Source: Bacteroidota bacterium (GTDB taxonomy: Bacteria > Bacteroidota > Bacteroidia > Sphingobacteriales > Sphingobacteriaceae). From it: a stretch of 64,000 nt of DNA. Every line of letters begins with the position of its first letter. Within the stretch, counting starts at the first letter, position 1. The translations under genes were made by a program, and so were the position numbers. The stretch spans positions 390 to 64,389 of the forward strand of contig JAZKAO010000029.1 in NCBI GenBank assembly GCA_040389105.1. The letters are read 5' to 3'. Positions 1 through 64,000 of the stretch are shown here, piece after piece. The notes under the pieces are model-generated. The model ran no database searches. It was not told where the DNA came from and worked only from the letters and a program-made list of their open reading frames with translations.

Positions 1-584
1 ATCCATAAAGCGTTTTTCCTGACGGGGACAGATGGGAAGATAGCTGTGCCCATTTCAAAATTACTGCGGAAAGCCCGCTCGCCAAAAGATTGCTCCATCA
101 GGCTTTTGATTTGCGCCCGCTGATCGGGTGGCGATTGCGTTAGCTTACCTACAATCCGATCGAATATCAGCCCCATACTGGCCAATGCCTGCAGGTTACC
201 GGTTTTGGTAAGTACCAATGCTATCGTTTGGTTTTTAAAGGCCGCAAACGCTACCGATACCGGGTCGGCCGGGTCTACATTGTCCGAACTGTATTGTGTA
301 GTGCCTGTAGGCAATTGCATTTTAAGCGTAAGGCTTTGGTAGCGCATTTCCATATCGTACAAACTATCGCGCACGTTGGTTACGGTAAAGGCAATGCGGC
401 AGGTAATGGTAGTGTTAATGGTAGTGGTTTTGCCGTTAACCGTTTGCATTACCGATGCCGTAGCAGTAGTAAGGTTATAATAAGTAGCGCCCTTAACCAG
501 GTTTAAGGCCAGCTTAACATATTGCGCCCGGCAGACTATGGTTGATAGGAGTAGAAATAAGATTAAGCCAATGCTTTTCTTCAT
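1..584 (-). CDS. Secreted hypothetical protein, DUF6263-like (partial, runs off window start)
   Basis: Not in the ORF track. Manual translation from ATG at 584: MKKSIGLILFLLLSTIVCRAQYVKLALNLVKGATYY..., open to base 1; signal peptide followed by a beta-rich region. Confidence 0.75.
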   Translation of the reverse strand, partial: MKKSIGLILFLLLSTIVCRAQYVKLALNLVKGATYYNLTTATASVMQTVNGKTTTINTTITCRIAFTVTNVRDSLYDMEMRYQSLTLKMQLPTGTTQYSSDNVDPADPVSVAFAAFKNQTIALVLTKTGNLQALASMGLIFDRIVGKLTQSPPDQRAQIKSLMEQSFGERAFRSNFEMGTAIFPSVPVRKNALW

Positions 585-654
585 GCGCAATTTTAAGAAT
601 AATGTTTTGATGGTAGAACGTATAACAAGACATTTTTAATATAAAACTCCGCAC

Positions 655-733
655 GTCATTGCGAGGTACGAAGCAATCATCGATATGCCGAGCGGCCCTG
701 CTTGCCGATGATTGCTTCGTACCTCGCAATGAC
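655..733. repeat. REPIN-like inverted repeat, family A (GTCATTGCGAGGTACGAAGCAATC arms)
   Basis: 28 bp perfect inverted repeat 655-682 / 706-733; same arm recurs at 4784 and 47182. Confidence 0.9.
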
Positions 734-905
734 GTTTTGGGAGCAAAAAATAATTCCTGAAATTCCTGTAACATCCAAATATGGCCATCATCTAATTATC
801 GATTTCATGGCCGAGGTACACAAAATGCCATGATCATCGTTCCCGATCCGCACCTTAAGGATCACGCATAAAAAAAATTTCTAAACAATTTAATTTCTAA
901 AAAAA

Positions 906-2756
906 ATGAATGATTTAATGTATCACCTATGGTGGGCTGTGCCCGTTGTGGCCGCTTTGTTGCTTTACAAATCTGTATTGCGCGTGTTTTTTGGTATGAT
1001 CATCGTCCCCGACGATCGTATTGGCCTGGTTGTAAAAAAGTTTACCCTTTACGGGGATAACCGTATGCCCGACGGCCGTATTATTGCCACCCATGGCGAG
1101 GCCGGTATGCAGGCCAAACCACTGGCCCCGGGTTTGTACTGGCGTATGTGGCCATGGCAATATGGCATTACTATGGAAGCTTTTACCATCATAGAACAAG
1201 GCAAGCTTGGGCTGGTAAAAGCAAAGGACGGCGCACCAATGGATACCGGCCGTGTGCTGGGTAAACCGGTTGATTGCGACAAGTTTCAGGATGCGCAGGC
1301 GTTTCTTGAAAACAATGGGCAAAGGGGCCCGCAGGCGGCCTTTTTAACCCCGGGTAGCTACCGTATCAACACTTTCCTTTTTGAGATTGTGATGGTGCCT
1401 ATTACCCAGGTACACGAAAACAAGGTGGGTATTATTACCACTTTGGATGGCGAGCCTTTAGATAAGGGCGAAATTGCCGGCGGCCCTATTGCTGGTCACC
1501 GTAACTACCAGGATCCGATGGCATTTATTGAAGCCGGCGGTAAAAAGGGTTTGCAAGAGGATGTTATCCTTGCCGGTACCTATTACCTTAACCCCTGGTT
1601 TGTACTGGTGGAACAGGTGGAGATGATGCACATCCCTATTGGTTTTGTGGGCGTGGTTAACTCGTTCGTTGGTCCTGAGGGTAAAGATACCAGCGGCATG
1701 GGCTTTAAACACGGTAATATTGTTGCCCGTAACGAAAAAGGTGTTTGGAACGATCCGTTAGACCCCGGTAAGCACCCGGTGAACATTTATACCCACACGG
1801 TAGAAATTGTCCCTACAACCAACATTGTGCTGAACTGGGCCAATAGCCGCACCGAATCGCACGAGTTGGATAAAAACCTGTGTACCATAAGTGTGCGTTC
1901 ATCCGATGGTTTTACCTTTAATTTGGACGTATCGCAGATCATCCACATCCCGCACAACGAGGCACCTAAGGTAATAGCCCGTTTCGGTAACATGAAAAAC
2001 CTGGTATCGCAGGTGTTGGAGCCTACTATTGCCAACTACTTCCGTAACTCGGCGCAAAAAAGTGGTGTGATAGAGTTTTTAACCAACCGTTCGCAAAGGC
2101 AAGAGGATGCCAAGAACCAGATAGCCGCTGTATTAAGCGCTTATAACGTAGAGGGCGTAGATACGCTGATAGGCGACATTGTGCCACCGGAAGCATTGAT
2201 GAAAACCTTAACCGACCGTAAAATAGCCGAGGAAGAAAAGATGACTTACGAGATACAACGTAACGCGCAGGTAGAGCGTAAGGAATTTGAAAGCGCTAAG
2301 GCCGGTGCCGATATGCAGCCCGAGGTGGTAAAATCAACCCGCCAGGTAGAGATCAACACCCAAATGGCTGCTGCCAAGGTAGCATCGGCAAAGGGTGATG
2401 CCGAATCGAAAACGATTAACGCCAAGGCCGATGCCGAAGTGCAAACCATTAACTCCAAGGCTAACGCCTTAGCCACCGAAGTGAACGGTAACGCCGATGC
2501 TGGTAAAATTAAAGCAATAGGTTTGGCCGAAGCCGAGGTAACCAAGCAAAAAACCGAAGCCATGGGTACCGAACAATACGCCATAGTACGTGTAGCCGAA
2601 GCCCTGGCCCAAAACGGTGTAAAACTGGTGCCAGAGATATTGGTAAGCGGCCAAAACGGCGGCGGTAACGGCCTGATAGATGCCCTGATAGGCAGCGAAA
2701 TGCTGAAGAAACTGAAGGAGGAGAATGGCAAGCATGTAGTTGATAAGGCTGAATAA
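906..2756 (+). CDS. SPFH (band 7/flotillin) domain protein with N-terminal TM, four tandem beta-repeats and C-terminal coiled coil
   Basis: 616 aa ORF; SPFH core (SVRSSDGFTFNLDVSQIIHI...LEPTIANYFRN), Ala/Glu-rich flotillin-like tail. Confidence 0.85.
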   Translation: MNDLMYHLWWAVPVVAALLLYKSVLRVFFGMIIVPDDRIGLVVKKFTLYGDNRMPDGRIIATHGEAGMQAKPLAPGLYWRMWPWQYGITMEAFTIIEQGKLGLVKAKDGAPMDTGRVLGKPVDCDKFQDAQAFLENNGQRGPQAAFLTPGSYRINTFLFEIVMVPITQVHENKVGIITTLDGEPLDKGEIAGGPIAGHRNYQDPMAFIEAGGKKGLQEDVILAGTYYLNPWFVLVEQVEMMHIPIGFVGVVNSFVGPEGKDTSGMGFKHGNIVARNEKGVWNDPLDPGKHPVNIYTHTVEIVPTTNIVLNWANSRTESHELDKNLCTISVRSSDGFTFNLDVSQIIHIPHNEAPKVIARFGNMKNLVSQVLEPTIANYFRNSAQKSGVIEFLTNRSQRQEDAKNQIAAVLSAYNVEGVDTLIGDIVPPEALMKTLTDRKIAEEEKMTYEIQRNAQVERKEFESAKAGADMQPEVVKSTRQVEINTQMAAAKVASAKGDAESKTINAKADAEVQTINSKANALATEVNGNADAGKIKAIGLAEAEVTKQKTEAMGTEQYAIVRVAEALAQNGVKLVPEILVSGQNGGGNGLIDALIGSEMLKKLKEENGKHVVDKAE

Positions 2757-2789
2757 GTAAGGCTTAGTTAAAAAGGGTGGGCTTGTGCG

Positions 2790-2898
2790 ATTCCCTCCCA
2801 CAGGGAGGGTGGAGGGAGGGGTTAACAAGCGTGCATAGTGCAGAAACCCCTCCCTGCCACAACACAAGCCTCCGCACCCCCTCCCTGTGGGAGGGAAT
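2790..2898. repeat. CCCTCCC-type hairpin repeat element
   Basis: 20 bp inverted repeat ATTCCCTCCCACAGGGAGGG (2790-2809) / 2879-2898 with an inner GAGGGGTT...AACCCCTC stem. Confidence 0.8.
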
Positions 2899-2910
2899 TT
2901 AAAAAAAAAG

Positions 2911-2938
2911 AAACGGCCCCGGGTAACCGGGGCCGTTT
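2911..2938. terminator. Bidirectional intrinsic terminator
   Basis: 12 bp stem AAACGGCCCCGG-gtaa-CCGGGGCCGTTT between convergent genes. Confidence 0.8.
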
Positions 2939-2964
2939 TCCATTAAACCAAAAATAAACTATTA

Positions 2965-3282
2965 TTAACTGATGAGGGTTGATCCTTTTTGGGCGGGTTT
3001 ATGCGAACCCCACAGAATGGTTAATTGCACCGTGCGGCAATATTTTTTTGCAGCTTCGATAAAATTTTTGGTGGCAATTTCGCGGCAATCCTTTTCCAGC
3101 ATCTGGCGGTTAAACGTGCCGTACCAAACATTGTTTAATTCTTCGCCCGGGCTGGTGATGCGTGTCCAGTTGCGCTGGTTCAGCATCGCGTAAATTTCGC
3201 TGGCCTGTTCTGCAGTAGTCCCCGGGAATTCGGCACATACCATAATGTGGTTCATATTCTTGTTTTTATAAGTTAGATGCAT
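2965..3282 (-). CDS. Small hypothetical protein (start may be 3255)
   Basis: 105 aa ORF filling the gap between SPFH and DUF2130 genes and ending at the terminator; no family recognised. Confidence 0.55.
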   Translation of the reverse strand: MHLTYKNKNMNHIMVCAEFPGTTAEQASEIYAMLNQRNWTRITSPGEELNNVWYGTFNRQMLEKDCREIATKNFIEAAKKYCRTVQLTILWGSHKPAQKGSTLIS

Positions 3283-3513
3283 TGTTATAATTGTATTTCT
3301 CCTGGTTTAATAATGGCGTGCACATGGCACGCCATATTATTTTTAGAGAGGTTGATGTAGGGCCAGGTATTTGATATCAAATAACGGTATTCAAATATTA
3401 ACCCCTTTTTATTATATTGTAAAGTAAAAGCCTTTTTAGTGCAAATTTAACCGTGTTTTAACGGTATTTTTGGGGACTTTAGCGGTGCTGAATAAAACAG
3501 GATAAACAATTAA

Positions 3514-4767
3514 ATGGCAACAGAAGTAAAATGCCCGTCGTGCGGAACTGCTTTCCCTTTAGAGGAAGTAATGGCCGAGGAATATAAAAAGGACCTGCGC
3601 GTAAAAATGCAGGAGTATACCACCAAAAAGGAGCAGGAATATAGCCTGAAGCTGAATGAGTTTTTGTTGAAGGAACAGCAGCAGCAGTTGGTATTTGAAC
3701 AGCGTTTGCAAAACGAGAAGAAGACCCTGCAGCTTACCATGGAGGAGAACCTGCGCAAATCCATCTCATCGGATTATGAGAACCAATTGATGATGCTGCA
3801 AAAAGGCAAGGAAGAATCGGACGAAAAGCTGAAGCTATCCCGCCAAAAAGAACTGGAGTTTTTGCAAAAGGAACAGGCACTGAAGCAAAGGGAAGAAGAA
3901 CTGCAATTGGAAATGCAGCGCAAGCTACAGGAGCAGCGCGGCGAACTGGTAGAACAGATCCGCAAGCAGGAAGCTGAAAAATCGCAATTAAAGGATACCG
4001 AACATCTGCTGCGCCAACGCGAATTGGAAAAGCAATTGGACGACCAAAAGAAACTGGTTGACGAAATGAAGCGCAAAGCCGAACAAGGCTCCATGCAATT
4101 ACAGGGCGAAGTACAGGAACTAATATTGGAAGAACACCTGCGCAACTTTTTCCCCTTTGATGTGATTGGCGAGGTAGGCAAGGGCGTGCGTGGTGCCGAT
4201 TGTGTGCAAACCGTGCGCAACCAGTTTGGGCAGGAATGCGGCAAGATCATTTACGAAAGCAAACGCACCAAAACATTCAGCATGGAGTGGATTGAAAAGC
4301 TGAAGCGCGATATGCGCAGCATGGGCGTGGATGTGGCCGTGATAGTTACCCAATGTTATCCCAACGGTATGGACTGTTTCGGCCAGATGGATGGGGTTTG
4401 GATCTGCTCGTTTGATGAGGTAAAGGCCGTAGCTTATGTGCTGCGCGATGGGATCATCAAATTATCTAACCAAAGCAAATCGCAGGAAAACAGGGGCGAT
4501 AAAATGCACCTGCTGTACGATTACCTCACCGGATCTGAATTTTCGGAGCAATGGAAAGCTATTCGCGAGGGCTATCTTAGCATGAAAATGTCTATCCAGC
4601 GCGAACGAGATGCCATGGAAAAAATGTGGAAAGCCCGCGAAAAGCAACTGGAAAAGGTGTTGCTAAATGCCGCGCATATTAAGGGATCGATAGAGGGTAT
4701 TGCCGGCAGTGATTCGATACAGTTGAGTTTGACCGATGATGCGGATGACGCGTTGTTATTAGAATAG
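3514..4767 (+). CDS. DUF2130 family protein (CxxC, coiled coil, RmuC-like C-terminal domain)
   Basis: CPSCG at N-terminus, long E/K/Q coiled coil, QLQGEVQELILE, GADC...IIYESKRTK motifs. Confidence 0.85.
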   Translation: MATEVKCPSCGTAFPLEEVMAEEYKKDLRVKMQEYTTKKEQEYSLKLNEFLLKEQQQQLVFEQRLQNEKKTLQLTMEENLRKSISSDYENQLMMLQKGKEESDEKLKLSRQKELEFLQKEQALKQREEELQLEMQRKLQEQRGELVEQIRKQEAEKSQLKDTEHLLRQRELEKQLDDQKKLVDEMKRKAEQGSMQLQGEVQELILEEHLRNFFPFDVIGEVGKGVRGADCVQTVRNQFGQECGKIIYESKRTKTFSMEWIEKLKRDMRSMGVDVAVIVTQCYPNGMDCFGQMDGVWICSFDEVKAVAYVLRDGIIKLSNQSKSQENRGDKMHLLYDYLTGSEFSEQWKAIREGYLSMKMSIQRERDAMEKMWKAREKQLEKVLLNAAHIKGSIEGIAGSDSIQLSLTDDADDALLLE

Positions 4768-4783
4768 GTACCTATAAAAACTT

Positions 4784-5010
4784 GTCATTGCGAGGTACGA
4801 AGCAATCGCACACCCAAAGAGCGGTCTTGCATAGTTCGCGATTGCTTCGTACCTACCCATGGCAGATTTAGTGCAGGGTATCATGGTGAGCTTGTCGAAC
4901 CATGGTGGGCAGGCCTACGCACGCACCCTTCGACAGGCTCAGGATGACACCCTCCTCTCTGTCATTCAAACCTTTATAGTTCCCGCCGGGATTTGATTAC
5001 TCGCAATGAC
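4784..5010. repeat. Composite REPIN: family A element whose right arm is interrupted by a family C hairpin
   Basis: Left arm 4784-4809; right arm begins 4838-4854 and resumes as CTCGCAATGAC at 5000-5010; inside is TCATGGTGAGCTTGTCGAA (4881-4899) / TTCGACAGGCTCAGGATGA (4929-4947). Confidence 0.75.
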
Positions 5011-5018
5011 AAAATTCA

Positions 5019-6158
5019 CTACATCAACAATATATCTATCCTGTGCGCATGCACCATATTCAGCGCTGCCGACCAGGCGAATAGCGTAAAATGCCCGTCC
5101 TGGGATGCTACCATGGCCTGGGCCCCGCGCTGATCGTATACAAACTGGGCCGCTGCTAAATGCCGGGTACCACCGTTTTGGGCAGGGTGCATATATTGCG
5201 GTGTACCATCGGTAACCGGTTCGGTAACAATCATCTGGTCAACCGGGATGCTGAGTTCAGACCGGGCCACTTTCGCGCCAAAGGCCAGTAGTTCGTTATC
5301 GCGGTTTATAATGGTAGCGCCATCTACAGCCGTAAACCCGCCGATGATATCTATCGCGTTACGCAGGCTTTGTTTCCATTCCATATTACGCTCATGCTTC
5401 CCCTGTCTCAATAAATCTGCAATCACCGTATAAGGTGGATCGACCGGGTAGGAGATGGGGTGGATCACCGAGTTATGCCATTCGGTCGATCCCGTGGGAA
5501 CGATCAATACCAAACCGCCACGGTTATGCGCACGCATGGCCGTAGCCAGTTCCACCAATATATTAAACGACCCACCGGGTGCCGATGGCAACGGCATATC
5601 CAGCAGGGATTCTATCAGTTCGGGGCAATTATCAATGCTGATATTATGCTCATCCACCATTTTAATTTCATCGCCGCGCAACACACAAATATTCACAAAT
5701 TTGCCAAAGCCGTCCGTACGGCGGTGCTTAATGACTAACAGGCCCGGTTCAACCACTTCCAGCACAAAACAAATACCGGGGATTTGATGAGTAGTACCCC
5801 AAACGTGCAGGGCATCGTCATCGTACCAAACACCTAAGTGTATGCCGGGCTGCTCAACAGCTGGTGCCAGTTTGGTTAGGTTTTTGGGTGTAAGGCGTAA
5901 CTTGTTTTCAAATATCAGGGGCTTATCAGCCTGTTGCGGTGGTAAAAACGCGATGGAAATTTTAGGCGGATGCCCTTCCTCGCGCCGTAGACTGGCCCAA
6001 AAAGCGATATCTACAATAGACTCAATAACCGAAACAGAGGGCACATAGGCCAGGTCGCGCTCGTCCAATTGACGGGCAACTTCCAAATGCCTTAAAAGGT
6101 GGGCCTCAATTTTGGTGGCCACCATGCGGGCAGCCAGGTACGATGGTTCGGATAACAT
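5019..6158 (-). CDS. Putative diadenylate cyclase (DAC/DisA_N) domain protein with N-terminal DACNV-like sensor domain
   Basis: C-terminal AVDGATII and GGTRHLAA match the DAC DGA and RHR motifs; no TM segment. Confidence 0.7.
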   Translation of the reverse strand: MLSEPSYLAARMVATKIEAHLLRHLEVARQLDERDLAYVPSVSVIESIVDIAFWASLRREEGHPPKISIAFLPPQQADKPLIFENKLRLTPKNLTKLAPAVEQPGIHLGVWYDDDALHVWGTTHQIPGICFVLEVVEPGLLVIKHRRTDGFGKFVNICVLRGDEIKMVDEHNISIDNCPELIESLLDMPLPSAPGGSFNILVELATAMRAHNRGGLVLIVPTGSTEWHNSVIHPISYPVDPPYTVIADLLRQGKHERNMEWKQSLRNAIDIIGGFTAVDGATIINRDNELLAFGAKVARSELSIPVDQMIVTEPVTDGTPQYMHPAQNGGTRHLAAAQFVYDQRGAQAMVASQDGHFTLFAWSAALNMVHAHRIDILLM

Positions 6159-6247
6159 ACAGTAGAAATATACGCAAATTAGTTAACCTGTTTGTCATTA
6201 TAGTTTGGGGAGTGTAAAAAATCTCTTGACAAACTCAATTCTTTAAT

Positions 6248-6266
6248 TAACTTTGTAACTCAAAGT
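6248..6266 (+). promoter_or_regulatory. -7 promoter box overlapped by a palindromic operator
   Basis: TAACTTTG (6248-6255) fits TAnnTTTG; ACTTTG-N5-CAAAGT palindrome at 6250-6266, 10 nt before the DUF2809 start. Confidence 0.6.
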
Positions 6267-6276
6267 ACTTTTAGAT

Positions 6277-6687
6277 ATGAAATTAACATTCTCACTCCGA
6301 TACCTCATGCTTGCCGTCCTGTTATTTGTAACAGAAGTATTGATTGCGGCCTATCTGCACGATGCTGTGATCCGCCCCTACGGTGGCGATTTTTTGGTAG
6401 TGATATTGCTGTATTGTTTTGTTAAAAGCTTTATAGATACACCGGTAATGATTACGGCAATCGGGGTGTTGATATTTTCGTATATGATAGAAGTATCGCA
6501 GTATTTCCATTTTGTAGATGTGATTGGACTGGGCGAATCGAAACTGGCGGTAGTTATTTTGGGTAATTATTTTGCCTGGACTGATCTGCTGGCCTACACC
6601 TTGGGCATAGCCACGTTAATGTTATTAGAACAAATGCGGATAAAACGGAGTATTGAAAAAGTATATCAACAAGCTATAAACGATTAA
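6277..6687 (+). CDS. DUF2809 family membrane protein
   Basis: IRPYGGDFLVVILLY, IEVSQY and F.WTDLLAYTLG motifs; 3-4 TM. Confidence 0.8.
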   Translation: MKLTFSLRYLMLAVLLFVTEVLIAAYLHDAVIRPYGGDFLVVILLYCFVKSFIDTPVMITAIGVLIFSYMIEVSQYFHFVDVIGLGESKLAVVILGNYFAWTDLLAYTLGIATLMLLEQMRIKRSIEKVYQQAIND

Positions 6688-6690
6688 AAA

Positions 6691-7452
6691 ATGGCAGCTT
6701 TTGTAGATCAGGATAATATTGTGCGTAAAATATGGGGCAAAGCCGACACCATACTTTTTATATTCGCCGGTTCGGCAGCCGAGTTCGCGCTGAATAAGGC
6801 GGTAGACTGGCTGTATTTTACCGGAAAGCTACCCGCCGATCCGCTGGCGCGCTTGTTCTCGACAGTAGCTTATGCCCGGCAGATCATATTTTCAGACGAG
6901 GATGACGCTATCCGCGCCATCGATAAAATTACCGCCATACACCAGGGGGTAGAGCAGGCCCGGGGTGCGCAAATACCCGATTGGGCTTATCGCGATGTGT
7001 TGTTTATGCTGATCGGTTATTCCATCCGCTCGTTCGAATTACTGGAGCGTAAACTCACCATCCAGGAAAAAGCCGATGTGTTTGATGTGTTTAACCGCGT
7101 GGGCTTGCAAATGAAGCTGAGCGGCCTGCCCGCCAGCTACCTGCAATGGGAGCAAATGCGCGAACAGCACATGCAGCACGATATGATCAGCAGCGAATTT
7201 ACCATCGATCTGTACCGCCAATACAAAAAGCATTTGGGTTTAAACCGGTATTTTGTGTTAAGGCAGGTACAAATTATGGTAACGCCAAAGCGCGTAAGAA
7301 ACTTATTAGGTTTAAGTAATATCCCGGTGTTGCTGCCTGTATTGTTAGTTTATAAACTTTTTAAGGCGATAAAATTGGAGGGTTTATTAAAAAATGCGCT
7401 GCTGCCTTTAAAATATAAGGCACAGATCAAGTCGCTTGATTTTGCCGGGTAA
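6691..7452 (+). CDS. Oxygenase MpaB / DUF2236 (rubber oxygenase-like) family protein
   Basis: All-helical protein with DPLARLFST, ITAIHQGVE (candidate heme His) and AYRDVLFMLI. Confidence 0.7.
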   Translation: MAAFVDQDNIVRKIWGKADTILFIFAGSAAEFALNKAVDWLYFTGKLPADPLARLFSTVAYARQIIFSDEDDAIRAIDKITAIHQGVEQARGAQIPDWAYRDVLFMLIGYSIRSFELLERKLTIQEKADVFDVFNRVGLQMKLSGLPASYLQWEQMREQHMQHDMISSEFTIDLYRQYKKHLGLNRYFVLRQVQIMVTPKRVRNLLGLSNIPVLLPVLLVYKLFKAIKLEGLLKNALLPLKYKAQIKSLDFAG

Positions 7453-7455
7453 GTA

Positions 7456-8286
7456 ATGATTTTATTTCTTCGCCGTTTATGGGTATTTGGCTGGCAGCAG
7501 GCACTAGCCTGCATATTCCCGGTGCTGGTGTTTACTATGCTGGGGATCTCGCATTTGGTTTCAGGCTTTATCCCCCGGTACGATTTTATGCTGATAGCCT
7601 GTATCGGCATCCAAATTATCCTGTACAAAACCAAAATTGAAACATGGGATGAGGTGCTGGTCATCTGTATCTTTCACCTGTTGGGCTTAATGATGGAATT
7701 GTTTAAGGTGCACATTGGCTCCTGGGCATACCCCGAATTTGCCTACACCAAAATAGGTGGCGTGCCGCTATACAGTGGCTTTATGTACGCCAGTGTGGCC
7801 AGTTATCTGTGCCAGGCCTGGCGCCGGCTGGATGTGCAGATAACAAACTGGCCACCGCGCCTTACCGCACGCTTATCGGGCGCGGCTATCTATCTTAATT
7901 TTTTTAGCAATCATTTTATGCCCGATATGCGGTATGTGATCGGGCTGTTTATCCTGTACTTTTTTAGGCGTGCTACAGTGACTTTTAAGTTAGAGAACGG
8001 CATTTACCGCATGCCGGTAGTGCTGTCGTTCCTGCTCATTGGCTTCTTTATATGGATGGCCGAAAACATGGCCACGCTGCTTGGCGCATGGAAGTACGCC
8101 TATCAGCACAATAACTGGGCAATGGTTGATTGTCAAAAGATCAGTTCGTGGTTTTTCCTGGTGATTGTTAGTTTTATCATCGTGGCTGAGTTAAAAATGC
8201 TGAAGCATGATGGCGAAAAGCATGATGGCGATTTAACCACAGAGGCCACAAAGAGAGAACCACAGAGATCACAGAGCATTTTATGA
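7456..8286 (+). CDS. DUF817 family membrane protein
   Basis: RYDF, ELFKV..GSW.YP, GVPLYSGFMYASV.SY, FIW.AEN..T..GAW.Y motifs. Confidence 0.85.
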   Translation: MILFLRRLWVFGWQQALACIFPVLVFTMLGISHLVSGFIPRYDFMLIACIGIQIILYKTKIETWDEVLVICIFHLLGLMMELFKVHIGSWAYPEFAYTKIGGVPLYSGFMYASVASYLCQAWRRLDVQITNWPPRLTARLSGAAIYLNFFSNHFMPDMRYVIGLFILYFFRRATVTFKLENGIYRMPVVLSFLLIGFFIWMAENMATLLGAWKYAYQHNNWAMVDCQKISSWFFLVIVSFIIVAELKMLKHDGEKHDGDLTTEATKREPQRSQSIL

Positions 8287-8341
8287 TCTAAAACCAAACT
8301 TTGTGTTCTCTGTGAAAACCTCCGTGATCTTTGTGGTTAAA
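8232..8341. repeat. TTTAACCACA-ended element built from 9-mer (CCACARAGR) units
   Basis: Terminal IR TTTAACCACAGAG / CTTTGTGGTTAAA; second copy at 27746-27878. Confidence 0.8.
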
Positions 8342-8358
8342 TCATAACCTAATCCTAT

Positions 8359-8366
8359 TATATTTG
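8359..8366 (+). promoter_or_regulatory. -7 promoter box for the kinase-DUF3037 pair
   Basis: TATATTTG fits TAnnTTTG, 8 nt upstream of ATG 8375. Confidence 0.55.
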
Positions 8367-8374
8367 CCATCGAT

Positions 8375-9166
8375 ATGAACACCCCGCCGCAATTACGAAC
8401 TGTTAATGTAACCCGTTACGTTACCCCCCTGCGCGAGGGCGGCTCGCTGCCGGCTATTGCCGAGGCAGATGATGGTTTTTTGTATGTATTAAAATTTCGC
8501 GGTGCGGGGCAGGGCGTTAAGGCCCTGATTGCCGAACTGATAGGCGGCGAGATTGCCCGTACAATAGGTCTGAAGATCCCCGAACTGGTGTTTGCCAACC
8601 TGGATACCGCCTTTGGCCGTACCGAACCCGATGAGGAAATACAAGACCTGTTGAAAGCCAGTGTTGGTTTAAACTTAGCCTTGCATTACCTGTCGGGTGC
8701 TATCACATTTGATAGGTCGGTTACCGTGGTCGACCCTTTACTGGCATCAAAAATAGTTTGGATGGATTGCCTGCTGACCAATGTTGACCGTACCCCACGC
8801 AACACCAATATGCTGACGTGGCACCGCGAATTATGGCTGATAGACCATGGCGCGGCCTTGTATTTTCACCACTCCTGGCATAATTGGGAAGAGCAGGCCA
8901 AGCGACCATTTGTGCAGGTGAAAGACCATGTGCTGCTGGCCTACGCATCCGAACTGGATGCAGTTGATACCGAACTGAAAGCCATATTAACCCCCGAAGT
9001 GATCCGTGCCATTGTAGGCCTTATCCCAGATGAATGGCTGACTACCGAATGGGAAGAATCGCCCGACGAGGTGCGGAATATTTACGCGCAGTTTTTGGAA
9101 ACACGTATAGCGTCATCGCAAATTTTTGTAAACGAAGCACAACATGCAAGAGAAACACTTATTTGA
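8375..9166 (+). CDS. HipA-like (PI3/PI4-kinase fold) protein kinase
   Basis: LREGGSLP loop, YVLKFRG (Lys), NVDRTPRNTNML (catalytic loop), LIDHG (Mg-binding). Confidence 0.8.
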   Translation: MNTPPQLRTVNVTRYVTPLREGGSLPAIAEADDGFLYVLKFRGAGQGVKALIAELIGGEIARTIGLKIPELVFANLDTAFGRTEPDEEIQDLLKASVGLNLALHYLSGAITFDRSVTVVDPLLASKIVWMDCLLTNVDRTPRNTNMLTWHRELWLIDHGAALYFHHSWHNWEEQAKRPFVQVKDHVLLAYASELDAVDTELKAILTPEVIRAIVGLIPDEWLTTEWEESPDEVRNIYAQFLETRIASSQIFVNEAQHARETLI

Positions 9167-9527
9167 GTACGCAGTGATCCGCGTTGTGCCCAGGGTTGAA
9201 CGCGAGGAGTTTATTAACGTTGGTGTCATCCTTTTCTGCGCCAAACAGAAATTTTTGCAAGCCATTTATACACTCGATCCCGACAGGATGAGATGTTTCT
9301 CCACCCAGCCGGATATGGATGAGTTAAGGGAACACCTTTGCATGTTCGAATATATTTGCGTTGGCAGCCCGCAAGGCGGCCCAATTGCCTTGCTCGATCC
9401 GGCTTCGCGCTTCCGTTGGTTAACCGCTACCCGTAGTACGGTGGTACAATGCTCAAAAGTACACCCTGGTTTATGTACCGATCCGGCTGAAACTTTAGCC
9501 AAATTACACTGGCAATTGGTGCTGTAA
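9144..9527 (+). CDS. DUF3037 family protein
   Basis: FEYAVIRVVPRVEREEFINVGVIL and RFRWLTA.RSTVVQ.S.VH motifs; 23 nt overlap with the kinase. Confidence 0.85.
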   Translation: MQEKHLFEYAVIRVVPRVEREEFINVGVILFCAKQKFLQAIYTLDPDRMRCFSTQPDMDELREHLCMFEYICVGSPQGGPIALLDPASRFRWLTATRSTVVQCSKVHPGLCTDPAETLAKLHWQLVL

Positions 9528-9535
9528 TCATAAAT

Positions 9536-9622
9536 ATTTGTCATTTCGAACGTAGAGAGAAATCTTGTACGTCAAGACAGTCCGCTCGATTAAGATTTCT
9601 CTCTACGTTCGAAATGACAAAT
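9536..9622. repeat. REPIN-like inverted repeat, family B (GTCATTTCGAACGTAGAGAGAAATC arms)
   Basis: 31 bp perfect IR 9536-9566 / 9592-9622. Confidence 0.9.
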
Positions 9623-9730
9623 TATGTGATGTGGCCTCCCAATCCCCACCACCTCAGGCTATATTCCGCTTCAACCCAATCCATTCGCAAAATTTACATT
9701 TGGAAATCCGCTAAATGCTCTTAAATTCGC

Positions 9731-11647
9731 TTGATGCCCGACCGCTATAATTCAATAACTTATGGAGAACCGCAAGCCGGTTACTGGGAGTGGGATATGA
9801 CAGGCGCTATGCCGTTTAAAAACACCGGTATTGAAGAAGCATTGGGTTATACCACTACCGGCGTCAGGCCAAATTGGGCCGAAGTAGTACCCCCCGAAGA
9901 TATTTTAATAATACGGCAACGCCTGGCCGAACATATTAGCAACGTGGCAAAAAAGCCATTTATACAGGAAGTCCGCTTTCGGCATCTAAACGGATCAACT
10001 GTTTATTTACTGTGTACCGGCCACGTTTTTCAATGGGGCCCCGAAGGCGAGCCCCTAACCATGTCGGGCAGTTATATTAACATCACCAAACAAAAAGAAA
10101 CCCAAAAGGAACTATTACTGGTAAAGGACTTTTTAAGCAAAACCAACGAGGCCGCGGTAGTAGGCGGCTGGCAACTGGATATGGCTACCAATAAAGTAAC
10201 CTGGACCGACGTAACCCGTAAAATTTTTGGTGTGCCCGATGATTTTATTCCAAGCCGGGGTACAGCGTCCGGGTTTTTTAAGGAAGGGTACGATCGTGAT
10301 ATGCTACGCCAGGCCTTTCGCGACGCGGTAGAAAAGGATATTGTGTATGACCTGGAATTGCGTGTGATCAATGCCAGGGGCGAGCAATTGTGGACGCGCA
10401 CTATTGGTCACCCCGAGTTTGAGGATGGGCACTGTGTGCGCTTATATGGCATCTTTCAGGATATTACTATCCGTAAGGAAAACGAGGAAGCCTTAGTGCG
10501 GGCCAAGGAGCAGGCCGAGGCGGCGGTGATAGCCAAATCGAGGTTCCTTTCTATCATGAGCCACGAGATCCGTACGCCTATGAACGCGGTAATTGGCTTT
10601 ACCAACTTGCTGCTGCAAAACCCGCGTACCGATCAGCAGGAATATTTGGATGTACTCAAGTTCTCGGCCGAGAACCTGATGGTGATCATCAATGATATAT
10701 TAGATGTAAATAAAATAGAAGCCGGCAAAATAGAGTTGGAGCAGGACGATTTTAACCTGAAAGAGCTGCTGGATAATATCCATGCTTCGCAGCTACAGGC
10801 TGCCGATGAAAAGGAGATCAACTTCGGCTTAAATTTTGACCCGGCCATACCCGAAATAGTACAGGGCGACCAGGTGCGCCTGGGGCAAATACTAAACAAC
10901 CTAAGCGGTAATGCCATTAAATTTACCCAGGATGGGGGCGTATCCATCAATTGTAAGTTAATTGCGCAGGATGATGATACCATATCGGTTTATTTTGAGG
11001 TGAAAGATACCGGTATCGGTATCCCGCGGGATAAGCAGGAGCATATTTTCGATATATTTTCGCAGGCCAGCAGCTCAACCACGCGTCGCTTTGGCGGTAC
11101 GGGGCTTGGGTTGGCCATCAGCCAGCGCCTGGTGAATTTAATGGGCGGCGAAATACAGGTAACCAGCCGGCCCGAGCAAGGTGCCACCTTTTACTTTGAA
11201 CTGAAAATGCAAAGGGCCAAAAATGCACTGGCTATTGCAGTAAGGCAAAAGCAAACCACTTACCCCGAACTGCTGCATGGCCGCCGGGTATTACTGGTGG
11301 AAGATAACCCCATTAATGTGCTGGTAGCCAAACGTTTTTTAGAGCGATGGGGCATTTTATGCGATGTAGCCGAGAATGGGGAGATAGGGGTGGAAACGGT
11401 TCAGCAGCATTATTACGACCTGGTGTTAATGGATATCCAAATGCCCGTAATGGATGGTTACCAGGCTACGGCCGCTATACGTGCCCTTGGCGGTAAGTAT
11501 AAGGATGTACCCATTATAGCCCTTACGGCATCGGCACTGCTGGATATGAAGGACAAGATTTTGGAAATAGGTATGAACGATTACGTCAGCAAGCCTTTTA
11601 AACCCGAAGAATTGTACGATAAAATTAGCTATTACGTTAGCAAATAA
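9731..11647 (+). CDS. PAS-PAS hybrid sensor histidine kinase / response regulator
   Basis: Two PAS_3-type segments, H-box MSHEIRTPMN, N/G boxes, receiver DLVLMDIQMPVMDG; TACATTTG -7 box at 9695-9702. Confidence 0.93.
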   Translation: MMPDRYNSITYGEPQAGYWEWDMTGAMPFKNTGIEEALGYTTTGVRPNWAEVVPPEDILIIRQRLAEHISNVAKKPFIQEVRFRHLNGSTVYLLCTGHVFQWGPEGEPLTMSGSYINITKQKETQKELLLVKDFLSKTNEAAVVGGWQLDMATNKVTWTDVTRKIFGVPDDFIPSRGTASGFFKEGYDRDMLRQAFRDAVEKDIVYDLELRVINARGEQLWTRTIGHPEFEDGHCVRLYGIFQDITIRKENEEALVRAKEQAEAAVIAKSRFLSIMSHEIRTPMNAVIGFTNLLLQNPRTDQQEYLDVLKFSAENLMVIINDILDVNKIEAGKIELEQDDFNLKELLDNIHASQLQAADEKEINFGLNFDPAIPEIVQGDQVRLGQILNNLSGNAIKFTQDGGVSINCKLIAQDDDTISVYFEVKDTGIGIPRDKQEHIFDIFSQASSSTTRRFGGTGLGLAISQRLVNLMGGEIQVTSRPEQGATFYFELKMQRAKNALAIAVRQKQTTYPELLHGRRVLLVEDNPINVLVAKRFLERWGILCDVAENGEIGVETVQQHYYDLVLMDIQMPVMDGYQATAAIRALGGKYKDVPIIALTASALLDMKDKILEIGMNDYVSKPFKPEELYDKISYYVSK

Positions 11648-11661
11648 GCCGGTCACATCCA

Positions 11662-13431
11662 ATGAACCCTAAAAGCCCTTTAGCCGAACAGCATAACCTG
11701 CTAAGCGAAGCCAAATTTCGCTTAAAGGCATCGTTGTTAATGGGCAAAAGGCAAGTGCAAAACCTGTGGGCAGGCCCGGCGCGATATAGCGATAGCGCAC
11801 AGTTAAAAGATCAACCCATTATTGCCCTATCCGAAAGTGAACTTTGGAATAAGGACGATAATGAACAAAACTGGATCCTAACTGCCGGCAAAGTACAAAA
11901 CCTGCGATTAGCTGCTAAAAAACTGAATGGGTTAGAGATTCCCGCTAACCAGGTATTTAGCTTTTGGAAACATATTGGCAACCCCAACATCGGCAAAAAA
12001 TACGTTGTCGGCCGCGAGATTAGGGAGGGGTGTATTATACCAACTATAGCGGGCGGGTTATGTCAGTTATCCAACGCTTTGTACGATGCTGCCCTAAAGG
12101 CTAATTTTGAGATTGTTGAACGCCATAAGCATACCCGAGTTATAAAAGGATCGTTAGCCGAGCAGGATAGGGACGCCACGGTGAAGTGGAACTATGTGGA
12201 CCTGCGTTTCAGATCGGGCCATGCCTTTAGGATAGAGGTGGGGCTGACGGCCGATAAACTGGTGATCGCTTTCCGCAGTACCGAAAAAAATAACGCCTTT
12301 AATGATGATGGCATCCGGTCATTGATGCAATCATCTAAACTGAATGACTGTTACTCCTGCGGCAATTTTCAATGCTTTAAGCATCCCGATGGCATACCTG
12401 TTAAACGTGAAAGCGCTATTACCACCTATATTTTGGATGATAAGTGGGACGAGTTTGATGAATATATTAAAACACAGGCCACCGATACGGATTTTTTTAT
12501 TGCCCCGCTAATTAATAACCGTTTTATTAAAGCAAGCCGCTATAATTGGTGGTTTAAAAATCCGGCTAATGCCAGGGCTTTAACGCTGGTGGCCTTACAA
12601 AGGGCCCTATTAATGCGCTGGTTTAATAAATCTAACATATTTGGGTTGATGCTGCGGTTGGATAAAAGAGTGGCCAAAGCTGCGGCGCGGAAGATCCCCA
12701 TGGCAAGTACACATTTGGTTATCTCGCAAAACTTACTACCGTATTTATGGCAGGAAGGCGCTTTAGGTGGCCGCACATTTGATGTGCTGATGACGCGCCT
12801 GCCGATGGAAAAACTGCACGAGCGGCTGGATTTAGCCCACAGTAAATTCCCCGATAGTACTACCCTTAATGATTTTCGCGCCCCGCAAAACTTAATAGAT
12901 ATGGAAAATGCCGCCCTCACTCAATCGCGTTGTGTTATTACACCGCATACCGAGGTGGCCGGTATTTTTAATAACAAATCCCTTAAACTAAATTGGGTTT
13001 TACCCAAAATGGCACCAAAAATACCGGTACCGGGTGGCCGCATCCTATTTCCGGCATCGGCTTTAGGCCGCAAGGGCGCTTATGAGCTTAGGCAACTGGC
13101 TAAGGAACTAAATTTACAGGTAACCATAACAGGCAAAGCCACCGAAAATGCTAACTTTTGGGATGGCATTACCACCAGCTTTACTACCGGCGATATATTC
13201 GAAAATATCAGTATGGTGATATACCCTGTCTATGTGGAGCATCAGCCCCGGTTGTTATTAAAAGCTATAGCGGCGGGCTTGCCCGTTATTACCACTACAG
13301 CTTGCGGATTAATGCCGGCTGATAATTTAACCATAGTGCCTGTTGGCGATAATAATGCTTTGAAAAAAGCGGTTGTTAACCAAATAAATATGCCGGTGCA
13401 GACAAAAAAAGAAGCGGCATGCGCCGGTTAA
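11662..13431 (+). CDS. VanW domain fused to a glycosyltransferase (GT-B, GT4-like) region
   Basis: VanW: FSFW..IG, GGGLCQLSN-like AGGLCQLSNALY, ERH.H, DATV..NYVDLRF. C-terminus: GRKG and EHQPRLLLKAIAAGLPVITT..CG. Confidence 0.75.
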   Translation: MNPKSPLAEQHNLLSEAKFRLKASLLMGKRQVQNLWAGPARYSDSAQLKDQPIIALSESELWNKDDNEQNWILTAGKVQNLRLAAKKLNGLEIPANQVFSFWKHIGNPNIGKKYVVGREIREGCIIPTIAGGLCQLSNALYDAALKANFEIVERHKHTRVIKGSLAEQDRDATVKWNYVDLRFRSGHAFRIEVGLTADKLVIAFRSTEKNNAFNDDGIRSLMQSSKLNDCYSCGNFQCFKHPDGIPVKRESAITTYILDDKWDEFDEYIKTQATDTDFFIAPLINNRFIKASRYNWWFKNPANARALTLVALQRALLMRWFNKSNIFGLMLRLDKRVAKAAARKIPMASTHLVISQNLLPYLWQEGALGGRTFDVLMTRLPMEKLHERLDLAHSKFPDSTTLNDFRAPQNLIDMENAALTQSRCVITPHTEVAGIFNNKSLKLNWVLPKMAPKIPVPGGRILFPASALGRKGAYELRQLAKELNLQVTITGKATENANFWDGITTSFTTGDIFENISMVIYPVYVEHQPRLLLKAIAAGLPVITTTACGLMPADNLTIVPVGDNNALKKAVVNQINMPVQTKKEAACAG

Positions 13432-13432
13432 A

Positions 13433-13996
13433 TTGCAGCATATGAAACATGTATTTACAATTTTGTTATTAGGCTTTACTTTAACTGCGTTTGCACAAGT
13501 AAAGTGCGACAGCATTATCTGGAAAGCCGATCGGAAACTGACCTGGGGCGATTTCCAGGGCGAACCTGTATTATCGGGCATGGTGGCTGCAAAAACACAT
13601 TACGATTTTGTGAGGACTTGGGCTGCACACGGCTTTACACTGAAAACCAAAATGGTATGCTCTTTTAACCCATGCAAGTCGTGGAGCAGGAATAAAAAAT
13701 CGGATAATTTGCTGGCGCACGAGCAGGGGCATTTTGATATAGCCGAATATTTCAGGCGGTTGTATAATAAGCGGGTGGCCGAGGCCACTTACTCTAAGTC
13801 GACCATTGTATCGGTGATGAAAAGTATTTACCAAAACATTAATACCGAATGCGAAACCATGCAGGAAAATTACGACACACAAACCACCCATGGCCTAACC
13901 AAGGATAAACAGGTAGAATGGTTGCAAAAAATAGCCGGCCTTTTAGATGCCACTAAACCATTTGACCAGGAAGAAGTAGAGGTAAAATTGCCCTAA
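13433..13996 (+). CDS. Secreted DUF922 family putative zinc peptidase
   Basis: Signal peptide; LTWGDFQG and LLAHEQGHFDI (HExxH). Confidence 0.75.
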   Translation: MQHMKHVFTILLLGFTLTAFAQVKCDSIIWKADRKLTWGDFQGEPVLSGMVAAKTHYDFVRTWAAHGFTLKTKMVCSFNPCKSWSRNKKSDNLLAHEQGHFDIAEYFRRLYNKRVAEATYSKSTIVSVMKSIYQNINTECETMQENYDTQTTHGLTKDKQVEWLQKIAGLLDATKPFDQEEVEVKLP

Positions 13997-14574
13997 TGAT
14001 GGTGTATCCCGAAATTTTAGCCCATATTAAACGATACGTGCAGTTAAGCGCGCAGGATGAAGAACTGCTTTGCAGTAAACTGGAACTGAAAGAGTTTAAA
14101 AGGAAGCAGTATGTTTTAGAGGCTGGCAAGATATGCCCCGGCAATTACTTTGTAATTAAAGGCTGCCTGCGACAGTTTTTTGTGAACAGCAAGCTGAACG
14201 AACAGATCATTCAGTTTGGGTTGGAAAACTGGTGGATAGCCGACCAGGACAGCCTGCTGAACCATAGCCCATCAACCACCTGTATCCAAACCATTGAAGC
14301 ATGTGAGTTGCTGCTCTTATCAGAAAAGAACCGCGTGCTGCTGTTTGAACAGATCCCCCAGTTAGAAAGCTATTTCCGTGTGATGATGCAAAAGGCCTTT
14401 GTGGCATCGCAACGCCGTATAGGCTTTATTTTTAACCAAAGCGATGAGGAACGTTATCGTCACTTTATCAGCCTGTTCCCGGGTTTTGCACAGCGGGTGC
14501 CGCAGTATATGCTGGCATCGTACCTGGGCTTTACGCCGCAATTTTTAAGCCGGCTTCGGGCCAAAAAGGTTTGA
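13996..14574 (+). CDS. Crp/Fnr family transcriptional regulator
   Basis: cNMP-binding region (YFVIKGCLRQF, FGLENWWI) and C-terminal HTH (PQYMLASYLGFTPQFLSRLR). Confidence 0.9.
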   Translation: MMVYPEILAHIKRYVQLSAQDEELLCSKLELKEFKRKQYVLEAGKICPGNYFVIKGCLRQFFVNSKLNEQIIQFGLENWWIADQDSLLNHSPSTTCIQTIEACELLLLSEKNRVLLFEQIPQLESYFRVMMQKAFVASQRRIGFIFNQSDEERYRHFISLFPGFAQRVPQYMLASYLGFTPQFLSRLRAKKV

Positions 14575-14647
14575 ATTTATTAAACTCAGTTCATTTTTTT
14601 AAGGTATGCTAATGCGCAACTTTGGTGTATCAAAAAAACAAAAGAAA

Positions 14648-15088
14648 ATGAGCAACAGAATTAAAATGAACCAAATAGACCCGGCCGCATACAAAGCGGT
14701 GATGGGCATGGAAAACTATGTAATGGCAAGCGGTTTAAAAACAACCCACCGCGAATTGATCAAAATCCGCGCGTCGCAAATAAACGGTTGTGCTTATTGT
14801 TTAAATATGCATACTGTTGATGCCCGCAAAGCCGGCGAAACCGAGCAACGCATCTATACTTTATCAGCATGGAGAGATACGCCATTTTTTGACGAAGAGG
14901 AACGTGCCATATTAGCCCTTACCGAGGAAATGACGTTGATAAGCCAGCACGGCGTTAGCGATGCCGTTTATGCCAAAGCAGCCGAATTATTTGATGCGAC
15001 CTATTTAAGCCAGATCATGATGTCGATCATCACCATCAATGCCTGGAACCGAATTGCAGTGACACTTCAATTTGAACCGGGGAAATAA
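14648..15088 (+). CDS. Carboxymuconolactone decarboxylase / AhpD family protein
   Basis: ELIKIRASQINGCAYCLNMH and INAWNRI motifs; ATG 14648 preferred over 14606. Confidence 0.9.
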   Translation: MSNRIKMNQIDPAAYKAVMGMENYVMASGLKTTHRELIKIRASQINGCAYCLNMHTVDARKAGETEQRIYTLSAWRDTPFFDEEERAILALTEEMTLISQHGVSDAVYAKAAELFDATYLSQIMMSIITINAWNRIAVTLQFEPGK

Positions 15089-15183
15089 GTCATTTCGCTT
15101 CGCTGTCATTGGGGGCATAGCCTTGCGCCGACATTAGGTTATTAGGCACGCTGTCAATTGTAATAATTAACATGCGGGTTATA

Positions 15184-15235
15184 GTGTACAAGGTGTACAA
15201 AGTGTTCAACCGTACAACTTGTACACTTTGTACAC
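15184..15235. repeat. Inverted array of 9-mer GTGTACAAR units
   Basis: GTGTACAAG GTGTACAAA GTGTTCAAC, then CTTGTACAC TTTGTACAC, between convergent genes. Confidence 0.85.
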
Positions 15236-15270
15236 AGATAAATAAATCCGCAGGGTTTATGACCCAATGA

Positions 15271-15738
15271 TTATTTCTTCGCCACGCGCTTATTTGCCGA
15301 TACCGATTTGAGGATGGTTTTACCCTCCACAATCTGCTTTTGGTCTTTCACTTTATTTAAGGATAAAATATAGGCATCCATTACTAATTGCCGCATATAG
15401 TCGCGGGGGAAACCGGCCAGGTCTTTTACCTGGATATACCGGTATTGGTTACCGTTACCTATCAGCATTTTTTTAGGGTCGGGCACTTCGGTACCCCAAT
15501 AAAAGCCGAAATGTATATTATGCCCCGCACGGTAAACAGCGATAGAACAAAAGATATGGCTTAACTTTTCAGTAGGCGACCAACCAATGGCTACCGCGTT
15601 ATAATTATCGTAAATCAACTCGTTACATTGCGGGTACTCATCCCACACAAAATCGCGTAGCCAAAGCACCTTATCCCGTACCTCGGGTGGCAGCGGGGCC
15701 AGGTAATTGAGCAGATCGGCGGTGTCTTCTTTTGCCAT
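15271..15738 (-). CDS. DUF1801 family protein
   Basis: LRDFVW..YPQCNELIYDNYN, HIHFGFYWG, L.G.G.QYRYI. Confidence 0.75.
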   Translation of the reverse strand: MAKEDTADLLNYLAPLPPEVRDKVLWLRDFVWDEYPQCNELIYDNYNAVAIGWSPTEKLSHIFCSIAVYRAGHNIHFGFYWGTEVPDPKKMLIGNGNQYRYIQVKDLAGFPRDYMRQLVMDAYILSLNKVKDQKQIVEGKTILKSVSANKRVAKK

Positions 15739-15812
15739 AACAGAAAAGGGTACAAGTAAATATACTTAAAAACATATCCCGCTAAAACATTAATTTGCAG
15801 CAACAATTCCCA

Positions 15813-15847
15813 CTAATGACTAATGACTAATGACTAATGACTAATGA
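15813..15847 (+). repeat. Heptamer tandem repeat (CTAATGA)x5
   Basis: Five exact units; overlaps the start codon of the next gene. Confidence 0.95.
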
Positions 15848-16448
15848 CCTGAAAGAATTATGCGGCAATATCGATATCTACCTGTTCGACCAGTTACTGA
15901 AGGGCCGGTTTGATAGTTGCCAAACTATATTGGATGTTGGCTGTGGCGGCGGGCGCAACCTGCACTATTTTTTGCGTAACGGCTTTAATGTATATGGTAT
16001 GGATGCCGATGCCGGCGCTGTTGAAGCGGTAAAGCAGCTTTCGGCGCAATTAGCGCCCGGTAATGCGGCAGCTAATTTTGTGGTGGCCAGGGTTGATGAC
16101 TTGCCTTACGCGGATAGTTTCTTCGATTTGGCTATATGCAGCGCCGTGCTGCACTTCGCGCATGATCATAACCACTTTGATGCCATGCTGCGCTCTATAT
16201 GGCGGGTGCTTAAACCCAATGGCTATTTGTTTGCCCGGCTGGCATCTGATATTGGGATTGAGGGATTGGTTAGGCCATTAGGCAATGGCCGGTATCATTT
16301 ACCAGATGGCAGCACCCGCTACCTGGTGAACGAGGAAATACTGATGGAATATACCCTTGAATTAGGCGGCGAGTTGTTTGAACCCATTAAAACCACCAAT
16401 GTACAAAACCAGCGCTGTATGACTACCTGGTGTATAGTGAAGAAATAG
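15837..16448 (+). CDS. Class I SAM-dependent methyltransferase
   Basis: ILDVGCGGGRN motif I, YGMDAD motif II, AICSAVLHF. Confidence 0.9.
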   Translation: MTNDLKELCGNIDIYLFDQLLKGRFDSCQTILDVGCGGGRNLHYFLRNGFNVYGMDADAGAVEAVKQLSAQLAPGNAAANFVVARVDDLPYADSFFDLAICSAVLHFAHDHNHFDAMLRSIWRVLKPNGYLFARLASDIGIEGLVRPLGNGRYHLPDGSTRYLVNEEILMEYTLELGGELFEPIKTTNVQNQRCMTTWCIVKK

Positions 16449-16535
16449 GATGGTGAAACGGGATAACAATACCGCCACTATTCTAAATTATAAGAATATA
16501 TATTGATATTAGTTTTTTATAAATCTTAACAGAGC

Positions 16536-17033
16536 ATGATCAATAACAACACGTCGCCAACGCCCGGGATGGCATTTAAAGTTTTAACCATTATACATTT
16601 AGCCTTAATGCTGGGGCAGGTGTTATTTGGCGTGGTCGTTTTCTTTCAAACCCGATCTGTAAGGGTAAATATTGAGAAAATAGACGACGTATATATTTAC
16701 ATAGTACCATTTATGGCTATCAGTTGCTTTATAGCCAGTAACTTTATGTACAAGCAACAACTGGGTATTGCTGCCGGTAAACCCACACTGCAGGAAAAAA
16801 TGACGGGTTATCAAACCGCATTAATTGTGCGGTATGCATTGCTTGAGGGGGCATCGCTGTTTGGAATTGTAGTTTACCTGCTTACAGGTAATTTGCTGTT
16901 CCTGCTTATCTCGGGTGCCATAGTAATTTACTTTTTATTGATCAGGCCTACACGGGATAGGGTAGAGGCCGACTTAAACTTAACTTACGAAGAAAAGATT
17001 GATTTGGATAGCCGGGATACATTTGGCCAATAG
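16536..17033 (+). CDS. Hypothetical membrane protein (4 TM)
   Basis: Hydrophobic segments; YQTALIVRYALLEG motif. Confidence 0.7.
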   Translation: MINNNTSPTPGMAFKVLTIIHLALMLGQVLFGVVVFFQTRSVRVNIEKIDDVYIYIVPFMAISCFIASNFMYKQQLGIAAGKPTLQEKMTGYQTALIVRYALLEGASLFGIVVYLLTGNLLFLLISGAIVIYFLLIRPTRDRVEADLNLTYEEKIDLDSRDTFGQ

Positions 17034-17191
17034 TTATTTGGGATTGATATAACAGTTATAGTGTTTTTTTTATCGTATTAATTATGCCGGTTATGATGGC
17101 GCTAATTAGTAATTGAAAATTGGGGATGGAATACTGTTGGTTCATTGCGGTTAGATTAAGTAATTTGCATCACCGAAAATTAACTATATCC

Positions 17192-19405
17192 ATGAAGAAG
17201 AACCTCACCATCCTCTTATTGTTAGCCTTTGTTTTTAAAACCCATGCGCAAAATATTCCCTTAATAAAGGGTTGGAAACTGGCCATAGGCGATTCGGCCC
17301 GCTGGGCTGCCCCCGATTTTGATGACCGGAACTGGCAGGCTGTTGATATAGCCAAAAGCTGGGAAGAGCAGGGCCATCCAGATCATGATGGCTTTGGCTG
17401 GTATCGTATCCATTTGGTTATTCCGTCATCAATTATTAAAAACGCTTTTTTTAAGGATAGCTTGGTATTTAACCTGGGCAGTGCCGATGATAACGACGAG
17501 GTATACCTGAATGGTAAACTGATTGGTAAGTACGGCAATAGGGGAGGCAGCATAAAGGATGGGCACTATGGGCCGCGCAGTTATACCATAGCGGTTAATA
17601 ATCCAGCCGTTTTATGGGATAAGGAAAATGTGCTGGCTATACGTATTTACGATACCGGCGGCGCCGGTGGTGTTTATGGCAAAAACTTAAACATCAGCAT
17701 GGTCGATGTAATGGACGGCGTACAGTTTGATACCCGCTCAGATTATGTTTATGGCGCAGGTAACAGCTTAATTAAACCGGTAAAGCTGATCACCAAAAAC
17801 CATTACAACTACAAGGGCAAACTTTACTTTAAAGTAACCGATCCCGAAACTAAGGCAGTGGTTTATCAGCAAACAACCAATGCCGGCTTCACTTTTGGTA
17901 AGTCATTTACCTATTCGTTCAAGGTGCCTCTGTCGAAAAAATCGTACACGGTTGATTATACCTTTACCGATGAAAAATCAGGCAAAAAGATTGATCAAAC
18001 CGAAAGCACACCATACATACTTACACCTGCGCCATCGGCTAAGCCAAAAATAAATGGCCCCGAAGTATTTGGCGCGCGGCCCGGTCACCCGGTATTGTAT
18101 TTGATCCCTGCTACGGGCCAAAAGCCATTAAAGTACGCGGCTTCGGGTTTGCCTGCCGGGCTTAAACTGGATGCTGCAACGGGCATTATAACCGGTATGG
18201 TAAGCCAAAAGGGCGACTATCCTATTACCCTTACCGCCAGCAACAAGTTGGGCAATGCTACTAAAAAATTCACCTTTGCTATTGGTGATGTTATAGGCTT
18301 AACTCCCGCGCTGGGTTGGAATAGCTGGAACGCATGGGGATTAAGCGTGAACGATGAAAGGGTTAAAATATCGGCCAGGGCCATGGCCGATAGATTGAGC
18401 GCCCACGGTTGGGCGTACATTAATATTGATGATGGCTGGGAAGCCGAAAACCGTGCCGCCGACGGCCGGATTGTTGCTAACAGCAAATTCCCGGATATGA
18501 AAGCCTTGAGCGATTATGTACATGGTTTGGGCCTGCGCATGGGTATTTACTCAAGCCCGGGGCCACGCACCTGCGGTGGTTATTTGGCCAGTTGGCAGCA
18601 CGAAGACCAGGATGCCCAAACCTATGGAGACTGGGGGATTGATTACTTAAAATACGATTGGTGCAGTTATTCGCAAGTGGTAATGCACAACCCCGATCTG
18701 GCTACGGCCATAAAACCCTACCAGGTAATGCGTAACTCGCTGGATAAGGTTAACCGCGATATCATGTATAGCTTTTGCCAGTACGGCGATAACAAGGTAT
18801 GGGAATGGGGCGCAAAAATTGGCGGTAACAGCTGGCGCACCACAGGCGATATAACGGATACATGGGAAAGTATGTCGACCATTGGGTTTAAACAGGATGA
18901 GATGGCACCATTTGCCGGCCCGGGGCATTTTAACGATCCGGATATGCTGGTGATAGGCAAGGTAGGCTGGGGCCCAAGCCTGCATAACAGCCGCCTTACC
19001 TTTGATGAACAATATACTCATATTAGCTTGTGGAGCCTGCTGGCATCGCCATTATTAATAGGCTGCGATATGGGGAACCTGGATAAGTTTACCTTAAGCC
19101 TGCTCACTAACGATGAAGTACTGGCTATTGATCAGGATGCCTTAGGTAAAAGCGCCCGCCAGTATCTTAAAAACGATAATTACCAAATATGGGTAAAGGA
19201 TTTAAAGGACGGCGGCAAGGCTATTGGTCTATTCAATACATCCGATCAATACCAAACCATTAGTTTAGGGCAATTAGCTGCTGTTTTAAAGCCCTATCAC
19301 CAATTTAGGGATGTTTGGCGGCAGCAAGATATCAAAGCAACGGGCAAAGCCTTAACAGCCAAAATAGCGCCACATGGTGTATGGCTGATCAGGGCAGAGA
19401 AATGA
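17192..19405 (+). CDS. GH27 alpha-galactosidase with N-terminal galactose-binding-like domain and putative Ig (He_PIG) domain
   Basis: TPALGWNSWN, NIDDGW, DYLKYDWC, WRTTGDI, FNDPDML; signal peptide from ATG 17192 (MKKNLTILL). Confidence 0.9.
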   Translation: MKKNLTILLLLAFVFKTHAQNIPLIKGWKLAIGDSARWAAPDFDDRNWQAVDIAKSWEEQGHPDHDGFGWYRIHLVIPSSIIKNAFFKDSLVFNLGSADDNDEVYLNGKLIGKYGNRGGSIKDGHYGPRSYTIAVNNPAVLWDKENVLAIRIYDTGGAGGVYGKNLNISMVDVMDGVQFDTRSDYVYGAGNSLIKPVKLITKNHYNYKGKLYFKVTDPETKAVVYQQTTNAGFTFGKSFTYSFKVPLSKKSYTVDYTFTDEKSGKKIDQTESTPYILTPAPSAKPKINGPEVFGARPGHPVLYLIPATGQKPLKYAASGLPAGLKLDAATGIITGMVSQKGDYPITLTASNKLGNATKKFTFAIGDVIGLTPALGWNSWNAWGLSVNDERVKISARAMADRLSAHGWAYINIDDGWEAENRAADGRIVANSKFPDMKALSDYVHGLGLRMGIYSSPGPRTCGGYLASWQHEDQDAQTYGDWGIDYLKYDWCSYSQVVMHNPDLATAIKPYQVMRNSLDKVNRDIMYSFCQYGDNKVWEWGAKIGGNSWRTTGDITDTWESMSTIGFKQDEMAPFAGPGHFNDPDMLVIGKVGWGPSLHNSRLTFDEQYTHISLWSLLASPLLIGCDMGNLDKFTLSLLTNDEVLAIDQDALGKSARQYLKNDNYQIWVKDLKDGGKAIGLFNTSDQYQTISLGQLAAVLKPYHQFRDVWRQQDIKATGKALTAKIAPHGVWLIRAEK

Positions 19406-19427
19406 TAGATAAGGTATTGTAAAAAAT

Positions 19428-19465
19428 AAAGACCTCGCAAGTGCTAATATACTTGCGAGGTCTTT
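19428..19465. terminator. Bidirectional intrinsic terminator
   Basis: 15 bp stem AAAGACCTCGCAAGT / ACTTGCGAGGTCTTT between convergent genes. Confidence 0.85.
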
Positions 19466-19487
19466 TATTTTAGAGACTCTCTGCTAT

Positions 19488-22400
19488 TTATTTCCCGTCA
19501 TCATCTGCGGCTTGCAGTTCATCTTCTTTTTTGCCTTTGCCAAGGCGTATTTTAGGTTTATCCTGCGTGCCGGTAATGGTCATCGGGATCCCTAAAATAC
19601 CTAAAGGCGGCAGGCCTAACCTAAATTTGATATTCATAGCCTTATCAAAATTAACCTGCCCCTCAAACCTTACCCTGAACCCGGCCATGCGCATTTTGGT
19701 AGGCGCAATGGTAATGATATTATTGGCAATGGTGGTTTTTATCTCCACTTTGCTTAGGTCGGCGTTGTTAGATAGACTATCATGACTGGTTGAACTGCCA
19801 ATAGCGCCTGCCAGTTTAAAACCATGCATTTTTATTTTTGATGCCGATAGTACCCCGCCACCTTTTAGCGACGCGTATACTGGTTGCATATTGCTATTGA
19901 GGCGACCGCTGAGCTGATAATCCAGCGATACCAAACCCTCGGCATGGGCTGCCGATGTGGCCATATCATGGAACAGCTTAATATTGTTATAAGCTTTTTT
20001 AATATCAAAATCCCTGGCACTGATATGATAGTTAAAGAATGCCTTTTGCGCACCTGTGTTTGTATAAGATGCATCCATACCCACAGGTGAGCCGATGAGG
20101 TTAAAGCCGGTTTGTTTCAGGTTGATATTGCCTTGCTTAATGGTCATCTGGCTTTTAGCATCAACAAGGGTTAGGCCGTTATACTTTAGCTTTTTAACAT
20201 CGGCGGCAAAACTCAGGTCGAGGTTACGTGGCACCATCACTACGCCCGTTGCTCCGCCACCTGTATTAGTGGTAGTACCCGTTCCGGCGAAAGCCATAAA
20301 ATCATCAACTACTATTTGGTTACTGGTCAGGTTAAAATCGCCCTTTAAAACCGAACCCGGTTTAAGGGCATAGTCGATTACGTTAGATAAAGCGCCGTTC
20401 AGCACAATTTCCGAATTACCATACCGGGCAACAAACGTATCAAATAGCATTTTTTCCTGGTTAAAGCTAAAAGCTCCCTTGCTGATGATAAACGGCTTGG
20501 GGAATAATTCGGTACTTAAGGCTACCCGGTTTACCTTTAATGTGCCCGAATTAGCCAGCTTATCATAACGACCGGCCATGGCATCGCTTTGCTTGCCTTT
20601 TAAGCTAAAGTTGGCTGCTATATTTCCATTTACATCATAACCTTTTAGCGCAAATACCTGGTAAATTTTCCCAATGTTAATGGTACCCCTGGCAAACAGG
20701 TTATAGTTAATATCGGCAAAATTGCGCAGTTCGGCTTTTAAAAAGAAGGGTTCGTTCTCAAATTTAAATGAGATAGGTTTAACCGAAACGGCTGTACCAG
20801 CTAAGGTACCTGTGCTATTGGTAACTGTAGTGCTTACCTGAATATTATCTATAGGGTGAGGATAATATTTGGTTTGGATAGCGCCATTTTTTAAACTGAT
20901 ATTGGCCACCGTTACCGGGAACTTCTTTTGAGCAGGCAGGTAACTGCCCTTGGCGTGGATATCTGCAAACAGGTCGCCTTTCAGGTCGGTACTGTCTACG
21001 GGGTAAATCTTTTTCAGGTCGGCCAGGTTAAAGCTGGCTTGCAGCAAGGCATCAACCGGGGCATTATCGCTGTTACTGTATTTAAAATAACCTTTTATAT
21101 AATTATGCAGGGCGGTAATATTAAGGTTATCCATAGCTACCTTAATGTTTTTATAATTATGATCCGGGCAATCGGCAATCATGTCAAAACTGATATGATC
21201 AATAGCCTGCGGTAGCGACGCGTATTTTAAATACCCGTTTTTAAACGACGATTGCAGGCTGAATTTAGGGATGCTGACAGGCAAAGTATCTATTTTGCGT
21301 AGACCGGTGCGTACCGGCGCGGTGGCGTATTTGCCTTCGGCCAGCAGGTGTAAAGCGTAGCGGCCTTTCAGGTCTACCGTTTTAATGCCGAATGCCTGGT
21401 TCCATTTCTCCAGGTCTATCTCGGTATTTATTTTGGCGTAGATGTCGGGTTGCTTTACCCCTTTAACACGGATCACCGAACTGAAATAATCCTTGTCAAT
21501 ATTAAAGTATATCGAATCGATATTCAACGACAAGCTATCGGGATTTAGGGCCGGAACTTTAGCATCCATATTCACAAACAAATTTTTAACCGGCGAGGGC
21601 GATTTTTGGTTGTTGATATAACCATCGCGCACTTTTAAATTAAAGCTGAGATCGGGTTTAATATTATCCTTTACCATATACTTACCGATAAGCGATAGCG
21701 CGATATGCCCGTTGCCGTTCACCTCGGTACCTTCCAGCATTTTTTGGTAGGCGGCAGGCAAGGCGGTAAAAATATCGCTCAAATCGCTCTCGTGCGATTC
21801 TACCCTGAAATCCATATCATAACCATCCTTTATAAAGGCGAAACGGCCTTTAAACTGAACGGGCAGGGCATTGATCATCAAATCGTTTTTCTGAAAAATA
21901 AAAGCCAGCGATCGGGTATTGATCTGTGTGACCAGATCGGCATTTACTTTTTTGCCCAGGATATAGGCCTGTTTGGCGTAATAAAAATCGAGCGACTGGA
22001 TACTGGTGTGCGTGTGCAGGTCAAAAACATCTTTACTCAGGTCGCCGCTGCCGGTATAGTTAAAACCGCGGGCAATAATTTTCATCGGTAACGATTCATC
22101 GTTATAAACCAGGCGGCTTTTCTCCACTAAAATTTGTTCGATACCTAAGGATGCGCCGCTGCTATCGGCCGCAGCTGTGGTTTGTTGACCGGCTGATTTA
22201 TAAATATTGTAATTGGCCTTGCCCGCGCTATCAACCTGGATATTGATAAAGGCCTGGTTAAGGTATATTTTATTAATGCTGATCTTGCTTTTAAATATCG
22301 ATGACAGGTCTATCCCCAGCGTAAGTTCCTTAGTGGCAACCAGGGTATCCTGCTCAAATGGCGCGCTGCCTTTCAAATCTACATTGTAAAGGGTAAGGCT

Positions 22401-22610
22401 CAATTCGGGGAAATGCTTAAAAAACGACAGGCTGGTACCCGAAAACGCGATATGCCCGTTAATGCGCTGATTAGCCCAATGGTTTATTTTTTTAGTGAAC
22501 GTTTGCGGGAACAGAAAGGGCAGCAGGAACATGAGCAATAGCAAACTGCCTATAACAATGCCACTTATTTTAAGGGTTTTAATTAACCCACGTTTAACGG
22601 ATGCGCTCAT
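19488..22610 (-). CDS. AsmA family protein (bridge-like lipid transfer type)
   Basis: N-terminal TM anchor followed by a long beta-groove repeat sequence; TAAATTTG -7 box at 22669-22676 favours ATG 22610 over 22658. Confidence 0.85.
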   Translation of the reverse strand: MSASVKRGLIKTLKISGIVIGSLLLLMFLLPFLFPQTFTKKINHWANQRINGHIAFSGTSLSFFKHFPELSLTLYNVDLKGSAPFEQDTLVATKELTLGIDLSSIFKSKISINKIYLNQAFINIQVDSAGKANYNIYKSAGQQTTAAADSSGASLGIEQILVEKSRLVYNDESLPMKIIARGFNYTGSGDLSKDVFDLHTHTSIQSLDFYYAKQAYILGKKVNADLVTQINTRSLAFIFQKNDLMINALPVQFKGRFAFIKDGYDMDFRVESHESDLSDIFTALPAAYQKMLEGTEVNGNGHIALSLIGKYMVKDNIKPDLSFNLKVRDGYINNQKSPSPVKNLFVNMDAKVPALNPDSLSLNIDSIYFNIDKDYFSSVIRVKGVKQPDIYAKINTEIDLEKWNQAFGIKTVDLKGRYALHLLAEGKYATAPVRTGLRKIDTLPVSIPKFSLQSSFKNGYLKYASLPQAIDHISFDMIADCPDHNYKNIKVAMDNLNITALHNYIKGYFKYSNSDNAPVDALLQASFNLADLKKIYPVDSTDLKGDLFADIHAKGSYLPAQKKFPVTVANISLKNGAIQTKYYPHPIDNIQVSTTVTNSTGTLAGTAVSVKPISFKFENEPFFLKAELRNFADINYNLFARGTINIGKIYQVFALKGYDVNGNIAANFSLKGKQSDAMAGRYDKLANSGTLKVNRVALSTELFPKPFIISKGAFSFNQEKMLFDTFVARYGNSEIVLNGALSNVIDYALKPGSVLKGDFNLTSNQIVVDDFMAFAGTGTTTNTGGGATGVVMVPRNLDLSFAADVKKLKYNGLTLVDAKSQMTIKQGNINLKQTGFNLIGSPVGMDASYTNTGAQKAFFNYHISARDFDIKKAYNNIKLFHDMATSAAHAEGLVSLDYQLSGRLNSNMQPVYASLKGGGVLSASKIKMHGFKLAGAIGSSTSHDSLSNNADLSKVEIKTTIANNIITIAPTKMRMAGFRVRFEGQVNFDKAMNIKFRLGLPPLGILGIPMTITGTQDKPKIRLGKGKKEDELQAADDDGK

Positions 22611-22761
22611 ATATGTATAAATTGTGATCGGGAAATGGCTGATACAGCAGCGTGCCACATTAGCTGTGCAAATTTAGCAATTGCAGGCTTAATATAGCTA
22701 AAGGCACCGGTAAACAAAAAAAACCTTTAGACTTCCGACTAAAGGCTTTTGACTTAAAGAG

Positions 22762-22833
22762 TGCTCCCGACGAGATTCGAACTCATATCGATGGTACCGG
22801 AAACCATAATTCTATCCGTTGAACTACGGGAGC
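22762..22833 (-). tRNA. tRNA-Arg(CCG), CCA not encoded
   Basis: Acceptor GCTCCCG/CGGGAGC, anticodon arm ATGGT-TTCCGGT-ACCAT, T-loop GTTCGAAT. Confidence 0.95.
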
Positions 22834-22952
22834 AGGGCGCAAATATAACCTATTGCCGGTTATTTTAAATGCAAACATATCATTGTTCTTTATATTTTAA
22901 CAGCAAATTAATGTAACCATCATATATTAGCCTGTAAATTATAGCATTAACA

Positions 22953-23807
22953 ATGAGTAACAGACGTAAATTTTTAAAATCATCGCTTATCGGTATGGCA
23001 GGTATTAACCTGCTGCCGGCTATTAATACGTTTGCAGGTACGGTTGATATTAATCATCATACTAAGGCCGATGGTAAGTTCAAACTGCGCTTCGCCTTAG
23101 TTTCGGATGGGCACTACGCGCAGCCAGAGACTGATTCGGACACTTTTTACGGCAATATGGTGGGGTGGATGAAAAAAGAACACAAGGATAACCACCTGGA
23201 TTTTGTAATTGTAAACGGCGATTTGGTACATAACCGCCCCGATCTGCTGCCAAAGGTTAAGTCCACCTATCTGGATAAATTCCCGGTGCCGTATTATACC
23301 CTGCCCGGCAACCACGATTTTGCCGACGCGCAGATTTGGAAAAGCGTTTTTGGATACGAGGATAATTATACCATTGATAAAGGCGATATTGGCTTTGTAT
23401 TGGCTAACACCGCCGATACTAAAGGGAAATATGTTTGCCCCAATGCCGCCTTTTTAAAAGCATCGTTCGATCAGTTTAAAAACAAACAAATTGTATTTGC
23501 CGTGCTGCATATCCCGCCGCATACCTGGCTACCCGAAGAGAAGTCGATATTTTTAGAGTGCCCGGATATTTTGGAACTATTGCATAGCTACCCTAATATC
23601 AAGGCCGTATTCCACGGGCACGATCATTCGCTGGATGGGGTGCGTTATACCGGCAAGCTGCCCCACCTGTTCGATTCGCACTTTGGCGGCGATTGGGGTA
23701 CAGCCTACAAGGGTTACCGGGTGGTGGAGGTTGGGCTTGATAATCAGATTAACACTTACCAGGTTAATGCCAGCATGAACCCAAAGATGAATGCGAATAA
23801 GCTGTAG
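22953..23807 (+). CDS. Tat-exported calcineurin-like metallophosphoesterase
   Basis: NRRKFLK twin-Arg signal; SDGH, NGDL, GNHD, HIP, FHGHDH motifs. Confidence 0.9.
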   Translation: MSNRRKFLKSSLIGMAGINLLPAINTFAGTVDINHHTKADGKFKLRFALVSDGHYAQPETDSDTFYGNMVGWMKKEHKDNHLDFVIVNGDLVHNRPDLLPKVKSTYLDKFPVPYYTLPGNHDFADAQIWKSVFGYEDNYTIDKGDIGFVLANTADTKGKYVCPNAAFLKASFDQFKNKQIVFAVLHIPPHTWLPEEKSIFLECPDILELLHSYPNIKAVFHGHDHSLDGVRYTGKLPHLFDSHFGGDWGTAYKGYRVVEVGLDNQINTYQVNASMNPKMNANKL

Positions 23808-23820
23808 CTTCGAGTCCGAA

Positions 23821-23970
23821 AGTCGGAAAAGACCGGAAGTCCGGAAGATATATTCTTAATGCGTCGTTCCTTACAGCAATGACGGAGGTTATAAAGCAAA
23901 AGAAGCGAACGGAAACCGTTCGCTTCTTTTGCTTTAATTCTATCTTCCGGACTTCCGGTCTTTTCCGACT
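23821..23970. repeat. 30 bp perfect inverted repeat (GTCCGGAAG family) enclosing a terminator
   Basis: AGTCGGAAAAGACCGGAAGTCCGGAAGATA (23821-23850) is the exact reverse complement of 23941-23970. Confidence 0.9.
23892..23936. terminator. Bidirectional intrinsic terminator
   Basis: 21 bp stem TAAAGCAAAAGAAGCGAACGG-aaa-CCGTTCGCTTCTTTTGCTTTA. Confidence 0.85.
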
Positions 23971-23972
23971 CC

Positions 23973-25076
23973 TTACACATTAAACCTAAAGTGCATTACA
24001 TCGCCGTCTTCAACAATGTATGTTTTGCCTTCAATCCCCAGCTTGCCGTTTTCTTTTATCGTAGCTTCAACGCCATTATATTTTACAAAGTCTTCGTACT
24101 TAATTACTTCGGCGCGGATAAAGCCTTTTTCAAAATCGCTGTGGATCACACCGGCAGCTTGTGGCGCGGTAAAGCCCTTGGTAATCGTCCAGGCGCGTAC
24201 TTCCTGCACACCGGCAGTAAAGTAGGTGGCCAGGTTAAGCAATTTGTAAGCTGCTTTAATTAATTTATTAACGCCCGATTCGGCTAAGCCCAGATCTTCT
24301 AAAAACATTTGGCGCTCGTCATAGCTTTCCAGCGTAGCAATTTCCGATTCTATTTGTGCTGATATTACCAGCACTTCGGCACCTTCTGCTTTGGCAGCCG
24401 CTTTCACACGCTCTACATAAGCATTGCCGGTATTAACCGATGCTTCATCAACATTACAAACGTATAATACCGGTTTGGCAGTCAGCAGCCATATATCGGC
24501 AATATATTCCTGGTCCTCTTCGGCAACAGGGGCGGTACGTGCCGATTTACCTTCCAGCAAATGGTTTTTGTAAATGGTCAGCACATCGAAGGTTTTTTTA
24601 GCCTCTTTGTCGCCGCCGGTCTTGGCCATTTTCTCTACCTTTTGGATCTTTTTTTCTATTGAGTCAAGGTCTTTTAACTGCAATTCGGTATCAATAATCT
24701 CTTTATCGCGAATCGGGTCAACCGAGCCATCTACGTGTATCACGTTATCATTATCAAAGCAGCGTAAAACATGCAATATGGCATTGGTAGCACGTATGTT
24801 GGCCAAAAATTGGTTACCCAAGCCCTCGCCCTTGCTGGCGCCTTTTACCAGGCCGGCAATATCAACAATCTCAATTACGTTAGGTACCACGTTTTTGGGC
24901 ACTACTATTTCGGTAAGCTTGGTCAGGCGCTCATCCGGCACGGTAATTACACCCACGTTAGGCTCTATAGTACAAAACGGAAAGTTAGCCGCCTGTGCCT
25001 TAGCGTTTGATAAGCAATTAAAAAGAGTTGATTTCCCCACGTTTGGCAAACCCACTATACCACATTGTAGTCCCAT
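23973..25076 (-). CDS. ychF: Redox-regulated ATPase YchF
   Basis: GIVGLPNVGKST, NFPFCTIEPN, DIAGLVKGAS.GEGLGN.FL, TGS C-terminus; TATCTTTG -7 box at 25166-25173. Confidence 0.98.
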   Translation of the reverse strand: MGLQCGIVGLPNVGKSTLFNCLSNAKAQAANFPFCTIEPNVGVITVPDERLTKLTEIVVPKNVVPNVIEIVDIAGLVKGASKGEGLGNQFLANIRATNAILHVLRCFDNDNVIHVDGSVDPIRDKEIIDTELQLKDLDSIEKKIQKVEKMAKTGGDKEAKKTFDVLTIYKNHLLEGKSARTAPVAEEDQEYIADIWLLTAKPVLYVCNVDEASVNTGNAYVERVKAAAKAEGAEVLVISAQIESEIATLESYDERQMFLEDLGLAESGVNKLIKAAYKLLNLATYFTAGVQEVRAWTITKGFTAPQAAGVIHSDFEKGFIRAEVIKYEDFVKYNGVEATIKENGKLGIEGKTYIVEDGDVMHFRFNV

Positions 25077-25085
25077 ATTTTTATT

Positions 25086-25152
25086 TAGTTCATAGTTAAT
25101 GGTTCATAGATCATGGCAGTTACTATGAACTATGATCCATGAACTATTAACC
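25086..25152. repeat. Inverted array of TRGWTMA heptamers in the ychF leader
   Basis: TAGTTCA TAGTTAA TGGTTCA TAGATCA, then CTATGAA CTATGAT CCATGAA CTATTAA. Confidence 0.85.
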
Positions 25153-25277
25153 CTCTAATTTGCCGCAAAGATAAGAGAAAAAACCACCTGTTTTTTCGAA
25201 AAATTAAACGCACCTTTGCGGGCGCTATAAAGGCACATAAAATCAAACAATAACATGTAAAAACGGAGGGCTACATA

Positions 25278-26654
25278 ATGGAAAAAGAGACGTTGGAAGA
25301 AGTACAACTATTGCTGGAGCAAAATGATGATAGAAAGCTTAGCAAGTATCTGAACGATTTGAATATATCGGATGTTGAACAACTGATAGATGATCTCCCC
25401 GAATATGGCCCCAGGTTTATTGAAATGTTATCCGTTAACCGCGCGGTTAATGTTTTTCGTATCCTTGATTTCCCAACCCAGGAGCGTTTCATTAAAAAAC
25501 TATCAGGTACTAAAATTGCCGAGCTGATCAATGGCCTGCCGCCGGATGACCGTACGGCCCTGTTTAGCGAGTTGCATGGCGATACCGTTAAGATCCTGAT
25601 TCAACTTTTACCACCCGACGACCGCAAGGAAGCACTTTCATTATTAGGTTATGAAGAGGATAGCGTTGGCCGTTTGATGACACCAGATTATATCACGGTG
25701 AAACAGGATTGGGATGTACCGCGTGTGCTATCGCATATCCGCAGATATGGCAAGCGGTCGGAAACCATTGATGTGCTGTATGTAATTGATAATAAAGGTG
25801 TTTTGCTGGATGATATCCGTATTCGTGAGGTATTGCTGGTAAAGCCCGAAACACAAGTGAGCGAACTGATGGACGGCAGGCTGATAGCCCTGAATGTAAA
25901 AGACCCGCAGGAAGAAGCTATTAATGTATTCAGGATGAATAACCGCACGGCCTTGCCGGTTACCGACGACGATGATATTATGCTGGGTATTGTTACCGTA
26001 GATGATATTTTGTGGATAGCTAACGAAGAATACACCGAGGATATCCAAAAAATAGGTGGTACCGAAGCGCTGGATGAGCCTTATCTGGACATTAACCTGT
26101 TTCGCCTGGTTAAAAAGCGCGTAGGCTGGTTGATTGTGCTTTTTTTAGGCGAAATGCTAACCGCCAGCGCCATGCAATATTTTGAAGGATCGATAGCTAA
26201 GGCAGTGGTATTGGCTATGTTTATCCCTTTAATTATATCCAGTGGGGGTAACAGCGGCTCGCAGGCATCCACATTAATTATACAGGCTATGGCACTGGGC
26301 GAGGTTACCATTGCCGATTGGTGGCGGGTAATGCGTCGTGAATTACTGTCTGGCACCATGTTGGGCATCACATTGGGTATTATTGGCTTTCTGCGCATCT
26401 TTATATGGACGCTTATTTTCCCTACACTATATGGCCCGCATTGGATGTTGGTTGGTTTTACAGTAGGTACGGCGTTGATAGGGGTGGTATTATGGGGATC
26501 GCTGGCCGGATCGATGCTGCCGCTGGCTCTTAAAAAATTAGGTGCCGACCCGGCCACTTCATCGGCCCCATTTGTGGCCACGCTGGTTGATGTTACCGGG
26601 CTAATCATTTATTTCAGTATAGCGGTAATGATTATGAGCGGTACCTTACTATAA
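25278..26654 (+). CDS. mgtE: Magnesium transporter MgtE
   Basis: MgtE_N, CBS pair, GGNSGSQ and ATSSAPFVATLVDVTG motifs. Confidence 0.97.
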   Translation: MEKETLEEVQLLLEQNDDRKLSKYLNDLNISDVEQLIDDLPEYGPRFIEMLSVNRAVNVFRILDFPTQERFIKKLSGTKIAELINGLPPDDRTALFSELHGDTVKILIQLLPPDDRKEALSLLGYEEDSVGRLMTPDYITVKQDWDVPRVLSHIRRYGKRSETIDVLYVIDNKGVLLDDIRIREVLLVKPETQVSELMDGRLIALNVKDPQEEAINVFRMNNRTALPVTDDDDIMLGIVTVDDILWIANEEYTEDIQKIGGTEALDEPYLDINLFRLVKKRVGWLIVLFLGEMLTASAMQYFEGSIAKAVVLAMFIPLIISSGGNSGSQASTLIIQAMALGEVTIADWWRVMRRELLSGTMLGITLGIIGFLRIFIWTLIFPTLYGPHWMLVGFTVGTALIGVVLWGSLAGSMLPLALKKLGADPATSSAPFVATLVDVTGLIIYFSIAVMIMSGTLL

Positions 26655-26726
26655 ATTTCAAAACGCTATTGTTTGGTTTTTAATTATTTATAATTTTATA
26701 GTAATTTAAAACCAAACATCAACACA

Positions 26727-27212
26727 ATGGAAACAACCGAGCCCGAAGTACAGCCAACACCCGAACATGAACCAGTGATGGTGCTTAACCAGGAGGCGCA
26801 ATATTATTTACAACAAGCAGGTAAATGGGCCTCGTTTTTGGGCATTATGGGTTTTATAGGCAGTGGATTAATATTATTAGTGGCCATATTTGCCGGCACA
26901 TTATTATCAACCATATCAAAATTTTCTCCCAGTCCAAGCCCGCTTACTATGATGGGGCCAGCTATTGGGGTAATTTACTTTATTATAGCGGGCATCATGT
27001 TTTATATAAACCTTAATCTTTACCAGTTTGGTACACGTATAAAAAGCGGTATTGCCTTTGGAGACAATCGTATATTAACCAGTTCTTTTGATAAGTTAAG
27101 ATCATTCTTTAAAATAAAGGGCATTATACTTATTGTGGTAATAAGTTTTTATTTATTAGCCCTAATAGCTGTTGTTATTGCCGGGGTAGGTGCTGCGTCT
27201 ATGATGCGGTAG
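26727..27212 (+). CDS. DUF5362 family membrane protein
   Basis: YL.QAGKWA.FLGIMGF, three TM, LRSFFKI.G. Confidence 0.75.
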   Translation: METTEPEVQPTPEHEPVMVLNQEAQYYLQQAGKWASFLGIMGFIGSGLILLVAIFAGTLLSTISKFSPSPSPLTMMGPAIGVIYFIIAGIMFYINLNLYQFGTRIKSGIAFGDNRILTSSFDKLRSFFKIKGIILIVVISFYLLALIAVVIAGVGAASMMR

Positions 27213-27230
27213 TTTGCTTTACCTGGCACA

Positions 27231-27271
27231 AATAAAAAGTCCCCCGGTGTAACACCGGGGGACTTTTTATT
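27231..27271. terminator. Bidirectional intrinsic terminator
   Basis: AATAAAAAGTCCCCCGGTG / CACCGGGGGACTTTTTATT stem. Confidence 0.85.
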
Positions 27272-27300
27272 TTATAATTGGTTAGGAGGGGAGCTTAAAT

Positions 27301-27627
27301 TTAAAAAGAAAAATCTTCGTCGGCGGATGCCCTTGCCGGTTCGTGGTTTTCGCTAAACTCGTAGCGTTTTTCTACCACTTCCTGGTTGGCTTTGATATAG
27401 TCGATGGTATCCTTTAAACCCTCGGCAAATTTTTCAAAGTCTTCCTTATACAGGAAAATTTTATGTTTTACAAAAACACCATCCTCCAAACGCTTTTTAC
27501 TTTCTGTAACGGTAACATAATAGTCATTTGATCGTGTTGCCTTTACATCAAAAAAGTAAGTCCGCTTGCCGGCCCTAACCTTTTTTGAATAAACCTCCTC
27601 GCGCTCTCTATTGTCAAAATCTCCCAT
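27301..27627 (-). CDS. DUF3276 / PUR-like nucleic acid-binding protein
   Basis: VYSKKVRAGKRTYFFDVKAT, VTESKK, KHKIFLYKEDF. Confidence 0.9.
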   Translation of the reverse strand: MGDFDNREREEVYSKKVRAGKRTYFFDVKATRSNDYYVTVTESKKRLEDGVFVKHKIFLYKEDFEKFAEGLKDTIDYIKANQEVVEKRYEFSENHEPARASADEDFSF

Positions 27628-27745
27628 ATAATAAGTGTTTGTTTAGTTTGTTTGGGATAAATATATAAATTTTTTCAAAGTGCAAGTATTAATTTCAATA
27701 TTATTGGAATTTTAAGTGTATTTTTTTAGAAGGATTGCAGTTTTA

Positions 27746-27878
27746 TTTAACCACAAAGATCATAAAGGGAGAATCCACAAAGATCATAAAGGAATATTAA
27801 AAAATATCTTTTAAACAATTTCCGTCATAAAAGCTTTGTGGCCTTTGTGCAAAAAACTTTGTGTGCTTTGTGGTTAAA
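27746..27878. repeat. TTTAACCACA-ended element, second copy
   Basis: 13 bp perfect terminal IR TTTAACCACAAAG / CTTTGTGGTTAAA; internal direct repeat CCACAAAGATCATAAAGG twice. Confidence 0.85.
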
Positions 27879-27886
27879 TTTGCACT

Positions 27887-29674
27887 TTAGCTATTCTCTG
27901 CTTCTTCTAATAACTGTTTTTCATACAGTTCAAAATAGCTGCCTTTTAGTTGCATTAGGCTATTGTGGGTGCCCTGCTCAATAATTTGACCCTGGTCCAT
28001 CACCAGTATTTTGTCGGCATTTTTTATGGTTGATATGCGGTGGGCAATAATAATACTTGTTTTTCCATGCATAATATGGCCCAGGTTGTTCAATATTTCT
28101 TCTTCGGTACGGGTATCAACAGCCGATAAGCAATCGTCAAATATTAAAACCTGCGGCTGCTTAACAATAGCCCTGGCTATAGATACACGCTGTTTTTGCC
28201 CGCCCGATAAGGTGATGCCCCGTTCGCCAATCATGGTTTCAAAACCATTTTCAAACTCCATAATATTATCATATACGGCGGCATTCTTAGCGGCTTGCTT
28301 TACAACCGGCATATTTAATATATCGGCGCTAAAGGCAATATTATTGGCAATCGTATCCGAAAATAAAAATACTTCCTGCGGTACAAACCCAATTTGCGAT
28401 CGGTAATGCCCAAGGTTTTGCAGGTGCAGGGGTAACCTGTCTATCTCAATGTTACCGCCGGTACAATCGTACATGCGCATAATCAGGTTAGCTATGGTAG
28501 ATTTGCCCGAGCCTGTACGGCCAATAATAGCCACCATTTGCCCTGGTTCGGCCGTGAAAGATATGTTTTTTAAGGCCTGTATGCCCGTATCGGGATAAAT
28601 AAAGGATACATTATTAAAGTTGATCTGCCCATTTATTACCCGCTCTTCGCTGTTAATGGATACAATCTCGGGCTTGGTATGCAAAAATTCGTTTATCCGC
28701 TTTTGCGATGCCGCCGCGCGTTGTATAAGTGATGTAACCCAGCCTAATGATATTACCGGGAACATCAACTGGTTAAGATAAACAATAAATTCGGCCACGT
28801 TGCCGGGGGTAACGGTGCCTTTCATTACCTCTACACCGCCCACATATATTACTATGATGTTACTAATGCCAATCAGCAACAGCATCATGGGGTAAAACAA
28901 AGCCTGCACCTGCACAAGTGCCATAGATTGTGTTTTGTAGCCCTCGCTTTCCTTGGCAAAGCTTTCCTGCACAAATTTTTCGCGTACATACGATTTGATG
29001 ACCCTGATGCCCGAAAAATTCTCCTGCACAAAACCTGATAACGACGATAGCCGCTCCTGGATCTTTTCGCTGCGCGAGTTAATGATGTTATTTACATAAT
29101 AAATGCTGATCACCAATATGGGCATGGGTAAAATAGAGAAGATAGCCAGGCGCACATTTACGGTAAGCATGGCATATATTACCATTATAAAAAGCACAAC
29201 GGTATTAATGGTATACATAATGCCCGGCCCCAGGTACATGCGCACCCGGCTTACATCCTCGGTTACGCGGTTCATCAGGTCGCCGGTATTGTGGCGGCGG
29301 TAAAAGGCAAGCGATAGGTCCTGGTAGTGGCTGTAAATCTCGTTCTTTAAATCGTACTCAATATGGCGCGACATTAATATTAATGTTTGCCGCATAAAAA
29401 ACAGGAACATGCCCCTTAATAAGGCCAAAACCAGTACCAGTAAGCCAAATAACATCAGGCTGTGGCCAAAAATAGTGTAGATGACACCTTGCCTTTCAAA
29501 GCCGTTAAACAGGTGATAAGTGCCAATATTATCGGTAACTAAATTAAAGGCAATACGGATCACCTGCGCGGGCAATACGCCAAATATGTTGGAAATGATA
29601 ACAAACAATATACCCGGCAGCAGGCGCCAGCGGTACTTCCACAGGAATTTATTTAGATATGCAAGGTCTTTCAT
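27887..29674 (-). CDS. ABC exporter, fused permease/ATP-binding protein
   Basis: TM domain plus Walker A GRTGSGKS, LSGGQKQR, Walker B LIFDD. Confidence 0.95.
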   Translation of the reverse strand: MKDLAYLNKFLWKYRWRLLPGILFVIISNIFGVLPAQVIRIAFNLVTDNIGTYHLFNGFERQGVIYTIFGHSLMLFGLLVLVLALLRGMFLFFMRQTLILMSRHIEYDLKNEIYSHYQDLSLAFYRRHNTGDLMNRVTEDVSRVRMYLGPGIMYTINTVVLFIMVIYAMLTVNVRLAIFSILPMPILVISIYYVNNIINSRSEKIQERLSSLSGFVQENFSGIRVIKSYVREKFVQESFAKESEGYKTQSMALVQVQALFYPMMLLLIGISNIIVIYVGGVEVMKGTVTPGNVAEFIVYLNQLMFPVISLGWVTSLIQRAAASQKRINEFLHTKPEIVSINSEERVINGQINFNNVSFIYPDTGIQALKNISFTAEPGQMVAIIGRTGSGKSTIANLIMRMYDCTGGNIEIDRLPLHLQNLGHYRSQIGFVPQEVFLFSDTIANNIAFSADILNMPVVKQAAKNAAVYDNIMEFENGFETMIGERGITLSGGQKQRVSIARAIVKQPQVLIFDDCLSAVDTRTEEEILNNLGHIMHGKTSIIIAHRISTIKNADKILVMDQGQIIEQGTHNSLMQLKGSYFELYEKQLLEEAENS

Positions 29675-29680
29675 TTATAA

Positions 29681-29827
29681 AAGTCCGGATTCCGAAAGAC
29701 CGGAAGACCGAAAGTCAAAGATAGGGGATTAGTCCGGAAGTCCGAAAAACCGGAAGACCGGAAGCCGAATAAAACGCCGTGTATGACAATGCACTTACCG
29801 ACTTCCGGTCTTCCGGACTTACCGGCT
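29681..29827. repeat. Cluster of GTCCGGAAG/GACCGGAAG tandem units with inverted counterpart
   Basis: Forward runs at 29681-29715 and 29731-29767; inverted run CCGACTTCCGGTCTTCCGGACTT near 29798-29820. Confidence 0.85.
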
Positions 29828-29839
29828 AAACAAAAAACA

Positions 29840-29870
29840 TTTGCTTCCATCAAAAAAACACCTACTTTTG
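29840..29870 (+). promoter_or_regulatory. Bacteroidetes sigma70 promoter (-33 TTTG, -7 TACTTTTG)
   Basis: TTTG 29840-29843, 19 nt spacer, TACTTTTG 29863-29870. Confidence 0.7.
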
Positions 29871-29894
29871 TCGCCACAACACCACCGTATCGTA

Positions 29895-30983
29895 ATGCCT
29901 GTACCTAATACATCAGATCTTTCCATATTTAGCCAGCTTACAGATTACGGGCATCAAAAAATAGTGTTTTGTAACGACCCCGATACCGGGCTCAAAGCCA
30001 TCATCGCCATTCACGATACTACATTAGGCCCTGCCCTTGGCGGTACCCGCATGTGGGCCTATAAAAACGAGCGCGACGCGCTGAACGATGTGCTGCGCCT
30101 GTCTAAAACCATGACTTATAAAGCATCCATCGCCGGTTTAAACCTGGGTGGTGGCAGCGCTGTTATTATTGGCGACGCGCGAAAGGATAAAACCGAGGCA
30201 CTAATGCGCAAATTTGGCCGTTTTATAAAGAATTTGAACGGAGAATTTATCACAGCCGAAGATATGGGCACCAACCCGCGCGATATGGAATACATCCGTA
30301 TGGAAACGCAGCACGTTACCGGTTACCCGGAAACCATTGGCGGCAGCGGCGATCCCTCGCCTATTACGGCCAGGGGTGTTTTTATGGGGATAAAGGCTTG
30401 TGTAAAGGAATTATATGGTAACGATACGCTGGCAGGCCGGTCGGTAATTGTACAAGGTGTAGGCCATGTAGGCGAAACCCTGGTGCGTTTACTGCGCGAT
30501 GAAAACACCAAAGTATACGTAAGCGATATTAACGAAGAGCGGGTAGGGCAAGTATCTAAAAAGTACGGTGCGCAACCGGTATCAAACAATAATATTTTTG
30601 ATATCGACGCCGATATTTACGCGCCATGCGCTTTAGGTGCTACTATTAATACCAGTACTATTAAAAAACTGAAATGCGCTATTATAGCCGGATCGGCCAA
30701 TAACCAGTTGGAAGACGAAGCCATACATGGCCGTATGTTGCTGGATAAGGGTGTATTACTGGCACCCGATTACGTGATAAATGCCGGCGGCCTGATTAAT
30801 TGCTATAGCGAACTGATGGGCTTTAGCCGCAAGCGTACGCTGCAGTTAACCGAAAATATTTACGATGCTACACGCAGCATTTTAAAATTATCGAAGGGCG
30901 AAAATATCCCTACTATTGAAGCTGCGAATAAAATAGCCGAGAAAAGAATAGCCGATATTAAAAAAATTAAAACATCATACTAA
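29895..30983 (+). CDS. Glu/Leu/Phe/Val dehydrogenase family protein (LeuDH-like), catalytic Lys replaced by Ser
   Basis: GPALGGTRMW, MTYK, GLNLGGGSAVII, ITAEDMG, QGVGHVG, LAPDYVINAGG; promoter supports ATG 29895. Confidence 0.9.
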   Translation: MPVPNTSDLSIFSQLTDYGHQKIVFCNDPDTGLKAIIAIHDTTLGPALGGTRMWAYKNERDALNDVLRLSKTMTYKASIAGLNLGGGSAVIIGDARKDKTEALMRKFGRFIKNLNGEFITAEDMGTNPRDMEYIRMETQHVTGYPETIGGSGDPSPITARGVFMGIKACVKELYGNDTLAGRSVIVQGVGHVGETLVRLLRDENTKVYVSDINEERVGQVSKKYGAQPVSNNNIFDIDADIYAPCALGATINTSTIKKLKCAIIAGSANNQLEDEAIHGRMLLDKGVLLAPDYVINAGGLINCYSELMGFSRKRTLQLTENIYDATRSILKLSKGENIPTIEAANKIAEKRIADIKKIKTSY

Positions 30984-31029
30984 TAAATTAATTATACAAA
31001 GGATTTAATTCCTTAAAATCGTTCTTACC

Positions 31030-31980
31030 ATGTTAAATAGAAGGCACCTTAGGGTAAAAGTATTACAGGCGTTATACGCGTATCATCAATCCGATTCGAA
31101 AGATGTTAAGTACCACGAGAAACAATTGCTGCAAAGCATTGATAAGGTGTACGAAATGTATATCTGGATGCTGTCCCTCGTTTCGGAAGTGATTGATTAC
31201 TCGGCAAACGATGCCGAAGAGCGTGCCAACAAACACCTGCCTACTGCCGATGACCTGAAACCTAACCTGAAGATACTTGAAAACAGGTTTATTACATCGT
31301 TAAAGCAAAATGCCGAATACATTACAGCAGTAAAAAGATACAAGATCTCGTGGGATTTTGATCCCGAATTGGCCCGTGCCTTATTCAATATCCTAAAAAA
31401 CTCGGACGAGTATAAAGAGTACCTGCAAAAAACCGACGATACCATATCAACCGATAAGGATATTATTAAGTTCATCTTTAAAAAAGTGATCCTGAAATCA
31501 TCATTAGCCGAGCAGGTTTTTGAAGATATGTTCATTTTTTGGCCGGTAGATAAGGATGTATTGCAGGCCCTGATTGCCAAAACATTCAAAAACTTCGCCT
31601 ATGATGAGCCTAAGCAAAATAAACTGGCCGAAGTAACCGGTAACTGGGTAGAAGACCGCGATTTTATTGTAGACCTGTTTACAAAAGCCATCCGTTACGA
31701 TACGCCATACCAGGAATTGATCAATACCAAAACCCAAAACTGGGAACCCGAGCGTATTGCCATGATGGATACCCTGCTGATGAAAATGGGGATTACCGAG
31801 TTTATTAACTTTAATTCGGTACCCGTAAAAGTAACCATAAACGAGTACCTGGAAATAGCCAAGGAATTTAGTACGCCTAAAAGTAATTCGTTTATAAACG
31901 GTATATTAGACAAAATTTTGTCGGAGCTTAAAACAGAGAACAAGATTAAGAAAATTGGCCGCGGTTTAATAGAAGAATAA
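31030..31980 (+). CDS. nusB: Transcription antitermination factor NusB (long Bacteroidetes form)
   Basis: MLNRRHLRVKVLQALY; C-terminal PVKVTINEYLEIAKEFS..KS..FINGILD. Confidence 0.95.
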   Translation: MLNRRHLRVKVLQALYAYHQSDSKDVKYHEKQLLQSIDKVYEMYIWMLSLVSEVIDYSANDAEERANKHLPTADDLKPNLKILENRFITSLKQNAEYITAVKRYKISWDFDPELARALFNILKNSDEYKEYLQKTDDTISTDKDIIKFIFKKVILKSSLAEQVFEDMFIFWPVDKDVLQALIAKTFKNFAYDEPKQNKLAEVTGNWVEDRDFIVDLFTKAIRYDTPYQELINTKTQNWEPERIAMMDTLLMKMGITEFINFNSVPVKVTINEYLEIAKEFSTPKSNSFINGILDKILSELKTENKIKKIGRGLIEE

Positions 31981-31981
31981 G

Positions 31982-32401
31982 ATGAAAACATTACTCATTG
32001 CCCTCCTTTCATTAAGTGTACTAACTGCCTGCAATAACGGCAGCTCAAAACCAATAGCAAGTGCAGCCCTCACTAAGGATAACGCGCCGGTAATTAAATT
32101 TGATAGCGAAGCCTTTGATTTTGGCAAGATAAAAACCGGCGATAAGGTTACGCACGAGTATAAGTTTAAAAACGAGGGTAAATCGCCCTTGATTATCAGC
32201 GATAGCTATGCTACCTGCGGCTGTACCAAGCCCGAGTGGCCGCACACCCCCATAAAACCGGGCGAGAGCGGCACGATAAAGGTTACCTTTAGCAGCGAAG
32301 GCAAATCGGGTTTGCAGGATAAGCAAGTTACCGTAGTAGCTAACACCCTGCCGGCAAACACAGTTGTACACCTGGTAGGCGAAGTAATAGAAAAGAAATA
32401 A
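31982..32401 (+). CDS. DUF1573 domain lipoprotein
   Basis: Lipobox LTAC; FDFGKI, ATCGCT, IKPGESG.I.V.F. Confidence 0.9.
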   Translation: MKTLLIALLSLSVLTACNNGSSKPIASAALTKDNAPVIKFDSEAFDFGKIKTGDKVTHEYKFKNEGKSPLIISDSYATCGCTKPEWPHTPIKPGESGTIKVTFSSEGKSGLQDKQVTVVANTLPANTVVHLVGEVIEKK

Positions 32402-32417
32402 TTTTTTAAATAATAGA

Positions 32418-32744
32418 ATGATAGCAACAGTTGTATTACAAGCCGCCAGCGGCTTGGGTAGTTTTAGCGGTATTGTACCAATGATATTGATTATTGTGGT
32501 ATTTTACTTTTTCATGATCCGTCCACAGGTTAAAAAGCAAAAGGACCAAAAGAAATACGTTGACGAATTGAAAATAGGAGATAAGGTAGTTACCACCGCG
32601 GGTATCCACGGTAAAATAGCCACCATAACCGATCTTTATTTTTTAGTTGAGGTTGATAATAACGTAAAGATCAAATTTGATAGATCGGCCATTTCGCTCG
32701 AATCATCAAAGGCATTGAACACACCGGTGGTCGAAAAAAAATAA
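32418..32744 (+). CDS. yajC: Preprotein translocase subunit YajC
   Basis: FYFFMIRPQ.KKQK, GDKVVTTAGIHG. Confidence 0.96.
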   Translation: MIATVVLQAASGLGSFSGIVPMILIIVVFYFFMIRPQVKKQKDQKKYVDELKIGDKVVTTAGIHGKIATITDLYFLVEVDNNVKIKFDRSAISLESSKALNTPVVEKK

Positions 32745-32765
32745 CAGGCACACCACACGATATTT

Positions 32766-32800
32766 AATGCCGTTCAATTTATCTTTAATTGAACGGCATT
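32766..32800 (+). terminator. Intrinsic terminator after yajC
   Basis: 14 bp stem AATGCCGTTCAATT / AATTGAACGGCATT followed by a T-rich tail. Confidence 0.75.
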
Positions 32801-32831
32801 TTATTTTTATTAAAGTACAAATACACCAACA

Positions 32832-33776
32832 ATGGCTATTATTAAACTCTCGGCAATAGAACGCAGGCGGATGTCGGTGTTTATGACCTGCCTTGTGCTG
32901 GCCATTGTAGCCTGGGTATTTGTGTCGCTCTCAAACGATCACCGTTATGTGATTAAACAGGTGGTCAACTTTAAAAATGCCCCGCAAAAACGGGCGTTCC
33001 ATTCCCTGCAATCCGATACGGTAGATGTAACCATGCATGGTACAGGCTGGCAAATGCTGTTCTCTAAAATGAAATCGGCCAACAAACCGATAGATATAGA
33101 CCTGCGTACGCTGGAGAACAAGAATTTTGTGGTGCTAAATAACCAGATAAAGCAAATTAACGCCGGCAGGGATTCGGCCAATTATGTCATCTCCATTAAT
33201 CCCGATACCCTGTATTTTGATTTTACCAGCCGCATGGTAAAGCGTGTGCCGGTAAAGCTAATGCTATCTATCAACTACCAGCAAAGGTTTTCCCTGTCCG
33301 ATCGTATTAACATTAAGCCCGCCTACATCACCATTAGCGGCCCTGCAAACCGCATAGACCGGATAAACGAATGGCCTACCGACTCGTTAAAACTACATGG
33401 CATTAACGAAAGCTATAGCACGCGCCTTAACCTGCGCCCTGTAAATGATGGCAGTATGGTGATCTACCCAAAGGCGGTTGAAGTGCGCATCCCGGTTGAT
33501 GAATTTACCGAAAAAACCATGGAGATACCGGTAAAGCTGATCAACCATAATTACGATAACGTAAAGATCTTCCCGCAAAAAATAAAGGTAACGTTTACAG
33601 TTTCCCTGAATAAGTATGCCGAAACCGATGAGGATTTTTTTGAAGCTACCGCCGATTTAGACCTGTGGCGCGATAAAGGCTATACCACCTTGCCTGTAAA
33701 ACTGACACGCCAGCCTGCATTCTGTAAAATAGTAAGCATCGAACCCCGTAGTATTGATTTTATTGTAAAAAAGTAA
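32832..33776 (+). CDS. YbbR/CdaR-like domain membrane protein
   Basis: Single N-terminal TM; repeated VPV/IPV...P..I.V.G YbbR-type beta repeats; sits before coaE. Confidence 0.75.
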   Translation: MAIIKLSAIERRRMSVFMTCLVLAIVAWVFVSLSNDHRYVIKQVVNFKNAPQKRAFHSLQSDTVDVTMHGTGWQMLFSKMKSANKPIDIDLRTLENKNFVVLNNQIKQINAGRDSANYVISINPDTLYFDFTSRMVKRVPVKLMLSINYQQRFSLSDRINIKPAYITISGPANRIDRINEWPTDSLKLHGINESYSTRLNLRPVNDGSMVIYPKAVEVRIPVDEFTEKTMEIPVKLINHNYDNVKIFPQKIKVTFTVSLNKYAETDEDFFEATADLDLWRDKGYTTLPVKLTRQPAFCKIVSIEPRSIDFIVKK

Positions 33777-34369
33777 TGTTTAAAGTAGGCATAACGGGCA
33801 ATATAGGGAGTGGCAAAACCACTATCAGCAAAATTTTTGAATTGCTGGGTGTCCCCGTATTTTATGCAGACGATCATGCCAAAAACGTAATGGTGCGCGA
33901 TGCCGACCTGATAGCCGGTATTAAGGCAACTTTCGGTAACGAATCTTATTTCGATGATGGATCGCTTAACCGCAAGCATATAGCCGGTATTGTTTTTAAT
34001 AATGATGCCGAACTGATCAAGCTAAACGCGCTGGTGCATCCGGCTACTTTCCGTGCCTTTGATGCCTGGCTGGCCTTGCAAAAGGATGTACCTTATGTAA
34101 TGAAGGAGGCCGCGCTGCTATTCGAAAGCGATTCGTATAAAATGTGCGACCGTACGGTGATGGTTACCGCGCCGCTGGAATTACGGATGAAGCGCATCCT
34201 GCAACGCGATAACATTACCCGTACCGAAGCCGAAAGCCGTAACGCCAAACAGTTTACCGAAGAAAAAAAGATTAGCCTGGCTAACGATCTGATCCGCAAT
34301 GATGATACCCAGCTGGTTATCCCGCAAGTACTGGCTTTGCACCAGTTGTACCTATCTTTAAGTAAATGA
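33776..34369 (+). CDS. coaE: Dephospho-CoA kinase
   Basis: VGITGNIGSGKTT, FYADDHAK, LNALVHP, KEAALLFE. Confidence 0.97.
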   Translation: MFKVGITGNIGSGKTTISKIFELLGVPVFYADDHAKNVMVRDADLIAGIKATFGNESYFDDGSLNRKHIAGIVFNNDAELIKLNALVHPATFRAFDAWLALQKDVPYVMKEAALLFESDSYKMCDRTVMVTAPLELRMKRILQRDNITRTEAESRNAKQFTEEKKISLANDLIRNDDTQLVIPQVLALHQLYLSLSK

Positions 34370-35304
34370 TCCTCGACGATTTTATTCATTTCAATGCTAC
34401 CGGGCTTTATTGCCCTTACGGGGATTTTTATCTCGATCCGCAGCAGCCGGTAAAAAACGCGGTGATTTCCCACGCCCATGGCGATCATGCGGTGAGCGGG
34501 AACGCAGATGTGTACTGTACCGCTGCTACGCATCAGTTTATGCTGATCCGTTATGGGAAAAATGCGGGCAAGACATTTCATTTGGCGGGCTTCCACCAAG
34601 CTTTTAGCGTTGGTAAGGTGAATATCATACTGATACCTGCCGGCCATATACTGGGTTCGGCACAGGTACTGATGGAATACGAGGGTATTAAATACCTTTA
34701 TACCGGCGATTATAAGCTACAACCCGATGCCACCTGCGAGCCTTATGAATTTGTACAGGCCGATGTGCTGATTACCGAAAGTACCTTTGCCAACCCCGAA
34801 ACCAGTCACCCCGACCCCGTTGAAGAGGTGAAGAAGATGGGGGATATTAAAATGAATATCCTGCTGGGAGCTTATGGCCTGGGTAAAAGCCAGCGACTGA
34901 TACGGATGATCAACGATATCATCCCACAGAAAAAGGTCCTGGTACATCATCGCATTATGCCCCTTAACCAGGTTTACGAAAAGATGGGCTTCCCTTTGGG
35001 AAAGCATCAACTGTACGGTCGGAAACTGATGAAAAACCAGGACGAGTATGTGTACATTGTGCCGCCCTTTACCTTCGATAGTTATTTTAAGGCCACAGGG
35101 GTGAAGCGCCTGTTTGCATCGGGCTGGAAAAATTTGCAGGTGAACGAACAGGATACCCTAATGCTATCGGACCATGCCGACTGGAACGATATTTTGCAGG
35201 TGGTTAACCATACACAGCCTAAACAATTGTGGACATTACACGGCGATGGGAAACATTTGGCAACACACTATCGTAATACTATTTTTGTAAAAATGTTAGC
35301 TTAA
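34366..35304 (+). CDS. MBL-fold beta-CASP exonuclease-like protein
   Basis: ISHAHGDH, AGHILGS, YTGDYK, ITESTF, LSDHADW, LHG. Confidence 0.85.
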   Translation: MILDDFIHFNATGLYCPYGDFYLDPQQPVKNAVISHAHGDHAVSGNADVYCTAATHQFMLIRYGKNAGKTFHLAGFHQAFSVGKVNIILIPAGHILGSAQVLMEYEGIKYLYTGDYKLQPDATCEPYEFVQADVLITESTFANPETSHPDPVEEVKKMGDIKMNILLGAYGLGKSQRLIRMINDIIPQKKVLVHHRIMPLNQVYEKMGFPLGKHQLYGRKLMKNQDEYVYIVPPFTFDSYFKATGVKRLFASGWKNLQVNEQDTLMLSDHADWNDILQVVNHTQPKQLWTLHGDGKHLATHYRNTIFVKMLA

Positions 35305-35305
35305 A

Positions 35306-35467
35306 ATGCTGCAGGAAAATATTGATTATTATATAAACGAAGATGGTAACTTTGTATTTACCCGCGAGTATCATTTAAAGCGTGGATATTGCTGTAAAAA
35401 CAAATGCCTGCATTGCCCCTGGGATTACGGAAAGCCCAAGCAAAACACCGACGAGGAACATAAATAA
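35306..35467 (+). CDS. DUF5522 family small Cys-rich protein (53 aa)
   Basis: Not in the ORF track. Manual translation MLQENIDYYINEDGNFVFTREYHLKRGYCCKNKCLHCPWDY... Confidence 0.8.
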   Translation: MLQENIDYYINEDGNFVFTREYHLKRGYCCKNKCLHCPWDYGKPKQNTDEEHK

Positions 35468-35501
35468 CCTGCCATAGCGTTTGTTATTATTAAATGGAAT
35501 T

Positions 35502-35951
35502 ATGCAAATAGATCAAGAAATACAAAGCACCAAGTTTGATGATAACTACCATAAGGTTATCATCAATATTTCTTATACCTATGGCTGGATAACCAACGCC
35601 ACGCGCGAGAATTTTGAGAAATATAACCTCACTACCCAACAATTCAATATCCTGCGCATATTAAGGGGGCAATATCCTTGCCCGGCTACCATTAACCTGT
35701 TAAAGGAGCGGATGATAGACAAAATGTCGGACGCGTCGCGCATTGTGGACCGTTTGATTCAAAAAGGCATGGTATCGCGCTGTACCAACAAACAGGATCG
35801 CCGCGCGGTAGATATCCGCATTAGCGATATGGGTTTAGAAACCCTATCTAAAATGGATGAAGAATTTAAATCAAAAGACCTGCTGAAAAGTAACCTGACC
35901 GAGGAAGAGGCCGGGCAATTGAGTGATCTGCTGGATAAGCTGAGGGGCTAA
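35502..35951 (+). CDS. MarR family transcriptional regulator
   Basis: LTTQQFNILRILRG, SRIVDRL, DRRAVDI.I. Confidence 0.92.
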   Translation: MQIDQEIQSTKFDDNYHKVIINISYTYGWITNATRENFEKYNLTTQQFNILRILRGQYPCPATINLLKERMIDKMSDASRIVDRLIQKGMVSRCTNKQDRRAVDIRISDMGLETLSKMDEEFKSKDLLKSNLTEEEAGQLSDLLDKLRG

Positions 35952-35968
35952 ATTAGCAGCCGTTTTTG

Positions 35969-36664
35969 TTAGGCATCGTTAATGGCGTAATCAAATAATC
36001 GCCGGGTTATTTCATTATCTGATGGTTTTGTCGCCAGGCTGCTTACAAAATCATTAATAAATTCTTTCACTACAGCTACTTCTAAAAGATAAAAGTAGTG
36101 TTGCCCATCAATAATTATCATAGTCCCTTCTGACGCTACTCGTTCGTCTTCAATTAAAACTATACCTGAATGAATATCAATCTTGCCTCTTTGAAAAATG
36201 ACTAAGCTGTCATCAATATTTTCAATGCTTTTAACAACGTCGATAAGTTTTTGTCCTTTTTCATAAGACTTTCTTTCATTCAATTTAATCATCAAGTCGT
36301 TTTCAAAATCTCGTAATCCGGTAGAAACGTTGTTCTTAGCAGGATTAACAAAATTATTTGATTCGATATACTTTAAAAAATTATCATCAATCGTCATTCG
36401 TGGATATTCTTTAAGATATTGGATAAAATAGTTAGGCCATACCCAGGTACCGTCTGTTAAATAACTGGCTGGGCATAATGGTTGTTGTGTTTCAATGTGC
36501 AGGTTATATCCCATCCAGGCAACCACTAATTCACCGCCTTCTAAATATTGAATGATCTTTTGACGTATAGTGTCTTCTTCGGTAGCTGTTTTATTAAAAA
36601 AGTCATCGAAGCGTTTTGCTTCAGGCAAATCATCATGTTCTTTAATAAAGCCAATGAGTTTCAT
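35969..36664 (-). CDS. AT-rich hypothetical protein, apparent fusion of two immunity-like domains
   Basis: N-half has the LTDGTWVWP motif; C-half starts at Met125 and ends YAINDA; codon usage differs from the neighbours. Confidence 0.6.
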   Translation of the reverse strand: MKLIGFIKEHDDLPEAKRFDDFFNKTATEEDTIRQKIIQYLEGGELVVAWMGYNLHIETQQPLCPASYLTDGTWVWPNYFIQYLKEYPRMTIDDNFLKYIESNNFVNPAKNNVSTGLRDFENDLMIKLNERKSYEKGQKLIDVVKSIENIDDSLVIFQRGKIDIHSGIVLIEDERVASEGTMIIIDGQHYFYLLEVAVVKEFINDFVSSLATKPSDNEITRRLFDYAINDA

Positions 36665-36676
36665 AAGGTAAGGTAT

Positions 36677-37399
36677 TTATATTTCCGATAAAAACCCACC
36701 CAGCGCAATCCCAACACCCAATAATACCGCGATCATCTTCCGCATATTAAATTTATGATCGGCGCTCGATTCGAACAGGATCGTTGTTGATATATGCAGG
36801 AAGATCCCAATCACTACGCCCATTATCCGGTTAAAATAATGTTGCAGGTTGCCAATGCCACCACTGCTTAATGCCGAACTGAAAAAGTAACCGGCCGGTG
36901 CCATTATGGCAAACATAAAAAGGTAAAATATAGTGCCACCCTTTTTGATATTACTGGAGAGCAGCACGCTACCCAAAGCAAAAGCCGCCGGGATATGGTG
37001 CAGGGCTATGCCAAATACCAGTTGGTTTTGCTGACCCTCGGCAAGGGGCATACCCTCTAAAAAGGCATGAAGGCATAAACTCACCATAATCCCCAAAGGG
37101 AAAATAACCTGATCGTGCGCGTGGGAATGTGTGTGGATGTGCCCATGCTCAATACCGTCCGAAAATTGTTCTAAAACAATTTGAAACAGGAACCCAATGA
37201 GGATGAACACACCAACTAAGTTATCGTTACCGTGATAAGCATCGGGTATAAGGTGCAGCACCGTAATGCCAAACAGGTAAGCCCCGCTAAAGGATAGTAC
37301 CAGCTTTAATTGTTTATGATTGCCCCCCTTAAACAGGAACACCGAGATACCACCGCCAAACGCGGCTAAAAATAAAATGATAATTTTCCAGGCTGCCAT
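36677..37399 (-). CDS. ZIP family metal transporter
   Basis: HGHIHTHSHAH loop, LHAFLEG, ALHHIP. Confidence 0.92.
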   Translation of the reverse strand: MAAWKIIILFLAAFGGGISVFLFKGGNHKQLKLVLSFSGAYLFGITVLHLIPDAYHGNDNLVGVFILIGFLFQIVLEQFSDGIEHGHIHTHSHAHDQVIFPLGIMVSLCLHAFLEGMPLAEGQQNQLVFGIALHHIPAAFALGSVLLSSNIKKGGTIFYLFMFAIMAPAGYFFSSALSSGGIGNLQHYFNRIMGVVIGIFLHISTTILFESSADHKFNMRKMIAVLLGVGIALGGFLSEI

Positions 37400-37995
37400 T
37401 AAAATTGGGGCTGTAGTTTTTTTAGTAAAACAGCGCCAAACAGGTACCCCACTATCGTGCCATAAATAGCACCCGCCAAAATGTCAATAGGGTAATGCAC
37501 CCCAACGTATAATTGCGCCAGGCAAACCAGCACAGCCCATAGCAGGCACCAAAACCATATCCCCCGCCAGCGTTTATGAAAAACCATAATCAAAAACACT
37601 GCTATAGCAAAGTGGTTACTGGCGTGCGATGATGGGAAGCTATAGCCGGTACCGCAGGGCACCCGGCTAATAATGGTTTGTGCCAAAGCCGGATCGTTAC
37701 AGGGCCGCAGGCGCTTTACCAGAGGTTTTGCTATGCTGGCACTGCCAAAATCAGAAACCGCGAAAGTGGCCAGCAGCATCAGGATAATCACAATACCCTG
37801 CTTTTTGTAACGCATCAGGCAAAAAATAAGGATAAAGGCATAAACCGGGATCCAAAACTGCGGGTAGCGCAAATAAGGCATTATACAATCGAAAAACCGG
37901 TTTGACAGGGTATGATTAAAGAAATAGAATAGCTTACGATCGAGTTGTAATAAATATTGGGGCATAGCGGTTTTGCAAACGGCTAAATATACCAA
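37399..37995 (-). CDS. PAP2 family phosphatase
   Basis: K......RP, SFPSSH, YVGVHYPID. Confidence 0.9.
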   Translation of the reverse strand: MVYLAVCKTAMPQYLLQLDRKLFYFFNHTLSNRFFDCIMPYLRYPQFWIPVYAFILIFCLMRYKKQGIVIILMLLATFAVSDFGSASIAKPLVKRLRPCNDPALAQTIISRVPCGTGYSFPSSHASNHFAIAVFLIMVFHKRWRGIWFWCLLWAVLVCLAQLYVGVHYPIDILAGAIYGTIVGYLFGAVLLKKLQPQF

Positions 37996-38007
37996 TAAAT
38001 TGAATTG

Positions 38008-38139
38008 TTGGGCTAAAGACCCGTTTGAATGCTGCTTATCCGTTGGCTGAAGCCAACGGCAATCAATTAACTTACCTGATTGATTGCCGGCCCTTTTAAG
38101 GGATCGATAAAAATGCTACACCCTTATGGCTTTAGCCAA
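38008..38139. mobile_element. Multi-hairpin MITE-like element
   Basis: Ends TTGGGCTAAAG / CTTTAGCCAA; inner stems CCGTTGGC-tgaa-GCCAACGG and GGCAATCAAT/ATTGATTGCC. Confidence 0.65.
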
Positions 38140-38235
38140 ACAAATACAAGAGCGAATGGGTTGCATTTAAAACATCAATTAATACATCAACATCAACACA
38201 ATAATATTTATTTTTACCGACTAAAATATTTCATC

Positions 38236-39624
38236 TTGACACTCATTAAATCAATATCAGGAATTAGAGGCACTATAGGCGGCGCGGCAGGCGATGGTTT
38301 AACACCGTTGGATATTGTTAAATTCACATCGGCTTATGGTAGCTGGGCTGTAAAAAAATCGGGCCTCAAAAAAATTGTTGTCGGTCGCGATGCCCGTTTA
38401 TCAGGCACTATGGTTAATAATATTGTGATAGGTACTTTGCAGGGTTTGGGTATTGATGTGGTAGATTTAGGCCTGTCCACAACCCCAACTGTTGAGGTAG
38501 CTGTTCCGCTTGAAAAAGCCGCCGGTGGCATTATCCTAACCGCCAGCCATAACCCAAAACAATGGAATGCACTAAAACTATTAAACGCTGATGGCGAATT
38601 TATCAGCGATGCCGATGGTAAAGAAGTATTGGATATAGCCGAACGCAGCGATTTTATTTATGCCGATGTAAACGACCTGGGTACCGTAACCGCCGATGAT
38701 ACTTACCTGCAAAAACACATAGACCAAATACTGGCGCTGCCACTGGTTGATATAGAAGCCATTGCTAAAGCCGATTTTAAGGTGGTGATTGATTGCGTAA
38801 ACTCCACAGGTGGCATATTTGTACCGGCTTTGTTGGCAGCTTTAGGCGTTAAAACCGTACACAAATTATATTGCGAGCCCGATGGCCATTTTCCGCATAA
38901 TCCTGAGCCGCTGCCCGAGAACTTAACTGCCTTATCAAAGGAAGTTTTAAGCAAACGCGCCGACCTGGGCATAGCTGTTGACCCCGATGTTGATCGACTT
39001 TGCTTTGTTTGCGAGGACGGCAATATGTTTGGCGAAGAATATACCCTGGTGGCTGTGGCCGATTATATCCTGCAAAACCAAAAGGGTAATACAGTATCAA
39101 ACCTGTCATCAACCCGTGCCTTGCGCGATGTGACCGAGAAAGCCGGTGGTGTATACAATGCCGCCGCGGTAGGAGAGGTGAACGTAGTGAACCAAATGAA
39201 AGCCACCAATGCCATTATAGGCGGCGAGGGCAATGGTGGAGTGATCTACCCCGAACTGCATTACGGCCGCGACGCGCTGGCTGGTATCGCTTTATTTTTA
39301 ACCCACCTGGCAAAATTCGGTAAGCCGGTTTCGGTGCTGAAAAGCAGCTATCCTAACTATTTTATCTCTAAAAATAAGATCACGCTAACGCCCGAGATGG
39401 ATATAGATGCCTTGTTGCTGAAGGTTGAGGAGAGGTATAAAAGTCAGCCACATACCACAATTGATGGTTTAAAGATAGAATTTGATAAAGAATGGGTACA
39501 TTTGAGACGGTCAAACACCGAACCGATCATCAGGATCTATTCTGAAGGTAACTCGGAAACGGTTGCCAACAACCTGGCCAATAAAATTATTAACGATATA
39601 AAAGAAATTTTAAAACTCAGTTAG
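38236..39624 (+). CDS. glmM: Phosphoglucosamine mutase (alpha-D-phosphohexomutase)
   Basis: (M)TLIKSISGIRG from TTG 38236; TASHNP, DPDVDR, GGEGNGG, RRSNTEP. Confidence 0.9.
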   Translation: MTLIKSISGIRGTIGGAAGDGLTPLDIVKFTSAYGSWAVKKSGLKKIVVGRDARLSGTMVNNIVIGTLQGLGIDVVDLGLSTTPTVEVAVPLEKAAGGIILTASHNPKQWNALKLLNADGEFISDADGKEVLDIAERSDFIYADVNDLGTVTADDTYLQKHIDQILALPLVDIEAIAKADFKVVIDCVNSTGGIFVPALLAALGVKTVHKLYCEPDGHFPHNPEPLPENLTALSKEVLSKRADLGIAVDPDVDRLCFVCEDGNMFGEEYTLVAVADYILQNQKGNTVSNLSSTRALRDVTEKAGGVYNAAAVGEVNVVNQMKATNAIIGGEGNGGVIYPELHYGRDALAGIALFLTHLAKFGKPVSVLKSSYPNYFISKNKITLTPEMDIDALLLKVEERYKSQPHTTIDGLKIEFDKEWVHLRRSNTEPIIRIYSEGNSETVANNLANKIINDIKEILKLS

Positions 39625-39704
39625 TCAGAAAGTCCGGACCTGCAAGTCCGTAAGCAAAACATTGCCGCGACCTATGGGATGCTAACTAAAAACCCACAAA
39701 AAAC

Positions 39705-40841
39705 ATGCGCGTATACTTAGATAACGCTGCCACGACCCCGATGGATCCCGCAGTGTTAACAGAAATTTACAAAGTGATGGAAAATCATTTTGGTAACCCA
39801 TCATCCATTCACGCGCATGGTCGCGAAGCAAGGTCGCTACTGGAAAAGGCACGTAAAACCGTAGCAGGTTTGCTGCATGTTTCGCCCGCCGAGATCTTTT
39901 TCACATCGGGCGGCACCGAAGCCGATAATACCGCCATCAGGTGCAGTATTAATGATCTTGGCCTAAAATTCGCCATCACCAGTAAGCTGGAACACCACGC
40001 CGTTATCCACACGCTTGAAGCTATGGAACGCGCCGGTGCCATTACCCTTAAGTTTGTTGATGTAGACAGCAAGGGTAATATCAATTACGATCAATTAGAA
40101 GAAATGCTGCAAGGGCAGGGCCGTACCCTGGTATCCCTGATGCATGCCAATAACGAATTAGGTACCCTTACCGATATTGAGCGCGTAGGCGACATCTGCG
40201 AAAAGTATGATGCCGTTTTCCATTGCGATACGGTACAAACCATGGGCCATTATCCGCACGATTTAAGCAAAATGAAAGTGCATTTTATCGCTTGCGCCGC
40301 ACACAAATTTCACGGACCGAAAGGCGTTGGCTTTTTGTATGTGAACCATAAAGTGAAAATTAAGCCCATGATATACGGCGGTGCGCAGGAACGCAACATG
40401 CGTGGCGGTACCGAAAATATTTACGGTATTGCAGGCCTGGCTAAAGCGCTGGATATCTGTTACGCCGAAATGGAGATACATCAGGCACATATCCAGGGCT
40501 TAAAATCGTACATGAAGCAGCAGTTAGAGGAAAGCGTTCCGGGTATAGCCTTTAACGGCGAAACTGACGAAGCTAAAAGCCTTTACACTGTACTGAACGT
40601 TTCTTTCCCCGAGATGGATATGGGCGATATGCTACTGTTTAACCTGGATATAGCCGGCATCTCGGCATCGGGTGGTAGTGCATGCAGTTCGGGCAGTAAT
40701 ATCGGCTCGCACGTGTTAACAGCTATTGGCGCAAGCCCGGCAAGGCCATCGGTTAGGTTCTCGTTCTCCAAATATACTACTAAGGAAGAGATTGATTACG
40801 CGGTGGCAAAGGTGAAAGATATTTGCCTGGTGAACGCATAG
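39705..40841 (+). CDS. iscS: Cysteine desulfurase (IscS/NifS-like)
   Basis: YLDNAATT, GNPSS.H, FTSGGTE, AHKFHGPKG, GGSACSSG. Confidence 0.93.
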   Translation: MRVYLDNAATTPMDPAVLTEIYKVMENHFGNPSSIHAHGREARSLLEKARKTVAGLLHVSPAEIFFTSGGTEADNTAIRCSINDLGLKFAITSKLEHHAVIHTLEAMERAGAITLKFVDVDSKGNINYDQLEEMLQGQGRTLVSLMHANNELGTLTDIERVGDICEKYDAVFHCDTVQTMGHYPHDLSKMKVHFIACAAHKFHGPKGVGFLYVNHKVKIKPMIYGGAQERNMRGGTENIYGIAGLAKALDICYAEMEIHQAHIQGLKSYMKQQLEESVPGIAFNGETDEAKSLYTVLNVSFPEMDMGDMLLFNLDIAGISASGGSACSSGSNIGSHVLTAIGASPARPSVRFSFSKYTTKEEIDYAVAKVKDICLVNA

Positions 40842-40864
40842 GTTTACTTCATCGCAAAATATTT

Positions 40865-40896
40865 AGAGCCAATAACTTTTGTTATTGGCTCTTTTT
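40865..40896 (+). terminator. Intrinsic terminator after the cysteine desulfurase gene
   Basis: 12 bp stem AGAGCCAATAAC / GTTATTGGCTCT plus T tail. Confidence 0.8.
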
Positions 40897-40934
40897 ATGT
40901 ATATTATAATATAAGATAACCTAAGCTAATATAT

Positions 40935-41909
40935 ATGAAATACATAGAACTAACAGCCAATTATCTAAGCACTATAGATTGGCTTGGCGATACGATTATT
41001 GATTGGGCTTCAGGAGGTACACAATACACTTTGGATGGCCAAATAAAGCAATCGCTTCCTTATCATTACGGTAGGTTCGACAGGGCTATTGCATCTGCTG
41101 ATGGTGTCTACTCTTTTATTTATAAAAGTCTTGGCACAAAAGGCCTGCTGCTGAAAAATGGCGAGATAATGAGGGAAATTAACCGGCCATATTATTGCGC
41201 TGAAGTTTATGAATATCCCGCTGCATTTATCACGGTTGGTAGTGCTGCTTATCTTATACATTGCCCCATATCATACAATCAACTTGATTTTGAAGAAGTA
41301 GAGACAGGCAAGTTGGTAACTAATATACCCGGACGAAAACCTGCTGATATTTTTCACTCAAGACTTGAAATCAGTCCCGATGGAACAACATTGCTTTGCA
41401 GGAGTTGGGGGTGGCATCCCGTAGAATTTATAGAAGTGTTTAATATAGCTGATTGTATCAAAACTCCACAGGCACTCGATATCTACCCGGTGTTCTTTCC
41501 TGACGGTGCCCAAATATGTACTGCAAGTTTTATTGATAATGAGAACATCCTTATTGGTTCATCAGATGAACTGATCAATGAAGAAAATATCGTAATGCCA
41601 CAAAAGAGTGTCGCGGTATGGAATTTAAAAACTAAGGAGTTTTCAAAACCAGTGAAAGTTACAGAAGAGTTTGGGAATTTGTTTGCGATAGATGACAACA
41701 TTGCCTGGGATATGTTTAAGTATCCTAAAACAATTGATATTCGCACGGGAGAAATATTGGATAAGGTAGATTACGTAAACAGTGGTGATCAGCGTTCATC
41801 AATTTTAGGCAATTTACAATACCACTACCCTCAAATAGCTTTTAACCGCCAAACAAAAAGCATCGCGATAGCAGGAAAAGATAAAATTAATATTTTACTA
41901 CCTGACTAA
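40935..41909 (+). CDS. AT-rich hypothetical protein, predicted beta-propeller-like
   Basis: 324 aa ORF; REINRPYYCAEVYEYP, FHSRLEISPDG, WGWHP; beta-strand rich. Confidence 0.75.
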   Translation: MKYIELTANYLSTIDWLGDTIIDWASGGTQYTLDGQIKQSLPYHYGRFDRAIASADGVYSFIYKSLGTKGLLLKNGEIMREINRPYYCAEVYEYPAAFITVGSAAYLIHCPISYNQLDFEEVETGKLVTNIPGRKPADIFHSRLEISPDGTTLLCRSWGWHPVEFIEVFNIADCIKTPQALDIYPVFFPDGAQICTASFIDNENILIGSSDELINEENIVMPQKSVAVWNLKTKEFSKPVKVTEEFGNLFAIDDNIAWDMFKYPKTIDIRTGEILDKVDYVNSGDQRSSILGNLQYHYPQIAFNRQTKSIAIAGKDKINILLPD

Positions 41910-41911
41910 AC

Positions 41912-41955
41912 TTCTATCTTCCGGACTTCCGGTCTTTCCGTCTTTCTGACTTTCC
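41912..41955. repeat. GTCCGGAAG-family repeat (reverse orientation)
   Basis: TTCTATCTTCCGGACTTCCGGTCTTT (41912-41937) is identical to 23938-23963. Confidence 0.9.
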
Positions 41956-42011
41956 TCAAAACAATTTCTCGAATCGATGAGTTTATTAATTATAAACTAA
42001 ATAAACAACCT

Positions 42012-42332
42012 ATGGAAGCAAGTAATAAAAGCGGAAACGGATTTAAGAGTAATTCCGATCCAAACGAAATTCCCGGACAAAAACATTCAGAAAACGAAAT
42101 GCCTGAACGCGAACAGGCTGATAAAGAAAGCCAGGGCTATTCCAATCAACAGGAAGTGCAGCAACATAACGATGGTAATGATGCGTCGTTCAGCGAACAA
42201 ACCGATGTTACGCCGCCAAAGGAACATGAGTTTCCATCTGAAGGGCGCGCCACTACTGATTTTACGCCAGGCAACCATGGCCGCACAACCGGCCGCATGG
42301 TAGGGCACGAGCCGGGGACGGAAGGGATATAA
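42012..42332 (+). CDS. Small hydrophilic, probably disordered hypothetical protein
   Basis: 106 aa, rich in E/S/N/G/D with no hydrophobic core; AT-rich leader typical of a real start. Confidence 0.65.
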   Translation: MEASNKSGNGFKSNSDPNEIPGQKHSENEMPEREQADKESQGYSNQQEVQQHNDGNDASFSEQTDVTPPKEHEFPSEGRATTDFTPGNHGRTTGRMVGHEPGTEGI

Positions 42333-42335
42333 AAA

Positions 42336-42425
42336 CCTCACCCCAACCCCTCTCCTTTGGAGAGGGGCTTTGAGAATCTAATCATTAAATTAAAGTCCTC
42401 TCCTTTGGAGAGGATTTAGGAGAGG
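42336..42425. repeat. CCTCTCC-TTT-GGAGAGG double-hairpin repeat
   Basis: Two hairpins at 42347-42367 and 42396-42414; related half-copy near 43898-43930. Confidence 0.8.
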
Positions 42426-42431
42426 TGAATT

Positions 42432-42668
42432 ATGAATACCGAATATAATAACCCGGGCAATGCCGGGGATAATAATCAATGGAAAAAGGAACAGGAAATG
42501 GGTAGTACACCGGGATCCGATACCACTAACAAAGGTCTTGAAAGTCGTGGTCCGAATAAAAGTAAACTATTTCGTGTTTTAAATCCAGACGGTAGCCTTG
42601 CCGATCTTCCGGATGAAAACGTGCCCGGCAAGGGCGCACTGGATGGGACAGTAGGATTAGGAACATAG
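42432..42668 (+). CDS. Small hydrophilic hypothetical protein
   Basis: 78 aa ORF, N/G/D-rich. Confidence 0.55.
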   Translation: MNTEYNNPGNAGDNNQWKKEQEMGSTPGSDTTNKGLESRGPNKSKLFRVLNPDGSLADLPDENVPGKGALDGTVGLGT

Positions 42669-42789
42669 ATTCCATACATAAAGAATAAATGTAAAGGTTG
42701 CCTTTTAGGTAGCCTTTTTAAGTTTAGCCTTGCCGTGGTATTTAACGATTGGTAAATTTTTTTATATTTGGTTATATAAAAATTGAAGC

Positions 42790-43896
42790 ATGAAACCTGT
42801 TTTACTATTCCTGTCACTTGCATTTGCCTGCAGCGCATTTGCGCAAGCTCCAAAGTTCACAATTATTAAAAGCAATGCGGCTACCCCGGTTAAAAATCAG
42901 GGTATGTCTGGCACTTGCTGGTGCTTTTCAAGCACGGCCCTGGTGGAGAGTGAACTACTATTTAAAAAACAACCCGAAAGCGATCTGTCCGAGGTGTTTA
43001 CTGTTTATAGTTTATACATTGATAAGGCCGAAAAGTATATTCGCCGCCGTGGCAATACCCGCTTTACCGAGGGTGGCATCCAGCAGGATATGATCTATTG
43101 CACCAATACCTACGGCGCTGTTCCGCAGGATATTTACCCGGGTGTAGGTAAGGATGTAGTATTAAATAAGGATGGCGAGATGGAGGGCAAACTGAAAGGT
43201 TACCTGGATGATATCCTAAAGAAATACAAGGACACCATCCCAACAAACTGGGAAGTAGCTTATAAGGATATTTTAGGCAGCTACCTGGGCACACCTCCCG
43301 AAAAGTTTAGCTATAATGGTAAAGAATATACCCCTAAAACCTACGCTGCCGAAAATGTATCGGTAAAACTGTCTGATTATATCGGCATCACTTCTTTTAC
43401 CCATCACCCTTATTATACCACTTTCGCTATGGAAGTACCTGATAATTATAATAGCAATATGTTTTATAACGTGCCGCTTGATGAGATGATTAACAGCGTT
43501 AAACAGGCTATTATGAAAGGGTACACTATTGCCTGGGATGCCGATGTAAGCAATAGCGGCTTTCAGCAGGGTAAAGGTTACGCCAAATGGACCGGTAGCC
43601 CGGCCGATGCTAAGGCCTTTGATACCTTTACCGAACAAACCCCAACCGCTGCCATCCGCCAGCAATTGTTTGACAGGCAGGTTACCCAGGACGATCACCT
43701 GATGCAGATTACCGGTTTAGCTAAAGATGAAAAGGGTAACGAATATTTCATTGTGAAAAACTCGTGGGGTAAGGTTGGCCCCAATGTAGGCTATATTTAT
43801 GTAAGCATGCCTTATTTCAGCATTAATACCATTTCGGTATTGGTCAACAAAAAAGCAATTGCCCCGGCATTGGTTTCGAAGGCAGCGGAGGAATAG
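42790..43896 (+). CDS. Secreted C1 family cysteine peptidase (aminopeptidase C-like)
   Basis: Signal peptide; QGMSGTCWCFS, DHLMQI, VKNSWG. Confidence 0.92.
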   Translation: MKPVLLFLSLAFACSAFAQAPKFTIIKSNAATPVKNQGMSGTCWCFSSTALVESELLFKKQPESDLSEVFTVYSLYIDKAEKYIRRRGNTRFTEGGIQQDMIYCTNTYGAVPQDIYPGVGKDVVLNKDGEMEGKLKGYLDDILKKYKDTIPTNWEVAYKDILGSYLGTPPEKFSYNGKEYTPKTYAAENVSVKLSDYIGITSFTHHPYYTTFAMEVPDNYNSNMFYNVPLDEMINSVKQAIMKGYTIAWDADVSNSGFQQGKGYAKWTGSPADAKAFDTFTEQTPTAAIRQQLFDRQVTQDDHLMQITGLAKDEKGNEYFIVKNSWGKVGPNVGYIYVSMPYFSINTISVLVNKKAIAPALVSKAAEE

Positions 43897-43947
43897 GCTT
43901 CACCCTAACGCCTCTACAGCGGAGAGGCGTTTAAGAAAATATCCGCC

Positions 43948-43986
43948 AAAAGAAAAGCGGCCCGAATTTCGGGCCGCTTTTCTTTT
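43948..43986. terminator. Bidirectional intrinsic terminator
   Basis: AAAAGAAAAGCGGCCCG / CGGGCCGCTTTTCTTTT stem. Confidence 0.85.
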
Positions 43987-44033
43987 ATATGTGATCTTCC
44001 GGACTTTCTGTCTTTCCTGACTTCCGGACTATT

Positions 44034-44879
44034 CTAATTAGCCATCATCTTTAAAAATGATGCCAGTTTGTCTTTCATTTCGCGGCGATCAACAATAAAG
44101 TCAAGGAAACCATGTTCCTGCACAAATTCGGCAGTTTGGAAACCTTTTGGTAAGTCTTTTTTAATTGTTTCCTTAATTACACGCGGGCCGGCAAAGCCAA
44201 TCAGCGAACCAGGCTCGGCAATATTAATATCGCCCAGCATAGCGTACGATGCGGTTACACCACCCGTAGTAGGGTCCGTAAGTAACGATATATACGGAAC
44301 CTTGGCCTGTGCCAGTAAAGCCAGCTTGGCCGATGTTTTAGCCATTTGCATCAGCGAAAAGGCTGCTTCCATCATGCGGGCACCGCCCGATTTGGATATC
44401 ATCAGGAATGGTGTTTTGGTAGCGATGCTGTGATCAATAGACCGGGCTATCTTTTCGCCCACTACCGATCCCATCGATCCGCCGATGAAATTAAAATCCA
44501 TACAGGCAATCACAATATCCTGGCCGTCAATTTTACCATAAGCCGCGCGGATGGCATCGTTAAGCCCGGTTTTTTTGATAGTGTCTTTTAGCCTGTCGCT
44601 GTATTTTTTAGTATCGGTAAAGTTTAGCGGGTCGCCCGATGTTAGGTTGGGCGCCAGTTCGGTAAACTCGTTATTGTCAAATAAAATAGAAAAGTATTCT
44701 TTTGATCCTATCCGGATATGATAGCCGCAATAATGGCATACATACTGGTTTTCAACCTGGTCCGAGTAGTGTAAAGGTTTTTTACATTGCGGGCATTTGT
44801 TCCATATTCCATCAGGGGCTTCCTTCTTGTCTTCAGTAGACGTAATTATTCCTTTAAGTTCCCTTTTAAACCACGACAT
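44034..44879 (-). CDS. accD: Acetyl-CoA carboxylase carboxyltransferase beta subunit
   Basis: WNKCPQC...CHYC zinc finger, [27 protein letters not shown]. Confidence 0.97.
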
Positions 44880-45091
44880 ATTTGATTCTTCTTCGTTCAA
44901 TGTATCTGCAAAGAAACGAAAAAAATGTTTGACTTGTTTGTATTTAGGCAGGAGATATTAGATTTTCGTTTTTTGATAGGTAATTAGCACGATGCTTAAA
45001 TGATACTTGGTGTATTATTTACACTAATATCTTTTAATCTATCAATATTGTAGAGAAATTTTATAACTTCGGGCATCAAAATAAATATTCC

Positions 45092-46171
45092 ATGGATTTA
45101 AAAAACTATAAGGGTGTACTGCATGGCGACCTGGTGCAGGAACTGTTTGAAATAGCCAAAAAGCACCAGTTTGCCTTACCGGCTGTAAATGTTATTGGTA
45201 CAAATACCGTTAACGCTGTATTGGAAACTGCGGCGGCGGTTAAATCGCCGGTTATTATCCAGTTATCAAATGGCGGCGCGCAATTTTACGCGGGCAAATC
45301 GTTAGATAACTCTAAACTGCAGGCTTGCATTTTAGGTGGCGTATCTGCCGCTAAGCACGTTCATTTACTGGCCGAGCATTATGGCGTTGCCGTAATACTG
45401 CATACCGACCACGCGGCTAAAAAGCTGTTACCATGGATTGATGGTTTGTTAGACTATGGCGAAAAGCATTTTGCCGAAACAGGTAAACCCTTGTTCTCAT
45501 CGCACATGCTGGATCTTTCGGAAGAGCCAATTGAAGAAAATATTGAAATATCTGCCAAATACCTGGCGCGCATGGCCAAAATGGGCATGACCCTTGAAAT
45601 TGAGTTAGGGGTAACCGGTGGCGAAGAAGACGGTGTTGACAACAGCGATGTGGATAGCTCGCGCTTATATACCCAGCCCGAAGAAGTTTCGTATTCGTAC
45701 GAACATTTGTTGAAAGTTAGCCCGCGCTTTACCGTAGCTGCTGCCTTTGGTAACGTGCATGGCGTTTACAAACCGGGTAACGTAAAGTTGCAGCCGGTTA
45801 TTTTGCATAACTCGCAGGAGTATGTGAAACAAAAATTTGGCCTGACTGACGAAAAGCCGATCAATTTTGTATTCCACGGTGGTTCTGGCTCCAGCCAGGA
45901 GGAAATTCGCGAGGCGATATCTTACGGTGCCATTAAAATGAATATCGATACCGATATGCAATGGGCTTACTGGGAAGGTATTAAAAACTACTACCAGGCT
46001 AAAGAAGGCTACCTGCAAACACAAATTGGCAGCCCCGATGGCGAAGATTCGCCAAACAAAAAATATTACGATCCGCGGGTATGGCTGCGCAAAGGCGAAG
46101 AGAACTTTGTAAAACGCCTTACCAATGCCTTCGAGGACTTAAATTGTATTGATGTGAACAGCAAATTATAG
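45092..46171 (+). CDS. fbaA: Class II fructose-bisphosphate aldolase
   Basis: LHTDH, HMLDLS, EIELG.TGGEED, FGNVHG, FHGGSG, KYYDPR. Confidence 0.97.
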   Translation: MDLKNYKGVLHGDLVQELFEIAKKHQFALPAVNVIGTNTVNAVLETAAAVKSPVIIQLSNGGAQFYAGKSLDNSKLQACILGGVSAAKHVHLLAEHYGVAVILHTDHAAKKLLPWIDGLLDYGEKHFAETGKPLFSSHMLDLSEEPIEENIEISAKYLARMAKMGMTLEIELGVTGGEEDGVDNSDVDSSRLYTQPEEVSYSYEHLLKVSPRFTVAAAFGNVHGVYKPGNVKLQPVILHNSQEYVKQKFGLTDEKPINFVFHGGSGSSQEEIREAISYGAIKMNIDTDMQWAYWEGIKNYYQAKEGYLQTQIGSPDGEDSPNKKYYDPRVWLRKGEENFVKRLTNAFEDLNCIDVNSKL

Positions 46172-46192
46172 TATTTGCTGTTATAACGTCAC

Positions 46193-46226
46193 AAAAACGC
46201 CGGTGCATTGTTGTACTGGCGTTTTT
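46193..46226 (+). terminator. Intrinsic terminator after fbaA
   Basis: AAAAACGCCGGTGCA / TGTACTGGCGTTTTT stem with G-U pairs. Confidence 0.7.
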
Positions 46227-46266
46227 CGTTTACATTTAACTCACCAAATTATTAAACAATACCCCC

Positions 46267-46767
46267 ATGACAAAAAAGGTTAAAAAGAATTTCTTCGAAA
46301 GGTTTTCTAACTGGGCCACCATGGCTACAGGGAGTTCGGCCGCATTTTTAATCGCTATCTCGATTATTTTAGTGTGGATAGTTACCGGGCCGATATTTCA
46401 TTATTCGGATACGTGGCAACTGATCATTAATACCGGTACTACCATTGTTACTTTTTTAATGGTATTCCTGATCCAGAAATCGCAAAATAAAGACTCAAAA
46501 GCCATACATTTGAAGCTGAATGAACTGCTGGCATCGCACCAGGGGGCCAGTAACCGCATGGTTGATATTGAGGACCTGACCGAAAAGGATCTGGACCAAT
46601 TGCATAAATACTATGTTAAATTATATGCCTTAGCCGAAATGGAAGATGACCTGACCTGCAGCCATTCGATTGATGCTGCCGAAGAGAATCATAACAGTAA
46701 ATTAGCCAACTACAAAACCAAACCACATTATATCAATGCCCGGAACAAAAAACATACAGGTAAATAA
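46267..46767 (+). CDS. Low-affinity iron permease family (Fet4-like) protein
   Basis: WQLIINTGTTIVTFLMVFLIQ..QN.D..AI.LKLNEL. Confidence 0.88.
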   Translation: MTKKVKKNFFERFSNWATMATGSSAAFLIAISIILVWIVTGPIFHYSDTWQLIINTGTTIVTFLMVFLIQKSQNKDSKAIHLKLNELLASHQGASNRMVDIEDLTEKDLDQLHKYYVKLYALAEMEDDLTCSHSIDAAEENHNSKLANYKTKPHYINARNKKHTGK

Positions 46768-47167
46768 AGTAACCGACCCCGCCGAACTTGAAAAGGTTTT
46801 TGCCATACGCCGCGAAGTTTTTGTGGGCGAGCAAAACTGCCCGCCCGAACTGGAATGGGAGTTTGAAGATGAATCAACCCATTTTTTAGCCACGTTTGAT
46901 GGCGAACCCGCCGGTGCATCGCGCTGGCGCAAAACGGATAAGGGTTATAAGCTGGAGCGTTTCGCGGTGTTGCAAAAGTTTCGTGGTTATGGGGTAGGGC
47001 AGGCCCTGGTACAGGCCGTATTAGCCGATCTGCCAACTGGTGCTGATTATGTTTACCTGCATGCCCAGATACAAGCTGTAACCCTTTACGAGAAGTTTAA
47101 CTTTGAGAAAACGGGGCCTGAGTTTGAGGAAGCAGGGATCAGGCATTATAAGATGGTGAGGAAATAA
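46736..47167 (+). CDS. GNAT family N-acetyltransferase (ElaA/YjcF-like)
   Basis: IRREVFV.EQ, LERFAV...RG.GVG, LHAQ, FEEAGI.H..M. Confidence 0.9.
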   Translation: MPGTKNIQVNKVTDPAELEKVFAIRREVFVGEQNCPPELEWEFEDESTHFLATFDGEPAGASRWRKTDKGYKLERFAVLQKFRGYGVGQALVQAVLADLPTGADYVYLHAQIQAVTLYEKFNFEKTGPEFEEAGIRHYKMVRK

Positions 47168-47180
47168 GACTTTTATACCA

Positions 47181-47262
47181 TGTCATTGCGAGGTACGAAG
47201 CAATCGCGAACTTTGCACAACTGCTCTATGGGTGTGCGATTGCTTCGTACCTCGCAATGACA
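47181..47262. repeat. REPIN-like inverted repeat, family A, third copy
   Basis: 27 bp perfect IR with a 28 nt spacer between convergent genes. Confidence 0.92.
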
Positions 47263-47267
47263 ACCGG

Positions 47268-48131
47268 TTAAAATATCCTACCCGAATAAACCATCGCCTC
47301 ATTAAACCGCGCCATATCAACGCCTGTAGCAATACCTTGCTCTTTTAGGTAAGCCAACACGTTTTCTGTCGCGATGTTGCCTGTAAGGTCATCTTTGGCC
47401 ATGGGGCAGCCGCCGTAGCCTTTTATGGTGGTATCAAAATGCCGGCAGCCACTTAGGTGGGCGGCATCTATCTTCTCGCGCCAGGTATCTGGTGTAGAGT
47501 GCAGGTGGATGCCAAAATCCACTTCCCGAAAGGTTTGTGTAAGCACTGGGTATATTTCCCTGATCTGATCAGGCGTTGCCGCGCCGACGGTATCGGCCAG
47601 CGCGATATGCTTAATATCTGCAGATGCCATTTTTTCGGCCCATTTTAGTACAAGGTCGGCGTTCCATTCATCCCCGTAAGGGTTACCAAAACCCATGGAC
47701 AGGTAAACCAGTAATATCTTATTTTTTTGCAGGCATAAGTCCTGCATTTGTTTCACCAAATCAAAAGACTGATTGATAGTTGAGTTGGTATTGCGCTTTT
47801 GGAACGTTTCAGAGATAGAAAAAGGATAACCGAGGTAAGTTACCTGCCGGTGGCTCGCGGCTTCCTCAGCGCCCCTGTAATTGGCTATAATGGCCAATAG
47901 TTTTGATTGGGTACTATCCATATCCAGCAGATCCAGTACGGCGGCGGTATCCTGCATTTGCGGGATAGCTTTGGGCGATACAAAACTGCCAAAATCTATC
48001 GTATCAAAACCGCACTTTAATAGCAGGTTAATATAAGTCGCCTTGATGTCAGTCGGCACAAAATCGTGCAGGCCCTGCATGGCATCGCGGGGGCACTCGG
48101 TTAGTTTAATAGGTAATGATGAATCTATCAT
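47268..48131 (-). CDS. Hydroxymethylglutaryl-CoA lyase
   Basis: ECPRDAMQG, GSFVSPKAIPQM, LADTVG, HLH, GYGGCP. Confidence 0.9.
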   Translation of the reverse strand: MIDSSLPIKLTECPRDAMQGLHDFVPTDIKATYINLLLKCGFDTIDFGSFVSPKAIPQMQDTAAVLDLLDMDSTQSKLLAIIANYRGAEEAASHRQVTYLGYPFSISETFQKRNTNSTINQSFDLVKQMQDLCLQKNKILLVYLSMGFGNPYGDEWNADLVLKWAEKMASADIKHIALADTVGAATPDQIREIYPVLTQTFREVDFGIHLHSTPDTWREKIDAAHLSGCRHFDTTIKGYGGCPMAKDDLTGNIATENVLAYLKEQGIATGVDMARFNEAMVYSGRIF

Positions 48132-49261
48132 ACAATTAAATGTGGTACAAACCTGCTTAAATTATCGGTGATCAATCCGCTCGACTCCCTGATGCCTATA
48201 CCGGCCGGTTGCTGGCCGATGATCCAACTGCCAATAACGGGGAAATTGCCGTCAAAATTTGGCAACTTGCAAAGCTCCTGGTAAATATAGCCCTCCTCGC
48301 CGTAATCGCCACCGCTGCTGGCTATTACCTTTTCGTTCTCTACAATGGTAATATTAGCGCCCTCGCGCGATAGGATGGGTTTTTTTACATAATCCTTTAA
48401 ATTGCCCCGCGTAAAGTAAGCCGGCAAAAGGTTTTTATGATAAGGGAACAATTGCCATAATACCGGCAGTATGGCCTTATTGCTTAATATCATTTTCCAG
48501 GTTGGCTCCACCCAATAAGCGTTCAGGGTATCGTTCACCAGGTTTTGGCCAAAATCCTCGTTCACCATCCACTCGTAGGGATAAAGCTTGAAAATATTAC
48601 GGATGGGTTGATTGTCCAGATCTACAAAAAAGCGGTTATCGTTATCCCAGCCAATATCATCAATAAAAATAAAATCGGTTTCCAAGCCGCCCTGCATGGC
48701 GCAGTCCTGCATGTAAACGGTGGTAGTATAATCTTCTAGACTATCCTTTATGCAGGTAAAATACAGCTTATCATCGTGCAGATAGTTTTTCAGATATTTC
48801 CAGTAATCTATTAGCTTTTCGTGCATGGAATTAAACTGATCCTTAGGTTCGTCAAAGTCCTTTAGCCAAAACCATTGCACTATTGATGCCTCGTACAACG
48901 ATGTCGGCGTATCGGCATTAAACTCAATTAACTTTGGTTCAAACCGGCCATCATATTGTAAATCAAACCGGCCGTATATAGCCGGGGCATCATTATTCCA
49001 CGAATTGATAATATGGGGAACTATAAAGGCAGGGATTTTAAAGGTATCGAACAAGTTATGGTCTATCACATGCTGAACAGCCTGGATGCACATCTCCCAT
49101 AATTCGGCAGTGGCGTTTTCCAATTGCGCTATCTGCTGCGGGGTAAAGGTATAATAAGCCGATTCATCCCAATAAGGCACATCCGTACTATGGAAGTTGA
49201 AGCCTAAGTCTTCAACCGTTGTTTGCCAGTTATTGCGGGGTGTAGTTTTAAAGCGTTGCAT
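48128..49261 (-). CDS. Glutathionylspermidine synthase-like ATP-grasp ligase (YgiC/YjfC type)
   Basis: YWDES.YY.F, YGRFDL, EFNADTPTSLYE, IFKLYPYEW, KKPILSREG.N, YIYQ, PVIGSW. Confidence 0.92.
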   Translation of the reverse strand: MQRFKTTPRNNWQTTVEDLGFNFHSTDVPYWDESAYYTFTPQQIAQLENATAELWEMCIQAVQHVIDHNLFDTFKIPAFIVPHIINSWNNDAPAIYGRFDLQYDGRFEPKLIEFNADTPTSLYEASIVQWFWLKDFDEPKDQFNSMHEKLIDYWKYLKNYLHDDKLYFTCIKDSLEDYTTTVYMQDCAMQGGLETDFIFIDDIGWDNDNRFFVDLDNQPIRNIFKLYPYEWMVNEDFGQNLVNDTLNAYWVEPTWKMILSNKAILPVLWQLFPYHKNLLPAYFTRGNLKDYVKKPILSREGANITIVENEKVIASSGGDYGEEGYIYQELCKLPNFDGNFPVIGSWIIGQQPAGIGIRESSGLITDNLSRFVPHLIV

Positions 49262-49267
49262 AATAAA

Positions 49268-49576
49268 TTACGAAGAAGATGAAGCATGAAACCCGCCAGT
49301 GCGCCCAAAGCCACCGCGCGATACGCTGGACGATGAGGCATGCACCCCCGCGTTTGAATATCCCTGGTGCACGTATCCCGCGCTGCCGCCATAGCTGTAG
49401 GGATAATACATGCCATAAGGCCTAAATATGTAATAACCGTGGTAACCACTATTGGCAGGCGTATAATTACCCGTTGTATCGGTACGCATGTATAGGTGGT
49501 TTTGTTCAGGTTTATTACGGTTGCAGCCCAGCAGGGCGGTAACCAGTACCAATGTAATAGCTTTCGATTTTTTCAT
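49268..49576 (-). CDS. Small lipoprotein with Gly/Ser/Tyr-rich tail ending in SRGGFG (YgiB/YjfM-like role)
   Basis: Lipobox LLGC; tail ASSSSVSRGGFGRTGGFHASSSS. Confidence 0.8.
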   Translation of the reverse strand: MKKSKAITLVLVTALLGCNRNKPEQNHLYMRTDTTGNYTPANSGYHGYYIFRPYGMYYPYSYGGSAGYVHQGYSNAGVHASSSSVSRGGFGRTGGFHASSSS

Positions 49577-49584
49577 CTGCGCGG

Positions 49585-49917
49585 CTATTTAATGGTGACA
49601 AAAAAATCGTAATCCTTAGGTATATTCACGCTTTGTGTATCGCCATTATCGTTTTCAGCCTCGGTTTTAACATGGCCTAAGGATGGGATAGTATCGTTCA
49701 CATCAAATTCTTTCACCTTTGTACCTTTGTTCCAAACCACATAGTGAGTAGTCATCAGGTCCTTTAACGAGTCGAGATGTTTGGTATGGAGTGTAACTTC
49801 AATGCTGCCGTTCTTGTTCACCTCCTTGGCTTTGTCGTTGTTATCGTCATCGCAGGCGGTTAAAAATAAAGCAGCTATAAATGCAATAGGTAAAAGTATT
49901 TTCATAAAATGGGTCAT
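49585..49917 (-). CDS. Small lipoprotein
   Basis: Lipobox LTAC followed by acidic DDDNND; TATGTTTG -7 box at 49926-49933. Confidence 0.8.
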   Translation of the reverse strand: MTHFMKILLPIAFIAALFLTACDDDNNDKAKEVNKNGSIEVTLHTKHLDSLKDLMTTHYVVWNKGTKVKEFDVNDTIPSLGHVKTEAENDNGDTQSVNIPKDYDFFVTIK

Positions 49918-50013
49918 CGTTTAATCAAACATACACCAAAGCGTATACTACTACAAATAGATGTGTTATGGGGCTATTTGTTACAGGTTAACCCATAAAT
50001 CACCCCACCCGGC

Positions 50014-51330
50014 TTATGATTCTGTTTTTGGCAGGTGCTTCGCATCCGAAGGTACATCATCACGCACAAACCTGCGGATAATTAACCGGGTGCCGCCATT
50101 ATAATTAATATAGCTGCCTATCCAGTTAATAAATACAATGATTTTATTACGGAAACCCAGCAACGATACCAGGTGTACAAACATCCATATCAACCAGGCA
50201 AAAAATCCCTGGAATTTGATCTTACCCAAATCGGCCACGGCTTTATTACGGCCAATGGTTGCTAACGATCCTTTATCAAAGTATTTAAACGGTTTGGTAG
50301 GCTCGCCCTTGATGATATGCACCAGGTTTTTAGCTACCTGCTGGCCCTGCTGCATGGCCACCTGCGCTACGCCTGGATGACCGTTTGGTGTGCCATCGGT
50401 AATAACAGCGGCCACATCGCCAATAGCAAATATATTGGTAGTGCCTTCAATCAGGTTAATAGCATCGGTTTTTATACGGTTGCCGCGTATAATGTTTTCC
50501 TTAGAGATCCCTTTCGGGATAACCCCCATTACACCTGCCGACCAAATCACTGTTTTGGTGCGGATGGTTTTGCCGTCCTCAAATTTTATAGTAGTACCAT
50601 CGTAGCTTTCCACCTTGGTATTCAGCATTACTACTACACCCATCTTTACCAGGAAATCCTTAGCACCTTTGGATGCTTCGTCGGACATGGGGCCTAATAC
50701 TTTGGGTAAAAAATCGACCAGGTACACGTTCATGTGTTCCTTGCTTAGTTCTGGATAGTCCTTAGGCAAAACATGGTTGCGCAATTCGGCCAATGCCCCG
50801 GCCAGCTCTACACCGGTAGGGCCGGCGCCAACCAGCACAAAGTTAAGGTAGGGTTCGCGGCCCTCCTTGCTTTTTTGCAGTACGGCTTCCTCCAGGTTTT
50901 GCAATATCAGGTAACGCAGGTTAAGCGCTTCGGGGATACTTTTCATGGGCATGGCATATTGCTCAATATCTTTATTGCCAAAAAAGTTGGTGGTCGATCC
51001 GGTGGCTATCACCAGATAATCGTATTTAATATCGCCAATGGAAGTATCCAATGTATTGGTTGCGGGTTCGATACCCATCACCTCGGCAATACGGAAGCGG
51101 AAATTTTTTTGGCTGCCGAAATTTTTACGGATAGAAAAGGCGATAGATTCGGCCTCTAAACTACCGGTGGCCACCTGGTAAAGCAGGGGCTGAAAAGCGT
51201 GGTAATTATGCTTATCCAGCATTAATACTTCAACGGGTTTATCTGCCAGGTTTTTGGCTACTTCAAGGCCACCAAAGCCGGCGCCTATAATAACTACTAA
51301 AGGAAATTTGGTTTGGGCTGCTGTTTCCAT
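50014..51330 (-). CDS. ndh: Type II NADH dehydrogenase (FAD-dependent)
   Basis: IIGAGFGG, FQPLLYQVATG, VGAGPTGVELAG, AIGD, KGSLATIGR; ATG 51330 preferred. Confidence 0.9.
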   Translation of the reverse strand: METAAQTKFPLVVIIGAGFGGLEVAKNLADKPVEVLMLDKHNYHAFQPLLYQVATGSLEAESIAFSIRKNFGSQKNFRFRIAEVMGIEPATNTLDTSIGDIKYDYLVIATGSTTNFFGNKDIEQYAMPMKSIPEALNLRYLILQNLEEAVLQKSKEGREPYLNFVLVGAGPTGVELAGALAELRNHVLPKDYPELSKEHMNVYLVDFLPKVLGPMSDEASKGAKDFLVKMGVVVMLNTKVESYDGTTIKFEDGKTIRTKTVIWSAGVMGVIPKGISKENIIRGNRIKTDAINLIEGTTNIFAIGDVAAVITDGTPNGHPGVAQVAMQQGQQVAKNLVHIIKGEPTKPFKYFDKGSLATIGRNKAVADLGKIKFQGFFAWLIWMFVHLVSLLGFRNKIIVFINWIGSYINYNGGTRLIIRRFVRDDVPSDAKHLPKTES

Positions 51331-51336
51331 ATTTTT

Positions 51337-51437
51337 AAGCTTAAAGCTGAATGCGCAAAGCATAAAGCTTTATGATCGATCGGGTTTTAACAAAGGTAAA
51401 AAGCTTTTTGCTTTCAGCCTTAGGCTTTCGGCTTTTT
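51337..51437. repeat. Inverted array of AAGCWKA / GCTTTYN heptamers
   Basis: AAGCTTA AAGCTGA ATGCGCA AAGCATA AAGCTTT, then GCTTTTT GCTTTCA GCCTTAG GCTTTCG GCTTTTT. Confidence 0.75.
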
Positions 51438-51448
51438 AGTATATTAAC

Positions 51449-51480
51449 AAAAAAGGCTCCAAATGTTCTTTGGAGCCTTT
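51449..51480 (-). terminator. Intrinsic terminator after secDF
   Basis: 12 bp stem AAAGGCTCCAAA / TTTGGAGCCTTT with an A-run (U tail on the minus strand). Confidence 0.8.
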
Positions 51481-51502
51481 GATATTGATAAAGATTACGT
51501 TC

Positions 51503-54475
51503 TTATTTCAAATCTTTTTTGCCAAAGTCTACAATAACCGGTGTGGCTACGCATATCGACGAATAAGTACCGAACACAACCCCGATTAACAATGCGAACG
51601 AGAAGCCGCGCAGTACATCGCCACCGAATATAAATAGCACTACCAGTACAAATATAACTGTTAAGGCGGTGATAATAGTACGGCTTAAGGTACTGTTAAT
51701 AGCCTGGTTAATAACAGCCTTAGGATCATCTGTTTTTGCATGGTGCAGTTCAAGGAACTCGCGGATACGGTCGAATACAACCACGGTATCGTTAATAGAG
51801 TAACCAATTACTGTCAATATGGCCGCGATGAACTTCTGATCGATATCCAGCGAGAATGGTAATACATCCTTAAAGATAGAGAAGAACGAAAGCACCAGTA
51901 AAGCATCGTGCGCGGTAGCGATCATGGCACCCAAGCTAAACTGCCATTTGCGGAAACGGATAAGGATATAGCCCGATATAACAATGATAGCGAATATTAC
52001 CGTCCATACAGCCGACGTTTTTAAGTCGTTAGCGATGGTTGGGCCTACTTTTTGCTGACCAATAATCTCAAACTTAGGGTCAACTTTAGCTACTGCTTTA
52101 CGCAAATCAGCTTCAACCTTAGCATCAACAGTAGGAGTTTGATCAGTGATCAGGTAGTTGGTAGTAATACGGATCTGTTTGTCCGAACCAAAAGTTTTTA
52201 CCTCGGTTTTACCCAAACCTAAATCAGCGTCAACCGCATCACGAATGGCTTGTGTTGAAATGGTTTTTGTAAACCTCATCTCGTAAGTGCGGCCACCCTG
52301 GAAATCCACACCGTAGTTAAAACCACGGAAGTACATAGAGATTAAGCCAAGCAGTATAAAAGTACCAGAGATGGCGTAGAATTTGAAACGGTTTTTAACA
52401 AACGCGTAGTTGGCGTTTTTAAAGGTGTGCGAACTCCATGGGTTAGAGAATTTGATATCCCAACCTTTTTCCAGCATCCACTCAAATATCAACCTTGAAA
52501 TTAATAACGAGCAGAACAGCGAAGTTACGATACCAATCATCAGCGTGGTTGCAAAACCCAGGATAGGGCCCGAACCAAATGTGGCTAATATTAAACCGGT
52601 AAGGAATGTACTGATGTTAGAGTCTAAGATAGACGGTAAAGCATGTTTAAAACCATCGGCAACCGCAATACGGATAGATTTGCCATGCGCCATTTCCTCG
52701 CGCACACGCTCATATATCAGTACGTTGGCATCTACCGCTATACCGAGTATTAAAATAATACCTGCTATACCATCCAGTGTTAACACAGCCCCTAAGCTGG
52801 TTAATACACCCATTAAAAAGAATACGTTAACAATTACCGCAACCACCGCGATTGTACCTGCACGGTTGTAGTAAGCAATCATAAATACTAATACTACGGC
52901 TAAGCCGGCTAAACTTGCCGCTAAACCGTGGTTAATAGATTCCTGACCTAATGACGGGCCTACAAATTCCTCGGACACGATACGTGCCGGGGCTGGTAAG
53001 CGGCCTGCTTTTAATATGTTGGCCAAATCCTTGGTTTCTTCCTGGGTAAAGTTACCGCTGATAGATGAACGGCCACCGGTAATTTCGTTGCTTACACGCG
53101 GAGCCGATACAATATTATCATCAAGCGAAATAGCTATCGAACGGTTATCATTCTCATCTTTAGGGTTACCTGCCGCGGCGGCGGTTACCCTTGCCCAGGC
53201 TTGTGCACCGTCCGAATTCATATCCATGGTAACCTCGTAAAGGCCGGTCTGCGGATTGATGTCGGAGTTAGCATCGGTAATAACACCACCGGTTAACACA
53301 GGACCATTGGTAGCACCTGATAATTTTAAAGCGTATAATTCAAATATTTTGGTTTTATCCATTGGCTTAATGCCCCAAACCAGTTTAAGGTTTTGTGGCA
53401 ATACAGCTTTAACTTCAGGTAACTCGAAGTAAGCGTGCACAGCGGCAGTATCTTTTTCAGATGCGTAACCAACAGCAGGGCCAGGGCGTAATGATTGCTG
53501 ACCGTTTTGCGCCTGGTAAGTTGCAGGTTGCAATTTAGCGAACAGCGGGTTTTCGGCTTCGGCTTTCAATTTGCCTTTTAACGATGAAGTATCCTTTGCA
53601 GCATCCTTTTTTACCTGGCTTAATAACGAGCCTGCTTTTTTAGCAGTATCGGTTTTGGCAACAGCAGCGGTTGCAGCAGTATCTTTACCCGTTTTAGCTA
53701 AAGTTTTGTTTTTGGCAGCTATGATACCGTTAACGTTTACCAGTAATTGGTAAACTTCCTGGTTTTCGTAAGTTTCGTAAAACTCCAGTTTGGCCGAACC
53801 TTGTAATAATTTACGTACACGCTCCTTATCGGTTACACCCGGTAATTCAACCAAAATACGGTTGGTACCTTGTTGTAACTGGATGTTTGGCTGTGTTACA
53901 CCAAATTTATCGATACGGGTGCGCAGAATGTTGAACGATTGGCCAACAGCAGTGCTTGCCTGATCTTTCAGGAAAGATTCAACTTCGCTGTTCGACGCGT
54001 CGAACTTTAAATGCGCCTGGTTTTCTTTTGTAGAGAAGATAGGGGCCAGTTTGCCATTAGGGCTAAGCTTTTTATATTCATCCATAAACAGGTTGATATA
54101 ATTGGCCGGGCTGGTTTTGGCATCCAGGCTGGCAGCGCTCAGGGCCCTGTTAAAATCAGGATCAGGATTGTTGTTTGCCAATGTTTTGATCAGTTCTCCT
54201 AACGAGATCTGCATTGTAACGTTCATACCACCCTTTAAGTCCAAACCCAGAGCAAGCTCTTTGCTTTGACAATATTGGTAGGTATGGTTAAATACCGGAT
54301 ACACCGGCTGCCCGGATATCGAATCCAAATAAGCCTTCCTTTTTTGTTCGTTCCCTTTTGAATAAACTTCGGCATCCCTCTCAACCTTCTTGGTCACCCA
54401 TGTAAATGATAGCTGATACAAGCATGAAACAGCCAGCAGAATGGCGAAAAATTTAATAACCCCTTTACCTTGCAT
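51503..54475 (-). CDS. secDF: Fused protein translocase subunit SecDF
   Basis: LGLDLKGG, GIAVDANVLI.ER, GVDFQGG, GYSINDTVVVFDRIRE; TAGATTTG -7 box at 54526-54533. Confidence 0.97.
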   Translation of the reverse strand: MQGKGVIKFFAILLAVSCLYQLSFTWVTKKVERDAEVYSKGNEQKRKAYLDSISGQPVYPVFNHTYQYCQSKELALGLDLKGGMNVTMQISLGELIKTLANNNPDPDFNRALSAASLDAKTSPANYINLFMDEYKKLSPNGKLAPIFSTKENQAHLKFDASNSEVESFLKDQASTAVGQSFNILRTRIDKFGVTQPNIQLQQGTNRILVELPGVTDKERVRKLLQGSAKLEFYETYENQEVYQLLVNVNGIIAAKNKTLAKTGKDTAATAAVAKTDTAKKAGSLLSQVKKDAAKDTSSLKGKLKAEAENPLFAKLQPATYQAQNGQQSLRPGPAVGYASEKDTAAVHAYFELPEVKAVLPQNLKLVWGIKPMDKTKIFELYALKLSGATNGPVLTGGVITDANSDINPQTGLYEVTMDMNSDGAQAWARVTAAAAGNPKDENDNRSIAISLDDNIVSAPRVSNEITGGRSSISGNFTQEETKDLANILKAGRLPAPARIVSEEFVGPSLGQESINHGLAASLAGLAVVLVFMIAYYNRAGTIAVVAVIVNVFFLMGVLTSLGAVLTLDGIAGIILILGIAVDANVLIYERVREEMAHGKSIRIAVADGFKHALPSILDSNISTFLTGLILATFGSGPILGFATTLMIGIVTSLFCSLLISRLIFEWMLEKGWDIKFSNPWSSHTFKNANYAFVKNRFKFYAISGTFILLGLISMYFRGFNYGVDFQGGRTYEMRFTKTISTQAIRDAVDADLGLGKTEVKTFGSDKQIRITTNYLITDQTPTVDAKVEADLRKAVAKVDPKFEIIGQQKVGPTIANDLKTSAVWTVIFAIIVISGYILIRFRKWQFSLGAMIATAHDALLVLSFFSIFKDVLPFSLDIDQKFIAAILTVIGYSINDTVVVFDRIREFLELHHAKTDDPKAVINQAINSTLSRTIITALTVIFVLVVLFIFGGDVLRGFSFALLIGVVFGTYSSICVATPVIVDFGKKDLK

Positions 54476-54588
54476 TGTTATTTTGTATGTATATATTTAG
54501 TTTATAGCCTTTTTAAATAAGACGGCAAATCTAATAAAATTTCGCAACCCAAAAATTTTAAATTAAAACAATTTGATGACAAAAAATG

Positions 54589-55071
54589 TTAGCGCCGTTG
54601 CAGGGTGATGAATGAGTAGGGGATGGCGTGCTTTTCGTCGGTCCCGTGGTCTTCCCGTTCGGTCTCTGCCCACTCGTGGTAATTAATGGACGGGAAAAAG
54701 GCATCGGCATCAAATTCCTGGTGTACAATGGTTAAATAAATGCGGTTAGTTACCGGCATAGCCAGTTTATAAATTTCGGCGCCGCCTACAATAAATACTT
54801 CGGGCTCACCCGTACATAAGACCAGTGCTTCATCAACAGATGCTACTACCTCGCAACCTTCAATAGCTATTTTTTGGCGGGTGATGATAATATTGCGGCG
54901 GTTAGGCAGGGGTTTACCCACCGAATCATAAGTTTTGCGGCCCATAATTACGGTATGCCCGGTGGTGATCTGCCTAAAATGCTTCAGATCGTTAGGCAAA
55001 CGCCATAACAATTCATTATTTTTGCCAATGGCATTATTTTCGGCTATGGCTACTACGGCGGATATGATCAT
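54589..55071 (-). CDS. folA: Dihydrofolate reductase
   Basis: AIG.NN.LLW.LP.DL.HF, IMGRKT, PLPNRRNII, IVGGAEIY. Confidence 0.97.
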   Translation of the reverse strand: MIISAVVAIAENNAIGKNNELLWRLPNDLKHFRQITTGHTVIMGRKTYDSVGKPLPNRRNIIITRQKIAIEGCEVVASVDEALVLCTGEPEVFIVGGAEIYKLAMPVTNRIYLTIVHQEFDADAFFPSINYHEWAETEREDHGTDEKHAIPYSFITLQRR

Positions 55072-55445
55072 ATAGAAATTGCTTTTGCTTCGAGCCAGGC
55101 TTTGATCTCATCAAAACGAATTTCGCCCATGCTTGCAGAGATCACAAAATCGTACTGATCATTTTGACTAACGTTAATAATTAATTGGTTTTGAGCCAAT
55201 ATTAAAAGCATTAAACCATAAGCTATACGCTTATTGCCATCAACAAAAGGATGGTTGATTATCAGACTTTCAAGTATTGCCGCCGCCTTATCAATTGGAG
55301 ATGGATAAAGATCTTGTTCATCAAATGTCATGTACGGACGAGCAAGGGCTGCTTCTAATCCTCCTAAATCTCTAACACCCATACTTCCGCCAAATTGATC
55401 TATTAACTTGTTATGGCGCCTTATAGCCTCATTAACAGTGATCAT
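55068..55445 (-). CDS. doc: Doc (death-on-curing, Fic superfamily) toxin
   Basis: GVRD.G.LEAALARP, KAAA..ESL, HPFVDGNKRIA. Confidence 0.92.
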   Translation of the reverse strand: MITVNEAIRRHNKLIDQFGGSMGVRDLGGLEAALARPYMTFDEQDLYPSPIDKAAAILESLIINHPFVDGNKRIAYGLMLLILAQNQLIINVSQNDQYDFVISASMGEIRFDEIKAWLEAKAISI

Positions 55446-55630
55446 TTAGCAAGTCGTTCAAATACTTCTTTGTTGTCGGCTATGATTTTTTCGAAAAGTT
55501 GATCGCGTTTTAACTCTTCTTCAGAACGTTCCTGAATTTCCTTTAATAGTTTGAAGGCTTCCTGCAATGCACTTTCAGGGATATGATCTATCACTTTGTG
55601 CATTTCAGTTTTTATTTCTATCGCTGTCAT
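55442..55630 (-). CDS. Putative antitoxin of Doc (62 aa)
   Basis: Small helical ORF directly upstream of doc with ATGA overlap; C-terminal IIADNKEVFERLAK resembles Doc-binding helices. Confidence 0.75.
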   Translation of the reverse strand: MTAIEIKTEMHKVIDHIPESALQEAFKLLKEIQERSEEELKRDQLFEKIIADNKEVFERLAK

Positions 55631-55667
55631 AACTCAAAAATACAAAAAACTTAATATTAAAGCAAAA

Positions 55668-56489
55668 TTACACCGCCACCGCCCCTTTAATATGCGGCCA
55701 TGGATCGTAATTCTCCAACGTAAAATCCTCAAACTTAAAATCAAAGATATCCTTTACATCCGGATTGATCTTCATTGTAGGTAGGGGCCTCGGTTCGCGG
55801 CTTAGTTGCAGGTTGGTTTGCTCGATATGGTTATTGTACAAATGCGCGTCGCCAAAGGTGTGGATAAAGTCGCCGTAATCCAGATCGCAAACCTGTGCCA
55901 TCATCATGGTCAGTAACGCGTACGATGCAACGTTGAATGGCACGCCCAAAAATATATCTGCGCTGCGCTGGTATAATTGGCAGGATAGTTTGCCTCTCAG
56001 TTCGCCCTTCAGCGGGTCAGGAGGCGCTACATAAAACTGGAACAGGCTATGGCATGGCGGTAGGGCCATGTGTTCTACATCACCCACATTCCAGGCCGAT
56101 ACCATAATGCGGCGCGAATCGGGATTGTTCTTTAGCGTTTTCACTACCTGGCTAATCTGATCGATATGCCGTCCATCAGGCGTAGGCCACGATCTCCATT
56201 GGTAACCATAAACCGGCCCCAGGTTGCCATCGGCATCGGCCCATTCATCCCATATTTTTACGCCATTATCTTTCAGATATTTGATGTTGGTATCCCCGCT
56301 TAAAAACCAGATCAACTCGTGGATGATGGATTTCAGGTGCAGTTTTTTTGTCGTCACCAGTGGAAAGCCCCCTTGTAAATTAAAACGCATTTGGTAGCCA
56401 AACACACTGATGGTGCCTGTGCCGGTACGGTCGTGCTTTTGGGCGCCGTTTTCCAGTACGTGGCGCATCAGGTCGAGATATTGTTTCAT
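55668..56489 (-). CDS. thyA: Thymidylate synthase
   Basis: [40 protein letters not shown]. Confidence 0.98.
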
Positions 56490-56491
56490 GC

Positions 56492-56580
56492 TTGAGTTGG
56501 ATTAGGTTGATTGGGTTGAATAAGTGAATGGTTGGAAAATAACTTAATCCAACTCAATCAACATAATCAACTCAATCAAC
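56492..56580. repeat. Inverted array of CAACWYAAT 9-mers in the thyA/ispE divergent region
   Basis: 13 bp perfect IR 56492-56504 / 56545-56557; CAACTCAAT CAACATAAT CAACTCAAT. Confidence 0.8.
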
Positions 56581-56657
56581 AACCGACCACAAAGAAAAAT
56601 AATCTATTTTTGGTATCCTACGGATGTTTAAAAATACAGGCTGTTGTTAAGAGAATT

Positions 56658-57461
56658 ATGATCACATTCCCAAACGCAAAAATCAATATTGGCTTAAATG
56701 TTACCGCGCGCCGCCCAGATGGTTACCACAATTTGGAAACGGTGTTTTATCCGGTTAAAATTTATGATGCGTTGGAAATTATCCAGGCCGGTGAAATAGG
56801 TTTCAACGCGTCGGGACTGGGTATTCCGGGCAGGGTAGCGGATAACCTTTGCCTGAAGGGATACGATCTGCTGAAAAAAGATTTCGACCTGCCGCCTGTA
56901 AGTATCCACCTGCATAAGCACATCCCGATAGGGGCTGGACTGGGAGGCGGATCGGCCGATGCTGCGTTTTTTATCAAACTGCTAAATCAAGAGTTTTCTT
57001 TAGGATTAGATGCCGAACAGATACGTGCCTATGTGCGTGTTTTGGGAGCCGATTGCGCGTTTTTTGTGGAAAGCAAACCGGTGTTTGCGTTTGGCAAGGG
57101 CGATGAGTTTGAACCGATCGTATTAGACTTATCGGCCTACCACATCGCATTAATAATGCCCCCGGCACATGTATCAACTGCCGAGGCTTACCGTGGCGTA
57201 AAACCAAAGCCTGCCGGGGCATCATTGAAAGAACTGATATCCCTGCCGGTGATGGAGTGGAAACATCAAATTAAAAACGATTTTGAAGAATCGATATTCA
57301 GGAACCACGCCGTAATAAGAGGGGCGAAGGCTGCCTTATATGAGGCCGGTGCCTTATACGCCAGCATGAGTGGGAGCGGGGCTTCCGTATTCGGCATATT
57401 CAAAGATCAACCCGATTTATCGGGACTGGAAAAGGATAACCAGGTTTTCTATAATGTTTAA
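56658..57461 (+). CDS. ispE: 4-diphosphocytidyl-2-C-methyl-D-erythritol kinase
   Basis: MITFPNAKINIGL, GYHNLET, IPIGAGLGGGSADAA, SMSGSGA. Confidence 0.95.
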   Translation: MITFPNAKINIGLNVTARRPDGYHNLETVFYPVKIYDALEIIQAGEIGFNASGLGIPGRVADNLCLKGYDLLKKDFDLPPVSIHLHKHIPIGAGLGGGSADAAFFIKLLNQEFSLGLDAEQIRAYVRVLGADCAFFVESKPVFAFGKGDEFEPIVLDLSAYHIALIMPPAHVSTAEAYRGVKPKPAGASLKELISLPVMEWKHQIKNDFEESIFRNHAVIRGAKAALYEAGALYASMSGSGASVFGIFKDQPDLSGLEKDNQVFYNV

Positions 57462-57503
57462 ATCAGTGATGGGTAATTCATTCAATAATTCCATCATTAG
57501 CTT

Positions 57504-57815
57504 TTAATCTTCACTAATATAATCCCTGTCTTCGTCGCTTAGTGTATTTTGTTTGTTTTTGTTAAGGCCCTCGTGAGTGTTGCCATCATGCTCGTCATAA
57601 CCATGCCCGTAATCGTTTCCCAATTTTTTTGTTTTGGGCCGGCCAACCAGGTAGCCGATAACAAAAGCGGCGATAGCCACCCAAAGCATCATCATTAATT
57701 TAGAAGTTCGGGTGGTGAAAAATAAAACTTTCAAATAAACCGGATCGCTGTTTTGCATGATCACGATAGTGAGCAAAATGGTGATAACAATAATGAAGAT
57801 GGTTTTAATTCTCAT
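57504..57815 (-). CDS. Small two-TM protein, LapA-like
   Basis: TM-QNS-TM topology, charged tail ending LSDEDRDYI. Confidence 0.7.
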   Translation of the reverse strand: MRIKTIFIIVITILLTIVIMQNSDPVYLKVLFFTTRTSKLMMMLWVAIAAFVIGYLVGRPKTKKLGNDYGHGYDEHDGNTHEGLNKNKQNTLSDEDRDYISED

Positions 57816-58587
57816 GGCCTTGTTTTTTGTTTAAGCTGGTATCTAATATCAGGTTTTAAAATGTTTATTAAAAACAAATTTAGGGGCGGGGTGATGTGCG
57901 TAACTCTTTCGGTACCCCGTTGTGCGGGACACGGTCTGCTCCTTATCTAATGCCATATCATCATCCCGATAAATTTGTGCTATAAGAACTTCGTTTTTTT
58001 AGGATTTTTAAAACAAGAAAATTAGTTGCCAGGGAACCGGTCGGCTTTCTTTTTCATCCGCAATGCCACCATTTTAATACACTATTGATTTGTTTTGAAC
58101 GCTTAAATTGAGATGTGCTTTTAAAGTTTAATTTAGTTGAGTTAAATTATTGATTTATAAATATATAAACTAATATATTATAGTGAAAAACGGCTATTGC
58201 TAAAATTGTTAGATTTTTAATTTTTTGATATGCTGTATTATATAATTAACTGCTTTAATATACTGTTGTAATTATTTGATTTTTAATTAATTAAAATTTA
58301 GTAAATTAACTGTAAAGGTAATTATATACAAGTATAACCCGCTGGTGTTAGTTATATATAATTAACTAATAATGAGTATTTTAATATAATTGGATTTGTT
58401 TTGGTGTAATTTGATGATTTTAGATTATTATTTACCCTTTTTTGAACACTAACAGTATGCTGTAAAGTGATGCCCATAGTTAATAAACCCTTTGAGTTGT
58501 TGCCCTCAAATTTTCAGAAATGTATACGGATGGTGTTGTTTAAATTGGTATTTCAGGGGGCTGGTTACTCCCCTACCCGCACGTAAA

Positions 58588-59490
58588 TTAGCGCGACTTG
58601 TACCTGGCAATGCGGGTTTGCGCTACCGGGAACAGAAAGATGGTGGATAGAACAATGATAGCGCCTATCCAAAATCCAAGCCCCATTTTCTCGTTGTTGC
58701 CAAAAAAAAGGAACGATAGCAGGATGCCATAAACGGGTTCGAGGTTGGTGATGAGGGCTACCTTAAATGCCGATATTTCTTTCATTACAGATACCCCGGC
58801 CACGTAGGCCAGCGCTGTGCATACGGTACCTAAAATTACCAGGTAGGCCATATCGCTGCGTTGTAAAATAAGGCTTTTATTAAAGCCGCCGGTGGCAAAA
58901 AGGAAAATACTGATCCAGCAAAAGGCGCCCACCAACTCGTAAAAAGCAATGACAGGGGCAGCCATTTTTTTTACCTGTATGGAATTTATAATGGCAAAAA
59001 GGCTGGCAAATACAGCGCTTAACAAAGCGGTAATAATACCCTTAGTGTATCTGCTCTCAAATTTAAATATGATGAGTATGCCAATAATGATCAATATACC
59101 GGCTAAAATTTCCAGTTTTGATACCTTTCTTTTTTTAAATAAAGGCTCAAAAATGGCGGTAAATAACGTGATGGATGACAGACAAACCAGCGTTACCGGC
59201 ACGGTTGATAGCTTAATAGCCAGGAAAAAAAGCACCCAATGCCCGCCTACTAAAGCGCCTGTTAAAACCAGTTTAACAAGTGTTTGGCGGCTAACCTTAA
59301 TATCAATACGCTTAAATTTAAAGTAAATAAACAGGCTTACAAAGGCAATCAGCACCCGGTACCAAACCAACGATACGGCCGAAATGGAGATCAGTTTGCC
59401 CAAAATACTGGTGAACCCCCATATAAAAACCGTGAAGTGAAGGATAACCAGGTTCTTATTTAAGGCCGTTCGTTTTTGTAACTGGGGCAT
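58588..59490 (-). CDS. DMT/EamA family transporter
   Basis: Ten TM, LHFTVFIWGFT, FTAIFEP, NLEPVYGI. Confidence 0.92.
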   Translation of the reverse strand: MPQLQKRTALNKNLVILHFTVFIWGFTSILGKLISISAVSLVWYRVLIAFVSLFIYFKFKRIDIKVSRQTLVKLVLTGALVGGHWVLFFLAIKLSTVPVTLVCLSSITLFTAIFEPLFKKRKVSKLEILAGILIIIGILIIFKFESRYTKGIITALLSAVFASLFAIINSIQVKKMAAPVIAFYELVGAFCWISIFLFATGGFNKSLILQRSDMAYLVILGTVCTALAYVAGVSVMKEISAFKVALITNLEPVYGILLSFLFFGNNEKMGLGFWIGAIIVLSTIFLFPVAQTRIARYKSR

Positions 59491-60587
59491 TATTTAGGGG
59501 CTTTTAAAAGTAAATAATAGCCCAATATACCAAACAAAACGTTAGGTGTACATACTGTAATAATAGGCGGCATGCCGCCTTTAATAGAGAATACGATGGC
59601 AAATTTATCGACCACAATATACGTAAAGCATAAAAATATGCCTATCCCTAAAGGTAATCCTATACCACCGCGCACCTTGCGCGACGCGATAGATACGCCT
59701 ATCAGTGTAAGTACATAAGTAGCAAAAGGGTATACAAAACGCCTGTATTCTTCGTACTGCATATCTATCAAAACACCGGTTCCCCGCATTTCTTCTTTAA
59801 TAATATCTTTATGCAATTCGGCGGTGGATATGGCCATGTAAACATTATCGCGCACCACAAAATCCCGTGGGCGCATCTCTAAGGCGGTGTCTTTAGTGGC
59901 AAGCGTTACCAGCTTTTCGCTCATCCCGTTTACATATCTCACCTGTGGATTAATGATTGACCATACGTTTTTTACCGAGTCGTATTTGATATTATTTGCG
60001 GTCAGTTTTTCCCGCATTTTGTCTCCATCAAATTTCTCCAACATAAAGTTATAACCCATGTGCGTTACCTCATCGTACGATTGCAGGTACACAAACGTAT
60101 GCTTATCCAATTGGATATGCGTTTCGCTGCGGGTAGGGTCAACATCGTTAAAATAAGTGTTTTCGAAGGTATTTTTTAAGCGGTTGGTATAGGGTATCAA
60201 AAAAACGTTTGCCAAAAACGAGAAGAAAAAAACAATGGTCGACGATATAAAATAAGGGCGTAAATAACGATTAAAACTAACCTTGCCGCTTAAAATAGGC
60301 ACCACTTCGGTTTGGTTAGCCATTTTGGCTGTAAAGAAAATAACCGCCAAAAAGTTAATCAGCGGCGATAACATATTCAGGTAAAACGGCACAAAGCCTG
60401 CATAGTATTGAAAAATGATATCGTGTATGGGGGCTTTTCCTTTTAAAAAGTTATCCAGCCGTTCAGATATATCAAATACCACGGTAATCACCACAAATAT
60501 GCCCAGGGTAAACGTAAACGTGCCCAGGTATTTGCCAATAATATAGCGGTCGATAACCTTAACGTGTCTCTTTAAAAAGGATGCCAT
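59490..60587 (-). CDS. LptF/LptG family permease
   Basis: IDRYI...Y, MA..TE...I, RYLRPY, beta-jellyroll, C-terminal three TM. Confidence 0.92.
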   Translation of the reverse strand: MASFLKRHVKVIDRYIIGKYLGTFTFTLGIFVVITVVFDISERLDNFLKGKAPIHDIIFQYYAGFVPFYLNMLSPLINFLAVIFFTAKMANQTEVVPILSGKVSFNRYLRPYFISSTIVFFFSFLANVFLIPYTNRLKNTFENTYFNDVDPTRSETHIQLDKHTFVYLQSYDEVTHMGYNFMLEKFDGDKMREKLTANNIKYDSVKNVWSIINPQVRYVNGMSEKLVTLATKDTALEMRPRDFVVRDNVYMAISTAELHKDIIKEEMRGTGVLIDMQYEEYRRFVYPFATYVLTLIGVSIASRKVRGGIGLPLGIGIFLCFTYIVVDKFAIVFSIKGGMPPIITVCTPNVLFGILGYYLLLKAPK

Positions 60588-61717
60588 TATAACTTTTGCC
60601 CTAAGCGGTTAACCATTATTTTTTTCCATTCATAAAACTCACCGCTAATGATCTTTTCGCGGGCTTGCGTAACCAGCCACAGGTAAAAGTGCAGGTTATG
60701 CAGGCTGGCAATTTGCGCGCCCAGTATCTCGCCCGATGCTACCAAATGCCTTAAATAAGCCTTGGTATGCTGCGTATCTACCCACAGGTCGCTATCGGCT
60801 TCAATAGCCGAAAAATCATTCTTCCACTTCTCGTTGCGGATGTTAATAATACCATCCTTTGTAAAAAGCATGCCGTTGCGGGCATTACGGGTAGGCATTA
60901 CACAATCAAACATATCAATACCAAGGGCAATGTTTTCCAGTATGTTTACCGGTGTGCCAACGCCCATTAAATAACGTGGTTTTTGCTCTGGTAATATGTC
61001 GCACACAATTTCTGTCATGGCATACATTTCTTCGGCTGGTTCGCCAACCGAAAGGCCGCCAATAGCATTGCCCTCACGCTCAAACGAAGCGATCACCTCG
61101 GCCGACCGTACCCGCAGATCCTTATAAACCGATCCCTGCACAATAGGGAATAGTGTTTGGCTGTAACCATACTTGGGTTCGGTACTATCAAAACGGTCGC
61201 AGCAGCGTTTTAGCCAGCGGTGCGTCATCTCTATCGACCGGCGCGCATAGTTATATTCGCAAGGGTAGGGCGTACACTCATCAAAGGCCATAATAATATC
61301 GGCACCGATGATGCGCTGCGTATCCATCACATTTTCGGGCGTAAACAAGTGTTTAGAGCCATCAATATGCGAGCGAAAGGTAACACCTTCCTCCTTAATC
61401 TTGCGCACATCCGTCAGCGAATACACCTGGTAGCCGCCGCTATCGGTTAAAAGGGGTTTATCCCAGCCATTAAACTTGTGCAGGCCACCGGCTTGCGCAA
61501 TGGTATTTAAACCCGGCCTTAAATATAAATGGTAGGTATTTCCCAGGATGATCTGCGCCTCTATATCCTGCATCAGCTCGCGCTGATGAACAGCCTTAAC
61601 GGTACCGGCGGTACCAACAGGCATAAAAATAGGGGTTTGTATAGTGCCGTGATCTGTTGTGATCTCGCCCGCGCGCGCTTTAGAAAGCTTGTCTTGTGCT
61701 GTTAAAGTAAATTTCAT
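60587..61717 (-). CDS. tgt: tRNA-guanine transglycosylase (queuine)
   Basis: TPIFMPVGT, NTYHL, LTDSGGYQV, AFDEC, YLMGVG, DMFDCV.PTRNAR; TAATTTTG -7 box at 61728-61735. Confidence 0.98.
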   Translation of the reverse strand: MKFTLTAQDKLSKARAGEITTDHGTIQTPIFMPVGTAGTVKAVHQRELMQDIEAQIILGNTYHLYLRPGLNTIAQAGGLHKFNGWDKPLLTDSGGYQVYSLTDVRKIKEEGVTFRSHIDGSKHLFTPENVMDTQRIIGADIIMAFDECTPYPCEYNYARRSIEMTHRWLKRCCDRFDSTEPKYGYSQTLFPIVQGSVYKDLRVRSAEVIASFEREGNAIGGLSVGEPAEEMYAMTEIVCDILPEQKPRYLMGVGTPVNILENIALGIDMFDCVMPTRNARNGMLFTKDGIINIRNEKWKNDFSAIEADSDLWVDTQHTKAYLRHLVASGEILGAQIASLHNLHFYLWLVTQAREKIISGEFYEWKKIMVNRLGQKL

Positions 61718-61759
61718 TATCGGACGGCAAAATTAGCAAATAAAGTGGGAATAGTAGGG

Positions 61760-61796
61760 AAAGTCCGAAAGACCGGAAGTTGGAAAGTCCGAAAGA
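61760..61796. repeat. GTCCGGAAG-family tandem units upstream of tgt
   Basis: GAAAGTCCGAAAGACCGGAAGTTGGAAAGTCCGAAAG. Confidence 0.8.
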
Positions 61797-61848
61797 TTTG
61801 AAACAGGATCACTAATCAAAATAATGTATTTTAGCTACATTCAGTTTC

Positions 61849-62805
61849 ATGAAACTCAATCAAAAATATTTTTATAAAAAAATGATGTGGATTGCCTTAT
61901 TTGTATTTGTAGTGATGAACATTATTGCCGGGTTTCATGCTTATAAATTTACCCATTTTGATATTACTGCAAAGGAAAAAACGGCCGATGCTACGCGCCT
62001 TTCGCCGGTTGATAAGCTAAAAACATTGTTTTTTGGCGTAAGTAACCCCCGGCCCGTTAACCTATTAAAGCCCGATATCCCGTTTGAAACAATTATGCTG
62101 AAAGGTGATAAGGATATAGCATGTTGGTACATCAAACATCCCGATCCGAAGGGGACTGTTATATTATTCCACGGCTATAGCAGCGAAAAAAGTGCTGTAT
62201 TAGCCGAAGCCATGGTGTTTAATAAATTAGGATACAGTACCTTATTGGTCGATTTTATGGGATCGGGAGGGTCGGCCGGCATACAAACCACCATTGGTTT
62301 TTATGAGGCTGAGCAAGTTAAAACCGCTATAGACTACATCAGCCAAACGGGCGAGAAAAACCTTATCCTTTACGGCTCATCAATGGGGGCTGCCGCCATT
62401 ATGAAATGTATGCGGGATGATGCCCCCGATATTAAGGCTATTATTTTAGAATGCCCTTTTGGTACCATGCTTAAAACAGTGCAGGCGCGGTTTAAAAGTA
62501 TGCATGTCCCTACCTTCCCCATGGCCAATTTATTGGTGCTTTGGGGCGGGGTAGAAAATAGGTTTAACGCGTTTGCACATAACCCGCAAGTGTATGCCAA
62601 AAGCATAAAATGCCCGGTTTTATTAATGTACGGCGAAAAAGACGACAAGGTATCGCGCCGGGAAATTGACGATATATACGCTAATTTACCGGGGATAAAA
62701 CAGCTGAAACTATATCCACAAGCCGGGCACCAGGATTACTTAAAAATGTACCCTGACGCATGGACGCAGGATGTAACCATTTTTTTGGCCGATGTTGCTC
62801 AATAA
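61849..62805 (+). CDS. Alpha/beta hydrolase with N-terminal TM (start possibly 61882)
   Basis: ILFHGY, GSSMG nucleophile, GEKDD, AGH. Confidence 0.9.
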   Translation: MKLNQKYFYKKMMWIALFVFVVMNIIAGFHAYKFTHFDITAKEKTADATRLSPVDKLKTLFFGVSNPRPVNLLKPDIPFETIMLKGDKDIACWYIKHPDPKGTVILFHGYSSEKSAVLAEAMVFNKLGYSTLLVDFMGSGGSAGIQTTIGFYEAEQVKTAIDYISQTGEKNLILYGSSMGAAAIMKCMRDDAPDIKAIILECPFGTMLKTVQARFKSMHVPTFPMANLLVLWGGVENRFNAFAHNPQVYAKSIKCPVLLMYGEKDDKVSRREIDDIYANLPGIKQLKLYPQAGHQDYLKMYPDAWTQDVTIFLADVAQ

Positions 62806-62917
62806 AGCTTTAAATTAACCCTATAAACCCTCCTTTTTTATGTTAACAATATTTACAGTTATTTAGGGTTTTTTCCATTGATTTTTAACAATTTTACGCG
62901 CTTATTTAAAGTCCATT

Positions 62918-64000
62918 TTGGAAAATTATATATACGTTACTTTATTCGTCCTTTTTCAGCTTTGCTTTATTATCCAGTTATACTTTTTAATTGGTAAATA
63001 CAGCAGGCTGGCTGCTTATAAAATACCCTCGCCCGAAGCGGAAACAGATGCGCTTATACCAATTTCAGTTATCATCAGCGCACGTAACGAAGCTAAAAAC
63101 CTGAGCCAGTTTTTAGCTGCCATTTTAGCGCAGGATTACCCCGATTTTGAGGTGATACTGATTAACGATTGTTCGTCGGACGGGTCGGATATTCTTTTGT
63201 TGGATATGCAGGCCAGCTATCCCCGCTTAAAAGTGGTAACAATAACCGAACACGACCGTTTTAAAACCGGTAAAAAATTCGCTTTAACACTGGGCATAAA
63301 AGCCGCTGCAAACGAGCATCTTTTGTTTACCGATGCCGACTGTATCCCTGCATCCGACCAATGGATCAGGCTGATGGCTCGCAACTTTGATCAACAGACA
63401 GAGCTGGTGCTGGGTTATTCGCCTTATCAAAAGGCGCGCGGTTTTATGAACGTCTTTATCCGCTTCGAAACTTTAAAAACAGGGATCAATTATTTGTCGG
63501 CCGCCCTTGGTGGCGATGCTTATATGGGCATTGGCCGCAATATGGCTTATACCAAAACCTTGTTCTTTAAATCAAAGGGCTTTGCATCGCACATGCACAT
63601 CCTATCGGGCGATGACGATTTGTTTGTGAACCAAAACGCTACGGAAAGTAATGTTAAGATAGAGATAGACCGTAATGCTTTTACCTACAGCCAGGCTAAA
63701 ACCAATTATTCGGGCTGGTACAGGCAAAAAAAGCGGCACATGGGTGTTGGTAAGTTTTATAAAGACCGCCACCGCCGTATGCTGACTGTTGATGCGTTGA
63801 GCGGGTTTTTGTATTATGCGCTACTGATTACATCGTTGATTTGTAATTTTGAGCCCTTACTGGCATTGGGTTTGTTTGGTTTACGATTGGGGATACAACT
63901 GTTTTTTTACATCAGGATATTTAAAAAACTGAACGCTAAGGACTTGCTGTTTTACCTGCCATTTTTAGATCTGCTCTACTATTTTTATCTGAATATATTT
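62918..64000 (+). CDS. Glycosyltransferase family 2 (partial, runs off window end)
   Basis: Not in the ORF track. Manual translation from TTG 62918: TM, SVIISARNE, INDCSSD, GKKFAL, FTDADC, SGDDDL, RQKKRH. Confidence 0.9.
   Translation, partial: MENYIYVTLFVLFQLCFIIQLYFLIGKYSRLAAYKIPSPEAETDALIPISVIISARNEAKNLSQFLAAILAQDYPDFEVILINDCSSDGSDILLLDMQASYPRLKVVTITEHDRFKTGKKFALTLGIKAAANEHLLFTDADCIPASDQWIRLMARNFDQQTELVLGYSPYQKARGFMNVFIRFETLKTGINYLSAALGGDAYMGIGRNMAYTKTLFFKSKGFASHMHILSGDDDLFVNQNATESNVKIEIDRNAFTYSQAKTNYSGWYRQKKRHMGVGKFYKDRHRRMLTVDALSGFLYYALLITSLICNFEPLLALGLFGLRLGIQLFFYIRIFKKLNAKDLLFYLPFLDLLYYFYLNIF

Follow-up and report, generated by a model that had tools for sequence, protein, structure and literature searches.

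The kinase and DUF3037 genes

The window, by which we mean the whole stretch of 64,000 nucleotides analysed, derives from a watershed metagenome and carries on its forward strand two overlapping genes, one for a HipA_2-family protein kinase and one for a DUF3037 protein. Both open reading frames lie exactly where an earlier model-generated annotation, made from the letters alone (the sequence-only reading), had placed them. The features discussed here are listed below.

8230 to 8343, no strand assigned: imperfect inverted and direct repeats, AACCACAGAG..CACAGAG units, overlapping the upstream DUF817 open reading frame at its 3' end
8359 to 8366, forward strand: putative -7 promoter box, TATATTTG, fitting the Bacteroidota consensus TAnnTTTG, 8 nt 5' of the kinase ATG
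8375 to 9166, forward strand: HipA_2-family protein kinase gene, 263 amino acids, stop codon counted in the span
9144 to 9166, forward strand: 23-nt overlap of the kinase and DUF3037 genes, in different frames, a probable translational-coupling site
9144 to 9527, forward strand: DUF3037 partner gene, 127 amino acids, stop codon counted in the span
9536 to 9622, no strand assigned: perfect inverted repeat, its 31-bp arms separated by a 25-nt loop, starting 8 nt past the DUF3037 stop codon

The pair is flanked upstream by the DUF817 gene and downstream by a gene for a hybrid histidine kinase. As the sequence-only reading had noted, no helix-turn-helix gene of the HipB kind lies beside it. That reading had also proposed counting how often the two genes occur together, and the count is unequivocal: the DUF3037 gene lies downstream of the kinase gene in all 79 testable loci from other species, so that the pairing is far beyond chance. 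This bears out both the two-gene module and its order, the reverse of that in hipBA. Pairing is maintained in relatives of only 37-46% identity, and also in Bacteroides finegoldii. Among the same 79 loci the overlap measures 23 nt in 72, 14 nt in five and 20 nt in two, with the junction conserved at the nucleotide level, and an overlap is present in distant relatives too. It is therefore probable that the overlap couples translation of the two genes. No recurrent third gene was found across lineages, beyond lineage-specific synteny.

The kinase

The kinase matches the Pfam family HipA_2 (PF20613; E = 2.8e-17; 63.2 bits where the cutoff is 27; aligned over positions 6-213 of the 240 in the model) and the PADLOC profile PDC-M66A (E = 1.8e-23, 81 bits). 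It is a divergent HipA_2 member, as DS-6A, a validated relative discussed below, scores 258 bits against the same Pfam model. With E-values of up to 1 allowed, HipA_2 was the only Pfam family reported, HipA_N, HipA_C and Couple_hipA all being absent, and neither sequence nor profile searches matched the kinase to HipA in the PDB. More generally, such searches of the PDB gave nothing meaningful for either protein, and neither matches an NCBIfam model.

The catalytic apparatus is complete. The kinase motifs that had been called intact are indeed so: K40 in YVLKF (codon 8492-8494), the catalytic-loop D138 in NVDRTPRN (codon 8786-8788) and the metal-binding D157 in IDHG (codon 8843-8845) are invariant in an alignment of 33 close homologues and stay so once relatives of 47-53% identity and DS-6A are added. 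The same holds in both alignments for the full catalytic set of K40, E54, D138, N143 (also in the catalytic loop) and D157.

An AlphaFold2 model of moderate confidence (pLDDT 76.8) suggests a protein-kinase-like fold. All the top Foldseek matches are kinases, among them CtkA, VPS34 and TTK, at E-values of 0.012 or above and TM-scores of 0.48 or below. The best PDB match by probability is CtkA (3akk; probability 0.98, query TM-score 0.48, E = 0.02, 14% identity), the proinflammatory kinase of Helicobacter pylori. Like the window protein this is a compact HipA-like kinase, a resemblance to be read with the 14% identity, the E-value and the pLDDT in mind. We know of no DUF3037 partner of CtkA.

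Matches of similar weight were obtained to the VPS34 lipid-kinase domain, ADCK3 and an aminoglycoside phosphotransferase and, below threshold, there is a weak Pfam match to PI3_PI4_kinase (E = 0.0046). This raises the question of whether the substrate of the enzyme is a small molecule or lipid and not a protein, with DUF3037 as a carrier or specificity subunit. We regard this as improbable, given that the structural matches are all weak (E > 0.01, TM < 0.5), that the best of them by probability is a protein kinase, and that characterised members of the HipA family, HipA and HipT, are protein kinases.

The DUF3037 partner

The partner matches DUF3037 (PF11236) over the full length of the model (positions 1-118 of 118; E = 1.2e-45; 155 bits, the cutoff being 22.6), and 59 of the 79 related loci encode a partner of the same 127 residues. 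Its homology is to the N-terminal domain of DS-6B (HipD), where it aligns with residues 7-125 at 26% identity (E = 5e-10). Against the PDC-M66B model it covers positions 3-66 of 281 only, 23% of the model, whereas DS-6B covers positions 6-271. The window partner is thus DUF3037 alone, missing a C-terminal part of some 150 residues found in validated partners. The C-terminal extensions of different DUF3037 proteins are mutually unrelated, which identifies DUF3037 as the constant partner domain; several seemingly 'long' DUF3037 proteins returned by the representative search are artefacts of frameshifts or chimeras.

The AlphaFold2 model of DUF3037 is of high confidence (pLDDT 92.7), yet Foldseek found no significant fold match for it in the PDB (best E = 0.83, TM at most 0.28). 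This led us to reject the idea that DUF3037 might mimic the HipA N-subdomain in the manner of HipS.

Relationship to known systems

HipA-type kinases are textbook persistence toxins. Like HipBA of E. coli K-12 and HipBST, the window encodes a predicted Ser/Thr kinase of the HipA superfamily with a putative protein-kinase-like fold. In both of those systems the kinase is restrained by a small partner from the same operon and, by analogy, the same may be true here. The differences are nevertheless considerable. HipBA has an upstream helix-turn-helix antitoxin, HipB, where the window has none and its partner lies downstream; canonical HipA is of around 440 residues with N- and C-terminal HipA Pfam domains, both lacking in the 263-residue window kinase. 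The small partner in HipBST has the HipS fold, that of the HipA N-terminal subdomain, whereas the DUF3037 model matches no PDB entry, a comparison covering HipB and HipS structures if these are present in the set searched.

Much closer counterparts exist, so that the sequence-only reading was wrong to propose an undescribed system. The combination of HipA_2 and DUF3037 is the PADLOC candidate PDC-M66, whose models match both window proteins. It has been validated as the anti-phage system DS-6, or HipAD, in an E. coli prophage (DefensePredictor, PMC13092281); the latter name comes from Brenes & Laub 2025, as cited there. The kinase-dead mutant D139A of DS-6A loses defence, an interaction between DS-6A and DS-6B is predicted by AlphaFold3 (ipTM 0.76-0.79) and the C-terminal domain of DS-6B is predicted to bind DNA (PMC13092281). 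A similar pair beside Retron-Sda1 in Sphingobacterium daejeonense is a stand-alone defence system, in which deletion of the kinase abolishes defence and deletion of DUF3037 is toxic (PMC12548924). In E. coli phage PhiR5_1 (GenBank PV340545.1) the pair is annotated 'HipA toxin / HipD antitoxin'. The window pair belongs to the HipA-HipD family, shown in 2025-26 to be toxin-antitoxin-like and anti-phage. The family is already known; what is new here is a chromosomal version, shorter and under very strong conservation, that occurs throughout Bacteroidota.

The architecture of DS-6/HipAD is that of the window: a HipA_2 kinase of around 250-260 residues followed on the same strand by an overlapping gene with a DUF3037 domain, and no HipB. 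Both proteins are homologous, although only 26% identical in each case (for the kinase over 226 residues, E = 5e-15), and the catalytic aspartate is kept, window D138 aligning with DS-6A D139. The genes of DS-6 overlap by 4 nt rather than 23 nt, and HipD has 275 residues, the C-terminal ones forming a DUF1829-like region for which DNA binding is predicted, where the window partner is 127 residues of pure DUF3037. Since the latter lacks this region, autoregulation of the HipB kind would be absent or different. PDC-M66 and the Sda1 pair likewise share the two-gene architecture. The window kinase outscores DS-6A on the PDC-M66A profile (81 against 53 bits) and, by taxonomy, the Sda1 host and that of the window are members of one bacterial family. 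The Sda1 partner's C-terminal region resembles retron DNA-binding proteins (PMC12548924); again the window partner has no such region, and neither a retron reverse transcriptase nor a non-coding RNA was found near the pair, among the neighbouring genes or in an Rfam scan of the region.

Conservation and inheritance

The short pair is carried by at least 559 species, a lower bound, and occurs in hosts as different as Mucilaginibacter of soil and Bacteroides of the gut; Streptomyces has relatives of it. Kinase sequences from Sphingobacteriales, Chitinophagales and Cytophagales are 72-81% identical, a level at which four-fold-degenerate sites are already saturated; identity falls to 66-67% in Bacteroides and Parabacteroides and to 43-49% in Streptomyces and Nonomuraea. 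The tree follows taxonomy: a sequence and its nearest neighbour share a genus in 41 of 48 cases and an order in 62 of 68. Recent horizontal transfer had been considered as the source of the high identity across classes, but the saturated sites, together with the tree, rule it out.

Flanking genes are syntenic within genera, though not between distant ones. In 63 of 66 locus pairs, conservation of the kinase exceeds the flanking-gene mean and, among nine genes in synteny, its dN is the lowest. Relative to a 95%-identical relative, dN/dS is around 0.025 for the kinase and around 0.04 for DUF3037, so purifying selection on both genes is strong. The neighbouring genes are metabolic or housekeeping, and none matches a defence model: PADLOC returned nothing for the ten neighbouring proteins tested, over a span reaching 7.5 kb upstream and 5 kb downstream, so that proximity to a defence island, which the sequence-only reading had proposed to check, was not found. 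Matches were obtained in only three phage records, all below 31% identity. The window copy is vertically inherited and evolves like a core cellular gene, not a mobile defence gene.

HipAD offers a clear contrast. It lies in a prophage, with cI and kil on either side, and is present in 284 of 5426 E. coli genomes (5% of complete genomes) and at 99% or higher DNA identity in 282 of these, while synonymous sites in the window form are deeply diverged. The accessory character, linkage to mobile elements and patchy distribution expected of the HipAD/DS-6/PDC-M66 system were not found for the window form. The suggestion of a toxin-antitoxin or anti-phage module consequently survives in part: homologous pairs do behave in this way, but a mobile gene of a defence island is a poor description of the window copy, with its vertical inheritance, synteny, purifying selection and lack of defence neighbours.

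The same data lend themselves to another explanation, in which the pair is a housekeeping signalling module: the kinase would constitutively regulate a conserved cellular process, with DUF3037 as its obligate activator, adaptor or substrate and the mobile HipAD systems as offshoots. The breadth of distribution, the conservation across three orders and beyond, the taxonomic tree, the synteny within genera, the low dN and the nature of the neighbours would all be expected of such a module. More speculatively, T94 and S98 of DUF3037, which are invariant and recur in DS-6B in a pairwise alignment, could be phospho-acceptor sites. Against it, the family experiments around Retron-Sda1 (PMC12548924), where loss of DUF3037 is toxic and defence depends on the kinase, show the logic of an inhibitor; co-occurrence alone speaks to the role of the partner, and no recurrent third gene indicates a pathway. 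We consider this explanation a realistic but lesser possibility.

Putative promoter box and flanking repeats

The sequence-only reading had also pointed to a -7 box of the kinase's own and to repeats on both sides of the pair. The box at 8359-8366 does match TAnnTTTG, and is retained in the 95%-identical relative (locus L088) and in locus L089, though the surrounding repeats there differ. Of 80 homologous loci, only 20 have a strict match within 70 nt upstream of the kinase, and a scan for σ70-type promoters and terminators gave no excess over shuffled sequence. A look for transcript data yielded no RNA runs for the metagenome behind the window. Should the box act as the promoter, a function that we infer from its sequence, the leader of the transcript would be very short or absent.

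The repeats too are real, but their assignment to the module does not withstand comparison with relatives. In place of the upstream repeat, L088 and L089 carry a different palindromic element, and no copies of the window's own element occur in 91 fetched loci. The downstream inverted repeat, with arms at 9536-9566 and 9592-9622, is unique within the window and absent from all fetched loci, including the same position in L088 and in L091 from M. mali; it is an insertion specific to the window. As RNA it folds at -57.6 kcal/mol (z = -11) and may form a hairpin at the transcript end. Rfam and tRNA scans of the region returned nothing.

The repeats on both sides might have suggested a mobile anti-phage cassette bounded by them, the more so as PDC-M66 models match both proteins and synteny is lost between distant genera. 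Yet in syntenic relatives of 91-95% identity the pair and its neighbours are in place with the repeats absent or different. As close relatives with the same synteny have either no repeats or another element there, both flanking repeats are window-specific insertions, neither cassette ends nor parts of the module, and their role as cassette boundaries was rejected. Synonymous saturation between genera excludes recent transfer, the tree is taxonomic, defence neighbours are lacking and the E. coli version, which is genuinely mobile, looks quite different in its near-identity between genomes. A mobile cassette is thus highly improbable.

Functional interpretation

Our preferred reading, for which we would claim about an even chance, is that the pair is a chromosomally fixed, minimal version of HipA-HipD (DS-6/PDC-M66), a host-integrated switch of growth or stress response working by kinase and inhibitor logic. 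By analogy with the validated systems, the kinase is probably held in check by its co-translated partner and has a role integrated with the host. Translational coupling through the overlap would ensure that kinase and DUF3037 are made together. Most likely DUF3037 would then bind the kinase directly and keep it inactive, since it is the sole domain that always accompanies the kinase. Freed of restraint, the kinase would add phosphate to a conserved protein of the cell, possibly a component of translation by analogy with HipA-family toxins, and growth would slow or stop. The natural trigger might be phage infection or another stress.

Several observations speak for this switch: both genes are homologous to those of validated systems and in the same order, D138 corresponds to DS-6A D139, pairing is obligate, catalytic residues are invariant and purifying selection is strong. 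The lack of a C-terminal domain in the partner, vertical inheritance and conservation above that of housekeeping neighbours are what lead us to a host-integrated role. On the other side, toxicity, binding and target are all inferred from relatives of only 26% identity. Furthermore, conservation across orders, the taxonomic tree, synteny, the lack of PADLOC neighbours and near-absence from phages are atypical of toxin-antitoxin or defence systems; they fit a housekeeping role, where the partner need not inhibit. In evolutionary terms, that alternative would make the short pair an ancient, vertically inherited signalling unit with a conserved function, distinct from defence or addiction, in Bacteroidota (gut Bacteroides included) and Actinomycetota, from which mobile HipAD and PDC-M66 were derived by addition of C-terminal domains to the partner, a scenario that we entertain with some reserve.

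The distinction matters because HipA with DUF3037 has newly entered the anti-phage catalogue, while its commonest form near the window pair in sequence space is a minimal pair evolving like a core gene. If the kinase is a toxin, this would be an unusually deeply conserved chromosomal pair of toxin and partner, and one must ask what decision of the cell it governs. Otherwise, a defence label on every HipA_2/DUF3037 pair would be wrong for hundreds of species. DUF3037, moreover, combines a confidently predicted fold with the lack of a relative among solved structures and, at 263 and 127 residues, the pair offers a clean minimal system for studying how this domain controls a kinase.

The kinase and partner genes

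8375..9166, + strand: HipA_2 kinase open reading frame, 263 aa (Pfam PF20613)
9144..9527, + strand: DUF3037 partner open reading frame, 127 aa (Pfam PF11236)
8359-8366, + strand: TATATTTG box matching the Bacteroidota -7 consensus, 8 nt before the kinase ATG

The two open reading frames share a strand and overlap by 23 nt in different frames. The kinase matches HipA_2 with E=2.8e-17 (63 bits, cutoff 27) and the partner covers the entire DUF3037 model (E=1.2e-45); an NCBIfam search yielded a model for neither. Motif residues K40 (YVLKF), D138 (NVDRTPRN) and D157 (IDHG) are invariant in 33 close homologues and stay so when 47-53%-identical relatives and the validated kinase DS-6A (see below) are added to the alignment, where E21, G22, E54, N136, R139, N143, N145 and H158 are invariant too. 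The kinase has an intact active site on which selection acts. Upstream of the pair lies a DUF817 gene and downstream a PAS/HisKA/HATPase/REC hybrid kinase, with no HTH gene adjoining. The two-gene HipA-like kinase and DUF3037 module of the sequence-only reading, with its 23 nt overlap, intact kinase motifs, own -7 box and missing HipB-like HTH gene, is thus confirmed.

Some public records of homologues of window 8375-9166 (P0003, P0005, P0051, P0097 and P0102) name the kinase 'aminotransferase class I and II', and a relative in Sulfurimonas phage SNW-1 is labelled 'aminotransferase'. Since Pfam reports HipA_2 only, this looks like a propagated misannotation.

Relationship to validated systems

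The proposal that this was an undescribed system did not survive, since the literature already characterises the pair at family level. Among PADLOC-DB 2.0 models, the kinase matches PDC-M66A (E=1.8e-23) and the partner PDC-M66B (E=3.5e-9), and a full-text search for DUF3037 led to two experimental studies. In Sphingobacterium daejeonense, a HipA-like kinase and DUF3037 gene adjoin Retron-Sda1 and jointly form a stand-alone defence against phage Bas51 for which the retron RT and ncRNA are dispensable; deletion of the kinase abolishes defence while deletion of DUF3037 is toxic, and DUF3037 is described as 'strongly associated' with HipA-like proteins across nr (PMC12548924). DefensePredictor led to validation of DS-6 of E. 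coli, renamed HipAD, in which DS-6A is a kinase whose D139A mutant loses defence and DS-6B combines DUF3037 with DUF1829; AlphaFold3 predicts an A-B contact (ipTM 0.76-0.79) and, more weakly, a B-DNA contact (PMC13092281). Independent discovery of HipAD is credited to Brenes & Laub 2025. In Escherichia phage PhiR5_1 (GenBank PV340545.1) the pair lies between cI and kil and is annotated 'HipA toxin' and 'HipD antitoxin'. The gene-pair family is already known, so the pair is not categorically new.

Using DS-6 sequences from the supplement of PMC13092281, we find 26% identity between the window kinase and DS-6A across 226 residues (E=5e-15), with D138 aligned to the mutated D139. The window partner matches residues 7-125 of DS-6B at 26% identity (E=5e-10) and ends there, whereas DS-6B extends about 150 residues further. 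Similarly, of the 281 positions of PDC-M66B, DS-6B covers 6-271 but the window partner 3-66 only. Judged by these alignments, the window pair is therefore a homologous but minimal form whose partner has no C-terminal domain. In another homologous protein, P0294 (288 aa), the DUF3037 domain is 44% identical to the window partner, but the C-terminal region of P0294 resembles neither that of DS-6B nor any Pfam family. The C-terminal domain is thus not constant across the family; the constant companion of the kinase is the DUF3037 domain.

Distribution

Homologue searches gave more than 8000 matches per protein. The kinase matches listed are 79-95% identical throughout, and those with a named organism are mostly Mucilaginibacter, with one Chitinophaga protein at 81%; partner homologues are nearly always 127 aa long. 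Scanning one genome per species found a relative in at least 559 species, of which the best 80 loci were analysed. At 72-81% kinase identity, these fall into three groups: Sphingobacteriales (Mucilaginibacter, Pedobacter, Solitalea and others), Chitinophagales (Chitinophaga, Puia, Terrimonas and others) and Cytophagales (Pontibacter, Dyadobacter, Runella, Fibrisoma and Arcicella). A contig end truncates one locus; in all 79 testable loci DUF3037 accompanies the kinase and directly follows it, bearing out the downstream position claimed for the small partner. The junction is conserved down to nucleotide level, with overlaps of 23 nt (72 loci), 14 nt (5) or 20 nt (2).

The short architecture also occurs in Bacteroides finegoldii and Parabacteroides distasonis (66-67% identity; in B. 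finegoldii with a 23-nt overlap and among glycoside hydrolase genes), as well as in Chondrinema (60%) and in Streptomyces and Nonomuraea (43-49%). Among metagenomic sequences, DUF3037 proteins that share 37-46% identity with the window partner each have an overlapping gene directly 5', which is a HipA_2 kinase in all loci with a family reported (L084, L085 and L086; in L081 and L087 the gene is truncated or carries no assignment). An exhaustive search of 50%-identity representatives (E up to 1e-3) gave 1644 DUF3037 clusters, the nearest 150 being mostly 125-135 aa. Phage genomes held three relatives only, weak (<31% identity) and all of DS-6 type. By contrast, of 5426 complete E. coli genomes 284 carry HipAD, and in 282 of them the HipAD DNA is at least 99% identical, a pattern that marks a mobile accessory gene.

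One locus, L013 (JBPBQV010000035.1, labelled MAG: Janthinobacterium lividum), has a pair 79% identical to that of the window. Since the tree groups it with Mucilaginibacter and Sphingobacteriaceae, the contig probably stems from a member of the Bacteroidota and was wrongly binned with a betaproteobacterial MAG.

Mode of evolution

Four-fold-degenerate sites have reached saturation (identity about 0.25-0.5), and still the proteins remain 72-81% (kinase) and 57-71% (partner) identical. In a neighbour-joining tree, Pedobacter, Pontibacter, Cytophagales and most Chitinophaga cluster by taxon; the nearest neighbour is of the same genus in 41/48 cases and the same order in 62/68. Flanking genes are syntenic within genera and not common to distant genera, and nothing beyond the pair itself recurs beside it across lineages. 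Relatives at 95% and 91% kinase identity keep Band_7, DUF2130, DACNV, DUF2809, MpaB, (DUF817), kinase and DUF3037. These saturated sites, the taxon-following tree, the within-genus synteny and the retained neighbourhood together favour ancient, strongly constrained vertical descent over recent transfer. Set against the mean flanking gene in the 66 locus pairs with at least three flanking orthologues in common, the kinase shows the higher conservation in 63 pairs and the partner in 45. Kinase dN (0.032) is the lowest among nine syntenic genes; its dN/dS is about 0.025, closely followed by the partner at about 0.04, both approximate with dS at least 1. Pedobacter flanks, read from example sequences, are presumably housekeeping (isopentenyl-diphosphate isomerase, phytoene synthase, Fpg/Nei, helicase, topoisomerase). 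PADLOC models match none of the 10 neighbours tested between 7.5 kb upstream and 5 kb downstream.

The window pair has neither the two-domain partner nor the accessory mobile distribution that define HipAD/PDC-M66, and we therefore do not class it as an ordinary member; it is a minimal HipA_2-DUF3037 pair, inherited vertically and deeply conserved. Such core-gene-like behaviour is unexpected in a toxin-type kinase, and our literature search, of incomplete coverage, found no published account of the short form's conservation or behaviour.

Flanking repeats

8230-8343, strand not stated: upstream region of imperfect CACAGAG-type repeats
9536-9566/9592-9622, strand not stated: perfect 31-nt downstream inverted repeat
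8176-8286, strand not stated: tail of the DUF817 open reading frame (3' end of 7456..8286), beyond the Pfam match

Repeats had been noted on both sides of the pair; both exist, but they do not belong to a cassette. The downstream hairpin (31 bp; RNA fold -57.6 kcal/mol, z=-11) is single-copy in the window, missing at the homologous place in L088 (95% kinase identity) and M. mali, and found in none of all 91 fetched loci. In L088 and its fellow close relative L089, a different palindromic element replaces the CACAGAG-type repeats while the adjoining TAnnTTTG box is kept. Absence or replacement in these relatives rules the repeats out as cassette ends and makes them independent small insertions into intergenic DNA.

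The DUF817 open reading frame ends inside the upstream element. Its Pfam match stops at residue 240 of 276, and the coding sequence for the tail (…KHDGEKHDGDLTTEATKREPQRSQSIL) consists of a 15-nt tandem duplication (8203-8231) plus the repeat element, so that the frame appears lengthened by repeat insertion. A further copy of the AACCACAGAG..CACAGAG unit, with 3 mismatches, at 27749-27767 suggests a small dispersed repeat family in the source genome.

Structure and proposed function

The predicted DUF3037 fold, of high confidence (pLDDT 92.7, pTM 0.85), combines an N-terminal sheet of three strands with a helical central part and two short strands at the C terminus, and no PDB structure matches it significantly (best E=0.83, TM <=0.28). 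The kinase model is of moderate confidence (pLDDT 76.8) and matches kinases only, weakly: H. pylori CtkA (prob 0.98, TM 0.48), the VPS34 kinase domain and TTK. Because sequence and profile searches of PDB chains with the kinase give no HipA, the name 'HipA-like' rests on Pfam family and fold class. Four uncharacterised phage proteins of 125-287 aa in BFVD (A0A6G5YJM1, A0A516KTX2, A0A516KZK0 and A0A6J5NRF1) share the predicted DUF3037 fold (TMq 0.56-0.61, probability 1.00, 12-15% identity) and may be HipD-like proteins, or mimics of them, carried by phages.

DUF3037 is an obligate partner whose gene lies downstream of the kinase gene and overlaps it; both genes have homologues in systems where the kinase acts as effector and loss of the partner is toxic. 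The overlap would couple translation so that both proteins are made together; DUF3037 would bind and restrain the kinase, which, once freed, would phosphorylate a conserved cellular protein and arrest growth. We rate restraint by DUF3037 at about an even chance. In the main rival reading, DUF3037 serves a housekeeping pathway as activator, adaptor or substrate; the conservation data favour this, yet the sole experiments in the family argue against that role, which we regard as possible but rather unlikely. A small-molecule kinase and a mobile cassette jointly take up the small remainder. With DUF3037 as restraining partner, the pair's evolutionary pattern argues for a Bacteroidota switch integrated into host physiology, not carried as mobile immunity.

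Other genes in the window

5019-6158, - strand: 379-aa protein with a strong match (E=5e-36) to the DACNV 'probable sensor' domain
11662-13431, + strand: 589-aa VanW and glycosyltransferase-1 fusion gene, between hybrid histidine kinase and DUF922 genes
22761-22833, - strand: tRNA-Arg (CCG)

The C-terminal half of the DACNV protein has a sub-threshold diadenylate-cyclase (DAC) match (E=0.023) and a GGTRH motif, and its gene is kept in synteny in relatives at 87-88% identity, high for this neighbourhood; it may be a divergent cyclic-dinucleotide signalling or conflict protein. Between the DUF2130 and DACNV genes, close relatives have a small UPF0175 and DUF3368 gene pair (L088 2836-3520, L091 of M. 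mali 3712-4399), which we take to be toxin-antitoxin-like; the window has about 250 nt only there (4768-5018) and lacks it, an indel polymorphism. Since the hybrid histidine kinase and DUF922 genes adjoin in L088-L090, the VanW fusion gene is a window-specific insertion or was lost in relatives. The tRNA is the sole RNA gene detected in the window by Rfam and ARAGORN.

Follow-up and report, generated by a model that had tools for sequence, protein, structure and literature searches.

RocG and GudB, the trigger-enzyme glutamate dehydrogenases (GluDHs) of Bacillus subtilis, are examples of single ELFV proteins that combine a catalytic with a regulatory protein-binding role, and the two roles are mutationally separable. 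RocG keeps its catalytic lysine. The characterised leucine dehydrogenases (LeuDH/Bcd, EC 1.4.1.9) belong to the same superfamily. Their Lys80 is described as the general base, which activates water and also stabilises the oxyanion (PMC6033044, PMC12018205). Laboratory substitutions at this position leave fold and oligomer intact. K80A, K80Q and K80R variants of the Geobacillus enzyme retain about 1.5% of the activity and show amine rescue (PMC12018205, citing Sekimoto et al. 1993), and B. subtilis Bcd K80A forms a stable hexamer with undetectable activity and does not complement (PMC12181280).

Natural pseudo-dehydrogenases without the catalytic lysine have been described in Thermus. GdhA of Thermus thermophilus belongs to the GluDH branch of the ELFV superfamily and is an inactive yet retained homolog that acts as leucine-responsive regulatory subunit (PMC9570180; bioRxiv 10.1101/2025.10.31.685773) and works only with its catalytic paralog GdhB, in the GdhA/GdhB GluDH heterohexamer. 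ADLP (TT_C1082), an AlaDH/PNT family protein with a demonstrated non-catalytic regulatory role, senses NAD+ and regulates a CoA transferase; its catalytic lysine is replaced by A, S, G, D or T while NAD binding is kept (bioRxiv 10.1101/2025.10.31.685773). Its gene is duplicated beside the canonical AlaDH gene and located next to its target. Both proteins arose by duplication as accessories to an enzyme that still works. In the literature searched we found nothing on natural LeuDHs that lack Lys80, nor on LeuDH in Mucilaginibacter or Sphingobacteriaceae.

A LeuDH ortholog with serine at position 80

The window, i.e. the whole stretch of 64,000 nucleotides analysed here, derives from a Mucilaginibacter genome and carries at 29895..30983 on the forward strand a gene (P0001) for a protein of 362 amino acids without internal stops. 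Profile searches detected ELFV_dehydrog_N (PF02812; 1.5e-31, 109 bits, cut-off 25.3) and ELFV_dehydrog (PF00208; 1.8e-23, 84 bits, cut-off 23.4), that is, the N-terminal dimerisation/substrate domain and the C-terminal Rossmann domain of the ELFV superfamily. The protein shows full-length homology to characterised enzymes of similar length from G. stearothermophilus (6ACF), Lysinibacillus sphaericus (1LEH), Exiguobacterium (8GXD) and B. subtilis (Bcd), with E-values of about 1e-122. HMMER aligned it over the full length with the solved active LeuDHs 8gxd, 6acf and 8hpe (E 6e-122 to 9e-121), and with 3vpx and 1leh included (6e-122 to 2e-113) it is closer to LeuDHs than to TrpDH (3e-102) or PheDH (about 1e-52). 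An AF2 model (pLDDT 83.7, pTM 0.84) matches LeuDH 8gxd/6acf with Foldseek TM scores of 0.88–0.89 and an rmsd of 2.6–2.8 Å, which corresponds to the same two-domain ELFV fold. In structural alignments the protein is 49–52% identical to LeuDHs, whereas identity to chains A/B of the Thermus GDH is 23–24%, in line with the position of GdhA in the GluDH and not the LeuDH branch. The gene is a single-copy, positionally conserved Bcd-type LeuDH ortholog of the ELFV family.

Codon 88 (AGC, Ser; 30156..30158, + strand) is in frame (offset 261 = 87 × 3; local protein sequence GLNLGGGSAVIIGD) and lies, in the HMMER alignment, under the lysine of the GGGK/GGAK motif of the solved LeuDHs, which is Lys80 in Geobacillus/Bacillus numbering. 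Judged by this alignment, Ser88 is at the active-site general-base position, and the protein lacks the GG(G/A)K lysine characteristic of LeuDHs; its relatives carry S, T, N, Y or M. A preliminary description of the locus, made from the sequence alone, had likewise placed a serine where the catalytic lysine is expected. Its designation of Lys80 as a Schiff-base lysine was imprecise, as the literature assigns a general-base function (PMC6033044, PMC12018205).

The same description considered a single-base error unlikely, and the codon indeed recurs in independent data. In the Logan assembly of the source run (X1), which is independent and has a depth of 15.6, the ORF shows 0 differences. Codon 88 is also covered by close-strain contigs (X2, X3) that come from soil metagenomes of another study, and no difference is listed there. 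A sequencing or assembly error as the source of Ser88 was thus ruled out. All 13 closest database homologs (84–96% identity) have S or T at position 80, as do all 16 sequences of the window's subclade. A replacement lysine that might have migrated elsewhere was not found, since no alignment column gains lysine in the Lys-less orthologs. R121, H132 and R210 are somewhat enriched in Lys-less sequences, yet they are common in Lys-type sequences too.

Repeated replacement of Lys80 within Mucilaginibacter

Of 80 species-level orthologs, 41 have K at position 80; the others have Y (20), S (13), N (3), M (2) or T (1). This distribution requires at least seven changes between lysine and non-lysine states, or eight when more sequences are included. 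A single origin of the Lys-less state was rejected by an AU test run with the active-site columns removed (p = 1.3e-7). Lys80 is present in 104 of 107 sequences of a Pedobacter/Daejeonella comparison set, in all 119 sequences from other Bacteroidota and in 143 of 150 representatives clustered at 50% identity; against these three sets, the recurrent loss is specific to this group. The window gene is not one odd gene, but an instance of recurrent replacement in single-copy orthologs across Mucilaginibacter. Only neutral residues (S, T, N, Y, M) take the place of the lysine, never charged ones. The pattern, although not the protein family, resembles that of ADLP, where the lysine is also replaced by varied residues across a clade and cofactor/substrate residues are kept. 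The laboratory K80 variants concern the same position, but they are engineered single changes, whereas the changes in Mucilaginibacter are natural and were repeatedly fixed, and a long period of purifying selection with further changes in the pocket came after them.

This recurrence bears on the possibility that the protein is an attenuated or compensated LeuDH, for which a residual Lys-independent or water- or substrate-assisted rate would suffice and reduced activity may be tolerated or even favoured. The residual activity of about 1.5%, with amine rescue, of Geobacillus K80 mutants (PMC12018205) would fit this explanation, as would the conservation of the remaining catalytic and binding residues under strong purifying selection; moreover, since an aminotransferase can carry most of the flux, a weak LeuDH may be enough. 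However, a 50- to 100-fold loss that was fixed at least seven times, while 342 of 376 sequences of the three comparison sets keep the lysine, is hard to square with selection for catalysis. No activity could be detected for Bcd K80A, which also did not complement (PMC12181280), no compensating lysine appears elsewhere, and residues near Lys80 drift after its loss. We consider this explanation rather unlikely, but a serious alternative.

Selection, gene loss and copy number

Pairwise Nei–Gojobori estimates, many of them with dS values near saturation, gave dN/dS ratios of 0.021–0.052 inside Lys-less clades (dS about 0.9 or more) versus 0.022–0.040 in Lys clades; in the large clades the ratios were slightly higher without the lysine (0.045–0.052) than with it (0.024–0.033). 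Lys-less lineages are under strong purifying selection. None of 81 orthologs contains a stop or frameshift, and 38 of 40 differences from close strains are synonymous. The serine replacement is real, inherited and selected. An alternative would be a decaying gene that drifts neutrally toward loss, or an error in sequencing or assembly. The slightly higher dN/dS of Lys-less clades could be read as decay, and so could the clean deletion of the gene in 17 of 95 high-quality Mucilaginibacter genomes, about 17% of the genus, where the ABC exporter gene abuts nusB directly. These deletions indicate that the gene is dispensable in some backgrounds and that any second role is not essential. Nevertheless, the intact reading frames, a dN/dS of about 0.05 over a synonymous divergence above 1 within Lys-less clades, the predominance of synonymous strain differences and the confirmation of codon 88 in independent data leave decay or error with practically negligible probability.

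The ELFV genes of the source genome comprise one LeuDH-type gene and one for a 477-aa GluDH with 33% identity. Of 121 genomes of the genus, 101 carry a single copy; two full-length copies occur in none of them, and a Lys-bearing LeuDH paralog, which the preliminary description had suggested looking for, was found neither in the source genome nor in these 121 genomes. This speaks against an analogy drawn there with Thermus GdhA, according to which the protein would join a catalytic paralog in a hetero-oligomer and serve as its regulatory subunit, as GdhA does with GdhB in T. thermophilus. In favour of the analogy, GdhA too is an inactive ELFV homolog with a leucine-responsive regulatory function (PMC9570180; bioRxiv 10.1101/2025.10.31.685773). 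But it needs a catalytic partner subunit, whereas the Lys-less genes are single positional orthologs and not duplicates, which makes such an assembly very unlikely. The source genome also encodes an IlvE-II aminotransferase and a fused E1 2-oxoacid dehydrogenase. Together with the clean deletions, this gene content suggests that this genome and genus can do without LeuDH catalysis.

Retained binding residues and changes in the pocket

Apart from the lysine, the window protein has the residues expected of a LeuDH: both share K68, D115, N261/N262, the GxGxxG motif and the NAD-specifying Asp. Lys76 (AAA; 30120..30122, + strand) within MTYK matches the carboxylate-binding Lys68, whose equivalent is unchanged in 40/40 Lys-less and 41/41 Lys-bearing orthologs. 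Codons 123–124 (Asp and Met; 30261..30266, + strand) comprise Asp123 (30261–30263) of the AED motif, which equals the catalytic/amino-group-binding Asp115, and a methionine at the position of Val116. The dinucleotide-binding loop GVGHVG (residues 188–193; 30456..30473, + strand) is kept, as is, further on, Asp211 (VSDI), the acidic residue that closes beta-2. All three motifs reported as intact in the preliminary description, i.e. MTYK, the AED aspartate and G.G.VG, were found in the translation. K76, N269 and D123 (Lys68, Asn261 and Asp115) are invariant in 40/40 Lys-less orthologs, and so are the NAD-site equivalents of G180, G182, V184, G185 and D203 (G188, G190, V192, G193 and D211 in window numbering). 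Lys-less lineages thus keep K68, D115, N261/N262 and the NAD site. Of 24 residues that we take to be substrate- or NAD-site positions, on the basis of LeuDH/PheDH structures and not of a structure of this protein, 23 are invariant in the 40 Lys-less sequences, versus 131 of 368 columns overall.

In the aliphatic side-chain pocket (L40, A113, V291, V294), the window protein keeps L40 and A113 and has V291L and V294C, both of which also occur in Lys-bearing Sphingobacteriaceae orthologs. V116 is invariant in the 41 Lys-bearing orthologs and is replaced by M or L solely in the Lys-less clades C1, C6 and C7; V116M is common to the window's Lys-less clade. Besides K80S and V116M the window protein shows almost no pocket changes. 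Positions 40, 42, 43, 76, 81, 112, 113 and 116 are invariant in the 41 Lys-type sequences and altered, partly convergently, in Lys-less ones. A near-fixed set of co-substitutions (F40, S42, C69, M76, S81, S113) characterises the Tyr clade, which has about 19 species, and T43V/T112A/A113G arise convergently in Ser/Thr clades. As far as can be judged from these sequences, the Tyr-clade set resembles an active site that has been re-tuned more than a pocket for passive binding, which favours altered catalysis.

Altered chemistry would mean that the pocket without Lys80 positions a 2-oxo or 2-imino acid by NAD(H) for a reaction that needs no water activation, for example the direct NADH-dependent reduction of 2-oxo to 2-hydroxy acids, or an oxidation or reduction that halts at the imino acid. 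Lys78 of PheDH (equivalent to Lys80) has been proposed to hold the keto oxygen with the carbonyl carbon 5.1 Å from NADH C4 and thereby to prevent hydroxy-acid formation (PMC6033044), so removal of the lysine could lift this block. The strict conservation of D115, K68, N261/N262 and the NAD site is compatible with such a reaction, the neutral and never charged replacements at position 80 are as well, and the new set at 40, 42, 69, 76, 81 and 113 in the Tyr clade and the convergent changes in the Ser/Thr clades suggest selection on a new active site. On the other hand, five chemically different residues at position 80 argue against a specific new catalytic residue, the pocket of the window protein itself is nearly unchanged, the gene context does not point to a hydroxy-acid or imine pathway, and the literature searched documents no such activity in an ELFV protein. 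We regard altered chemistry as a less likely, but serious alternative.

Gene neighbourhood and promoter

The LeuDH gene is located upstream of nusB (31030..31980, + strand; 316 aa with the NusB domain in the C-terminal part), as the preliminary description had stated, and not in a bkd-type operon. The two genes are separated by 46 nt, in which no terminator-like site was found. nusB is followed by a DUF1573 gene (31982–32401) and yajC (32418–32744). The conserved upstream neighbour is a divergent gene for an MsbA-like ABC exporter (ABC_membrane and ABC_tran; 27887..29674, − strand). Gene order is unchanged in 80/80 related loci, with LeuDH-nusB gaps of 24–79 nt, whatever the residue at position 80. 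No partner gene is tied to the Lys-less state, as neighbours are identical in Lys-bearing loci among these 80. Some Lys-less loci have longer spacers between the ABC exporter and LeuDH genes, but the genes inside are unrelated: locus L066 has a GNAT together with a glyoxalase-like ORF, and locus L039 has a Cys-rich peptide. The Mucilaginibacter protein thus differs from ADLP in that it is an ELFV protein, is not duplicated, has no canonical copy beside it and has no candidate target gene next door.

Bacteroidetes promoters follow the consensus TTTG / TAnnTTTG. Reading by eye, we noticed a candidate of this type at 29840..29870 (+ strand), with TTTG (29840–29843), a spacer of 19 nt, TACTTTTG (29863–29870) and 24 nt to the ATG. 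A scan upstream of the gene with the sigma-70 consensus, which is uninformative for a Bacteroidetes genome, yielded no site. The clean promoter mentioned in the preliminary description may correspond to this Bacteroidetes-type candidate. No RNA run contains the stretch.

Discussion

It is established that Lys80 has been substituted, that this has recurred, that the gene is under purifying selection, that the binding residues are kept and that there is no paralog. We consider it the best explanation, with a probability of roughly 45%, that the protein is catalytically crippled and is kept for a Lys-independent role that needs an intact NAD(H)/amino-acid pocket. The Ser form would still fold and oligomerise like LeuDH and would bind NAD(H) and a 2-amino or 2-oxo acid, but canonical oxidative deamination would probably run far below the normal rate, as suggested by analogy with the mutants in other species. 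The role that is kept would most likely be that of a pseudoenzyme or trigger enzyme which senses metabolites or redox state and acts on a partner, while the interconversion of branched-chain amino and keto acids would be left to the branched-chain aminotransferase. Ligand binding and the nature of this second role are inferences as well. A residual activity of 1–2% could still matter physiologically, which counts against this explanation.

At least seven losses of the lysine together with strong selection on the protein indicate that a second job probably exists. Since the protein survived each of many independent lysine losses, its Lys-independent role probably dates back to the Lys-bearing ancestor. 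A dual function of the RocG/GudB type would explain repeated lysine loss with retention of the protein; the Mucilaginibacter protein has no known or predicted regulatory partner. The earlier suggestion of a sensor, a regulatory subunit or an enzyme with altered chemistry named the right candidates in so far as the missing lysine, the intact binding residues and the selection point to a ligand-binding/regulatory protein or an altered-chemistry enzyme; its GdhA-type subunit is unsupported.

It may further be speculated, as a possible but still doubtful scenario, that the LeuDH ortholog of Mucilaginibacter and related bacteria has a second, Lys80-independent function older than the lysine losses and that the S/T/N/Y/M alleles are natural separation-of-function variants. 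The proteins would then represent either a single-copy dehydrogenase that has become a sensor of NAD(H) and branched-chain metabolites, without a catalytic paralog, or a new ELFV chemistry, e.g. an NADH-dependent reduction of 2-oxo acids that is normally blocked by the lysine. The most derived form would be that of the Tyr clade, in which a six-residue change of the pocket is fixed.

While the known Lys-less pseudo-dehydrogenases accompany a working enzyme, here the sole LeuDH ortholog of a genome has lost its lysine, at least seven times in one genus, followed by purifying selection and convergent nearby changes. This natural experiment implies an unrecognised Lys-independent function of a textbook enzyme. 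It is readily testable, as cultured type strains are available for each residue state; cultured strains with the respective orthologs include M. yixingensis (Ser), M. myungsuensis (Thr), M. lappiensis (Tyr), M. glaciei (Met) and, with Lys, M. flavidus and Mucilaginibacter sp. X5P1. A barcoded transposon library exists for M. yixingensis YX-36 (PMC13440311), whose ortholog belongs to the window's own Ser clade. The annotation as leucine dehydrogenase is probably wrong metabolically in roughly half of the Mucilaginibacter species, with consequences for how branched-chain amino-acid catabolism and the supply of iso-fatty-acid primers are modelled in these soil Bacteroidota.

A LeuDH ortholog lacking the catalytic lysine

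The reading frame at 29895-30983 (+) encodes a LeuDH ortholog of 362 aa with both ELFV dehydrogenase domains. Its closest solved structures are active LeuDHs (8gxd, 6acf, 8hpe, 3vpx and 1leh; E 6e-122 to 2e-113), with TrpDH and PheDH structures ranking below them, and its AlphaFold2 model is confident (pLDDT 83.7, pTM 0.84) and superposes on LeuDH structures with TM 0.88-0.89. Codon 88 (AGC, 30156-30158, +) lies in frame at the Lys80 position of LeuDH alignments. Because GLNLGGG-S-AVIIGD aligns under GLNLGG(G/A)-K-(A/T)VIIGD of the solved enzymes, Ser88 substitutes for Lys80. As the preliminary description had read for MTYK, the AED aspartate and the NAD-binding glycine motif, the equivalents of K68 (K76, MTYK) and D115 (D123, AED) are kept, together with those of N261/N262, the GVGHVG loop and the NAD-specifying Asp. 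Among NCBIfam models, the protein scores above the cut-off for no equivalog; the top match is ScyB TrpDH (416 bits vs a cut-off of 600). The protein belongs to the ELFV superfamily and is a LeuDH ortholog without one defining enzyme feature, and so should not carry a functional EC 1.4.1.9 label without an assay.

In LeuDH, Lys80 serves as general base, activating the water that attacks the iminium intermediate, and stabilises the oxyanion (PMC6033044; PMC12018205). K80A/Q/R variants have about 1.5% activity left and are rescued by exogenous amines (PMC6033044; PMC12018205, citing Sekimoto 1993). In B. subtilis, Bcd K80A forms a stable hexamer with undetectable activity and does not complement (PMC12181280). 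Canonical catalysis would be strongly reduced in the Lys-less protein; that it is a genuine but attenuated LeuDH is an alternative we regard as unlikely.

Judging from the organism names of its homologs and the run types, the window derives from a Mucilaginibacter genome assembled from a metagenome. When the source run was assembled independently, the ORF came out identical (0 differences), and close strains in soil metagenomes of another study cover codon 88, with no difference listed there; 38/40 of their listed differences from the window ORF are synonymous. Together, the identical assembly and these strains rule out an assembly artefact for Ser88.

Recurrent replacement of Lys80

Among the best 120 database proteins (80-96% identity), position 80 is K in 88, S in 25, Y in 4, T in 2 and M in 1, and the 13 nearest all carry S or T. 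In 80 loci taken from species-representative genomes the counts were K 41, Y 20, S 13, N 3, M 2 and T 1, and none of the 80 LeuDH ORFs contains a stop codon. All 80 loci share one gene order: the LeuDH gene, nusB 24-79 nt further downstream in the same orientation, then DUF1573 and yajC. This makes the LeuDH genes positional orthologs and not paralogs. In M. litoreus, two identical Tyr-type loci (L028 and L029) lie about 139 kb apart on one contig with equal distances to ABC exporter and nusB, which points to a duplication, either of a large genomic segment or introduced by assembly.

On the maximum-likelihood tree, the Lys/non-Lys state must have changed at least 7 times and the residue 12-14 times. 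An AU test with active-site columns removed rejected one common origin for the Lys-less sequences (delta lnL 210, p=1.3e-7). The window protein clusters with 15 other sequences, including those of M. yixingensis, M. myungsuensis and M. straminoryzae, all with S or T at position 80 (SH-aLRT 86), so that conservation of the residue in the clade, a check proposed earlier, extends to Ser or Thr. From the codons observed (AAR K, AAY N, AGY S, ACY T, TAY Y, TCN S, ATG M) we infer single-step paths AAR to AAY to AGY to ACY, AAY to TAY to TCN, and AAG to ATG. This agrees with the earlier remark placing AGC two substitutions away from a Lys codon, and Asn forms occur in relatives. Lys predominates in a Pedobacter/Daejeonella-centred set (104/107), another Bacteroidota set (119/119) and 50%-identity representatives of the LeuDH family (143/150); Lys80 replacement is concentrated in the window's group.

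Selection and remodelling of the active site

Pairwise dN/dS within clades that were Lys-less throughout their history (dS ~0.9 to >1.6) was 0.021 in the Met clade, 0.045 in the Ser/Asn clade (10 species), 0.052 in the Tyr clade (19 species) and 0.032 in the Ser/Tyr clade, against 0.022-0.040 in Lys-bearing clades. Judged by these ratios, the Lys-less proteins are clearly functional, with relaxation at most mild. The Lys80 substitution is real, inherited and recurrent, with strong purifying selection afterwards, and gene decay or artefact can be set aside for practical purposes.

The binding-pocket residues are retained: 23 of 24 substrate/cofactor-site residues, listed beforehand, are invariant in 40/40 Lys-less sequences, compared with 131/368 columns alignment-wide. 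The surroundings of position 80 are remodelled. Besides 80, the columns invariant in the 41 Lys-type but variable in Lys-less sequences are 113, 76, 43, 112, 42, 40, 81 and 116, all in strands forming the active site around Lys80. The Tyr clade has a near-fixed set (L40F, G42S, C69, L76M, S81, A113S); T43V, T112A and A113G arise repeatedly in separate Ser/Thr lineages, and Val116 is changed to Met or Leu repeatedly, in three clades. Remodelling is mild in the window protein, where only K80S, V116M, A197T and K303R fall at columns near-invariant in Lys-type orthologs. No alignment column gains a migrated Lys in Lys-less orthologs. The column of the catalytic Asp115 holds Glu in 5/41 Lys-bearing and Asp in 40/40 Lys-less orthologs.

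Altered chemistry, which we consider possible but somewhat unlikely, finds support in the pocket changes fixed in the Tyr clade and in the proposal that the equivalent PheDH lysine holds the keto group and prevents direct reduction of the keto acid to the hydroxy acid (PMC6033044).

Paralogs, gene loss and genomic context

The preliminary description had raised a Lys-containing paralog and a regulatory subunit like Thermus GdhA. The only other ELFV gene of the window's genome encodes a 477-aa glutamate dehydrogenase with an intact GGAKGG lysine, and none of 121 genomes of the genus has two full-length LeuDH copies. A GdhA-type heteromer is very improbable, since its defining feature, a catalytic paralog, is missing. 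Outside the window, beside the glutamate dehydrogenase gene (contig C16 of the same genome, locus L002, 2-1021, -), a reading frame of 340 aa or more continues past the locus end; its reverse-transcriptase domain (RVT_1, E 1.2e-9) may belong to a retron- or defence-type enzyme.

LeuDH orthologs are present in 101/121 genomes and missing from 17/95 high-quality ones. In seven Mucilaginibacter genomes without the gene (L091-L097) the ABC exporter directly adjoins nusB (spacer 226-431 nt), and the LeuDH gene was therefore cleanly deleted; it is dispensable in part of the genus. The window's genome also has genes for an IlvE-II branched-chain aminotransferase (415 bits vs a cut-off of 307) and a fused E1 alpha/beta 2-oxoacid dehydrogenase, so that amino-acid/keto-acid interconversion is independent of LeuDH.

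As no terminator-like site was found between the LeuDH gene and nusB, the two are likely co-transcribed. This arrangement is uninformative on the Lys-less state because Lys-bearing orthologs share it. The window NusB (31030-31980) has 316 aa, with the NusB domain limited to residues 199-297; the ~200 N-terminal residues have no Pfam match, and the long form is kept in all related loci. In one species (locus L039), a 79-aa ORF (3535-3774, +) has been inserted in the interval from the ABC exporter to a Tyr-type LeuDH gene; with its Gly-Gly motif and the Cys-rich tail behind it, this ORF resembles a bacteriocin precursor. In the window, the ABC-LeuDH spacer contains a dispersed palindromic intergenic repeat based on CCGGAAGNCCGRAA (29691-29829, and 23833-23958, 41919-41932, 44014-44027 and 61765-61778; 10 window matches vs 0.14 expected by chance), which there makes 36-nt imperfect inverted arms and resembles the REP or MITE type of element, here one belonging to this genome.

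Implications for LeuDH function

The Lys-less protein would be kept for a function that needs the pocket and not Lys80. This function probably already existed in Lys-bearing ancestors, because at least 7 independent losses would otherwise each require a newly evolved one. Our preferred reading, with a probability of about 0.45, is that the protein regulates by binding, as pseudoenzymes or trigger enzymes do. Among published cases, Thermus ADLP comes closest in pattern (bioRxiv 10.1101/2025.10.31.685773). Dehydrogenase homologs without the catalytic Lys are already a known kind, and our literature search found no paper on recurrent Lys loss in single-copy LeuDH orthologs of one genus. What is new is that the lysine is lost in single-copy orthologs, highly recurrently and inside one genus.

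Follow-up and report, generated by a model that had tools for sequence, protein, structure and literature searches.

A probable type II Doc toxin-antitoxin cassette with a predicted promoter of its own between thyA and folA in a Sphingobacteriaceae genome

The antitoxin-doc pair that separates thyA from folA on the minus strand of the window (the whole analysed stretch of 64,000 nt, contig JAZKAO010000029.1) is best explained as a type II module of the Doc family whose antitoxin is not Phd. Its position is probably explained by a cassette with its own promoter that was captured in the thyA-folA spacer early in the genus (probably Mucilaginibacter; soil bacteria) and has since been passed on by descent, with some exchange between species and frequent loss or replacement. 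The cassette family is common in Bacteroidota and is predicted to carry its own sigma-A promoter. The unit in the window comprises, in this order, thyA, the predicted cassette promoter, antitoxin, doc and folA. Without a recognisable promoter of its own, folA would be transcribed from the thyA and cassette promoters, and termination-reinitiation at the doc stop may contribute to its translation.

At the head of the unit, thyA (55668-56489, minus strand) encodes a thymidylate synthase of 273 aa (PF00303, 1e-129; NF002497, 7e-147). It is followed on the same strand by an antitoxin ORF of 62 aa (55442-55630), by doc for a Doc-family toxin of 125 aa (55068-55445) and by folA for a dihydrofolate reductase of 160 aa (54589-55071; PF00186, 1.7e-62). 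ATGA overlaps were located at 55442-55445 (antitoxin/doc) and 55068-55071 (doc/folA). GC content was 0.36-0.39 in the antitoxin-doc pair versus 0.45-0.53 in thyA and folA. No transposase ORF was seen, and no target-site repeats bracketing the pair were found. Gene order, both overlaps, the AT-richness of the pair relative to its flanks and the absence of transposase and target repeats all agree with the original prediction. Upstream of thyA, a long imperfect hairpin (56490-56583, minus strand; inverted repeats I1, I2 and I5) occupies the leader and ends at the thyA ATG. Its minimum free energy of -36.5 kcal/mol (z -4.87) was equalled by 0 of 200 shuffles, and Rfam searches around the leader returned only sub-threshold chance matches to animal and plant families.

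The toxin was assigned to the Doc family by matches to PF02661 (Fic/DOC; 1.6e-17, 64.5 bits, cut-off 24) and TIGR01550 (DOC_P1; 1e-12, 48.3 bits, cut-off 38.65). Solved Doc chains were matched as well (9vzc, E 2.5e-6; P1 Doc 3k33, 3.4e-6; 3dd7, 2.9e-5). The Doc form of the Fic motif is HxFx(D/E)(G/A)NKR, with lysine preceding the arginine. Residues 65-73 of the window protein read HPFVDGNKR, and H65, F67, D69, G70, K72 and R73 were invariant across 21 Doc sequences. A Doc-type motif was present in 49 of 52 loci of the genus; of the three loci without it, L113 and L119 have a broken gene. Doc of phage P1 and of Salmonella is reported to phosphorylate EF-Tu on a conserved threonine and to arrest growth (PMC9207808). 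By homology, we infer that the cassette Doc is a kinase which phosphorylates EF-Tu, stops translation and would be toxic to the cell. In this assembly the contig ends within the EF-Tu gene, at model position 343 of 394 and ahead of the target threonine.

The N-terminus of Phd/YefM antitoxins is an alpha/beta dimerisation and DNA-binding domain. The window antitoxin matched no family above cut-off, PF02604 included. For 23 antitoxin-family members 48 families were listed, and the 25 most frequent did not include PF02604. Its structure model (pLDDT 84.7) consisted of helices only (residues 3-14, 19-33, 37-52 and 54-61). The earlier claim that the protein lacks a recognisable Phd N-terminal domain is upheld by the missing PF02604 match together with this helices-only model. 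Searching PDB sequences with the antitoxin profile gave no Phd chain at E<=10 and chance-level matches only; a Foldseek comparison of the model with PDB structures likewise had no match at E<=0.001. A word-based protein search recovered 8 close relatives, none of them informatively named. Similarity to DUF2281 (PF10047) was found for 12 of the 23 family members at E<=1 (best 2.3e-4), all below the gathering cut-off; it concerns the N-terminal part, and the antitoxin of the window itself gave no match. The profile of these 23 sequences collected 1103 clusters at E<=0.001, and 621 when the limit was set at E<=1e-10; the usual length is 62 aa. No description of this helical family as a Doc antitoxin was found in the literature searched.

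The original prediction of a Doc-type toxin-antitoxin pair is supported, and binding of the two partners was supported by complex modelling. The antitoxin-Doc model reached an ipSAE of 0.89 in 3 of 3 runs with partner pLDDT of at least 85, whereas the best of 3 controls reached 0.00. This mark was attained by 116 of 157 solved complexes and by 2 of 215 mismatched pairs; because a Phd-Doc structure is already solved, the complex model shows likeness and not proof. In the model, antitoxin residues 39-61 contact Doc residues 70, 72-73, 76-85 and 94-101, a set that includes the motif residues G70, K72 and R73. The antitoxin is predicted to be a four-helix non-Phd protein whose last two helices would lie over the active-site loop of Doc, like the Phd C-terminus, and so may neutralise the toxin.

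The promoter of the cassette was sought by the Bacteroidota sigma-A criterion, i.e. TAnnTTTG at -12 to -5 of a mapped transcription start and TTTG near -33; a sigma-A box at -12 to -5 is described for Flavobacterium in PMC9723704. A TAnnTTTG box was located 3-5 nt before the antitoxin ATG in all 52 loci of the genus, with the same placement in 6 of 6 loci of other genera with a detected antitoxin and in 4 of 10 other Bacteroidota loci. In the window this box, a -7 element of the sigma-A type, is TATTTTTG (55635-55642, minus strand) and lies 4 nt ahead of the ATG. TTG at -38 to -27 was found in 31 of the 52 genus loci. Transcription is predicted to start at 55630, and given the distance of 3-5 nt in every genus locus, a leaderless mRNA from the cassette's own promoter is to be expected. 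The promoter claim rests on the conserved place of the box and not on a mapped start, TAnnTTTG being without enrichment in the window. On the sequence evidence, the cassette should carry its own sigma-A promoter close to the antitoxin ATG and give a leaderless mRNA. A sigma-70 promoter scan returned 7 sites versus 7.3 expected, from a model that is not relevant to Bacteroidota.

A -7 box had originally been proposed at the thyA stop codon. The motif TAATTTTG, which includes this stop codon, is indeed present at 55663-55670 (minus strand), but the conserved -7 box is TATTTTTG beside the antitoxin ATG, 20 nt further downstream. TAATTTTG recurs in only 2 of 11 orthologous loci, and the TAnnTTTG motif in general is not more frequent in the window than expected by chance (80 matches versus 73.9). 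Its TTTG (55663-55666) would occupy -36 to -33 of the conserved promoter, and TAATTTTG fits better as -33 element of the cassette promoter than as a -7 box. A palindrome, TTAATATTAA, between the two boxes was considered as an operator and rejected: by eye it was not conserved in the other 51 promoters, and autoregulation is not claimed.

No minus-strand TAnnTTTG was present between 55071 and 55634, and in 1 of 11 loci only did the motif occur within 160 nt upstream of folA. The terminator scan gave 2 sites versus 2.8 expected, none of them between the genes. As no conserved box precedes folA inside the pair, folA would have to be transcribed through it. The missing box and the folA ATG that overlaps the doc stop at 55068-55071 both support the original prediction. 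Because of this overlap, termination-reinitiation can contribute to folA translation.

The further proposal that folA translation depends on ribosomes reading through doc, which would lock the module in and tie folate supply to the toxin state, is unlikely in our assessment. At the doc/folA junction, 32 of 52 loci show the ATGA overlap seen in the window; a 1-nt overlap was found in 3, abutting genes in 1 and gaps of 1-30 nt in 15. Two loci (L011 and L145) hold a different cassette that also ends in an ORF, small and DUF2281-like, with ATGA overlap to folA, and in L006 a broken doc still ends in a folA-overlapping ORF. These overlaps speak for dependence, as does the missing folA box. The same holds for the finding that folA is the single PF00186 (DHFR_1) match and that ThyX gave no match in the genome, which is 96.9% complete. 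Against dependence, the 121 nt around the folA start showed less structure than 198 out of 200 shuffled versions (z +1.99). With nothing to occlude the start, free initiation is likely. Together with the 15 gapped loci, this makes independent initiation equally possible. Moreover, even in relatives that lack the cassette the A following the folA ATG belongs to the second folA codon (8 of 9 spacers), so that an overlap arises whenever an upstream frame runs into the folA start. The C-terminal tail of Doc varies, with protein lengths of 122-130 aa among relatives. Finally, many lineages have lost doc without harm to folA. Translational coupling of folA to doc is plausible and is not shown to be obligatory; the open start structure argues against obligatory dependence.

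The distribution of the cassette was determined in 200 sampled species of the genus. The order thyA-antitoxin-doc-folA was found in at least 56 of them: 52 with one contiguous match across the four genes, among the matches listed, and four added by genomes G189, G131, G048 and G009. Gene order and antitoxin/doc ATGA overlap were conserved in 43 of 44 loci and in 7 of 8 further loci, the exception among the eight being L119 with its broken doc start. Orthologous loci shared 54-65% identity in Doc and 30-45% in the antitoxin, compared with 85-89% in thyA. Median dN/dS was 0.24 for doc, 0.40 for the antitoxin, 0.047 for thyA and 0.084 for folA; these values are rough because dS is near saturation (about 1.3).

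Cassette-free congeners have thyA-folA spacers of 45-220 nt. The interrupted arrangement is old and common to the at least 56 congeners, at odds with the recent insertion that had been implied in the original prediction. If an AT-rich foreign island had recently entered an adjacent thyA-folA pair by horizontal transfer, this would accord with the lower GC of the pair and with the unrelated contexts of the cassette family in other Bacteroidota. The two congeners closest in thyA (L146 and L147, 94% and 92% amino-acid identity) are without the cassette, which also fits. Such an insertion is nevertheless highly improbable, since the same-slot cassettes of the congeners have diverged to the identities given above, sister species hold decayed remnants, and neither repeats nor mobility genes flank the pair.

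Early capture, followed by frequent loss, is preferred. Antitoxin remnants were detected in the thyA-folA spacers of L015, L019 and L020, and doc is broken in L006, L113 and L119. In the flank tree, remnant loci, or L011 with its different cassette, were sister to loci bearing the toxin-antitoxin pair (supports 100/99, 96/95 and 98/91). Sister species had antitoxin remnants, broken doc, other cassettes or plain hairpins in the slot, and a 23S-IVP gene was also found there. For L011, an exact excision of doc was weighed as an explanation and abandoned: comparison with L145 shows the small ORF ahead of folA in that locus to be part of another three-gene cassette, one that includes a RelE-like gene. 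The repeated loss of doc argues against the lock-in once envisaged: doc was lost, broken or replaced many times, and folA was left intact. Pairs from other Bacteroidota (10 of 10) and from other genera of the same family (7 of 7) were without thyA and folA flanks. A single capture in the thyA-folA slot is only weakly supported (52/36 on the branch uniting the thyA-folA-linked pairs). The grouping of L007 in the cassette tree (98/91) disagrees with that in the flank tree (100/99), which means that some cassettes have been exchanged or acquired anew.

In the simplest reading, the cassette would be an addiction module, selfish or of the defence type, that rides in an essential and well-expressed operon, and not a regulator of folate supply. 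Alternatively, the module might have been domesticated, being kept for coupling translation arrest to the thymidylate operon or as abortive-infection defence. In one variant, protein synthesis would be stopped when thyA-folA fails, limiting thymineless death or antifolate killing. The finding that at least 28% of the species sampled have kept the cassette, with doc under purifying selection (omega about 0.24), speaks in favour, as does the use of one slot only in this genus and of other places in other genera. Weak Doc matches to the candidate defence models PDC-S23 (2.4e-15) and PDC-M59B (1.9e-9) point the same way, and so does a link between mazEF and thymineless death, which according to a review was claimed and disputed (PMC7167474). 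However, with the predicted promoter of its own, expression of the cassette would not be tied to thyA alone, and the many losses, together with the unrelated cassettes, hairpins or 23S-IVP gene that took its place, point to a passenger hot spot. Domestication is therefore held to be quite unlikely. Very doubtful, too, is a more specific version in which the leaderless promoter is now a main source of folA transcription and Doc, on the DHFR transcript, ties translation arrest to failure of the thymidylate/folate operon. Here, a stop in transcription of the unit would let a labile antitoxin decay, and Doc would then halt protein synthesis. If so, cells would be protected from the unbalanced growth that is lethal in thymine starvation or antifolate exposure.

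As a mechanism, a type II module with Doc is ordinary. The finding matters for a large family of 62-residue proteins that had no name (1103 clusters at 50% identity), which gains Doc as a named toxin partner and a testable binding mode. The whole Bacteroidota cassette family is predicted to be expressed from leaderless mRNAs, which are rare in the phylum: in B. thetaiotaomicron 3.7% of 5' UTRs were reported to be under 10 nt, and in F. psychrophilum 5.5% of mRNAs to be leaderless. Within one genus, the same slot of an essential operon is seen with intact cassette, broken toxin, antitoxin remnants, another cassette or nothing. This natural series is useful for asking how an embedded toxin-antitoxin pair affects the expression balance of two cooperating enzymes.

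Compared with known systems, the module resembles Phd-Doc of phage P1 and Salmonella (3K33) in the toxin fold, in the Doc variant of the Fic motif and in an antitoxin gene located upstream with a 4-nt overlap. Phd residues 52-73 are described as two helices with a kink (PMC9207808), and the window antitoxin is likewise predicted to neutralise via a kinked C-terminal helix pair over the active site. Unlike Phd, it has no Phd/YefM domain and no strand in the model, and no Phd chain was matched, so that no N-terminal domain for DNA binding and autoregulation is evident. The predicted promoter also differs, being a Bacteroidota sigma-A box that abuts the ATG. Doc has been paired with non-Phd antitoxins before, in the mazE-doc module tasA-tasB (PMC1626090) and in the 'Doc/HY' and 'Doc/DUF6290' pairs of surveys (PMC12654330). 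The window differs from these composite modules in that the partner comes from the 62-aa helical family of 1103 clusters. VapC/DUF2281 is described as a working module in which DUF2281 neutralised the VapC toxin in E. coli (PMC12654330). The window antitoxin family is weakly similar to DUF2281 in its N-terminal helices, but the toxin partner is Doc and not a PIN nuclease. No description of a toxin-antitoxin cassette interposed in thyA-folA was found in print. As in the thyA-folA pairs and operons of many bacteria, the two enzymes of the window are co-oriented with folA downstream of thyA; unlike in those, the window and at least 56 of 200 congeners have a toxin-antitoxin cassette with its own predicted promoter interposed.

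The cassette lies on the minus strand between thyA (55668-56489; 273 aa; PF00303 at 1e-129) and folA (54589-55071; 160 aa; PF00186 at 1.7e-62), both unambiguous by Pfam match. It consists of a 62-aa antitoxin ORF (55442-55630, minus) and a 125-aa doc ORF (55068-55445, minus; PF02661 and TIGR01550), with ATGA overlaps at the antitoxin/doc (55442-55445) and doc/folA (55068-55071) junctions. The GC content of the pair is 0.36-0.39 versus 0.45-0.53 in the neighbouring genes; in the window, no transposase ORF was seen and no repeats bracketing the pair were found. Gene order, overlaps and an AT-rich pair lacking transposase and target repeats agree with the original prediction. That observation was correct; the module is of an ordinary kind and stands in an unusual place that is conserved.

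By every sequence test run, the toxin belongs to the Doc family, as had been predicted. The 125-aa protein scored 64.5 bits against PF02661 (Fic/DOC; curated cut-off 24) and 48.3 bits against TIGR01550 (DOC_P1; curated cut-off 38.65), matched solved Doc chains (9vzc, E 2.5e-6; P1 Doc 3k33, E 3.4e-6) and contains HPFVDGNKR, the Fic motif in its Doc variant. doc is present as a single copy in the genome. The C-terminal tail of Doc varies in length (122-130 aa), and alignment columns after W117 are poorly conserved. From P1 and Salmonella Doc, described as a kinase acting on EF-Tu (PMC9207808), we infer the same activity by analogy. The EF-Tu gene of this assembly is interrupted by a contig end, and the target residue lies outside the sequenced part.

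By DNA search, a contiguous thyA-antitoxin-doc-folA match (~68-75% identity) was obtained in 52 of 200 other species of the genus. For genomes G189, G131 and G048 the match reached only query position ~1275, yet all four genes are present; G009 also has all four, with a 419-nt spacer after thyA. The arrangement occurs in at least 56 of the 200 congeners, a lower bound; five genomes, 61-82% complete, gave no match at all. The genus is probably Mucilaginibacter, because an arrangement-bearing MAG (locus L025) is labelled Mucilaginibacter sp. Identity among orthologous loci is 54-65% for Doc, 30-45% for the antitoxin, 85-89% for ThyA and 63-76% for FolA. Median pairwise dN/dS (pairs with 0.05 < dS < 1.5) was 0.24 for doc (22 pairs), 0.40 for the antitoxin (114 pairs), 0.047 for thyA (138 pairs) and 0.084 for folA (65 pairs), values that are rough because dS is near saturation. 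Five loci (broken doc genes, one duplicate copy) were set aside beforehand, and a start/length filter on doc removed one more. Roughly, the pair appears constrained, but far less than thyA and folA. With the arrangement so widely shared and its proteins so divergent, the fresh insertion implied by the original prediction is not borne out, and the pair is old in its slot. On contig C1 of genome G209, the whole four-gene stretch is found twice (336350-338240 and 475470-477360; loci L108 and L109), with identical scores and 139 kb apart, which reflects a large duplication or else an artefact of assembly.

Outside the genus, the antitoxin-Doc pair with its ATGA overlap was also found in Maribacter, Chitinophaga, Cyclobacteriaceae and several MAGs. 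Neither thyA nor folA was present within the 2.5-kb flanks of any of 10 loci from other Bacteroidota, two of which, read in detail, sit among unrelated genes. In other genera of the same family, this Doc type (E<=1e-20) was detected in 7 of 188 genomes, with thyA or folA within ~2 kb at none of the seven loci. In the sample examined, the thyA-folA slot for the cassette is genus-specific. In an antitoxin+Doc tree, the genus pairs and three Sphingobacteriales-type MAG pairs form a clade (support 97/96), and the thyA-folA-linked rows fall, weakly (52/36), on one side of a branch; repeated capture of the cassette in the slot is possible. The scheme proposed here would be one early capture in the genus, followed by vertical descent and losses, with cassettes sometimes exchanged between species by way of the conserved flanks. 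The cassette of L007 groups with those of L004 and L025 (98/91), and its flanks with those of L005, L006, L009 and L011 (100/99).

Several loci of the genus carry a decayed or different slot. C-terminal antitoxin remnants without doc lie in the spacers of L015, L019 and L020; doc is frameshifted or truncated in L006, L113 and L119, and 116 aa long in L114. L011 (oriented 2350-3086) carries a three-gene cassette of a small ORF, a RelE-like ORF (PF06296 at 3e-4, below cut-off) and a 57-58-aa DUF2281-like ORF, which shares an ATGA overlap with folA. In L145 (2873-3755), this cassette (ORFs of 86, 111 and 57 aa) stands in tandem behind the Doc pair, beside a duplicated 19-codon folA start, an arrangement suggesting that it entered by recombination at the beginning of folA. 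A 23S-rRNA-intervening-sequence-protein gene occupies L021 (2371-2769; PF05635 at 1.3e-27), the one locus on which that assignment is based; a similar ORF lies in L017 (2374-2589; unpublished genome G002). L147 holds a 282-aa ORF of no family. Only non-coding spacer (45-220 nt) separates the genes in L014, L016, L018 and L146.

A ThyA+FolA+SecDF(1-330) tree built from 21 loci intersperses rows with and without the cassette, giving at least 8 changes. In three sister pairs, each well supported, one locus has an intact cassette and the other a remnant or a different cassette: L008/L020 (100/99), L013/L015 (96/95) and L009/L011 (98/91). The two congeners nearest by ThyA, L146 (94%) and L147 (92%), lack the cassette. 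This interleaving of presence, loss and replacement argues against a locked-in module and, with the remnants and broken doc genes, contradicts that part of the original prediction.

Other features of these spacers were recorded. The 23S rRNA intervening-sequence gene is bracketed by inverted short-unit repeats resembling those of the hairpins. In cassette-free L016 (2335-2483) and L146 (1306-1440), a single long hairpin makes up the entire spacer between thyA and folA (z -4.74 and z -6.10, respectively); in L016 its 3' arm takes in the ATG of folA and may mask this start, a difference from the window. In L013 (oriented 2323-2741), a TTGACAAATTT...GTCAA-type palindromic unit, resembling a small repeat element, occurs twice in the 419-nt insert between thyA and the antitoxin.

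The Bacteroidota sigma-A consensus is reported as TAnnTTTG, with TTTG near -33 (PMC7366714), and the Flavobacterium box spans -12 to -5 (PMC9723704). A TAnnTTTG box ends 3-5 nt ahead of the antitoxin ATG in all 52 genus loci compared (the window, L025 and two sets of 10 and 40 loci). These represent about 50 genomes, as L108/L109 are two copies in one genome and L025/L111 are identical over the stretch. Among 44 loci scored automatically, box and ATG are 3 nt apart in 25, 4 nt apart in 7 and 5 nt apart in 12. The sequence 5' of the box otherwise varies widely, with 50 different 35-mers, and thyA and the antitoxin are separated by 19 to 834 nt. In the window the conserved box is TATTTTTG (55635-55642, minus); with its G at -5, +1 would be 55630, the first base of the ATG, and a leaderless antitoxin mRNA from a cassette promoter is therefore predicted. 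The same arrangement recurs in 6/6 other-genus loci with a detected antitoxin and in 4/10 other Bacteroidota loci, so it belongs to the cassette. Leaderless mRNAs are described as uncommon in Bacteroidota, with 3.7% of 5' UTRs under 10 nt in B. thetaiotaomicron (PMC7366714) and 5.5% of mRNAs leaderless in F. psychrophilum (PMC9723704). The -7 box originally proposed at the thyA stop, TAATTTTG, is present in the sequence, but recurs in only 2 of 11 loci and is not the conserved one. Counted from the conserved promoter, its TTTG would fall at -36 to -33, so it is read as the -33 element in this genome; TTG occurs at -38 to -27 in 31 of 52 loci. TAnnTTTG is not enriched in the window (80 matches, 73.9 expected); the evidence for the promoter is conservation of place.

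No TAnnTTTG was found on the minus strand at 55071-55634, the 160 nt 5' of folA contain one in just 1 of 11 loci, and no terminator-like site was found between the four genes. Transcription of folA is therefore expected from the thyA and cassette promoters. In this genome (96.9% complete) no second DHFR_1 gene and no ThyX were found, and folA is probably essential. At the doc stop/folA start junction, 32 of the 52 loci have the ATGA overlap, 3 a 1-nt overlap, 1 abutting genes and 15 a gap of 1-30 nt; one locus with broken doc was not assigned, and four junctions were read directly from the sequences. At these distances, termination-reinitiation is possible almost everywhere. Of 200 shuffles of the 121 nt around the folA start, 198 fold better than the native sequence (z +1.99), so the start is open. 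The A completing TGA is folA's own second-codon base and occurs in 8 of 9 spacers that lack the cassette, so any frame entering the folA start would end there. The case for dependence of folA on doc translation is weakened by the open start, the folA-owned A and the variable Doc tail, and the regulatory interpretation tying folate supply to the toxin is unproven.

A bolder reading, that Doc arrest is tied to failure of the thymidylate/folate operon and guards against thymineless death, is based solely on a disputed toxin-antitoxin link claimed for mazEF (PMC7167474), and we consider it improbable. Full-text searches of openly available journals gave no paper describing a toxin-antitoxin pair between thyA and folA.

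The thyA leader (56490-56583, minus) folds into a long imperfect hairpin that is made up of short repeats and runs up to the ATG of thyA. It recurs between species while its sequence differs (z -4.87 in the window, -6.80 in L008 and -3.14 in L007, both at 1395-1506); two weaker copies lie elsewhere in the genome (78% and 74% identity), and no Rfam family matches it. The divergent gene 5' of thyA (56532-57461, plus) looks like ispE by eye and is listed from a TTG probably upstream of the true start; a plus-strand TATTTTTG box at 56605-56612 would serve it. The region 58100-58400 is very AT-rich (GC 0.175-0.18), with no listed ORF of at least 40 aa except a 41-aa one at its edge.

The antitoxin was claimed to lack a Phd domain, and this stands: no Pfam or NCBIfam family matches the 62-aa ORF above cut-off, and a profile of 23 aligned orthologues and homologues matched no Phd chain in the PDB at E<=10. 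Conserved parts of the alignment are an N-terminal pattern and the C-terminal end, of the type ...EDxELLEKLAQ. At E<=0.001 its profile detected 1103 clusters (represented at 50% identity), of which 621 reach E<=1e-10; a length of exactly 62 aa prevails among the 150 best. Twelve of the 23 members touch DUF2281 below its cut-off (best 2.3e-4), and a DUF2281 protein is reported to neutralise a VapC toxin (PMC12654330). The AlphaFold model (mean pLDDT 84.7) has four helices (H3-14, H19-33, H37-52, H54-61) and no strands, and Foldseek found no PDB match for it at E<=0.001. The ORF thus appears to be a real, widespread non-Phd antitoxin.

Binding to Doc is supported by complex prediction, with ipSAE 0.89 in each of 3 runs (best of 3 controls, 0.00), partner pLDDT >=85 and contacts agreeing between runs, a mark reached by 116 of 157 solved complexes versus 2 of 215 mismatched pairs. 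Modelled contacts join antitoxin residues 39-61 to Doc residues 2-20, 70, 72-73, 76-85 and 94-101, taking in G70, K72 and R73 of the catalytic motif. Because a solved Phd-Doc complex exists, this binding is read as likeness rather than proof.

The same full-text searches of openly available journals gave no account of this antitoxin family with Doc. The module would bring with it a new class of antitoxin and a promoter predicted to yield leaderless mRNA. Doc with other antitoxins is already known, as mazE-doc (PMC1626090) and as Doc/HY and Doc/DUF6290 pairs (PMC12654330). In the P1 system, Phd residues 52-73 are described as forming two kinked helices on Doc (PMC9207808). In the model, the C-terminal helices of the present antitoxin bind Doc in the same manner, but the antitoxin is no member of Phd/YefM.
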